Virus record (IMG/VR): IMGVR_UViG_2511231131_000003 | From: a virus | Taxonomy: Duplodnaviria > Heunggongvirae > Uroviricota > Caudoviricetes | Length of the DNA: 40,699 nt | Reading direction: 5' to 3' (one strand) | Shown: positions 1 to 40,699 of the stretch, piece by piece | How positions within the stretch are numbered: the stretch's first letter is position 1 | Layout of the letters: each line of letters opens with the position of its first letter | Translations under genes and position numbers: made by a program | Notes under the pieces: generated by a model | Seen by the model: only the letters and a program-made list of their open reading frames with translations | What the model was told of the DNA's origin: nothing | The model's database searches: none

Positions 1-1164
1 TTACGCCTTCTTTATATCCTCCATAATTCCAGAGTGGGACATATTTGGGACATTATCACCAAAAATGTCGTCTATTTTCCTCGCATGCTCTGTCAAATGA
101 TTAGGCGCAAGGTGAGCATACCTACGAACCATTTCTATGGACTCCCATCCGCCCATTTCCTGAAGCACTGATAATGGGACGCCTGACTGAATCAGCCAGC
201 TTGCCCAGGTGTGTCTGAGGTCATGGAAACGGAAATCTTCAATTCCTGCACGACGACAAGCTGATAGCCATGATGTCTTGCTGTCGATGCGCATCTTCCT
301 GACCGCAGGCGTTGATGTTCCATCTGCTCGCTTAGCCGCCTTGGTATGTACAAACACCCATTTGTGATGCTTGCCTATTTGATCACGCAACACTTTACAG
401 GCGGTATCGTTCAGCGCCACACCAATGGCGCGGTTTGATTTGCTCTCTTCTGGATTCACCCAGGCAACTCGTCGCTGCATGTCGATTTGTTGCCATTCCA
501 GATTTATGATGTTCGACTTTCTCAGACCAGTTGCCAGCGCAAACTTGACGACAGATTTCAGTGGTTCGGGGCACTCATCAATAAGGCGTTTTGCTTCCTC
601 CTTTTCCAGCCATCTGACTCGCTTGTTTCTGACCGCTGGTATCTTGATGACAGGCGCTTTTTCCAGCCACTTCCAGTCGCGTTCTGCAGCACGGAGAATG
701 GCCTTTATCATGGCAAGATGCTTTGCCTTTGTCTGAGTTGATACTGGCTTTGGTTCATAAACAGGCAGTTCTTTACCTTTCCTGATGGCGGCCTGAACTT
801 TCTGTTTCCATATTTCTTTCGTCTTTCTGTTATGCATTCTGCTTACAGCAGAGTAAATCTTTGCCTCCGAGATATCTTTAAGCCTTATACCCTCAAAATG
901 TTCAAGCCAGAACTCAATCCGGCTTTTATCTGAATCGAGAGATTTTTTATCAGCTTTTTCCTCAAGCCATCTTAGGCAGGCCTCTTCAAAAGTGACATCA
1001 GGTAAATCCCTTAGCTTTTCTACTCGCCAGAGTTCTGCTTTTCGCTTGTCGTGCAACTCCTGAGCTTGCCGCTTGTCCTTTGTGCCAAGAGATTCCTTAA
1101 TTCGTTTCCCGCCCGGGAGCGAATACGAGGCATACCATATTTCATTTCTGCGGAAGAGTGACAT
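1..1164 (-). CDS. int: phage tyrosine integrase (not lambda Int type)
   Basis: 387-aa ORF with ATG at 1164 preceded by GAGGA RBS; C-terminal HDLRHTWAS...RYAH region typical of tyrosine recombinase catalytic domain; located at prophage end beside xis. Stop codon is at window position 1-3 so attL lies outside the window. Confidence 0.9.
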
Positions 1165-1391
1165 TTTCTTTCCTCTGTTATGCCATCACCCGCGCTCACC
1201 TGGACAGTATGCAGCGGAGACTGAAGCGCCGCAATGCAGGCTTGCCGTGTTGTGAGGTAAGGAGATTTTGGCTTGGTTGGATCTTTACGTGTTGCCTGTA
1301 GGCGGCCTGTTCGTATCCAGTTGGTGGCGGTTGGTCTGGATATCTTAAGAAACTGACAGGCCTCATCGAGTGTGAGGCTGTATGATTCCAT
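1020..1391 (-). CDS. xis: excisionase-like DNA-binding protein
   Basis: ATG at 1391 with GAGGT RBS (the ORF-track start at 1421 is GTG); N-terminal [31 protein letters not shown] resembles Xis/AlpA-type HTH; immediately upstream of int. The ORF runs 145 nt into int in another frame, so the true C-terminus is uncertain. Confidence 0.6.
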
Positions 1392-1641
1392 GGTTACCTC
1401 TGCTTTTTGAACGCATGTCACGTAACTTCTTAATGTGTTCTGCCGTTTCGATCTCTTCTGCTATCCGATCTGCATCAGCTTTATTCACAGGTTCAAAGTC
1501 ATGATTAAAGCGGAACATGCTGGCGATACATGTTCTGCCTTTTCGGATGTAGTGAACTTTGTTGTGGGTAGAACGCAGGATTTTGCAGGGAGTGCCGTGG
1601 TGGTCGACGTACCAGGTGTTAGGAAAAATGATTCTGAACAT
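1363..1641 (-). CDS. hypothetical early-left operon protein
   Basis: 92-aa ORF with ATG at 1641 and GAGGT RBS; no motif recognised. Confidence 0.45.
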   Translation of the reverse strand: MFRIIFPNTWYVDHHGTPCKILRSTHNKVHYIRKGRTCIASMFRFNHDFEPVNKADADRIAEEIETAEHIKKLRDMRSKSRGNHGIIQPHTR

Positions 1642-1688
1642 TTTTACACCTCAGTTGGACGATGTTGAAATTTGCTGCTTTGAGGCCA

Positions 1689-1907
1689 TCACAGTCCCCA
1701 TTGTTTGTTCTTAAGTTCGATCTCCTCCTGGCAACTTGCACAAGTCCGACAACCCTGAACAGCCAGGCGTCTTCGCTCATCTATCGGATCGCCACACTCA
1801 CAACAATGAGTTGCGGATACAGTCTGGTAGTTCAGACGACGCATTTTTATTGCTGTATTGCGCTGTAATTCTTCGATTTCTGATGCTGAATCAATGATGT
1901 CTGCCAT
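1689..1907 (-). CDS. TraR/DksA-family C4 zinc-finger protein
   Basis: 72-aa ORF with CxxC...CxxC spacing (HCCECGD...CRTCASC) typical of TraR/DksA C4 zinc finger; small TraR-like proteins are common in the lambdoid early-left region. Confidence 0.55.
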   Translation of the reverse strand: MADIIDSASEIEELQRNTAIKMRRLNYQTVSATHCCECGDPIDERRRLAVQGCRTCASCQEEIELKNKQWGL

Positions 1908-2005
1908 CTTCCATTAATCCCTGAATTGTTGGTTAATACGCTTGAGGATGAATGCGAACAATAAAAAAGGAGCCTGTAGCTCCCTGATGATTTTGCTTTT
2001 CATGT

Positions 2006-2221
2006 TCACCGTTCCTTAAAGACGCCGTTTAACATGCCGATCGCCAGGCTTAAATGAGTCGGTGTGAATCCCATCAGCGTTACCGTTTCGCGGTGCTTCT
2101 TAAGTACGCTACGGCAAATGTCATCGACGTTTTTATCCGGAAACTGCTGTCTGGCTTTTTTGATTTCAGAATTAGCCTGACGGGCAATGCTGCGAAGGGC
2201 GTTTTCCTGCTGAGGTGTCAT
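2006..2221 (-). CDS. hypothetical protein (71 aa from ATG at 2221)
   Basis: The ORF-track start at 2320 is TTG; internal ATG at 2221 overlaps (ATGA) the stop of an upstream 27-codon ORF, suggesting translational coupling. Product MTPQQENALRS... not recognised. Confidence 0.4.
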   Translation of the reverse strand: MTPQQENALRSIARQANSEIKKARQQFPDKNVDDICRSVLKKHRETVTLMGFTPTHLSLAIGMLNGVFKER

Positions 2222-2301
2222 TGAACAAGTCCCATGTCGGCAAGCATAAGCACACAGAATATGAAGCCCGCTGCCAGAAAAATGCATTCCGTGGTTGTCA
2301 T
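2218..2301 (-). CDS. possible small hydrophobic peptide (27 aa, MTTTECIFLAAGFIFCVLMLADMGLVQ)
   Basis: ATG at 2301 preceded by GGAGG at 4-nt spacing; stop TGA overlaps the ATG of the downstream 71-aa ORF; hydrophobic single-helix-like composition. Below the ORF-track size cutoff; hand-translated. Confidence 0.3.
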   Translation of the reverse strand: MTTTECIFLAAGFIFCVLMLADMGLVQ

Positions 2302-2341
2302 GCAGCCTCCCGACGGGCAAGAATCCTTGAGCCGAACGCCA

Positions 2342-2854
2342 TCAACTCTCCACGATCAACGGTCGTAAAGTGGCAGTGTGTACGGGGTATGGGTGCCAGA
2401 TAATGAGCATCGAGCCTTTATTATTTCCACTGACGGGTTTCTCAGTGAGTGGGTTAATAAATGCCAGTCGTCCTGCCGTGATGAATCTGACCTCACTGGC
2501 GGTTTGTATCGCTTCATGAAACCATCCGACAGATGTGTCAGCAGGCAATAACATTACACATCCCACACTACTGAATTTGTTTTCAGTGGCTGCCTTTTTC
2601 ACAAAAGGGGAAATATTGCTGTATGGTGGATTCAACCAGACATAACCAGAGGCATATCCCATTGCTTCAGGCCATGAAGTGGTTAATGTGTTCTGCTCCT
2701 GTGAGATAAAAAGCCGACATAGTCGGTTTTTTTCGCTGGCGGCAGCATCAAGTTGAAAAACGAACTCTGCATTAAGCGCAGCAAAAATCTCTGGTGGTGT
2801 GCGCCAGCTGTCGCGATGTTCGGCAGGAGTATTGCTTCCGGTGAAATCAGTCAT
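2342..2854 (-). CDS. phage Dam-like N6-adenine DNA methyltransferase
   Basis: 170-aa ORF containing NPPY (motif IV of N6-adenine/N4-cytosine methyltransferases) in YVWLNPPYSN; ATG at 2854 overlaps the stop of the upstream small ORF. Confidence 0.75.
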   Translation of the reverse strand: MTDFTGSNTPAEHRDSWRTPPEIFAALNAEFVFQLDAAASEKNRLCRLFISQEQNTLTTSWPEAMGYASGYVWLNPPYSNISPFVKKAATENKFSSVGCVMLLPADTSVGWFHEAIQTASEVRFITAGRLAFINPLTEKPVSGNNKGSMLIIWHPYPVHTATLRPLIVES

Positions 2855-3008
2855 ACAGCCCCCGTTTATTATTTATCGCCTCAGCCAGCCGCTGTGCTTT
2901 CAGTGGATTTCTGATAACAGAAAGGCCGGGAAATACCCAGCCTCGCTTTGTAAGGGAGTAGACGAAAGTGATCGCGCCTACCCGGATATTATCGTGAGGA
3001 TGCGTCAT
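2847..3008 (-). CDS. small ORF at lambda orf60a position (53 aa)
   Basis: Hand-translated [56 protein letters not shown] overlaps the exo stop (ATGA) and its stop overlaps the methyltransferase ATG. An alternative ATG lies at 3014. Confidence 0.4.
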
Positions 3009-3685
3009 CGCCATTGCTCCCCAAATACAAAACTAATTTCAGCCAGTGCCTCGTCCATTTTTTCGATGAACTCCGGCACCATCTCGTCAAAACTCGCCAT
3101 GTACTTTTCATTCCGCTCAATCACGACATAATGCAGGCCTTCACGCTTCATGCGCGGGTCATAGTTGGCAAAGTACCAGGCATCTTTTCGCGTCACCCAC
3201 ATGCTGTACTGCACCTGGGCCATGTAAGCCGATTTTATTGCCTCGAAACCACCGAGCCGGAATTTCATGAAATCCCGGGAGGTAAACGGGCATTTCAGTT
3301 CAAGGCCGTTGCCGTCACTGCATAAACCATCGGGAGAGCAGGCGGTGCGCATACTTTCGTCGCGATAGATGATCGGGGATTCAGTAATATTCACGCCGGA
3401 AGTGAATTCAAACAGGGTTCTGGCGTCGTTCTCGTACTGTTTTCCCCAGGCCAGCGCCTTAGCATTAACTTCCGGAGCCACACCGGTGCAAACCTCAGCC
3501 AGCAGGGTGTGGAAGTAGGACATTTTCATGTCAGGCCACTTCTTTCCTGAGCGGGGCTTTGCTATCACGTTGTGAACTTCTGAAGCGGTGATGACGCCGA
3601 GCCGTAATTTGTGCCATGCATCATCCCCCTGTTCGACAGCTCTCACGTCGATCCCGGTACGCTGCAGGATAATGTCCGGTGTCAT
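3005..3685 (-). CDS. exo: lambda exonuclease (Red-alpha, 5'-3' dsDNA exonuclease)
   Basis: 226-aa product matches lambda Exo over its whole length as I recall it ([40 protein letters not shown]...). Confidence 0.96.
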
Positions 3686-4467
3686 GCTGCCACCTTCTGC
3701 TCAGTGGCTTTCTGTTTCAGGAATCCAAGAGCTTTCACTGCTTCGGCCTGTGTCAGTTCTGACGATGCGCGAATGTCGCGGCGAAATATCTGGGAACAGA
3801 GCGGCAATAAGTCGTCATCCCATGTTTTATCCAGGGCGATCAGCAGAGTGTTAATCTCCTGCATGGTTTCATCGTTCACCGGAGTGATGTCGCGTTCCGG
3901 CTGACGTTCCGCAGTGTATGCAGTATTTTCGACAATGCGCTCGGCTTCATCCTTGTCATAGATACCAGCAAATCCGAAGGCCAGACGGGCACACTGAATC
4001 ATGGCTTTATGCCGCAACATTCGTTTGGGATGCGACTGCCACGGTCCGGTGATTTCTCTGCCTTCGCGGGTTTTGAATGGTTCGCGGCGGCATTCATCCA
4101 TCCATTCGGTAACGCAGATCGGATGATTACGGTCCTTGCGGTAAATCCGGCATGTACAGGATTCATTGTCCTGCTCAAAGTCCATGCCATCAAACTGCTG
4201 GTTTTCATTGATGATGCGGGACCAGCCATCAACGCCCACCACCGGAACGATGCCGTTCTGCTTATCAGGGAAGGCGTAAATTTCTTTCGTCCACGGATTA
4301 AGGCCGTACTGGTTGGCGACGATCAGCAATGCGATGAACTGCGCATCGCTGGCATCGCCTTTAAATGCTGTCTGGCGAAGAGTGGTGATCAGTTCCTGTG
4401 GGTCGACAGAATCCATGCCGACACGTTCAGCCAGCTTCCCAGCCAGCGTTGCGAGTGCTGTACTCAT
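3682..4467 (-). CDS. bet: Red-beta single-strand annealing protein
   Basis: 261-aa product matches lambda Bet ([48 protein letters not shown]...); start overlaps the exo-side gene junction as in lambda. Confidence 0.96.
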
Positions 4468-4472
4468 CCGTT

Positions 4473-4769
4473 TTATACCTCTGAATCAATATCAACCTGG
4501 TGGTGAGCAATGGTTTCAACCATGTACCGGATGTGTTCTGCCATGCGCTCCTGAAACTCAACATCGTCATCAAACGCACGGGTAATGGCTTTTTTGCTGG
4601 CCCCGTGGCGTTGCAAATGATCGATGCATAGCGATTCAAACAGGTGCTGGGGCAGGCCTTTTTCCATGTCGTCTGCCAGTTCTGCCTCTTTCTCTTCACG
4701 GGCGATCTGCTGGTAGTGACGCGCCCAGCTCTGAGCCTCAAGACGATCCTGAATGTAATAAGCGTTCAT
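4473..4769 (-). CDS. gam: Gam host RecBCD inhibitor (98-aa GamS form)
   Basis: [44 protein letters not shown]... matches the lambda Gam C-terminal 98 aa; the ORF is not open upstream to the long-form start. Confidence 0.93.
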
Positions 4770-4844
4770 GGCTGAACTCCTGAAAATGGCTGTGAAAATA
4801 TCGCCCGCGAAATGCCAGGCTGATTAGGAAAACAGGAAAGGGGA

Positions 4845-5255
4845 TTAGTGATTCAGGCCGTTACCGCGTCCGTCGAGAAAAACTTCCACGAGCAAATCAC
4901 GGGTATAAGTGCGCTCGATGCCGCGATGCAGATATAGCCGTCCGCGTAAATTAGCTGATGCAGTCCAGGTACCATCTTTGTGTTTGACCAGCATTCCTGG
5001 CATGACCGCACCGCGATTAACGGTCTGCGTTCCGTAATGTTGATGAACCATAAAAACTCCTGCCCGTAAGCTGGGCTGCTGAACATATATAGACTTCTGC
5101 GCGTATTCAGGCGGTGGATGGCCGCCGGTTGTCATAACTAAGCCGCCTCGTTGAAGCGACTGAGGTATGAAGTGTTGAGTTGATTTCAGCTGGTCACACC
5201 GACGTTCACGCGTCCGTTTCACCCCTCGCACTCCCCGGAGCCTGCCGAAATTCAA
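4845..5255 (-). CDS. first ORF downstream of putative pL (kil/N position); function unknown
   Basis: Open frame of 136 codons starting with TTG at 5255; in-frame ATGs give 96-, 68- or 52-aa products. The stop lies about 44 nt inside the ancestral long-gam frame, mirroring the lambda kil-gam overlap. N-proximal Arg-rich stretch ([15 protein letters not shown]). Start and identity unresolved. Confidence 0.35.
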
Positions 5256-5318
5256 GCTGCGGATCTAAGCGGTCATCGCAACGGTGAAGTTATAAATTTT
5301 GTGATACCAACATCGATG

Positions 5319-5372
5319 CAATAGCATGACAATAGCAATGGCTATTGGTGTAGTCAATAGCAATTGGTATTG
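5319..5372. promoter_or_regulatory. putative OL operator cluster and leftward promoter pL
   Basis: Repeated CAATAGC half-sites including 18-bp inverted repeat CAATAGCAATGGCTATTG (5330-5347) and CAATAGCAATTGGTATTG (5355-5372). On the minus strand, -35 TTGACT (5357-5352), 17-bp spacer, -10 TATTGT (5334-5329), pointing toward 4845-5255. A GG(T/A)ATTGATAATG block is shared with the OR region. Confidence 0.5.
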
Positions 5373-5608
5373 ATAATGTTTGATATACTTGTTCTGATTG
5401 ATAATTAAATGAATTTTTATAAAAAAGAGTATGAAGACTTATTGGTGTGGCTGAAATTTGTACAGCTTTAATGTGCCTCGTGACAGAGGGGCATCGGGTT
5501 GTGGTGAGCTCGGTAGGTTGGCAGCAAATTTAATCGAATATTGGTAGTCTGAGTTCTTATGTGTATTTTTTTTAGTCAGTTGCTAAATGATACATAAATG
5601 ACTTATTA

Positions 5609-5641
5609 GCCCCGCCATCGCTTTGTACGGGGCGTTTATTT
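5609..5641. terminator. GC-rich hairpin adjacent to the stop of the SIR2-like gene
   Basis: CCCCG-N13-CGGGG stem-loop (5610-5632) followed on the plus strand by TTTATTT; on the minus strand it lies directly 3' of the SIR2-like gene stop with an A/U-rich tail. Could terminate the repressor-SIR2 transcript or act bidirectionally. Confidence 0.35.
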
Positions 5642-7247
5642 AATTTATCTTTTCAACATTTCCATGAATCAACAAGTCGTAGGCAAGAAATAGTTTCCTA
5701 TACTGGGTTTTTAAATTGTCAACGTCGCATGTCTTGAATTGAACAAACGCTTCTTTTTTAACATAATCTTCAATCTCCTCTTTGGGGATATTTTTTATGT
5801 TCTTAATGACTATAGACAATTCTTTGTACTTTTTGAACGTTGCATCCTTTATATCTTTGATGTTGGTGTAAATTTTATTTGCATTGATTTTATCTAAGGT
5901 GATTTTATTGAGCAAGTCGTCTAGTTTTCCGTGGCGTTCAATGCGTTGATTTAGTTTTAACACATATTTAGCTGGCAAACTTAACTCTTTCAAATTACAT
6001 GAGGTTATAGTTTTTGAAAATGGAAGTTGTAATGAGTTTACTGAGCCTAATATGAAATCTATGGCTAATTTATTAGATATTTCATTTTTATTAAATAAGT
6101 AATCTTCAAGATAATTTATTTCTTTAACTTGTGTGAATACATACTTTTTATCGCCTAGAGCAACAACTAAATTTTTTCCTTGTTTAACACTTTCTTCAAG
6201 TCTGTCTAAGTCAGAAGGTGAAACCAATAGAGTATCTAAGTGCCCTTTTTCACCCTCATTAATGATAAGTGTTTTGATGGCTCTTTGATACCTTAAAACA
6301 TCATAAGGTGAGAGCCCTTCATCAACAGCACTGATCTCATCATAGATCTGTTTATAGTTATCTGTTTTAACAGATGTATATGTAATTTGTAGCTGTTGAT
6401 CGGTAATCTGTTTTGGTACTACTTCCTGTTCATTCTCTTTATATTCAATCAAAATTATTCTTTCAGCTGATTTTCGACCATCTTCTCTAGGTAGTTGTGA
6501 GGAAAAATCAGAAAGAAGTTTCTTTACATTCCTGTCAGTTAAAGAATATCCAAGAAAAACTATTGGATTTTTAATCATGTTAGATAGTATCTTGGCACTA
6601 ATGAGTATAGATTTGTTGTCATATTTTTCGTAATCATCTTTATTTATGATTATTGAGTGTGGATCCTTTATATCACCATGGATTTTGTATAACTCACTCC
6701 ATCCAATAGTATCTTCGAAAAAACCATTATTTCCAATATAGAGTTTTGGAGTTACATTTTGCTCTTGAAGTAAATTTTCTATGAAAGCATCATAATTTGT
6801 AGTGATGATTATCTTGGCCTTTTTTATTAATGTTTTAAATGATGCTAATTCATCAAGATTTACATCCTTTCTGATTGTGTTATTAGAAAATCTTTGGCAT
6901 ATAGCGTATTTAAATGGTGAAATATCTTCACTAAAAACCCTCTTGGCATCTAGTCCATTTAATTTTAATTTGCCAGTCCTAAACAATAGATTGTAATCAT
7001 TTTCAATTTTACTTGCTGCCTCTGTATAAATCTTATGATCGATATCATTATCACTGTTATTTTTATGTGATTCTTTTATTGTTAAAAGATAACTATAGAA
7101 ATCATTTGTGGGATTTGTTATTTTCCAATACTCGTTTAATAGCTCTTCCCACGTTGGGTAGTTCTCTAAATATCTTTTTGAAATGCCTGAGCCAATAAAG
7201 ACTATTGGGTAATTTTTGAATTCAAAATTTTTTTTTGACATATCCAT
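5640..7247 (-). CDS. SIR2-family (ThsA-like NADase domain) protein with uncharacterised C-terminal domain; candidate anti-phage defence protein in the rexAB position
   Basis: 535-aa ORF, markedly AT-rich relative to flanking phage genes. N-terminal ~270 aa carries SIR2_2/ThsA-type motifs: VFIGSGIS, IITTNYDAFIENLL, YKIHGDIKDPHSIIINKDDYEKY and VFLGYSLTDRNV (conserved Asn and His of the NADase site present). C-terminal ~260 aa has no motif I recognise. Same strand and immediately downstream of the CI-type repressor gene. Confidence 0.85.
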   Translation of the reverse strand: MDMSKKNFEFKNYPIVFIGSGISKRYLENYPTWEELLNEYWKITNPTNDFYSYLLTIKESHKNNSDNDIDHKIYTEAASKIENDYNLLFRTGKLKLNGLDAKRVFSEDISPFKYAICQRFSNNTIRKDVNLDELASFKTLIKKAKIIITTNYDAFIENLLQEQNVTPKLYIGNNGFFEDTIGWSELYKIHGDIKDPHSIIINKDDYEKYDNKSILISAKILSNMIKNPIVFLGYSLTDRNVKKLLSDFSSQLPREDGRKSAERIILIEYKENEQEVVPKQITDQQLQITYTSVKTDNYKQIYDEISAVDEGLSPYDVLRYQRAIKTLIINEGEKGHLDTLLVSPSDLDRLEESVKQGKNLVVALGDKKYVFTQVKEINYLEDYLFNKNEISNKLAIDFILGSVNSLQLPFSKTITSCNLKELSLPAKYVLKLNQRIERHGKLDDLLNKITLDKINANKIYTNIKDIKDATFKKYKELSIVIKNIKNIPKEEIEDYVKKEAFVQFKTCDVDNLKTQYRKLFLAYDLLIHGNVEKIN

Positions 7248-7353
7248 ATACCTTAAGCTCTGCTTGAAACATCCATTCTATAAATTATGAGGATGTCAGC
7301 ATGTCTCACCAAAACATCATCTGGTTATCTTGATGAAATCTGTCATTAATAAT

Positions 7354-8046
7354 CTACCCATGTTTTCTATATGTCTGTGGCATGCTCCCAATAACTTTCC
7401 CAAATATAAATACCCGATTCATTTCGTCTTTTTCGATCGGGTCCCATGGTGAGTAGCTCTTGTTATCAGAGATAACCAGCAGCTTATCCTTCATCATTTG
7501 CAGGCGCTTTACATGGGCTGTGTCGTCGTACAGAAACGCATAGATACCATCACCGTCGAAAGATTTAACAGTGATATCAACGAACAGAAGATCACCTGGT
7601 TCGATCGTTCCTGACATGCTGTCACCGCGTACGTTAATGATGCGGATATTTTCTGCCTTCCTGCCATCGAACATGTGACGAGCATCGTCAAACGAGTACT
7701 CAACCGAGCGTAGGACTTCTACAAACTCACGGTTGATGACACCCGGCCCAGCACTGACTTCTATATCAAGAACGTCAATCTTGAAGTATTTGGAATGGTT
7801 GACAGCAGGCTTCCCTGATTGTTGACCGTCATTTCTCATCGGGCCTATGCCTGATGAGAGCCACTCTGTTCGAACACCCAATGCATTAGCTATTTCAACA
7901 ATTTTTGTTGAGCCGCGTGCGTTGCCGCTTGTCAGTCTCCAGATTGTGGGTTGAGCTACGCCAGACGCCTTTGCAAGAGCGCCTTGAGACATTCCAGATT
8001 GTTCCATCGCTAGGTTTAAGCGATCAGCAAGAGTTTCTTTTTTCAT
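7354..8046 (-). CDS. CI-type prophage repressor (N-terminal HTH, C-terminal S24 LexA-like peptidase domain)
   Basis: ATG at 8046 (the ORF-track start at 8082 is TTG); HTH region QGALAKASGVAQPTIWRL; S24 autocleavage motifs GDSM and a downstream K; divergent from the cro-like gene across an operator-containing spacer. Not lambda cI by sequence. Confidence 0.88.
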   Translation of the reverse strand: MKKETLADRLNLAMEQSGMSQGALAKASGVAQPTIWRLTSGNARGSTKIVEIANALGVRTEWLSSGIGPMRNDGQQSGKPAVNHSKYFKIDVLDIEVSAGPGVINREFVEVLRSVEYSFDDARHMFDGRKAENIRIINVRGDSMSGTIEPGDLLFVDITVKSFDGDGIYAFLYDDTAHVKRLQMMKDKLLVISDNKSYSPWDPIEKDEMNRVFIFGKVIGSMPQTYRKHG

Positions 8047-8156
8047 AAGTTTTAATTTATACGCTTGCGTATTGATGGTCAAAACACGTTTTACTATTGA
8101 TTGGATTAATACGCATTGCTATTATCCATTCATTGTAATACCAATAGGAATTGATA
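8047..8156. promoter_or_regulatory. putative OR region with divergent promoters (PRM-like leftward, PR-like rightward)
   Basis: Rightward: -35 TTGATT (8097-8102), 17-bp spacer, -10 TATTAT (8120-8125), RBS AGGA (8146-8149), cro-like ATG at 8157. Leftward (minus strand): TTGACC, 17 bp, TAAATT ending about 7 nt before the repressor ATG, suggesting a leaderless or near-leaderless transcript as at lambda PRM. Inverted repeat ATACGCTTGCGTAT (8059-8072) lies inside the leftward promoter spacer; GCTATTA and CAATAGG half-site variants at 8118-8124 and 8142-8148. Confidence 0.55.
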
Positions 8157-8384
8157 ATGACAAATCAAACCATTCAACTCGCAATCAGTATTACAGGTAG
8201 TCAAAAACGACTGGCAGATCTATGCGGTGTAGCCCAGCCCACTGTTTGGCGTTGGCTACACGGTGGCGGAATTGATGCCCGCTATGTAATGAAAATTGTC
8301 TCAGCCACTGGTGGAAAGATTAAACCAGCAGATATTCGTCCCGACCTTGCACCATTGTTTAACGCGAGTAATTCTGCCGCCTAA
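8157..8384 (+). CDS. Cro-like HTH regulator (YdaS family)
   Basis: 75 aa from ATG at 8157 (the ORF-track start at 8151 is TTG); HTH LADLCGVAQPTVWRWLHGG and C-terminal IRPDLAPLF resemble YdaS-type Cro proteins of Rac-like prophages; divergent from the repressor. Confidence 0.75.
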   Translation: MTNQTIQLAISITGSQKRLADLCGVAQPTVWRWLHGGGIDARYVMKIVSATGGKIKPADIRPDLAPLFNASNSAA

Positions 8385-8408
8385 ACTGCGGCGTTAACTG
8401 ATAAGGCA

Positions 8409-8954
8409 ATGACTATGCAACCACTTACATACCAACAGACTAGCGGATTTAGCCCGACTGCGGTGATAAATCGTTCTCAAACAAAACAGGCGCCAGGCCA
8501 CGAAAAAATCCGTGATGCCGTTCGCGCTTGGTCGGCTGCAGATAATCAGGATGTTGTTGCCGCACTCATTGTGAATGAGTATCGGGAGCAGGGCGGCGGC
8601 ACCATCGATTTCCCTGATGATGTCAGCCGTGCACGCCAGAAGCTGTTCCGTTTCCTCGATAACAAATTCGATTCTGAAAAATACCGAAATAACGTGCGTG
8701 AACTGACCCCGGCAATTCTGGCGGTACTACCGCTGGAATATCGCGGCCACCTGGTTGAGCAGGATAGCTTCATGGCTCGGTTGGCTGAAATGGATAAGGA
8801 ACTCAGTGAGGCAAAGCAGGCGGTCATTCTCAACGCACCACGCCACCAGAAACTGAAGGAAATGAGTGAAGGTATTGTGTCGATGTTTCGTGTGGACCCG
8901 GATCTGGCTGGTCCATTAATGGCGATGGTTACCACCATGCTGGGGGCAATATGA
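8409..8954 (+). CDS. YdaT-family protein (CII-position regulator)
   Basis: 181-aa ORF directly after the cro-like gene; segment LTPAILAVLPLEYRGHL resembles the conserved core of YdaT as I recall it; stop overlaps the O start. Confidence 0.5.
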   Translation: MTMQPLTYQQTSGFSPTAVINRSQTKQAPGHEKIRDAVRAWSAADNQDVVAALIVNEYREQGGGTIDFPDDVSRARQKLFRFLDNKFDSEKYRNNVRELTPAILAVLPLEYRGHLVEQDSFMARLAEMDKELSEAKQAVILNAPRHQKLKEMSEGIVSMFRVDPDLAGPLMAMVTTMLGAI

Positions 8955-9970
8955 CAGGTTCAGAAATGGCGAAAGCCGGTCTGCGGGAACAGAGCCGACT
9001 TTCAGGTGCAAATCGTAACGCACTCATTGCGGAAGGAATTATGGCAAACACTGCTGAGATATTCAATTTTCCAGTGCCGGATGAGGCACAAAAGGAGCGG
9101 CGCGTGGCAGATCTCGATGATGGTTATACGCGCATTGCAAATGAGTTGCTGGAAGCTGTGATGCTGGCCGGATTAACACAGCACCAGCTTCTGGTCTTCC
9201 TGGCTGTCATGCGCAAAACATATGGCTTTAATAAAAAACTGGATTGGGTGAGCAACGAGCAACTTTCCGAATTGACCGGGATATTGCCGCACAAGTGTTC
9301 TTCTGCAAAAAGCGTTCTGGTAAAGCGTGGGATTCTTATTCAGAGCGGGCGGAATATCGGCATTAATAATGTGGTCAGTGAATGGTCAACATTACCCGAA
9401 TCAGGTAAGAAAAATAAAGTTTACCTGAAAGAGGTAAATTTACCTGAATCAGGTAAGAAAAGTTTACCCAAATCAGGTAAAGGCGTTTACCCGAATCAGG
9501 TAAACACAAAAGACAAACTAACAAAAGACAATATAAAACCTTTTTCGTCCGAGAATTCTGGCGAATCCTCTGACCAACCAGAAAACGATCTTCCTGTGGA
9601 GAAACCAGATGCTGCAATTCAGAGCGGCAGCAGGTGGGGGACAGCAGAAGACCTGACCGCCGCAGAGTGGATGTTTGACATGGTGAAGACCATCGCGCCA
9701 TCAGCCAGAAAACCGAATTTTGCAGGGTGGGCTAACGATATCCGCCTGATGCGTGAACGTGACGGACGTAACCACCGCGACATGTGCGTGCTGTTCCGCT
9801 GGGCATGCCAGGACAACTTCTGGTCCGGTAACGTGCTAAGTCCGGCCAAACTCCGCGACAAGTGGACCCAACTCGAAATCAACCGTAACAAGCAACAGGC
9901 TGGCGTGACAGCCGGAAAATCAAAACTGGACCTGACAAACACTGACTGGATTTATGGGGTGGATTTATGA
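8951..9970 (+). CDS. O: replication initiator O (origin-binding; N-terminal domain not lambda-type, C-terminal domain lambda-like)
   Basis: Contains the ori iterons within the coding sequence; C-terminus ...FWSGNVLSPAKLRDKWTQLEINRNKQQAGVTAGKSKLDLTNTDWIYGVDL matches lambda O. The start may instead be the ATG at 9041 (MANTAEIFNF..., homologous to the lambda O N-terminus MTNTAKILNF). Confidence 0.88.
   Translation: MTGSEMAKAGLREQSRLSGANRNALIAEGIMANTAEIFNFPVPDEAQKERRVADLDDGYTRIANELLEAVMLAGLTQHQLLVFLAVMRKTYGFNKKLDWVSNEQLSELTGILPHKCSSAKSVLVKRGILIQSGRNIGINNVVSEWSTLPESGKKNKVYLKEVNLPESGKKSLPKSGKGVYPNQVNTKDKLTKDNIKPFSSENSGESSDQPENDLPVEKPDAAIQSGSRWGTAEDLTAAEWMFDMVKTIAPSARKPNFAGWANDIRLMRERDGRNHRDMCVLFRWACQDNFWSGNVLSPAKLRDKWTQLEINRNKQQAGVTAGKSKLDLTNTDWIYGVDL
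9392..9503. repeat. replication origin iterons (ori) inside O, followed by an A/T-rich segment (9504-9540)
   Basis: Five copies of a 17-18 bp unit TTACC(C/T)GAA(T/A)(C/G)AGGTAA with internal dyad symmetry (9392-9408, 9421-9437, 9439-9456, 9463-9480, 9486-9503), then ACACAAAAGACAAACTAACAAAAGACAATATAAAACC. Architecture parallels lambda ori. Confidence 0.8.
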
Positions 9971-10668
9971 AAAACATCGCCGCACAGATGGTTAACTTTG
10001 ACCGTGAGCAGATGCGCCGGATCGCCAATAACATGCCGGAACAGTACGACGAAAAGCCGCAGGTACAGTTGGTAGCGCAGATCATCAACGGTGTGTTCAG
10101 CCAGTTACTGGCAACTTTCCCGGCGAGCCTGGCTAACCGGGACCAGAACGAACTGAACGAAATCCGCCGCCAGTGGGTTCTGGCTTTCCGGGAAAACGGG
10201 ATCACCACAATGGAACAGGTTAACGCAGGAATGCGCGTAGCCCGTCGGCAGAATCGACCATTTCTGCCATCACCCGGGCAGTTTGTTGCATGGTGCCGGG
10301 AAGAAGCATCCGTTATCGCCGGACTGCCAAGCGTCAGCGAGCTGGTTGATATGGTTTACGAGTATTGCCGGAAGCGAGGCCTGTATCCGGATGCAGAGTC
10401 TTATCCGTGGAAATCGAACGCGCACTACTGGCTGGTTACCAACCTGTACCAGAACATGCGGGCCAATGCGCTGACTGACGCGGAATTACGACGCAAGGCT
10501 GCCGATGAACTGACCTGTATGGCAGCGCGAATTAACCGTGGTGAGACGATACCTGAACCAGTAAAACAACTTCCTGTCATGGGCGGCAGACCTCTAAATC
10601 GTGTTCAGGCGCTGGCGAAGATCGCAGAAATTAAAGCTAAGTTCGGACTGAAAGGAGCAAGTGTATGA
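9967..10668 (+). CDS. P: replication protein P (DnaB helicase loader)
   Basis: 233-aa product matches lambda P essentially end to end (MKNIAAQMVNFDREQMRRIANNMPEQYDEKPQVQ...). Confidence 0.95.
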   Translation: MKNIAAQMVNFDREQMRRIANNMPEQYDEKPQVQLVAQIINGVFSQLLATFPASLANRDQNELNEIRRQWVLAFRENGITTMEQVNAGMRVARRQNRPFLPSPGQFVAWCREEASVIAGLPSVSELVDMVYEYCRKRGLYPDAESYPWKSNAHYWLVTNLYQNMRANALTDAELRRKAADELTCMAARINRGETIPEPVKQLPVMGGRPLNRVQALAKIAEIKAKFGLKGASV

Positions 10669-10949
10669 CGGGCGAAGAGGCAATTATTCATTACCTGGGG
10701 ACGCATAATAGCTTCTGTGCGCCGGACGTTGCCGCGCTAACAGGCGCAACAGTAACCAGCATAAATCAGGCCGCGGCTAAAATGGCACGGGCAGGTCTTC
10801 TGGTTATCGAAGGTAAGGTCTGGCGAACGGTGTATTACCGGTTTGCTACCAAGGAAGAACGGGAAGGAAAGGTGAGCACGAATATGATTTTTAAGGAGTG
10901 TCGCCAGAGTGCCGCGATGAAACGGGTATTGTTGGTATACACAACTTAG
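10665..10949 (+). CDS. ren: Ren (Rex exclusion protein homologue)
   Basis: 94-aa product matches lambda Ren (MTGKEAIIHYLGTHNSFCAPDVAALTGATVTSINQAAAKMARAG...). Confidence 0.9.
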   Translation: MTGEEAIIHYLGTHNSFCAPDVAALTGATVTSINQAAAKMARAGLLVIEGKVWRTVYYRFATKEEREGKVSTNMIFKECRQSAAMKRVLLVYTT

Positions 10950-11125
10950 CATCGAAGGCCTATTGTTTTCGACAGGAGGCCATCGAAATGACACTATGGT
11001 ACCGTCTTTACCCACCGCCTTCTGCTAAGTTTAGGAATACAAGATGTTGCTGCCGTTAAAAAATAGTCGTAATTTCTATTAGAATTTGGGCAATATAACC
11101 AGCACATAGATAAGGGAGTCGTTTT

Positions 11126-11374
11126 ATGCACGAACTATTTGTGCTGGTTTTGAGCACCTGTGCTAGCCTCAGCAATATGTCAGGTTGTTCAGTGGACGTA
11201 GTGAATGTCAACACCACAAAAGAGCCGGTAAACGTCTTTTATAGCAGGAAAGACTGCGAAGAAAGCATGAAAAACATTATGCTAAATCATGCTCTATACC
11301 ATGAAGTATCAGGCAGAGAGCCATATATGGCAAAGTGCGAACAAGTATTTGTCTCAAAAAGTTTAATGAAATAA
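11126..11374 (+). CDS. hypothetical small protein with hydrophobic N-terminus and 4-5 Cys (possible secreted/periplasmic protein)
   Basis: 82-aa ORF in an AT-rich insertion; ATG preceded by AAGGGAG RBS; N-terminal MHELFVLVLSTCASLS is signal-peptide-like (a weak lipobox at best). Confidence 0.45.
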   Translation: MHELFVLVLSTCASLSNMSGCSVDVVNVNTTKEPVNVFYSRKDCEESMKNIMLNHALYHEVSGREPYMAKCEQVFVSKSLMK

Positions 11375-11417
11375 TTGGCCAAAAACGACATATAACAAAC
11401 TCTTATAGGAGCTTAAC

Positions 11418-11699
11418 GTGGAAGATTACTTAGTTTTTGGTTTAGGTTATGAAGGCGATATAAAGAACGATGAAGCAGGGCTTGATAAGATAAGCGTGGT
11501 AACGAAATCGGTAGTGCGTTCTACCAATTCCAATGAACCAGTGGTTTACCAAGTGACTGAGTTTAAAGAATTTAATGTTGTGAGACATCAAGCGTTTGAT
11601 AGTGAATACTACAACATAGCATTCGATGTCTTACCATCCCGCGTCCGTATTGATGCTGCAATCCGTAAATATCACCCCAAGAAATCCTCCTCAGCTTAG
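11418..11699 (+). CDS. hypothetical protein
   Basis: 93-aa ORF, GTG start at 11418 with AGGAG RBS 8 nt upstream; AT-rich; no motif recognised. Confidence 0.4.
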   Translation: MEDYLVFGLGYEGDIKNDEAGLDKISVVTKSVVRSTNSNEPVVYQVTEFKEFNVVRHQAFDSEYYNIAFDVLPSRVRIDAAIRKYHPKKSSSA

Positions 11700-11887
11700 T
11701 AAGCTTTGATTTTCCATTATCAACCAGCAATAATAATGTCCTCGGAGCCTGAACAACTCCGGTGACTTCTGCGCTAAACGGGGACGTTTATGCGCACATA
11801 CAATCCAAACTCTCTTCTCCCTTCACTGATGCAGAAATGCACCTGTGGTTCTTTGCATCCAACGTTTGACCTCTGCGGAGGTGAAGC

Positions 11888-12343
11888 GTGAACCTCCCAC
11901 AAGACGGTATCAAATTGCATCGCGGTAACTTCACTGCTATCGGCCAGCAGATCCAGCCTTATCTGGAGAACGGAAAATGCTTTCGCATGGTGCTTAAACC
12001 GTGGCGTGAGAAACGCAGTCTTTCCCAGAATGCACTCAGCCACATGTGGTACAGCGAAATCAGTGAATACCTCATCAGCAGGGGGAAATCGTTCGCTACT
12101 TCAGCATGGGTAAAAGATGCTCTCAAACACACATACCTCGGTTATGAAACCAAGGACCTGGTTGATGTCGTAACCGGCGAAATCACTACTATCCAGTCGT
12201 TACGCCATACCTCCGATCTTGGTACCGGAGAGATGTATGTCTTCCTGTGTAAGGTTGAAGCCTGGGCGATGAATATTGGCTGCCACCTGACTATTCCACA
12301 GAGCTGCGAGTTCCAGCTGCTGCGCGACAAGCAGGAGGCGTAA
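11888..12343 (+). CDS. ybcN: YbcN-like protein (DLP12 ybcN homologue; NinB-type RSLSQN motif)
   Basis: 151 aa, GTG start with GGAGG RBS; near-identical to E. coli DLP12 YbcN as I recall it ([19 protein letters not shown]...[19 protein letters not shown]...). Confidence 0.8.
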
Positions 12344-12513
12344 TGGCTACACCGCTTATTCGTGTCATGAACGGACACATCTACAAAGTACCAAATCGTC
12401 GTAAGCGTAAACCTGAGCTGAAGCCATCCGAAATACCAACACTGCTCGGATATACCGCCAGCCTGGTTGATAAAAAATGGTTGCGACTGGCAGCAAGGAG
12501 GAATCATGGCTGA
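12343..12513 (+). CDS. ninE: NinE-like small protein (56 aa)
   Basis: Hand-translated [57 protein letters not shown]-terminal YTASLVDKKWLRLAARR resembles lambda NinE YTAHLWDIRWLRRRARK; ATG overlaps the ybcN stop (TAATG). Confidence 0.6.
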   Translation: MATPLIRVMNGHIYKVPNRRKRKPELKPSEIPTLLGYTASLVDKKWLRLAARRNHG

Positions 12514-12796
12514 TTTGAGAAAAGCAGCGCGTAGTCGGGAATGCCAAGTAAGAATCCCTGGCGTATGTAATGGCAACCCTGAAACGTCTGTACTGGCACA
12601 TATCCGGCTGACTGGATTGTGCGGCACCGGTACCAAACCGCCAGACTTGATTGCCACCATTGCATGTTCTGCCTGCCACGACGAAATCGACCGCCGCACA
12701 CATTTTGTCGATGCTGCATATGCAAAAGAATGCGCGCTGGAAGGTATGGCGAGAACACAGGTTATCTGGCTGAAAGAGGGGGTTATTAAGGCGTGA
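12506..12796 (+). CDS. ybcO: YbcO-like Cys-rich protein (DUF1364, putative nuclease)
   Basis: 96 aa from ATG at 12506 with AGGAGG RBS (the ORF-track start at 12467 is TTG); [32 protein letters not shown]...CSACHDEID matches DLP12 YbcO as I recall it. Confidence 0.75.
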
Positions 12797-13155
12797 ATAC
12801 CTACAGCATCACATTACCTTGGCCTCCGAGCAATAATCGCTACTACCGGCATAATCGCGGGCGCACGCACATCAGCGCAGAAGGGCAGGCATACCGTGAT
12901 AACGTCGCCCGAATCATCAAAGGCTCCATGCTGGATATCGGCCTGGCTATGCCAGTGAAAATCCGTATTGAGTGCCACATGCCGGATCGCCGTCGCCGTG
13001 ACCTGGATAATCTGCAAAAAGCCGCTTTTGACGCACTCACCAAAGCAGGTTTCTGGCTGGATGATGCACAGGTCGTTGATTACCGTGTTGTGAAGATGCC
13101 CGTTACCAAAGGTGGGAAGCTGGAGCTGACCATCACCGAACTGGGGAATGAATGA
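12793..13155 (+). CDS. rusA: RusA Holliday-junction resolvase
   Basis: 120-aa product matches DLP12 RusA ([26 protein letters not shown]...[25 protein letters not shown]). Confidence 0.95.
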
Positions 13156-13292
13156 TGTTTGAGTCTTATATGGCAGAACGTCTTCGCCACCGCTGGATGC
13201 GCCTGCGCTTATATCGTTTTCCTGGTTCTGTTTTGACCGATTACCGGATACTGAAGAATTACGCCAAAACACTGAAAGGAGCTGCCGCATGA
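13152..13292 (+). CDS. ylcG: YlcG-like small protein (46 aa)
   Basis: Hand-translated [46 protein letters not shown]; overlaps the rusA stop and the next gene start, as the ylcG position in DLP12. Confidence 0.5.
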
Positions 13293-13978
13293 ATACCCAA
13301 TATTTACAGTATGTCCGCGAGCAACTCATTGTGGCTACCGCTGATTTGAGCGGAGCAACGAAAGGACAGCTTGAAGCCTGGCTGGAGCATGCACAATTTG
13401 ATACTGGTACATACAAACGAAAGAAGCCGCGCATTCTGGATGAGGTAACTGGCAGGATGATTACGCTGGATAATCCGCCGATTTCCGGTAAGCAGTCGTA
13501 CGCAAAAGGTTCATCCATTGCACTGGTCAGCCAGGTTGAGTTCTCAACCTCGTCATGGCGCCGCGCGGTTCTGTCTCTCGAAGAACATCAGAAAGCGTGG
13601 TTGCTGTGGAGTTACAGCGAAAGTGTTCGCTGGGAACATCAGGTCACCATAACGCAGTGGGCATGGAGCGAGTTTAAGACTCTGTTGGGTACCAGGAAAA
13701 TTGCAGGTAAGACACTGGAACGTTTGAAGAAGTTGATCTGGCTGGCGGCACAGGATGTGAAGAACGAGCTGGCAGGGGGTAAGACCTATGAATACCAGGA
13801 GCTGGCATCACTGGTGGGAGTGACATCAAAAAACTGGTCTGAGACATTTACTGAACGCTGGGTTGCAATGAAACACATTTTTCTACAGCTTGATAGCCAA
13901 GCTTTATTGCTTTTAACGAAAACACGTTCAAAACAAAAGACCACATTTTCACAGCAAGATATTGCAAAACTGGATTAA
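13289..13978 (+). CDS. putative late-gene antiterminator (Q-position protein), not lambda Q
   Basis: 229-aa ORF, the last gene before tandem terminator hairpins and the lysis cassette; assignment is positional only, no Q motif recognised. Confidence 0.45.
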   Translation: MNTQYLQYVREQLIVATADLSGATKGQLEAWLEHAQFDTGTYKRKKPRILDEVTGRMITLDNPPISGKQSYAKGSSIALVSQVEFSTSSWRRAVLSLEEHQKAWLLWSYSESVRWEHQVTITQWAWSEFKTLLGTRKIAGKTLERLKKLIWLAAQDVKNELAGGKTYEYQELASLVGVTSKNWSETFTERWVAMKHIFLQLDSQALLLLTKTRSKQKTTFSQQDIAKLD

Positions 13979-14045
13979 AAATCATATATTTTATGTAAAT
14001 CTGATATTTTGCCAATGTTGTACGCACTGGCAGTAATCCAAATTC

Positions 14046-14080
14046 AAGCCCGAGGTTTAAAGCCTTGGGCTTTTCTGTTT
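14046..14080 (+). terminator. rho-independent terminator (candidate tR'-like element downstream of the Q-position gene)
   Basis: AAGCCCGAGG-TTTAAAG-CCTTGGGCTT stem-loop (one G.U pair) followed by TTCTGTTT. Confidence 0.5.
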
Positions 14081-14159
14081 CTGAACGGTGAGTAGCCTTC
14101 CAACCTACCCCAGCCAGGGGGTCTTCAGCTGTTGAGTTGATATTGCTTAGCCCTCTGTT

Positions 14160-14185
14160 GCCAGCTACATGCTGGCTTTTTTATT
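14160..14185 (+). terminator. rho-independent terminator
   Basis: GCCAGC-TACAT-GCTGGC hairpin followed by TTTTTTATT; second terminator between the Q-position gene and the holin. Confidence 0.6.
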
Positions 14186-14299
14186 CTAGGCTTGTGGGGA
14201 GCATCAACTCCGTGCTTTGTCGTTAAATTACCCCGTGAGCCTGATTTCTGACATTTAACGTCCCGGCCTTTTGTCGGCGGCGAAACATTGGCTATTCAT

Positions 14300-14605
14300 A
14301 TGCACGAAAAAGAGAGCCTTGCCGGAGCGTTCTGGCTCGTTTTGCTGATCATCGCAGGTTGGGGCGGTCTGGTCCGCTACCTGATAGATGTGAAGCAGAG
14401 TAAAGCAACGTGGAGTTGGATAAATGCTCTGGCTCAAATAGTGGTATCAGGATTCACCGGTGTTATTGGTGGCCTGATCAGCATCGAAAGTGGATTCAGT
14501 ATTTACATGATTCTCGCGACAGCGGGGATTAGTGGTGCGATGGGTTCGGTTGCACTGACGTACTTCTGGGAACGACTGACAGGGGTGAAAAATGCAAAAT
14601 CTTAA
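14300..14605 (+). CDS. putative holin (not lambda S)
   Basis: About 101 aa from ATG at 14300 (alternative TTG at 14288); several hydrophobic helices (FWLVLLIIAGWGGLV, IVVSGFTGVIGGLISI, IYMILATAGISGAMGSV); stop overlaps the endolysin start; first gene of the lysis cassette. Confidence 0.65.
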   Translation: MHEKESLAGAFWLVLLIIAGWGGLVRYLIDVKQSKATWSWINALAQIVVSGFTGVIGGLISIESGFSIYMILATAGISGAMGSVALTYFWERLTGVKNAKS

Positions 14606-15068
14606 TCCTCAGCGTAAAGCCTTCCTCGATATGTTGGCGTGGTCAGAAGGAACGGATAACGGGCGACAACCGACACGTAACCACGGTTATGATGTTATTG
14701 TTGGCGGCGAACTGTTTACTGATTACTCCGATCACCCTCGCAAACTTGTCACGCTACACCCCAAACTCAAATCAACAGCCGCCGGACGTTATCAGCTTCT
14801 TTCACGCTGGTGGGATGCTTACCGTAAACAGCTTGGTTTGAAAGACTTCTCCCCCAAAAGCCAGGACGCAGTGGCATTGCAGCAGATTAAAGAGCGTGGT
14901 GCTTTACCTATGATTGATCGCGGTGATATCCGTCAGGCAATCGACCGTTGCAGTAATATCTGGGCTTCACTGCCGGGCGCTGGTTATGGTCAGTTCGAGC
15001 ATAAGGCTGACAGCCTGATTGCAAAATTCAAAGAAGCTGGCGGAACGGTCAGAGAGAGTGAGGTATGA
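14592..15068 (+). CDS. R: endolysin R (lytic transglycosylase)
   Basis: 158-aa product matches lambda R apart from the first residues ([46 protein letters not shown]...). Confidence 0.95.
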
Positions 15069-15526
15069 GCAGAATAACCGCGATTATCTCCGCTCTGCTC
15101 ATCTGCATCATCGTCTGCCTGTCATGGGCTGTTAATCATTACCGTGATAACGCCATTACCTACAAAGCCCAGCGCGACAAAAATGCCAGAGAACTGAAGC
15201 TGGCGAACGTGGCAATTACTGACATGCAGATGCGTCAGCGTGATGTTGCTGCGCTCGATGCAAAATACACGAAGGAGTTAGCTGATGCGAAAGCTGAAAA
15301 TGATGCTCTGCGTGATGATGTTGCCGCTGGTCGTCGTCGGTTGCACATCAAAGCAGTCTGTCAGTCAGTGCGTGAAGCCACCACCGCCTCCGGCGTGGAT
15401 AATGCAGCCTCCCCCCGACTGGCAGACACCGCTGAACGGGATTATTTCACCCTTAGAGAGAGGCTGATCACTATGCAAAAACAACTGGAAGGAACCCAGA
15501 AGTATATTAATGAGCAGTGCAGATAG
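15065..15526 (+). CDS. Rz: i-spanin Rz
   Basis: 153-aa product with N-terminal TM helix and coiled-coil; matches lambda Rz; Rz1 is embedded in the +1 frame. Confidence 0.9.
15285..15467 (+). CDS. Rz1: o-spanin Rz1 (outer-membrane lipoprotein embedded in Rz)
   Basis: 60-aa ORF wholly inside Rz; lipobox LPLVVVGC; proline-rich ([15 protein letters not shown]); GAAGGAG RBS upstream. Confidence 0.85.
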
Positions 15527-15557
15527 AGCTGCCCATATCGATGGGCAGCTCATGCAA

Positions 15558-15851
15558 TTATTGTGAGCAATACACACGCGCTTCCAGCGGAGTATAAATG
15601 CCTAAAGTAATAAAACCGAGCAATCCATTTACGAATGTTTGCTGGGTTTCTGTTTTAACAACATTTTCTGCGCCGCCACAAATTTTAGCTGCATCGACAG
15701 TTTTCTTCTGCCCAATTCCAGAGACGAAGAAATGGTGGGTGATGGTTTCCTTTGGTGTTACTGCTGCCGGTTTGTTTTGAACAGTAAACGTCTGTTGGGC
15801 ACATCCTGTAATAAGCAGGGCCAGCGCAGTAGCGAGTAGCATTTTTTTCAT
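15558..15851 (-). CDS. bor: Bor lipoprotein (serum-resistance lysogenic-conversion protein)
   Basis: 97-aa product matches lambda Bor (MKKMLLATALALLITGCAQQTFTVQNKPAAV...); lipobox LITGC. Confidence 0.95.
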   Translation of the reverse strand: MKKMLLATALALLITGCAQQTFTVQNKPAAVTPKETITHHFFVSGIGQKKTVDAAKICGGAENVVKTETQQTFVNGLLGFITLGIYTPLEARVYCSQ

Positions 15852-16142
15852 GGTGTTATTCCCGATGCTTTTTAAAGTTCGCAGAATCGTATGTGTAGAA
15901 AATTAAACAAACCCTAAACAATGAGTTGAAATCTCATATTGTTAATATTTATTAATGTATGTCAGATGCGAAGGATCGTCACTGTATTCCCGGATTAACT
16001 ATGTCCGCAGCCCTGACAGGGAAACTCCTCTGCGGGAGTGTCCGGGAATAATTAATAACGATGCACACAGGGTTTAGCGCGTACACGTATTGCATTATGC
16101 CAACGCCCCGGTGCTGACACGGAAGAAACCGGACGTTATGAT

Positions 16143-16676
16143 TTAGCGTGGAAAGATTTGTGTAGTGTACTGAATGCTCTCAGTAAATAGTAATGAATTA
16201 TCAAAGGCATAGTAATATCTTTTATGTTCGTGGATATTTGTAACCCATCGGAAAACTCCTGCTTTAGCAAGATTTTCCCTGTATTGCTGAAATGTGATTT
16301 CTCTTGATTTCAACCTATCATAGGACGTTTCTATAAGATGCGTATTTCTTGAGAATTTAACATTTACAACCTTTTTAAGTCCTTTTATTAACACAGTGTT
16401 ATCGTTTTCTAACACAATGTGAATATTATCTGTGGCTAGATAGTAAATATAATGTGAGACATTGTGACGTTTTAGTTCAGAATAAAACAATTCACAGTTT
16501 AAATCTTTTCGCACTTGATCGAATATTTCTTTAAAAATGGCAACCTGAGCCATTGGTAAAACCTTCCATGTGATACGAGGGCGCGTAGTTTGCATTATCG
16601 TTTTTATCGTTTCAATCTGGTCTGACCTCTTTGTGTTTTGTTGATGATTTATGTCAAATATTAGGAATGTTTTCAA
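16143..16676 (-). CDS. YbcV-like / lambda p78-position protein (DUF1398-like)
   Basis: AT-rich 177-codon ORF whose length and position match the unnamed lambda gene after bor; the ORF-track start is TTG, first ATG at 16595. Confidence 0.6.
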
Positions 16677-31027: not shown

Positions 31028-31725
31028 TGCAGGATATCCGGCAGGAAACACTGAATGAATGCACCCGTGCGGAGCAGTCGGCCAGCGTGGTGCTCTGGGA
31101 AATCGACCTGACAGAGGTCGGTGGAGAACGTTATTTTTTCTGTAATGAGCAGAACGAAAAAGGTGAGCCGGTCACCTGGCAGGGGAGGCAGTATCAGGCG
31201 TATCCCATTCAGGGGAGCGGTTTTGAACTGAATGGCAAAGGCACCAGTACGCGGCCCACGCTGGCAGTCTCTAACCTGTACGGCATGGTCACCGGTATGG
31301 TGGAAGATATGCAGAGTCTGGTCGGCGGAACGGTGGTCAGGCGTAAGGTTTACGCCCGTTTTCTGGATGCGGTGAACTTCGTCAACGGAAACAGCGACGC
31401 CGATCCGGAGCAGGAGGTGATCAGCCGCTGGCGCATCGAGCAGTGCAGCGAACTGAGCGCGGTCAGTGCCTCTTTTGTACTGTCCACGCCGACGGAAACG
31501 GACGGCGCTGTTTTTCCGGGACGAATCATGCTGGCCAACACCTGCACCTGGACCTATCGCGGCGATGAGTGCGGTTATCACGGTCCGGCGGTCGCGGATG
31601 AATATGACCAGCCGACGTCCGATATCACGAAGGATAAATGCAGCAAATGCCTGAGTGGCTGTAAGTTTCGCAATAACGTCGGCAACTTTGGCGGCTTCCT
31701 TTCCATTAACAAACTTTCGCAGTAA
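31027..31725 (+). CDS. L: tail tip protein L
   Basis: 232-aa product (MQDIRQETLNECTRAEQSASVVLWEIDLTEVGGERYFFCNEQNEKGEPVTWQGRQYQAYPIQGSGFELNGKG...) matches lambda L. Confidence 0.95.
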   Translation: MQDIRQETLNECTRAEQSASVVLWEIDLTEVGGERYFFCNEQNEKGEPVTWQGRQYQAYPIQGSGFELNGKGTSTRPTLAVSNLYGMVTGMVEDMQSLVGGTVVRRKVYARFLDAVNFVNGNSDADPEQEVISRWRIEQCSELSAVSASFVLSTPTETDGAVFPGRIMLANTCTWTYRGDECGYHGPAVADEYDQPTSDITKDKCSKCLSGCKFRNNVGNFGGFLSINKLSQ

Positions 31726-31730
31726 ATCCC

Positions 31731-32474
31731 ATGACAGAGACAGAATCAGCGATTCTGGCGCACGCCCGACGATGTGCGCCAGCGGAGTCGTGCGGTTTCG
31801 TAGTGAGAACGCCGGAGGGGGAAAGATATTTTCCCTGCGTGAATATCTCCGGTGAGCCGGAGGAGTATTTCCGGATGTCGCCGGAGGACTGGTTGCGTGC
31901 ACAAATGCAGGGTGAGATTGTGGCGCTGCTCCACAGTCATCCCGGTGGTCTGCCCTGGCTGAGTGAGGCTGACCGGCGGCTGCAGGTGCAGAGTGATTTG
32001 CCGTGGTGGCTGGTCTGCCGGGGGGCGATTCACAAGTTCCGCTGTGTGCCGCATCTTACCGGGCGGCGCTTTGAGCACGGGGTGACGGACTGTTACACGC
32101 TGTTCCGGGATGCTTACCATCTGGCGGGGATTGAGATGCCGGATTTTCACCGCGAGGATGACTGGTGGCGTAACGGTCAGAATCTCTATCTGGATAATCT
32201 GGAGGCCACAGGGCTGTATCAGGTGCCGTTGTCAGCGGCGCAGCCGGGCGATGTGCTGCTGTGCTGTTTTGGTTCATCGGTGCCGAATCACGCCGCAATT
32301 TACTGCGGCGACGGCGAGCTGCTGCACCATATTCCTGAACAACTGAGTAAACGAGAGAGGTACACCGACAAATGGCAGCGACGCACACACTCCCTCTGGC
32401 GTCACCGGGCATGGCACGCATCTGCCTTTACGGGGATTTACAACGATTTGGCCGCCGCATCGACCTTCGTGTAA
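31731..32474 (+). CDS. K: tail tip assembly protein K (JAB/MPN plus NlpC/P60-like domains)
   Basis: 247-aa ORF from ATG at 31731; MPN-type motif LLHSHPGGLPWLSEAD and a C-terminal Cys/His region (VTDCYTLFRDAYH...H) consistent with NlpC/P60. Lambda K is usually annotated from a later start (199 aa), so the start is uncertain. Confidence 0.85.
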   Translation: MTETESAILAHARRCAPAESCGFVVRTPEGERYFPCVNISGEPEEYFRMSPEDWLRAQMQGEIVALLHSHPGGLPWLSEADRRLQVQSDLPWWLVCRGAIHKFRCVPHLTGRRFEHGVTDCYTLFRDAYHLAGIEMPDFHREDDWWRNGQNLYLDNLEATGLYQVPLSAAQPGDVLLCCFGSSVPNHAAIYCGDGELLHHIPEQLSKRERYTDKWQRRTHSLWRHRAWHASAFTGIYNDLAAASTFV

Positions 32475-33019
32475 AAACGGGGGCCGAAGCTATCCGTGCG
32501 CTGGCCACACAGATCCCGGCGTTTCGTCAGAAACTGAGCGACGGCTGGTATCAGGTACGGATTGCCGGGCGTGATACAGGCGAAAATGAATTATCATCCC
32601 GTCTTAATGAGCCGCTGGCAAATGGTGCAGTGATCCACATCGTGCCGCGCCTGGCGGGTGCCAAAAGTGGCGGTGTGTTTCAGGCAGTGCTGGGTGCGGC
32701 GCTGATTGCGGTGGCATGGTGGAACCCTGTGGGCTGGCTGGGGGCCGCGGCTGTATCGGGTATGTATGCAGCAGGGGCCAGTATGATCCTGGGTGGTGTG
32801 GCGCAGATGCTGGCACCGAAAGCCAGAACTCCCCGTACACAGACAACGGATAACGGCAAACAAAACACCTATTTCTCCTCACTGGATAACATGGTTGCCC
32901 AGGGCAATGTTCTGCCCGTTCTGTACGGTGAAATGCGCGTGGGATCACGTGTGGTTTCTCAGGAGATCAGCACGGCAGACGAAGGGGACGGTGGTCAGGT
33001 TGTGGTGATTGGTCGCTGA
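32372..33019 (+). CDS. I: tail tip assembly protein I
   Basis: 215-aa ORF (..HTLPLASPGMARICLYGDLQRFGRRIDLRVKTGAEAIRALATQIPAFRQKLSDGWYQVRIAGRD...) matches lambda I at both ends; central region differs and is about 8 codons shorter than I recall for lambda. Overlaps the 3' end of K by about 100 nt as in lambda. Confidence 0.9.
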   Translation: MAATHTLPLASPGMARICLYGDLQRFGRRIDLRVKTGAEAIRALATQIPAFRQKLSDGWYQVRIAGRDTGENELSSRLNEPLANGAVIHIVPRLAGAKSGGVFQAVLGAALIAVAWWNPVGWLGAAAVSGMYAAGASMILGGVAQMLAPKARTPRTQTTDNGKQNTYFSSLDNMVAQGNVLPVLYGEMRVGSRVVSQEISTADEGDGGQVVVIGR

Positions 33020-33076
33020 TGCAAAATGTTTTATGTGAAACCGCCTCCGGGCGGTTTTGTCGTTTATGGAGCATGA

Positions 33077-36478
<3,402 letters not shown>

Positions 36479-36496
36479 ATTTTATAACCCAGAACG

Positions 36497-36522
36497 GGCG
36501 TCAGAAATGACGCCTTTTTTAT
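36497..36522 (+). terminator. rho-independent terminator after J
   Basis: GGCGTCA-GAAA-TGACGCC hairpin followed by TTTTTTATT, 19 nt after the J stop. Confidence 0.7.
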
Positions 36523-36544
36523 TGCAGAAAAGCGAGAGGTAATT

Positions 36545-37144
36545 ATGCGTAAACTTTATGCCGCCATTTTGTCCGCAGCCATTTGTCTGGCCGTATCCGG
36601 TGCGCCTGCATGGGCGTCTGAACATCAGTCCACGCTGAGCGCGGGGTATCTTCATGTCTCGACGAACGTTCCCGGCCGCGATGATCTGAACGGGATTAAC
36701 GTGAAATACCGTTATGAGTTTACGGACACACTGGGGATGGTGACGTCTTTCAGCTATGCAGGAGACAAGAATCGCCAGCTGACCCATTACAGCGATACCC
36801 GCTGGCATGAAGATTCCGTTCGTAACCGCTGGTTCAGCGTAATGGCGGGGCCGTCTGTGCGCGTGAATGAATGGTTCAGCGCGTATGCGATGGCGGGTGT
36901 GGCTTACAGCCGTGTGTCGACTTTCTCCGGGGATTATCTCCGCGTAACTGACAACAAGGGGAAAACGCACGACGTTCTGACCGGAAGTGATGACGGTCGC
37001 CACAGCAACACGTCTCTGGCGTGGGGAGCTGGCGTGCAGTTTAACCCGACCGAATCCGTGGCCATTGATATTGCTTATGAAGGCTCCGGCAGTGGCGACT
37101 GGCGCACTGACGGTTTCATCGTGGGTGTCGGTTATAAGTTCTGA
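36545..37144 (+). CDS. lom: Lom outer-membrane protein (Ail/Lom family, lysogenic conversion)
   Basis: 199-aa ORF with signal peptide MRKLYAAILSAAICLAVSGAPAWA and beta-barrel-like alternating pattern ending ...GFIVGVGYKF; corresponds to lambda lom by position and sequence. Confidence 0.92.
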   Translation: MRKLYAAILSAAICLAVSGAPAWASEHQSTLSAGYLHVSTNVPGRDDLNGINVKYRYEFTDTLGMVTSFSYAGDKNRQLTHYSDTRWHEDSVRNRWFSVMAGPSVRVNEWFSAYAMAGVAYSRVSTFSGDYLRVTDNKGKTHDVLTGSDDGRHSNTSLAWGAGVQFNPTESVAIDIAYEGSGSGDWRTDGFIVGVGYKF

Positions 37145-37171
37145 TTAGCCAGGTAACACAGTGTTATGACA

Positions 37172-37198
37172 GCCCGCCGGTTCAGGCGGGCTTTTTTG
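37172..37198 (+). terminator. rho-independent terminator after lom
   Basis: GCCCGCC-GGTTCA-GGCGGGC hairpin followed by TTTTTTG. Confidence 0.7.
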
Positions 37199-37208
37199 TG
37201 GGGTGAAT

Positions 37209-40115
37209 ATGGCAGTAAAGATTTCAGGTGTACTGAAAGACGGCACAGGAAAACCGGTACAGAACTGCACAATCCAGCTGAAAGCAAAACGTAACAGTAC
37301 CACTGTGGTGGTGAACACGCTGGCCTCAGAAAATCCGGATGAAGCCGGGCGTTACAGCATGGACGTTGAGTACGGTCAGTACAGCGTTATTCTGTTGGTG
37401 GAGGGATTCCCGCCGTCACATGCCGGGACCATCACCGTGTATGAAGATTCTCAATCCGGTACGCTGAATGATTTTCTCGGTGCCATGACGGAGGATGATG
37501 CCCGTCCGGAGGCATTGCGACGTTTTGAACTGATGGTGGAAGAGGTGGCGCGTAACGCGTCCGCAGTGGCACAGAACACGGCAGCCGCGAATAAGTCAGC
37601 CAGTGATGCCAGCACATCTGCCAGTGAGGCGGCAACCCATGCGACTGATGCTGCAGATTCAGCACGTGCAGCCAGCACGTCAGCCGGACAGGCCGCGACG
37701 TCGGCTCAGTCAGCGTCTTCCAGCGCAGGAACGGCATCAACAAAGGCCACTGAAGCCTCAAAAAGTGCTGCCGCTGCAGAGTCCTCAAAAAGTGCGGCGG
37801 CTACCAGTGCCGGTGCGGCGAAAACGTCAGAAACGAATGCGGCAGCGTCAGAACAATCAGCCGCCACTTCTGCATCCACCGCGACCACGAAAGCGTCAGA
37901 TGCTGCCACCTCAGCCAGGGATGCGTCGGCTTCAAAAGAGGCGGCAAAATCATCAGAAACGAACGCATCCTCGAGCGCCAGTAGCGCAGCTTCCTCGGCA
38001 ACGGCGACAGCAAATTCTGCGAAGGCGGCAAAAACGTCCGAGACGAACGCCAAGGCTTCTGAAACGGCAGCGGGACAGAGTGCCTCAGCTGCGGCAGGCT
38101 CAAAAACAGCGGCTGCGTCGTCTGCCAGTGCAGCGTCAACAAGTGCCGGGCAGGCCTCAGCCAGTGCTAGCGCCGCCGGAAAATCGGCAGAAAGCGCCGC
38201 ATCGTCCGCTTCAACAGCCACAACGAAGGCTGGCGAAGCCACTGAACAGGCCAGCGCAGCAGCGAGGTCTGCTTCCGCAGCGAAGACATCCGAGACGAAC
38301 GCGAAAGCGTCGGAAACCAGCGCAGAATCCTCAAAAACGGCTGCCGCATCGTCAGCCAGTTCGGCGGCGTCATCGGCATCATCTGCGTCTGCTTCAAAAG
38401 ATGAGGCGACCAGACAAGCGTCAGCAGCGAAGGGCAGCGCCACGACGGCATCCACGAAGGCGACAGAGGCAGCTGGCAGTGCGACGGCGGCAGCACAGAG
38501 CAAAAGTACGGCGGAATCCGCGGCAACGCGCGCCGAGACAGCGGCAAAACGGGCAGAGGATATTGCATCCGCCGTGGCGCTTGAGGATGCGAGCACGACG
38601 AAAAAGGGGATAGTACAGCTCAGCAGTGCGACTAACAGCACTTCCGAGTCACTGGCGGCAACGCCAAAAGCCGTTAAGGCCGCGTATGAGCTGGCTAACG
38701 GGAAATACACCGCACAGGATGCAACGACAGCACAGAAAGGGATAGTTCAGCTTAGCAACGCGACCAACAGCACATCTGAAATGCTGGCGGCAACGCCAAA
38801 GTCGGTAAAGGCAGCCTATGACCTTGCTAACGGGAAATATACTGCTCAGGACGCTACGACAGCACAAAAAGGAATTGTCCAGCTCAGTAGTGCAACCAAC
38901 AGCGCATCTGAAACGCTTGCCGCGACACCGAAAGCAGCTAATGATAATGCGAATGGTCGGGTACCTTCTGCCCGTAAGGTGAATGGTAAGGCGCTTTCAG
39001 CGGATATAACACTGACGCCGAAAGATATTGGTACGCTTAACTCAACAACAATGTCATTCAGCGGTGGTGCTGGTTGGTTCAAATTAGCAACGGTAACCAT
39101 GCCACAGGCGAGTTCTGTTGTTTCAATTACGTTGATTGGTGGCGCGGGATTTAACGTGGGGTCACCTCAACAGGCAGGTATATCTGAACTTGTTTTGCGT
39201 GCAGGTAATGGTAATCCGAAGGGGATTACTGGTGCTTTATGGCAGCGCACATCGACAGGGTTTACAAATTTTGCCTGGGTCAATACATCTGGTGATACTT
39301 ACGATATTTACGTTGCAATCGGAAATTATGCGACTGGTGTAAATATTCAATGGGATTATACCAGTAATGCCAGCGTGACGATTCATACGTCACCAGCATA
39401 TTCTGCTAATAAGCCGGAAGGGTTAACGGACGGTACAGTTTATTCACTCTATACGCCATCAGGGCAGTTTTATCCGCCTGGCGCACCAATCCCGTGGCCA
39501 TCAGATACCGTTCCGTCTGGTTATGCCCTGATGCAGGGGCAGACTTTTGACAAATCTGCTTACCCGAAACTCGCAGCCGCTTATCCGTCAGGCGTGATCC
39601 CTGATATGCGTGGCTGGACGATTAAGGGCAAACCTGCCAGTGGTCGTGCCGTATTGTCTCAGGAACAGGACGGCATTAAATCGCACACCCACAGCGCCAG
39701 CGCATCCAGTACGGATTTGGGGACGAAAACCACATCGTCGTTTGATTACGGCACTAAATCCACGAATAACACCGGGGCGCATACGCACAGTGTGAGCGGT
39801 ACAGCCGCAAGTGCCGGAAACCATACTCATAGTGTCACAGGCGCATCAGCAGTCAGCCAGTGGTCACAAAATGGGTCAGTACATAAGGTAGTGTCTGCGG
39901 CCAGTGTGAATACAAGTGCTGCAGGAGCGCACACTCATAGTGTCAGCGGCACAGCCGCATCTGCAGGTGCTCACGCACATACTGTCGGTATTGGTGCTCA
40001 TACGCACTCTGTTGCGATTGGCTCACATGGACACACCATCACCGTTAACGCTGCTGGTAACGCGGAAAACACCGTCAAAAACATCGCATTTAACTACATT
40101 GTGAGGCTTGCATAA
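37209..40115 (+). CDS. stf: side tail fibre protein Stf (intact, full length)
   Basis: 968 aa from ATG at 37209 (the ORF-track start at 37203 is GTG); N-terminus [37 protein letters not shown]... and C-terminus ...[30 protein letters not shown] match lambda Stf; Ala/Ser/Thr-rich low-complexity shaft, tandem repeats and His-rich C-terminal region. Confidence 0.93.
38604..38945 (+). repeat. three tandem 132-bp (44-codon) coding repeats within stf
   Basis: Units begin at 38604, 38736 and 38868 in the stf frame: KGIVQLS(S/N)ATNS(T/A)SE(S/M/T)LAATPK(A/S)VKAAY(E/D)[15 protein letters not shown]; the third copy diverges after about 25 residues. Confidence 0.7.
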
Positions 40116-40699
40116 TGGCATTCAGAATGAGTGAACAACCACGGACCATAAAAATTTATAATCTGCTGGCCGGAACTAATGAATTTATTGGTGAAGGTGA
40201 CGCATATATTCCGCCTCATACAGGTCTGCCAGCAAACAGTACCTATATTGCACCGCCAGATATTCCTGCTGGCTTTGTGGCCGTTTTCAACAGTGATGAG
40301 GGATCGTGGCATCTCGTTGAAGACCATCGGGGAAAAACCGTCTATGACGTGGCTTCCGGCGACGCGTTATTTATTTCTGAACTTGGCCCATTACCGGAAA
40401 ATGTCACCTGGTTATCCCCGGAAGGGGAGTTTCAGAAGTGGAACGGCACAGCCTGGGTGAAAGATGCAGAAGCAGAAAAACTGTTCCGGATCCGGGAGGC
40501 GGAAGAAACAAAAAACAGCCTGATGCAGGTAGCCAGTGAGCATATTGCGCCACTTCAGGATGCTGTAGATCTGGAAATCGCAACGGAGGAAGAAACCTCA
40601 TTGCTGGAAGCCTGGAAAAAGTATCGGGTGTTGCTGAACCGTGTTGATACATCAACTGCACCTGATATTGAGTGGCCTACGAACCCTGTCAGGGAGTAA
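40115..40699 (+). CDS. tfa: tail fibre assembly chaperone Tfa
   Basis: 194-aa ORF whose ATG overlaps the stf stop (TAATG); product matches lambda Tfa as I recall it; stop codon is the last 3 nt of the window. Confidence 0.93.

Follow-up and report, generated by a model that had tools for sequence, protein, structure and literature searches.

The locus described here lies in a lambda-like prophage hosted by E. coli O55:H7, which was analysed as viral record IMGVR_UViG_2511231131_000003 over its full length of 40,699 nt, referred to as the window in the following. Between its leftward operator region and its repressor gene the prophage encodes a protein of the SIR2 family, and the features of this region are as follows.

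5329–5372, minus strand: OL/pL region with two 18-nt near-palindromic operators and a leftward promoter-like site
about 5609–5633, no strand assigned: G+C-rich hairpin just beyond the end of the SIR2 gene
5640–7247, minus strand: SIR2-family gene (ORF call, 535 aa), member of PDC-S25 and phrog_2695
7248–7353, minus strand: 106-nt spacer from the cI stop to the SIR2 start
7354–8046, minus strand: CI-type repressor gene directly upstream of the SIR2 gene (Pfam HTH_3 and Peptidase_S24; RefSeq coordinates agree)
8054–8082, minus strand: pRM-like promoter candidate, TTGACC-17-TAAATT, a consensus match only
8097–8125, plus strand: pR-like promoter candidate from the scan, facing the cro-like gene at 8157–8384

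The SIR2-family ORF is a real, intact gene, and its strikingly low GC content, already apparent to the sequence-only reading, amounts to 0.297, compared with 0.494 for the left arm of the prophage and 0.534 for the remaining window. Its GC3 of 0.26 likewise compares with values of 0.46–0.62 for cI, bet and exo. The gene has stayed intact although the nohD, tape-measure and methylase genes of the prophage are annotated as pseudogenes. RefSeq places the start two codons later (7241), which results in a protein of 533 aa deposited as WP_000038832.1 under the name 'SIR2 family protein'. All motifs from which the family had originally been recognized are present in the translation, namely VFIGSGIS (residues 16–23), IITTNYDAFIENLL (147–160), YKIHGDI (187–193), KDDYEKY (203–209) and VFLGYSLTD (230–238).

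As had been noted from the sequence, the gene takes the position of rexAB in phage lambda, following cI on the same strand within the interval that ends at OL/pL, and this slot and orientation imply expression in the lysogen as well as a role in exclusion. The likeness is one of position, as the SIR2 protein shows no sequence or architectural relation to RexAB and would be one soluble enzyme in place of a sensor and a membrane protein; the locus consists of one ORF, for which SIR2_2 is the sole significant Pfam match, and it shows no homology with either Rex protein. Within the 106-nt spacer, a consensus scan of the coding strand detected neither a promoter-like nor a terminator-like site, and RNA folding of the same stretch gave no stem rich in G+C with a U run behind it. 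Gene order, strand and this spacer suggest that the SIR2 gene may be co-transcribed with cI. The -10 hexamer of the pRM-like candidate ends 8 nt from the cI ATG (8046), so the cI message would be almost leaderless, like that of lambda.

At the distal end, the two near-palindromes of 18 nt each, CAATAGCAATGGCTATTG at 5330–5347 and CAATAGCAATTGGTATTG at 5355–5372, both overlap the leftward promoter-like site TTGACT-17-TATTGT (5357–5329). Phage 4A7, which shares 97% DNA identity with this prophage over the cI region, has the motif ATAGCnATTGnTATTG at the corresponding position as well. The hairpin at 5609–5633 has a dG of -14.3 kcal/mol and, with a z score of -1.8, is not statistically unusual; since its U-rich tail is confined to the plus strand, the case for it as terminator of the operon is weak. 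An Rfam scan of the whole window returned no match near the SIR2 gene. Genes encoding TIR, HerA or Argonaute proteins are annotated nowhere in the prophage, in agreement with the initial view that the gene has no such neighbour.

Domain structure of the SIR2 protein

Structure prediction together with an alignment of homologues divides the protein into three parts.

6363–7247, minus strand: SIR2 (NAD-binding Rossmann) domain, residues 1–295 (AF2 pLDDT mostly >85, Foldseek matches)
6123–6362, minus strand: conserved middle segment, residues 296–375, with a mean pairwise identity of 0.53, as high as the catalytic core
5643–6122, minus strand: variable C-terminal domain, predicted to be all-helical, residues 376–535, a putative sensor

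The SIR2 domain comprises the GSGIS loop (residues 19–23), a variable helical insertion at about residues 45–145 and the region matched by Pfam SIR2_2 (PF13289; residues 146–285, E 1.2e-23, 84.2 bits at a cutoff of 24.5). Asn151 (codon 6795–6797) and His190 (codon 6678–6680), which belong to the TTNYD and HGD motifs, align with the catalytic residues N112 and H152 of B. cereus ThsA, so that the catalytic positions proposed from the motifs alone are borne out. Among 42 homologues with identities down to 41%, no variation occurs at N151, D153, G19, G21 or S23, and 41 of the sequences retain H190. The same positions are altered in PDB entries of relatives, where the ThsA chain of 8bto carries Ala at the Asn position and, by their entry names, DSR2 H171A and KomC H146N are mutated. 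A Foldseek search with the AF2 model returned the SIR2 domains of DSR2, ThsA and KomC at E values of 1e-8 to 1e-7 and reached a TM score of up to 0.65 against SIR2-only chains. The PDB matches listed are all defence proteins with a SIR2 NADase domain, which supports the original assignment of the N-terminal part; NADase activity of the SIR2 protein is predicted by homology.

The boundary of the SIR2 domain near residue 295 leaves about 240 aa for the remainder of the protein and not the about 260 aa first estimated. Its middle segment contains the strongly conserved GKNLVVALGD and the invariant residues L337, L341, V361, A363 and G365. Residues 335–372, the best-conserved stretch of the non-catalytic half, are left unplaced by structure prediction at a pLDDT below 50. 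The last part is the most variable, with a mean pairwise identity of 0.34 over residues 376–535 as opposed to 0.60 in the catalytic core. AF2 predicts the C-terminal ~240 aa to be all-helical, with structural matches limited to generic HEAT/ARM solenoids, and SLOG/STALD, Macro or TIR domains were not found in this region; a part predicted to be helical throughout cannot have the SLOG, STALD or Macro folds that had been considered for it. Pfam at E values up to 10 gave only the noise hit RBB1NT for the C-terminal domain, and Foldseek against the viral BFVD gave nothing at E <1.

A profile of the C-terminal domain searched against 1.84 billion representatives retrieved 111 clusters only, and its full-length hits (about 505–546 aa) carry the domain at about residues 260–540, as is the case here. 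We had also considered that it might be a shuffled module attached to other effectors, which was rejected as the full-length hits share the same architecture and the shorter ones look like fragments. By profile search, the C-terminal half thus appears to be absent from other protein families.

Genomic contexts and catalogue status

Comparison with phages of the same immunity delimits one further feature.

5289–7353, no strand assigned: exchangeable cargo module, defined by BLAST breakpoints

Homology to these phages runs up to 5288 and starts again precisely with the stop codon of cI (7354). In the same slot, PhiR47_2 carries GevT/GevA, 4A7 an ASCH-domain protein with a hypothetical protein, and PhiR5_1 HipD/HipA, and toxin-antitoxin-like cargo occurs between identical breakpoints in phages whose cI is nearly the same. 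This makes the interval a hotspot for cargo, and its exact limits define the stretch from the cI stop to the start of the pL transcript as exchangeable in this phage group. Literature searches for GevA and GevT, names taken from the related phage records, gave nothing relevant.

Ten contexts were compared, consisting of this prophage and nine others that contain a homologue. Eight of them, from Enterobacterales as well as Firmicutes, place the gene within the lysogeny module of a temperate phage and in the orientation of the repressor, the integrase or both: it lies directly downstream of a co-oriented repressor in E. coli, Morganella, Kosakonia, Streptococcus suis and phage SVep1, and between repressor and integrase in Javan227, Listeria and Latilactobacillus. 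An equivalent repressor-proximal slot is used by the same gene family in temperate phages of Gram-positive hosts. The E. faecalis gene is found among restriction-modification and HepT/MNT genes, and the Bacillus gene follows a lysis cassette. In Listeria, an Ltp-type lipoprotein (Pfam Lipoprotein_Ltp) belongs to the same operon-like string as the SIR2 gene. No neighbour gene is shared across the ten contexts, in none of which a TIR, HerA or Argonaute partner was found, and the surrounding phage backbones differ (lambda O/P versus helicase-primase, Red versus RecE, siphovirus versus PBSX-like).

Among 5426 complete E. coli genomes, 166 (about 3%) contain the gene, which is intact, single-copy and at least 99% identical in each and is accompanied by the same cI in all 166. 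Carriers include O55:H7 and many O157:H7 strains, and the prophages concerned occupy two or more integration sites (argU, mlrA/yehV). Among the 50,697 phage records of INPHARED, no coliphage with the gene was found; its spread in E. coli is seen in prophages only, at least one of them defective.

A PADLOC search established that the architecture is already catalogued, a point the sequence-only reading could not decide. The PDC-S25 model PDLC04967 matches residues 1–528 over positions 1–526 of its 528 (E 2.7e-235), the second PDC-S25 model PDLC04968 matches with E 4.2e-84, and phrog_2695 matches over the full length (E 3.5e-203), so that the novelty is lower than had been assumed. The protein belongs to the same family as PDC-S25 with no structural difference, its length is uniform across the family (about 520–545 aa), and NCBIfam holds no family for it. 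The PDC set was defined by embedding in BREX, DISARM or type I RM loci (bioRxiv 10.1101/2024.01.29.577857, Payne et al.), and the papers found describe PDC systems as untested or unvalidated, with PDC-S25 listed as a single-gene candidate on prediction only. Our literature searches found no experimental study of the PDC-S25 family, the accession WP_000038832.1 appears in no paper searched, and the strings 'SIR2' and 'PDC-S25' do not occur in the accessible part of the PDC-paper supplements. The SIR2 gene is hence a catalogued single-gene candidate and a good experimental target, not a new kind of system; new with respect to the papers accessible to us are its placement in a prophage immunity region and the domain dissection of a PDC-S25 protein.

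Proposed function and alternative explanations

We consider it probable that this anti-phage candidate works on its own as a single gene, is an exchangeable cargo element of the lambdoid immunity region and acts through lysogen-expressed abortive infection by a SIR2 NADase. In the lysogen, the maintenance promoter would drive repressor and SIR2 gene together, as it does cI-rexA-rexB in lambda, and the protein would be in place ahead of any superinfection. Its SIR2 NAD+ glycohydrolase domain with Asn151 and His190 would be kept off by the fast-evolving helical domain until a phage component or a consequence of infection is recognized. By homology, the SIR2 domain would then hydrolyse cellular NAD+, bringing metabolism and phage replication to a halt in the infected cell. 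Of the two alternatives initially put forward, an orphan effector and a self-contained system, genomic context favours the latter.

In the order of its parts, the SIR2 protein agrees with DSR1 and DSR2, single polypeptides in which an N-terminal SIR2 NADase is followed by helical domains and which have no partner gene; DSR2 is also the top Foldseek PDB match. Activation by a phage structural protein counts among the defining traits of the DSR group. With 535 aa, the SIR2 protein is much shorter than these proteins of about 1000 aa, and its sensor region has no specific similarity to theirs. Membership in the DSR group was rejected, as none of the PADLOC Dsr models matches at E values up to 1. 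The SIR2 protein probably follows a DSR-like logic at about half the size, in which an unrelated helical sensor releases the SIR2 NADase. SIR2-HerA (Gao_Her/Nezha), SIR2-APAZ/pAgo (SPARSA) and KomBC (Kongming) likewise employ a SIR2-fold NADase effector, and KomC is among both the sequence and the fold matches in the PDB, but these systems need an adjacent partner (HerA, a short pAgo or KomA/KomB) that is found neither here nor in the other contexts. With HerA and Argonaute neighbours absent from the window annotation and from the nine other contexts examined, membership in the SIR2-HerA and pAgo groups was rejected as well.

In sequence comparisons, ThsA is the nearest match to the SIR2 core (PADLOC ThsA1 E 1e-21, PDB ThsA E 3e-12), a result that would suit an orphan Thoeris-type effector awaiting a cyclic ADP-ribose signal from a TIR protein encoded elsewhere. 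The matches are limited to residues 147–288 of the core (147–259 for the PADLOC ThsA model) and leave the SLOG/STALD part unmatched, so the description as ThsA-like stands for the core and fails beyond it. An all-helical C-terminal half, as predicted, cannot be reconciled with the alpha/beta architecture of SLOG or Macro domains and makes an orphan ThsA that waits for a TIR-made signal unlikely; neither the prophage genes and ORFs nor the neighbourhoods of the nine other homologues include thsB or another TIR gene. For lack of a SLOG/STALD/Macro domain and of thsB, membership in the ThsA group was rejected, and we regard the orphan-effector explanation as highly improbable. Scarcely more credible is selfish or neutral AT-rich cargo, for instance an addiction toxin or a recently acquired H-NS-silenced gene, that brings no benefit to the lysogen. 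A GC content of 30% in a host of 50% GC is typical of H-NS-silenced foreign DNA and the near identity of the E. coli copies suggests recent spread, but over the range from Enterobacterales to Bacilli the family keeps its full length and its catalytic residues do not vary, an antitoxin-like neighbour is missing, and the gene has remained intact in a prophage that accumulated pseudogenes.

SIR2-fold enzymes include deacylases and ADP-ribosyltransferases, some of which modify proteins instead of hydrolysing NAD+, and the two activities are not told apart by sequence alone. The domain might accordingly modify a specific protein or nucleic-acid target of phage or host as an ADP-ribosyltransferase or deacylase, in one version of this explanation to tune the maintenance or induction of lysogeny, which would explain the tight linkage to the repressor, seen as proximity in temperate phages of Gram-negative and Gram-positive hosts and as strict association with one cI allele in E. 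coli. We consider this improbable, as the slot is filled by unrelated genes in phages whose cI, cro and operator motifs are nearly the same, marking the gene as dispensable cargo, and as the family also occurs away from repressors in Bacillus and in the restriction-modification island of Enterococcus. [quoted passage not shown] To a comparable degree, we doubt that the effector lacks autonomy and depends either on a host factor encoded elsewhere or on another protein of the prophage, such as an antitoxin or co-sensor. The unplaced segment 335–372 is what one would expect if folding requires a partner or an oligomer, and in other SIR2 systems the defence protein functions as part of a complex with HerA, pAgo or KomB, as PDB entry names also indicate; no gene, however, co-occurs with the family across phyla, the flanking phage backbones differ, and homo-oligomerization accounts for the unplaced segment equally well.

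Returning to the self-contained NADase, a more far-reaching version of it appears rather unlikely to us, namely that the family forms a compact third class of stand-alone defence sirtuin in which the family-specific ~160-aa helical domain and a middle segment that folds only on oligomerization or ligand binding gate the NADase, with the near-universal repressor-side placement, from E. coli to Streptococcus and Listeria phages, reflecting functional coupling to the lysogenic switch and not simply room for cargo. Such coupling might consist in arming confined to periods when the repressor operon is active, or in a sensing step common to superinfection and induction. If the self-contained system is real, one small gene would suffice for a SIR2 NADase defence whose sensor bears no relation to those in ThsA, in DSR1/2 and in SIR2 systems that need a partner, and, provided that the prediction holds, it would be a tractable model for the control of a sirtuin NADase by a small helical domain. 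As it occurs in essentially invariant form in about 3% of complete E. coli genomes, O55:H7 and many O157:H7 strains among them, the gene could also affect the outcome of phage biocontrol or phage therapy directed at these pathogens.

Position of the SIR2 gene in its prophage

A complete lambda-like prophage of Escherichia coli O55:H7 makes up the window; it adjoins a tRNA-Arg gene beside fimZ, and strain RM12579 is 100% identical to it over the 3.25-kb stretch compared (5200-8450). The SIR2 gene encodes 535 aa, or 533 aa from the second ATG, where RefSeq starts its 'SIR2 family protein', and its translation contains all the motifs quoted in the sequence-only reading. Its GC content is 0.297 (GC3 0.26), compared with 0.49 for the prophage left arm, 0.53 for the rest of the window and a GC3 of 0.46-0.62 for neighbouring phage genes.

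Features around the SIR2 gene
7354-8046, minus strand: repressor gene cI, directly upstream on the strand of the SIR2 gene, with HTH and S24 autopeptidase domains
7247 to 5640, minus strand: SIR2 gene ORF, 535 aa
5619-5634, plus strand: hairpin past the SIR2 stop codon
5329-5372: two 18-nt near-palindromic operators and an overlapping leftward promoter-like site

Downstream of the gene follow the hairpin, an AT-rich spacer of about 270 nt, the two operators and kil, gam, bet and exo, while divergent promoter-like sites, a Cro/YdaS-like gene, a gene in the YdaT/CII position and the replication genes O and P lie past cI. This order and strandedness give the SIR2 gene the position and orientation of lambda rexA-rexB, so that the rexAB-type slot proposed earlier holds. 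As the 106-nt spacer between cI and the SIR2 gene showed neither a promoter-like nor a terminator-like site, the simplest reading is that both would be co-transcribed from the maintenance promoter. The end of the pRM-like -10 hexamer lies 8 nt ahead of the cI ATG, which points to a cI message with almost no leader, as in lambda. Because the hairpin has a T-rich tail on the plus strand only, it looks like a terminator for antisense transcription entering the SIR2 gene from the pL side, and not for the cI-SIR2 message.

Between pL and kil (5052-5328) no gene for an N-type antiterminator can be recognised. The only long ORF there starts with TTG at 5255 and encodes 136 aa in the kil frame, with an Arg-rich N-terminus and no Pfam match; Kil is 68 or 128 aa long in related phage records. 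The prophage appears defective although the SIR2 gene is intact, with the RefSeq annotation (NC_017656.1) recording frameshifts in the adenine methyltransferase gene (about 2298-2854) and nohD, the small terminase gene (about 17793-18337), and an internal stop in the tape-measure gene (about 28140-30701). At its right end the window has a full-length match to Rfam IS009 (RF02111, 229 bits), at 40458-40656 on the plus strand within the tail-fibre assembly gene.

An exchangeable slot and its spread in E. coli

The match of isolated phages with the same immunity (4A7, Lambda_4C10, D2, PhiR30_1 and others) to the window ends at 5288 and restarts exactly at 7354, the cI stop codon. In this slot PhiR47_2 carries GevT/GevA, 4A7 an ASCH-domain protein partnered by a protein of 353 aa, and PhiR5_1 HipD/HipA; 5289-7353 is an exchangeable cargo slot. 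The OL operators fall within the exchanged block, where the motif is kept and the sequence differs. The cargo of close relatives (loci L009 and L010) consists of two-gene cassettes with identical breakpoints, one at the cI stop codon and one about 34 nt inside the presumed pL transcript.

The SIR2 gene was found in none of the sequenced coliphages of the phage collection. Among 5426 complete E. coli genomes 166 carry it, always as a single chromosomal copy of at least 99% identity, and 166 is also the number of genomes with 80% or more of the SIR2-cI-cro block. In E. coli O157:H7 F8092B the same kil-SIR2-cI module, followed by cro, resides in another prophage at mlrA/yehV (NZ_CP038355.1, 1768268-1797875). 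The late region of that prophage, Q-tRNA(Ile, Arg, Arg)-DUF6645, is typical of Stx phages; no stx gene is annotated in it, and the cro-like gene of the module is frameshifted.

Domain architecture of the SIR2 protein

The proposed SIR2 domain is well supported. Pfam SIR2_2 matches residues 146-285 (E 1.2e-23), and an AlphaFold2 model built with 42 homologues (mean pLDDT 81.9) shows residues 1-295 as a Rossmann-type domain with a helical insertion. By Foldseek, this domain matches DSR2, ThsA and KomC in their SIR2 domains (E about 1e-8, with TM reaching 0.65 on SIR2-only chains). Asn151 and His190 align by HMMER with N112 and H152 of B. cereus ThsA. Relatives in the PDB are mutated at these positions: at the Asn position the aligned 8bto ThsA chain carries Ala, and DSR2 H171A and KomC H146N are among the entry names. 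The 42 homologues, which go down to 41% identity, all share N151, D153 and the GxGxS loop, and 41 of them also have H190.

The prediction for residues 296-535 is helices throughout, with pLDDT above 90 for 376-535, so that SLOG/STALD, Macro and TIR folds are ruled out for the C-terminal half. Searches of this half against BFVD and Pfam found nothing, and its profile matched 111 clusters among 1.84 billion representative proteins. Since the domain lies at about residues 260-540 of the full-length matches (about 505-546 aa), just as it does in the SIR2 protein family, and shorter ones resemble fragments of the same family, the helical domain is family-specific. Two representatives contain the C-terminal half alone, P0199 (250 aa) and P0212 (244 aa), with profile positions 1-232 at residues 11-243 and 16-243, respectively; these may represent split genes, fragments of a gene or sensor domains that stand alone.

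Conservation divides the protein into three parts, with mean pairwise identities of 0.60 for the catalytic core, 0.53 for the middle segment (296-375) and 0.34 for the variable C-terminal domain (376-535). The middle segment includes the highly conserved residues 335-372 (window 6132-6245; LxxxLxxP...GKNLVVALGD), placed confidently by neither the full-length nor the C-terminal structure prediction (pLDDT below 50 in both), which would fit a stretch whose folding requires an oligomer or activation.

Proposed function and homologue contexts

We consider it fairly probable that the SIR2 protein is a lysogen-expressed, self-contained abortive-infection protein with sensor-gated NAD+ hydrolysis. 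The variable helical domain would sense the infecting phage, the conserved middle segment would pass on or gate the signal, and the SIR2 domain would hydrolyse NAD+. DSR1/DSR2 follow the same logic at about twice the size; the absence of a PADLOC Dsr match and the unrelated sensor domain place the SIR2 protein outside that family.

The earlier label of a ThsA-like protein fits the SIR2 core, to which the match of the PADLOC ThsA profile is limited, but not the remainder, which as modelled is not ThsA-like; an orphan ThsA-type effector is an unlikely reading. Dependence on an unlinked partner is another, less likely reading; no TIR, HerA or Argonaute gene occurs in the ORF list or RefSeq annotation of the whole prophage, which bears out the reported lack of an adjacent partner, and no neighbour gene is common to the homologue contexts. 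Eight of the ten contexts (window counted) are lysogeny modules where the SIR2 gene is co-oriented with repressor and/or integrase. A protein-modifying or lysogeny-tuning enzyme is a further, less likely reading, and silent selfish cargo is an unlikely one, to be set beside the conserved catalytic positions.

While the original observation as a whole is confirmed, its novelty was overestimated, as catalogues already list the family: over its full length the protein belongs to PADLOC PDC-S25 (E 2.7e-235) and to phrog_2695, annotated 'unknown function'. The PDC set comprises 145 candidates, drawn from genes that lie within BREX, DISARM or type I RM loci and untested according to their authors (Payne et al., bioRxiv 10.1101/2024.01.29.577857), and a later paper excluded them as unvalidated. 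A paper that names PDC-S25 lists it only as a predicted strain-specific system of one O157:H7 isolate. We found no experimental work on the family in open-access papers and bioRxiv; it may have been studied elsewhere. New here are the domain dissection with a putative family-specific sensor domain, the exact breakpoints of the cargo module and the link of the family to repressor-proximal slots across phyla. The gene is a good and cheap target for experiment.

Contexts of nine homologues beyond the window (SIR2 proteins at 41-74% identity)
Morganella: repressor (HTH+S24), SIR2
Kosakonia: repressor (HTH+S24), SIR2
Streptococcus suis: HTH repressor, SIR2, integrase
Streptococcus phage SVep1: CI-like repressor, SIR2, integrase
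Streptococcus phage Javan227: repressor, two genes, SIR2, integrase
Listeria: repressor, several genes including an Ltp-type lipoprotein gene, SIR2, serine recombinase
Latilactobacillus: HTH gene, several genes, SIR2, integrase
Enterococcus faecalis: SIR2 in an island with restriction-modification and HepT/MNT genes
Bacillus velezensis: PBSX-like prophage, with SIR2 following the lysis cassette

In phage TP-J34 of Streptococcus thermophilus, the Lipoprotein_Ltp family is linked to exclusion of superinfecting phage. In the Listeria monocytogenes prophage (locus L013), the Ltp-type gene (Pfam Lipoprotein_Ltp, 2154-3113) lies between repressor and recombinase, in one co-oriented run of genes with the SIR2 homologue.

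Follow-up and report, generated by a model that had tools for sequence, protein, structure and literature searches.

Between the ren-like gene and ybcN, the analyzed window (the whole stretch of 40,699 nucleotides of caudovirus DNA) contains a foreign unit of 754 bp (positions 10950-11703) with two small genes, here called ORF82 and ORF93. This unit is best read as mosaic cargo in a lambda-like E. coli prophage, occupying a frequently exchanged slot flanked by the replication module (O-P-ren) on one side and by the ylcH-ybcN recombination module on the other, and it probably carries two independent cargo genes of the early operon. ORF82 belongs to a family with a previously unnoticed clade on ColE1-like plasmids of Klebsiella; beyond this plasmid link, the unit is ordinary lambdoid mosaic cargo. 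The overall explanation that we favor, with about even confidence, is that both genes are independent accessory cargo, ORF82 encoding an envelope-targeted protein of exclusion or immunity type and ORF93 a cytoplasmic protein.

All genes in this part of the window lie on the + strand in the order O-P-ren-ORF82-ORF93-ylcH-ybcN-ninE-ybcO-rusA-ylcG-Q. The left conserved flank, outside the insert, is the ren-like gene (10665..10949, 94 aa), whose product shares 93% identity with lambda Ren and matches PHROG 142 (Ren-like exclusion protein, E 4.6e-40). The right conserved flank is the NinB/Orf-type gene ybcN (11888..12343, 151 aa; PHROG 72, E 2.9e-51), named “DNA base-flipping protein YbcN” in RefSeq. 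A preliminary description of this DNA had proposed an AT-rich insertion of about 0.9 kb covering positions 10950-11887. The low GC content was borne out, with 0.399 in 10950-11703 versus 0.516 in the whole window and only 7.6% of 754-bp windows equally low, but the extent was not: the last 184 bp belong to the ylcH-ybcN module, and the foreign unit ends directly after the ORF93 stop codon. The window has three low-GC islands, namely the two-ORF unit, the SIR2/cI island and the bor-ybcV island. The view that the unit is horizontally acquired cargo between conserved modules is supported by its deviant GC content, its patchy occurrence and the variability of the slot, since other phages with the same module carry different genes upstream of ylcH-ybcN. 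Lambda indeed has only a short spacer from ren to the nin genes, 73 nt between ren and ninB.

Alignments divide the part of the unit upstream of ORF82 in two. Homology with Enterobacter prophages starts at position 11046, and homology with E. coli phages resumes at 11704. The leader shared with Enterobacter prophages (11046..11125, + strand) includes the final ~18 nt of the gene that lies upstream in Enterobacter (ending in ..AAVKK and a stop codon), a promoter-like site and the Shine-Dalgarno sequence of ORF82. The preceding segment at the left junction (10950..11045, + strand) is confined to the E. coli form of the unit and showed no similarity to the Enterobacter copies upon alignment. It contains the start of a 23-codon ORF (10988-11059) behind an AGGAGG motif (10974-10979) and is probably a recombination remnant. 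This segment occurs only alongside the cassette (88 E. coli genomes and 5 viral contigs, with 0 occurrences in species-representative genomes), and a degenerate-pattern search recovered it in no other genomic context.

The 184 bp reassigned to the right flank form the conserved leader of the ylcH-ybcN module (11704..11887, + strand), which fell within the coordinates of the earlier insertion and lies outside the insert as delimited here. From 11704/11719 on, the sequence shares 92-94% identity with phage 82 (X92588) and with further phages. It holds a promoter-like site (TTGATT-17-AATAAT, 11706-11734), retained in the Enterobacter copy L003, two hairpins (11738-11766 and 11770-11796; fold z = -2.9) and the start of the ylcH/orf33 gene of 33 codons (11790-11891), a gene absent from the preliminary description. 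In phage 82, the leader is annotated with putative -35/-10 elements, a regulator-binding repeat and orf33. The ylcH(orf33)-ybcN module, known from phage 82 and DLP12, is widespread, with 2825 E. coli records and 20 phage records containing it. In the literature searched, neither ylcH nor the RefSeq accessions turned up a relevant mention.

Both ORFs are preceded by the strong ribosome-binding sites previously reported. ORF82, an orphan of 82 aa (11126..11374, + strand), starts with ATG, 7 nt downstream from AAGGGAG (11112-11118), while ORF93 (11418..11699, + strand, 93 aa) starts with GTG, 6 nt downstream from AGGAG (11407-11411). Neither protein matched Pfam, NCBIfam or PADLOC at E <= 1, nor any named PHROG family, the only hits being to families of unknown function: ORF93 matches PHROG 16870 (E 9e-64), and ORF82 has no PHROG family, its best hit being a weak match of the signal region to phrog_18517 (E 0.015). 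Profile searches against the PDB gave nothing meaningful for either protein; ORF82 had no match among PDB sequences at E <= 10, and a Foldseek search of the PDB, for which the query was a low-confidence model, gave E > 1. AF2 models of ORF82 and ORF93 were poor (pLDDT 50 and 61, respectively). Neither protein is homologous to the lambda nin proteins, and no Rfam family was detected in the region. The ORF93 product is slightly acidic and beta-rich, lacks a signal sequence and has relatives only in Enterobacter and Klebsiella prophages.

Protein databases contain nine close relatives of ORF82 and a remote one, to which the plasmid clade is added. Three clades are thus known, diverging to 28-39% identity, and scans of genome, viral and metagenome contigs revealed none beyond these three. 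The remote relative, P0031, lies in a phage-like contig, shares 39% identity with ORF82 and is followed by an unrelated gene (phrog_28488). The plasmid homolog is an unannotated ORF of 89 aa in ColE1-like Klebsiella plasmids, namely pIP843 (NC_005015) and cryptic plasmids of 3.4-3.8 kb. It shares 28% identity with ORF82 over the full length (tblastn E 2e-6 over 99% of the length; hhalign probability 97%) and is related to P0031 with a BLASTP E value of 4e-19. The plasmid ORF has the same N-terminal layout as ORF82 and the same four invariant Cys, but it is 7 residues longer and adjoins a ColE1-type origin, with neither ORF93 nor phage genes. A Cys-rich plasmid ORF of 105 aa was considered as an analog of ORF93 and rejected (hhalign probability of only 6%). 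Among the cryptic ColE1-like Klebsiella plasmids examined, the ORF82 family is the sole non-replication ORF kept throughout, from which we infer that its product may protect the cell, to the advantage of the mobile element. This link between a prophage ORF and the plasmids makes a 3.4-kb Klebsiella plasmid a simple experimental handle on a protein family without a description in any database.

The two-ORF unit was found in 89 of the 5426 complete E. coli genomes and, elsewhere, in lambdoid prophages of Enterobacter. Its carriers include prophages of the O157:H7/O55:H7 lineage, one of them a Stx1a phage, so that any exclusion, anti-defense or envelope function could influence how phages spread and how fit lysogens are in an important pathogen. 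The window's own prophage is probably defective.

Regarding transcription, the unit had been credited with a promoter-like element of its own. Such a site exists (TTAAAA-18-TAGAAT, 11056-11085, score 9/12), yet the region holds 3 sites of that score versus 2.4 +/- 1.7 in shuffled sequences, and no counterpart was recovered in the Enterobacter copy L003 or in locus L013. No terminator-like site was detected in 11700-11890, the sole match in the region being a weak hairpin within the start of ORF82. A tR2-type terminator after ren is absent, in contrast to lambda; the hairpin at 11128-11154 was rejected as a displaced tR2, being weak (-6.6 kcal/mol) and of a kind matched at chance frequency. With no conserved promoter, no flanking terminator and no tR2, the unit therefore most likely belongs to the N-antiterminated, delayed-early operon transcribed from pR. 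The nin region of lambda is a delayed-early, N-antiterminated and dispensable part of the pR unit (PMC10695390). By analogy with the lambda nin genes and from the anatomy of the locus, ORF82 and ORF93 would be made as delayed-early proteins by read-through from pR.

The N-terminus of ORF82 was compared with the other proteins of the locus. Its 10-residue Kyte-Doolittle peak (2.54) ranks 6th of 55 and exceeds that of every presumed cytoplasmic protein (at most 1.84), localizations being assigned from family knowledge. This local benchmark places the peak among those of RzpD, FimC, holin, FimH, Bor, SfmF, YbcI and FimA, which we take to be exported or membrane proteins, in line with the signal-like N-terminus described earlier. 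The hydrophobic stretch leads to a lipobox-like motif, M-S-G-C21, a feature shared in the benchmark only with Bor. Across the three clades, the residues before Cys21 are G/A/S at -1 and S/S/A at -2, all residues that a lipobox permits there; in the plasmid clade the motif takes its canonical form, I-A-S-C, and one close variant of ORF82 (P0007) has Asp at -1. The PROSITE lipoprotein rule PS51257 places the Cys at residues 15-35, with small residues at -1 [AGS] and -2. It further demands at least one Lys or Arg among residues 1-7 and restricts the residues at -3 and -4. With respect to this rule, ORF82 has the Cys position, the small residues and a hydrophobic h-region, and departs from it on two points because its n-region has no basic residue and position -4 is Asn. 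Lys and Arg are lacking in the n-region of every family member (MHE, MHE, MPY), and the net charge of this region is -1 in ORF82 versus +2 in FimA, FimC, FimH, SfmF and Bor. From these sequence features, we consider targeting of ORF82 to the envelope a tentative assignment, with slightly less than an even chance of being right.

Several other explanations of the unit were weighed. That the ORFs are non-functional remnants of a decaying prophage is extremely improbable. In strain DEC5D, the tape-measure gene, nohD and the methylase gene of an identical prophage are all broken, and the left junction resembles a recombination scar. But dN/dS values between the E. coli and Enterobacter copies are 0.13-0.20 for ORF82 and 0.03-0.19 for ORF93, both reading frames are intact at every locus except for one partial copy, and Stx1a and Stx-like prophages also carry the unit; ORF82 and ORF93 are real genes under purifying selection. 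Nor do the two genes appear to form a coupled system, such as a toxin with its antitoxin or immunity protein or a secreted effector with its chaperone, a reading that we regard as very unlikely. They are adjacent on the same strand, 43 nt apart, and in the close clade, where ORF82 lies between ren and ylcH-ybcN in the nin region at all 23 loci examined, ORF93 follows it at 23/23, which makes a functional link conceivable. The commoner partner of ORF93, though, is an unrelated DUF2767-like gene that takes the place of ORF82 (loci L006, L007, L009 and L010 and 19 similar places). Klebsiella ORF93-like genes occur without ORF82, just as the ORF82 relatives of the P0031 contig and of the ColE1-like plasmids occur without ORF93. 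The use of another partner by ORF93 and the solitary remote relatives of ORF82 argue against the toxin/immunity-like pair that had been put forward as a candidate, as do the blank results with Pfam, NCBIfam and PADLOC, which leave no toxin-antitoxin or defense family match, and the lack of translational coupling. A third reading, unlikely though less so, is a classical moron that has its own promoter, is transcribed while the prophage is repressed and confers a lysogenic-conversion trait, e.g., a Bor-like surface lipoprotein. It is favored by the insertion between genes that are adjacent in lambda, by a composition as deviant as that of the bor and SIR2 islands, by the strong ribosome-binding sites, by the 9/12 sigma-70-like site located 40 nt upstream and by the plasmid relatives, which must rely on a local promoter. 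This promoter-like site, however, occurs at chance frequency and is sub-threshold in the Enterobacter copies, in which only 58 nt separate the end of the upstream gene from ORF82; moreover, no terminator follows ORF93 and the orientation is that of pR.

The reading that bears most directly on ORF82 is that the protein stays in the cytoplasm, where its four invariant Cys (12, 21, 44 and 71) would bind a metal ion or cluster; the two genes would then encode intracellular early factors for host takeover or anti-defense, useful to phages and plasmids on entry into a new cell. We consider this doubtful, while giving it more weight than the three readings above. All four Cys are invariant across clades of 28-39% identity, even Cys12, which lies within the putative signal peptide. 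Residues 1-21 are better conserved than the remainder of the protein; an antisense ORF (11056-11217) was rejected as the cause of the conserved 5' end, the Enterobacter copies carrying a 1-nt indel. Signal peptides that are cleaved off seldom show such conservation or an invariant Cys, and both features would suit a Cys4 site in the cytoplasm, as would the n-region devoid of basic residues in every clade and a beta-strand that AF2 places, with low confidence, at residues 3-12. The early-operon location also suits this reading, and so does the presence of the family on both phages and plasmids, a distribution typical of anti-restriction and anti-defense genes. Conversely, the hydrophobic peak lies above those of all presumed cytoplasmic benchmark proteins, the Cys spacing (C-x8-C-x22-C-x26-C) is unlike that of known zinc knuckles, the residues at -1 and -2 relative to Cys21 remain lipobox-compatible, and no anti-defense or other family was matched.

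Under the envelope reading of ORF82, a short hydrophobic N-terminus leads through small polar residues to [S/A][G/A/S]-Cys21, and processing there would leave a lipid-anchored mature protein of ~62 aa, in which the remaining invariant pair, Cys44 and Cys71, could form one disulfide. The protein might then mask or block an envelope component against a superinfecting phage or a bacteriocin, following the logic of Llp, Cor or TraT. ORF82 could possibly act as a secreted lysogenic-conversion factor or an exclusion protein, and a function of exclusion or immunity type, taken by itself, is a speculative proposal to which we give roughly one chance in four. Somewhat less probable still is the full version of this proposal, in which ORF82 would define a novel family of small proteins containing Cys, held in the envelope by an atypical signal without basic residues and protecting the hosts of lambdoid prophages and cryptic ColE1-like plasmids, e.g., by hiding an outer-membrane receptor from superinfecting phages or bacteriocins, in the manner of Llp, Cor or TraT but from an unrelated protein. 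ORF93 would be a separate, cytoplasmic, beta-rich protein without catalytic motif, presumably binding a host or phage protein.

Comparison with known systems helps to situate the unit. T5 Llp and phi80/N15 Cor are lipoproteins that exclude superinfecting phages by masking receptors, and TraT is a surface-exclusion lipoprotein of plasmids; Llp is an early protein, only ~60 aa long, that contains a disulfide. ORF82 resembles neither Llp nor Cor, TraT or Bor in sequence or fold, and, unlike Llp/Cor-type proteins, it lacks a basic n-region and does not adjoin receptor-binding or tail genes. It would resemble T5 Llp, phi80/N15 Cor and TraT if Cys21 is processed, as an early lipoprotein of ~60 aa with one disulfide, found on phages and plasmids. 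Phage morons, in the definition of Juhala and Hendrix, include bor and lom of lambda and gp15 of HK97. Like them, the unit adds DNA between genes that are neighbors in related phages, has a deviant composition and may encode an envelope protein, and the window's own bor forms a comparable low-GC island. The candidate promoter here does not exceed chance frequency and no terminator was detected, and the orientation and spacing fit early-operon read-through. The nin region of lambda (ren, ninB-ninI) differs by its tR2 terminator, missing here, and by the lack of homology of its proteins to either ORF. The unit resembles it as a set of small, tightly packed ORFs on the pR strand between P/ren and Q, in a slot whose content is exchanged by recombination in conserved flanks.

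The window corresponds to a lambdoid prophage at the tRNA-Arg/DLP12 integration site, and the region 10950-11887 was 100% identical in E. coli O55:H7 strains DEC5D and TB182A. On the plus strand, O (8951-9970), P (9967-10668) and a ren-like gene (10665-10949, 93% identity to lambda Ren) precede two small genes: ORF82 (11126-11374, ATG start, AAGGGAG 7 nt upstream) and ORF93 (11418-11699, AGGAG 6 nt upstream), which starts with GTG here and with ATG in the Enterobacter copies. The 33-codon ORF ylcH/orf33 (11790-11891), ybcN (11888-12343), ninE, ybcO, rusA, ylcG and Q follow in that order, the ylcH stop overlapping the GTG start of ybcN (GTGA). In the identical prophage of DEC5D, RefSeq flags as broken the tape-measure gene (internal stop, window 28140-30701), nohD (frameshift, 17793-18337) and an N6-adenine methyltransferase gene (frameshift, 2298-2854); the prophage is probably defective. 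Close to the tail-fibre end, at 40458-40656 on the plus strand, lies a full-length Rfam match to sRNA IS009 (RF02111; 229 bits, gathering threshold 117).

The preliminary description of an AT-rich insertion carrying two ORFs with strong ribosome-binding sites was accurate for 10950-11703, where GC is 0.399 compared with 0.516 for the whole window (0.37-0.40 across 11100-11700, about 0.51 in the flanks). Only 7.6% of same-size windows are equally low in GC, and these group into three islands, of which this unit is one and the SIR2/cI and bor-ybcV regions are the others. The SIR2/cI island (5075-7829) contains the gene of a 535-aa SIR2-family protein (5640-7247, minus strand) adjoining a cI-like repressor (7354-8082), likely a prophage-encoded defence cargo. 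The remainder of the proposed insertion, 11704-11887, is an overlooked phage 82-type leader with ylcH/orf33. When the region was compared with 50,697 phage records by megablast, matches were confined to its right end, starting at 11698, 11704, 11719 or 11743 and running through 11887, and corresponded to the phage 82 nin-region leader and orf33. This places the end of the foreign unit at the stop codon of ORF93, at about 11703. The ylcH-ybcN leader/orf33 module was found in 2825 E. coli records and is annotated in phage 82 (X92588) with a putative -35/-10, a "possible regulator-binding site" repeat and orf33. The stretch 11704-11891, a conserved leader plus ylcH, folds better than shuffled sequence (z = -2.9), and the second of its hairpins occludes the ribosome-binding site and start codon of ylcH.

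On the left, homology with Enterobacter prophages starts at about 11046 and takes in roughly the last 18 nt of the gene lying upstream in Enterobacter. The preceding 96 nt (10950-11045) never appeared apart from the cassette: 88 E. coli genomes and 5 viral contigs had them, and a search of species-representative genomes gave no copy. From this junction segment, specific to the E. coli version, a 23-codon ORF behind a strong AGGAGG (MTLWYRLYPPPSAKFRNTRCCCR, 10988-11059) runs on to terminate inside the remnant of the Enterobacter gene. The junction segment, including this ORF, is probably a recombination scar.

Of 5426 complete E. coli genomes, 89 contained the unit. Identity was 99% or higher in 88 of these, which comprise O157:H7, O55:H7 and a few commensal strains; the exception, XJ5.2, has a copy of the Enterobacter type (82% identity). 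The prophage backgrounds that carry the unit number at least three: the argU/DLP12-site phage (O55:H7), an Stx1a phage (644-PT8) and an Stx-like phage without stx. The SIR2-repressor-O-P-ren early module accompanies it in all three O55:H7/O157 backgrounds examined. Beyond E. coli, the two genes were found in lambdoid prophages of Enterobacter, in every case directly upstream of the ninB/ybcN module. Phages with the same ylcH-ybcN module hold other genes in this position: IdasGreatGrand has a hypothetical protein of 119 aa there, and Lambda_4C10 an alpha/beta hydrolase on the opposite strand. As judged from these comparisons, the slot is a recombination hot spot flanked by conserved sequence. 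The alternative slot occupants, the Enterobacter copies and the deviant GC together uphold the view of a horizontally acquired cargo between conserved modules.

It had also been suggested that the two genes might form a toxin/immunity-like pair. In the close clade, ORF93 follows ORF82 in all 23 loci (one is partial), a constancy that we attribute to recent common ancestry. In the commonest Enterobacter arrangement (prophages L006, L007, L009 and L010 plus 19 similar places), ORF93 is instead preceded by a helical 79-aa DUF2767/FumD-like protein unrelated to ORF82 (e.g., L006:7720-7959). Downstream of the gene of P0031, the remote ORF82 relative, lie an unrelated 82-aa gene (phrog_28488; hhalign probability 0.2% against the ORF93 profile) and a theta-like gene. 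ORF93-like genes of Klebsiella sit after a DNA methylase gene with no ORF82 nearby. These separate occurrences speak against an obligate pair of the toxin/immunity or toxin/antitoxin type. The best-supported reading is that of two independent accessory genes, which a variable slot acquired through recombination with lambdoid phages of Enterobacter type.

The promoter-like element previously assigned to the insertion stood out neither in frequency nor in conservation. Its -10 candidate lies in a 9/12 match (TTAAAA-18-TAGAAT, 11056-11085), and the three promoter-like sites in the region compare with 2.4 +/- 1.7 in shuffles. The site falls below threshold in the Enterobacter copy, where just 58 nt separate the upstream gene from ORF82, and the remote locus L013 has no promoter-like site on the coding strand. 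No terminator-like site was found after ren or ORF93, the sole match being a weak hairpin in the first ORF82 codons. In lambda, the spacer after ren is short, as had been stated (73 nt between ren and ninB, 40571-40643), and contains the hairpin and T-run of the intrinsic terminator tR2; no counterpart of it is present in 10950-11125. Nothing in this analysis supports autonomous expression in the lysogen, a less likely alternative. By anatomy, both genes would be passengers of the pR delayed-early operon, which is subject to N antitermination in lambda, where its part between P and Q is dispensable (PMC10695390). Independent accessory cargo in the early operon is the architecture we consider likely.

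Both genes are under purifying selection (dN/dS 0.13-0.20 for ORF82, 0.03-0.19 for ORF93). Neither had a match at E <= 1 in Pfam, NCBIfam or PADLOC, or anything meaningful among PDB sequences, and fold searches with low-confidence AF2 models (pLDDT 50 and 61) returned nothing significant. ORF93 belongs to PHROG 16870 (function unknown), its relatives being confined to prophages of Enterobacter and, at about 32% identity, of Klebsiella, with none on plasmids. ORF82 has no PHROG family; a set of 5.8 billion proteins yielded 9 close relatives of it, and an exhaustive HMMER search of 1.84 billion cluster representatives added one credible relative, P0031 (39% identity). In DNA, the first 66 nt of ORF82 (11126-11191) are far more conserved than the remaining 183 nt (2-6 versus 29-43 differences in six Enterobacter-type copies; Fisher p 0.0003-0.03, six comparisons). 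A weak hairpin with a T-run lies inside this 5' end (11128-11154, -6.6 kcal/mol).

A tblastn search of plasmids revealed an 89-aa ORF82 homologue that most records leave unannotated. Its carriers are 24-25 plasmids from Klebsiella, Enterobacter, Raoultella and E. coli (e.g., L028:1300-1569, Klebsiella plasmid OW848920). Most are cryptic ColE1-like plasmids of 3.4-3.8 kb otherwise carrying only rop and an HTH protein, and across such Klebsiella backbones it is the only other ORF kept; it also occurs in the pIP843 backbone (NC_005015, 701-970) and larger co-integrates. ORF82 aligns with it without gaps over 99% of its length (28% identity, E 2e-6; hhalign probability 97%, E 2.4e-11), and P0031 at 36% identity (E 4e-19). 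Invariant across the three clades are M1, C12, C21, N27, N36, F38, C44, N54, Y58, G63 and C71. The plasmid ORF keeps all four Cys, has a canonical I-A-S-C motif and is also low in GC (0.30 vs 0.46). This homology is solid, and the plasmid ORF is a true homologue. Its presence on both prophages and minimal plasmids suggests that the family serves a mobile element by way of the host cell.

The signal-like N-terminus noticed earlier in ORF82 was borne out against 55 proteins of the same chromosomal locus, among which its 10-residue hydrophobic peak (2.54) ranked sixth, within a group consisting solely of what we take to be exported or membrane proteins (RzpD, FimC, holin, FimH, Bor, SfmF, YbcI and FimA). 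The peak exceeded that of every protein taken as cytoplasmic from family knowledge (highest 1.84). Only Bor and ORF82 carried a lipobox-like motif, and the residues before Cys21 (M-S-G, G-S-A and I-A-S in the three clades) fall within the allowed set at -1 and -2 in each. If ORF82 were cleaved at Cys21, Cys44 and Cys71 would remain as the other invariant cysteines, sufficient for a single disulfide. A cytoplasmic Cys4 protein is nevertheless a serious rival, since the n-regions (MHE, MHE and MPY) contain no Lys or Arg in any clade, compared with a charge of +2 in benchmark Sec and lipoprotein substrates, ORF82 has Asn at -4, Cys12 is invariant inside the hydrophobic stretch, and the N-terminal 21 residues are the best-conserved part of the protein. 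Weighing these features, we infer only tentatively, at slightly under even chances, that ORF82 is envelope-targeted; it would then be a small disulfide protein, probably lipid-anchored. For ORF93, our preferred reading is a cytoplasmic binder.

Overall, the unit is ordinary lambdoid mosaic cargo with two ORFans, and only the reach of the small ORF82 family across phages and plasmids is mildly surprising. The data show its anatomy and distribution only, and localisation and function are proposals. A classical moron has its own promoter and terminator; for this unit, no promoter-like site above chance level and no terminator were found. Membership of ORF82 in the Llp or Cor family was rejected on sequence, fold and gene linkage. 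As the role of ORF82 we favour, at low confidence, protection of an exclusion or immunity type, following a logic like that of Llp, Cor or TraT.
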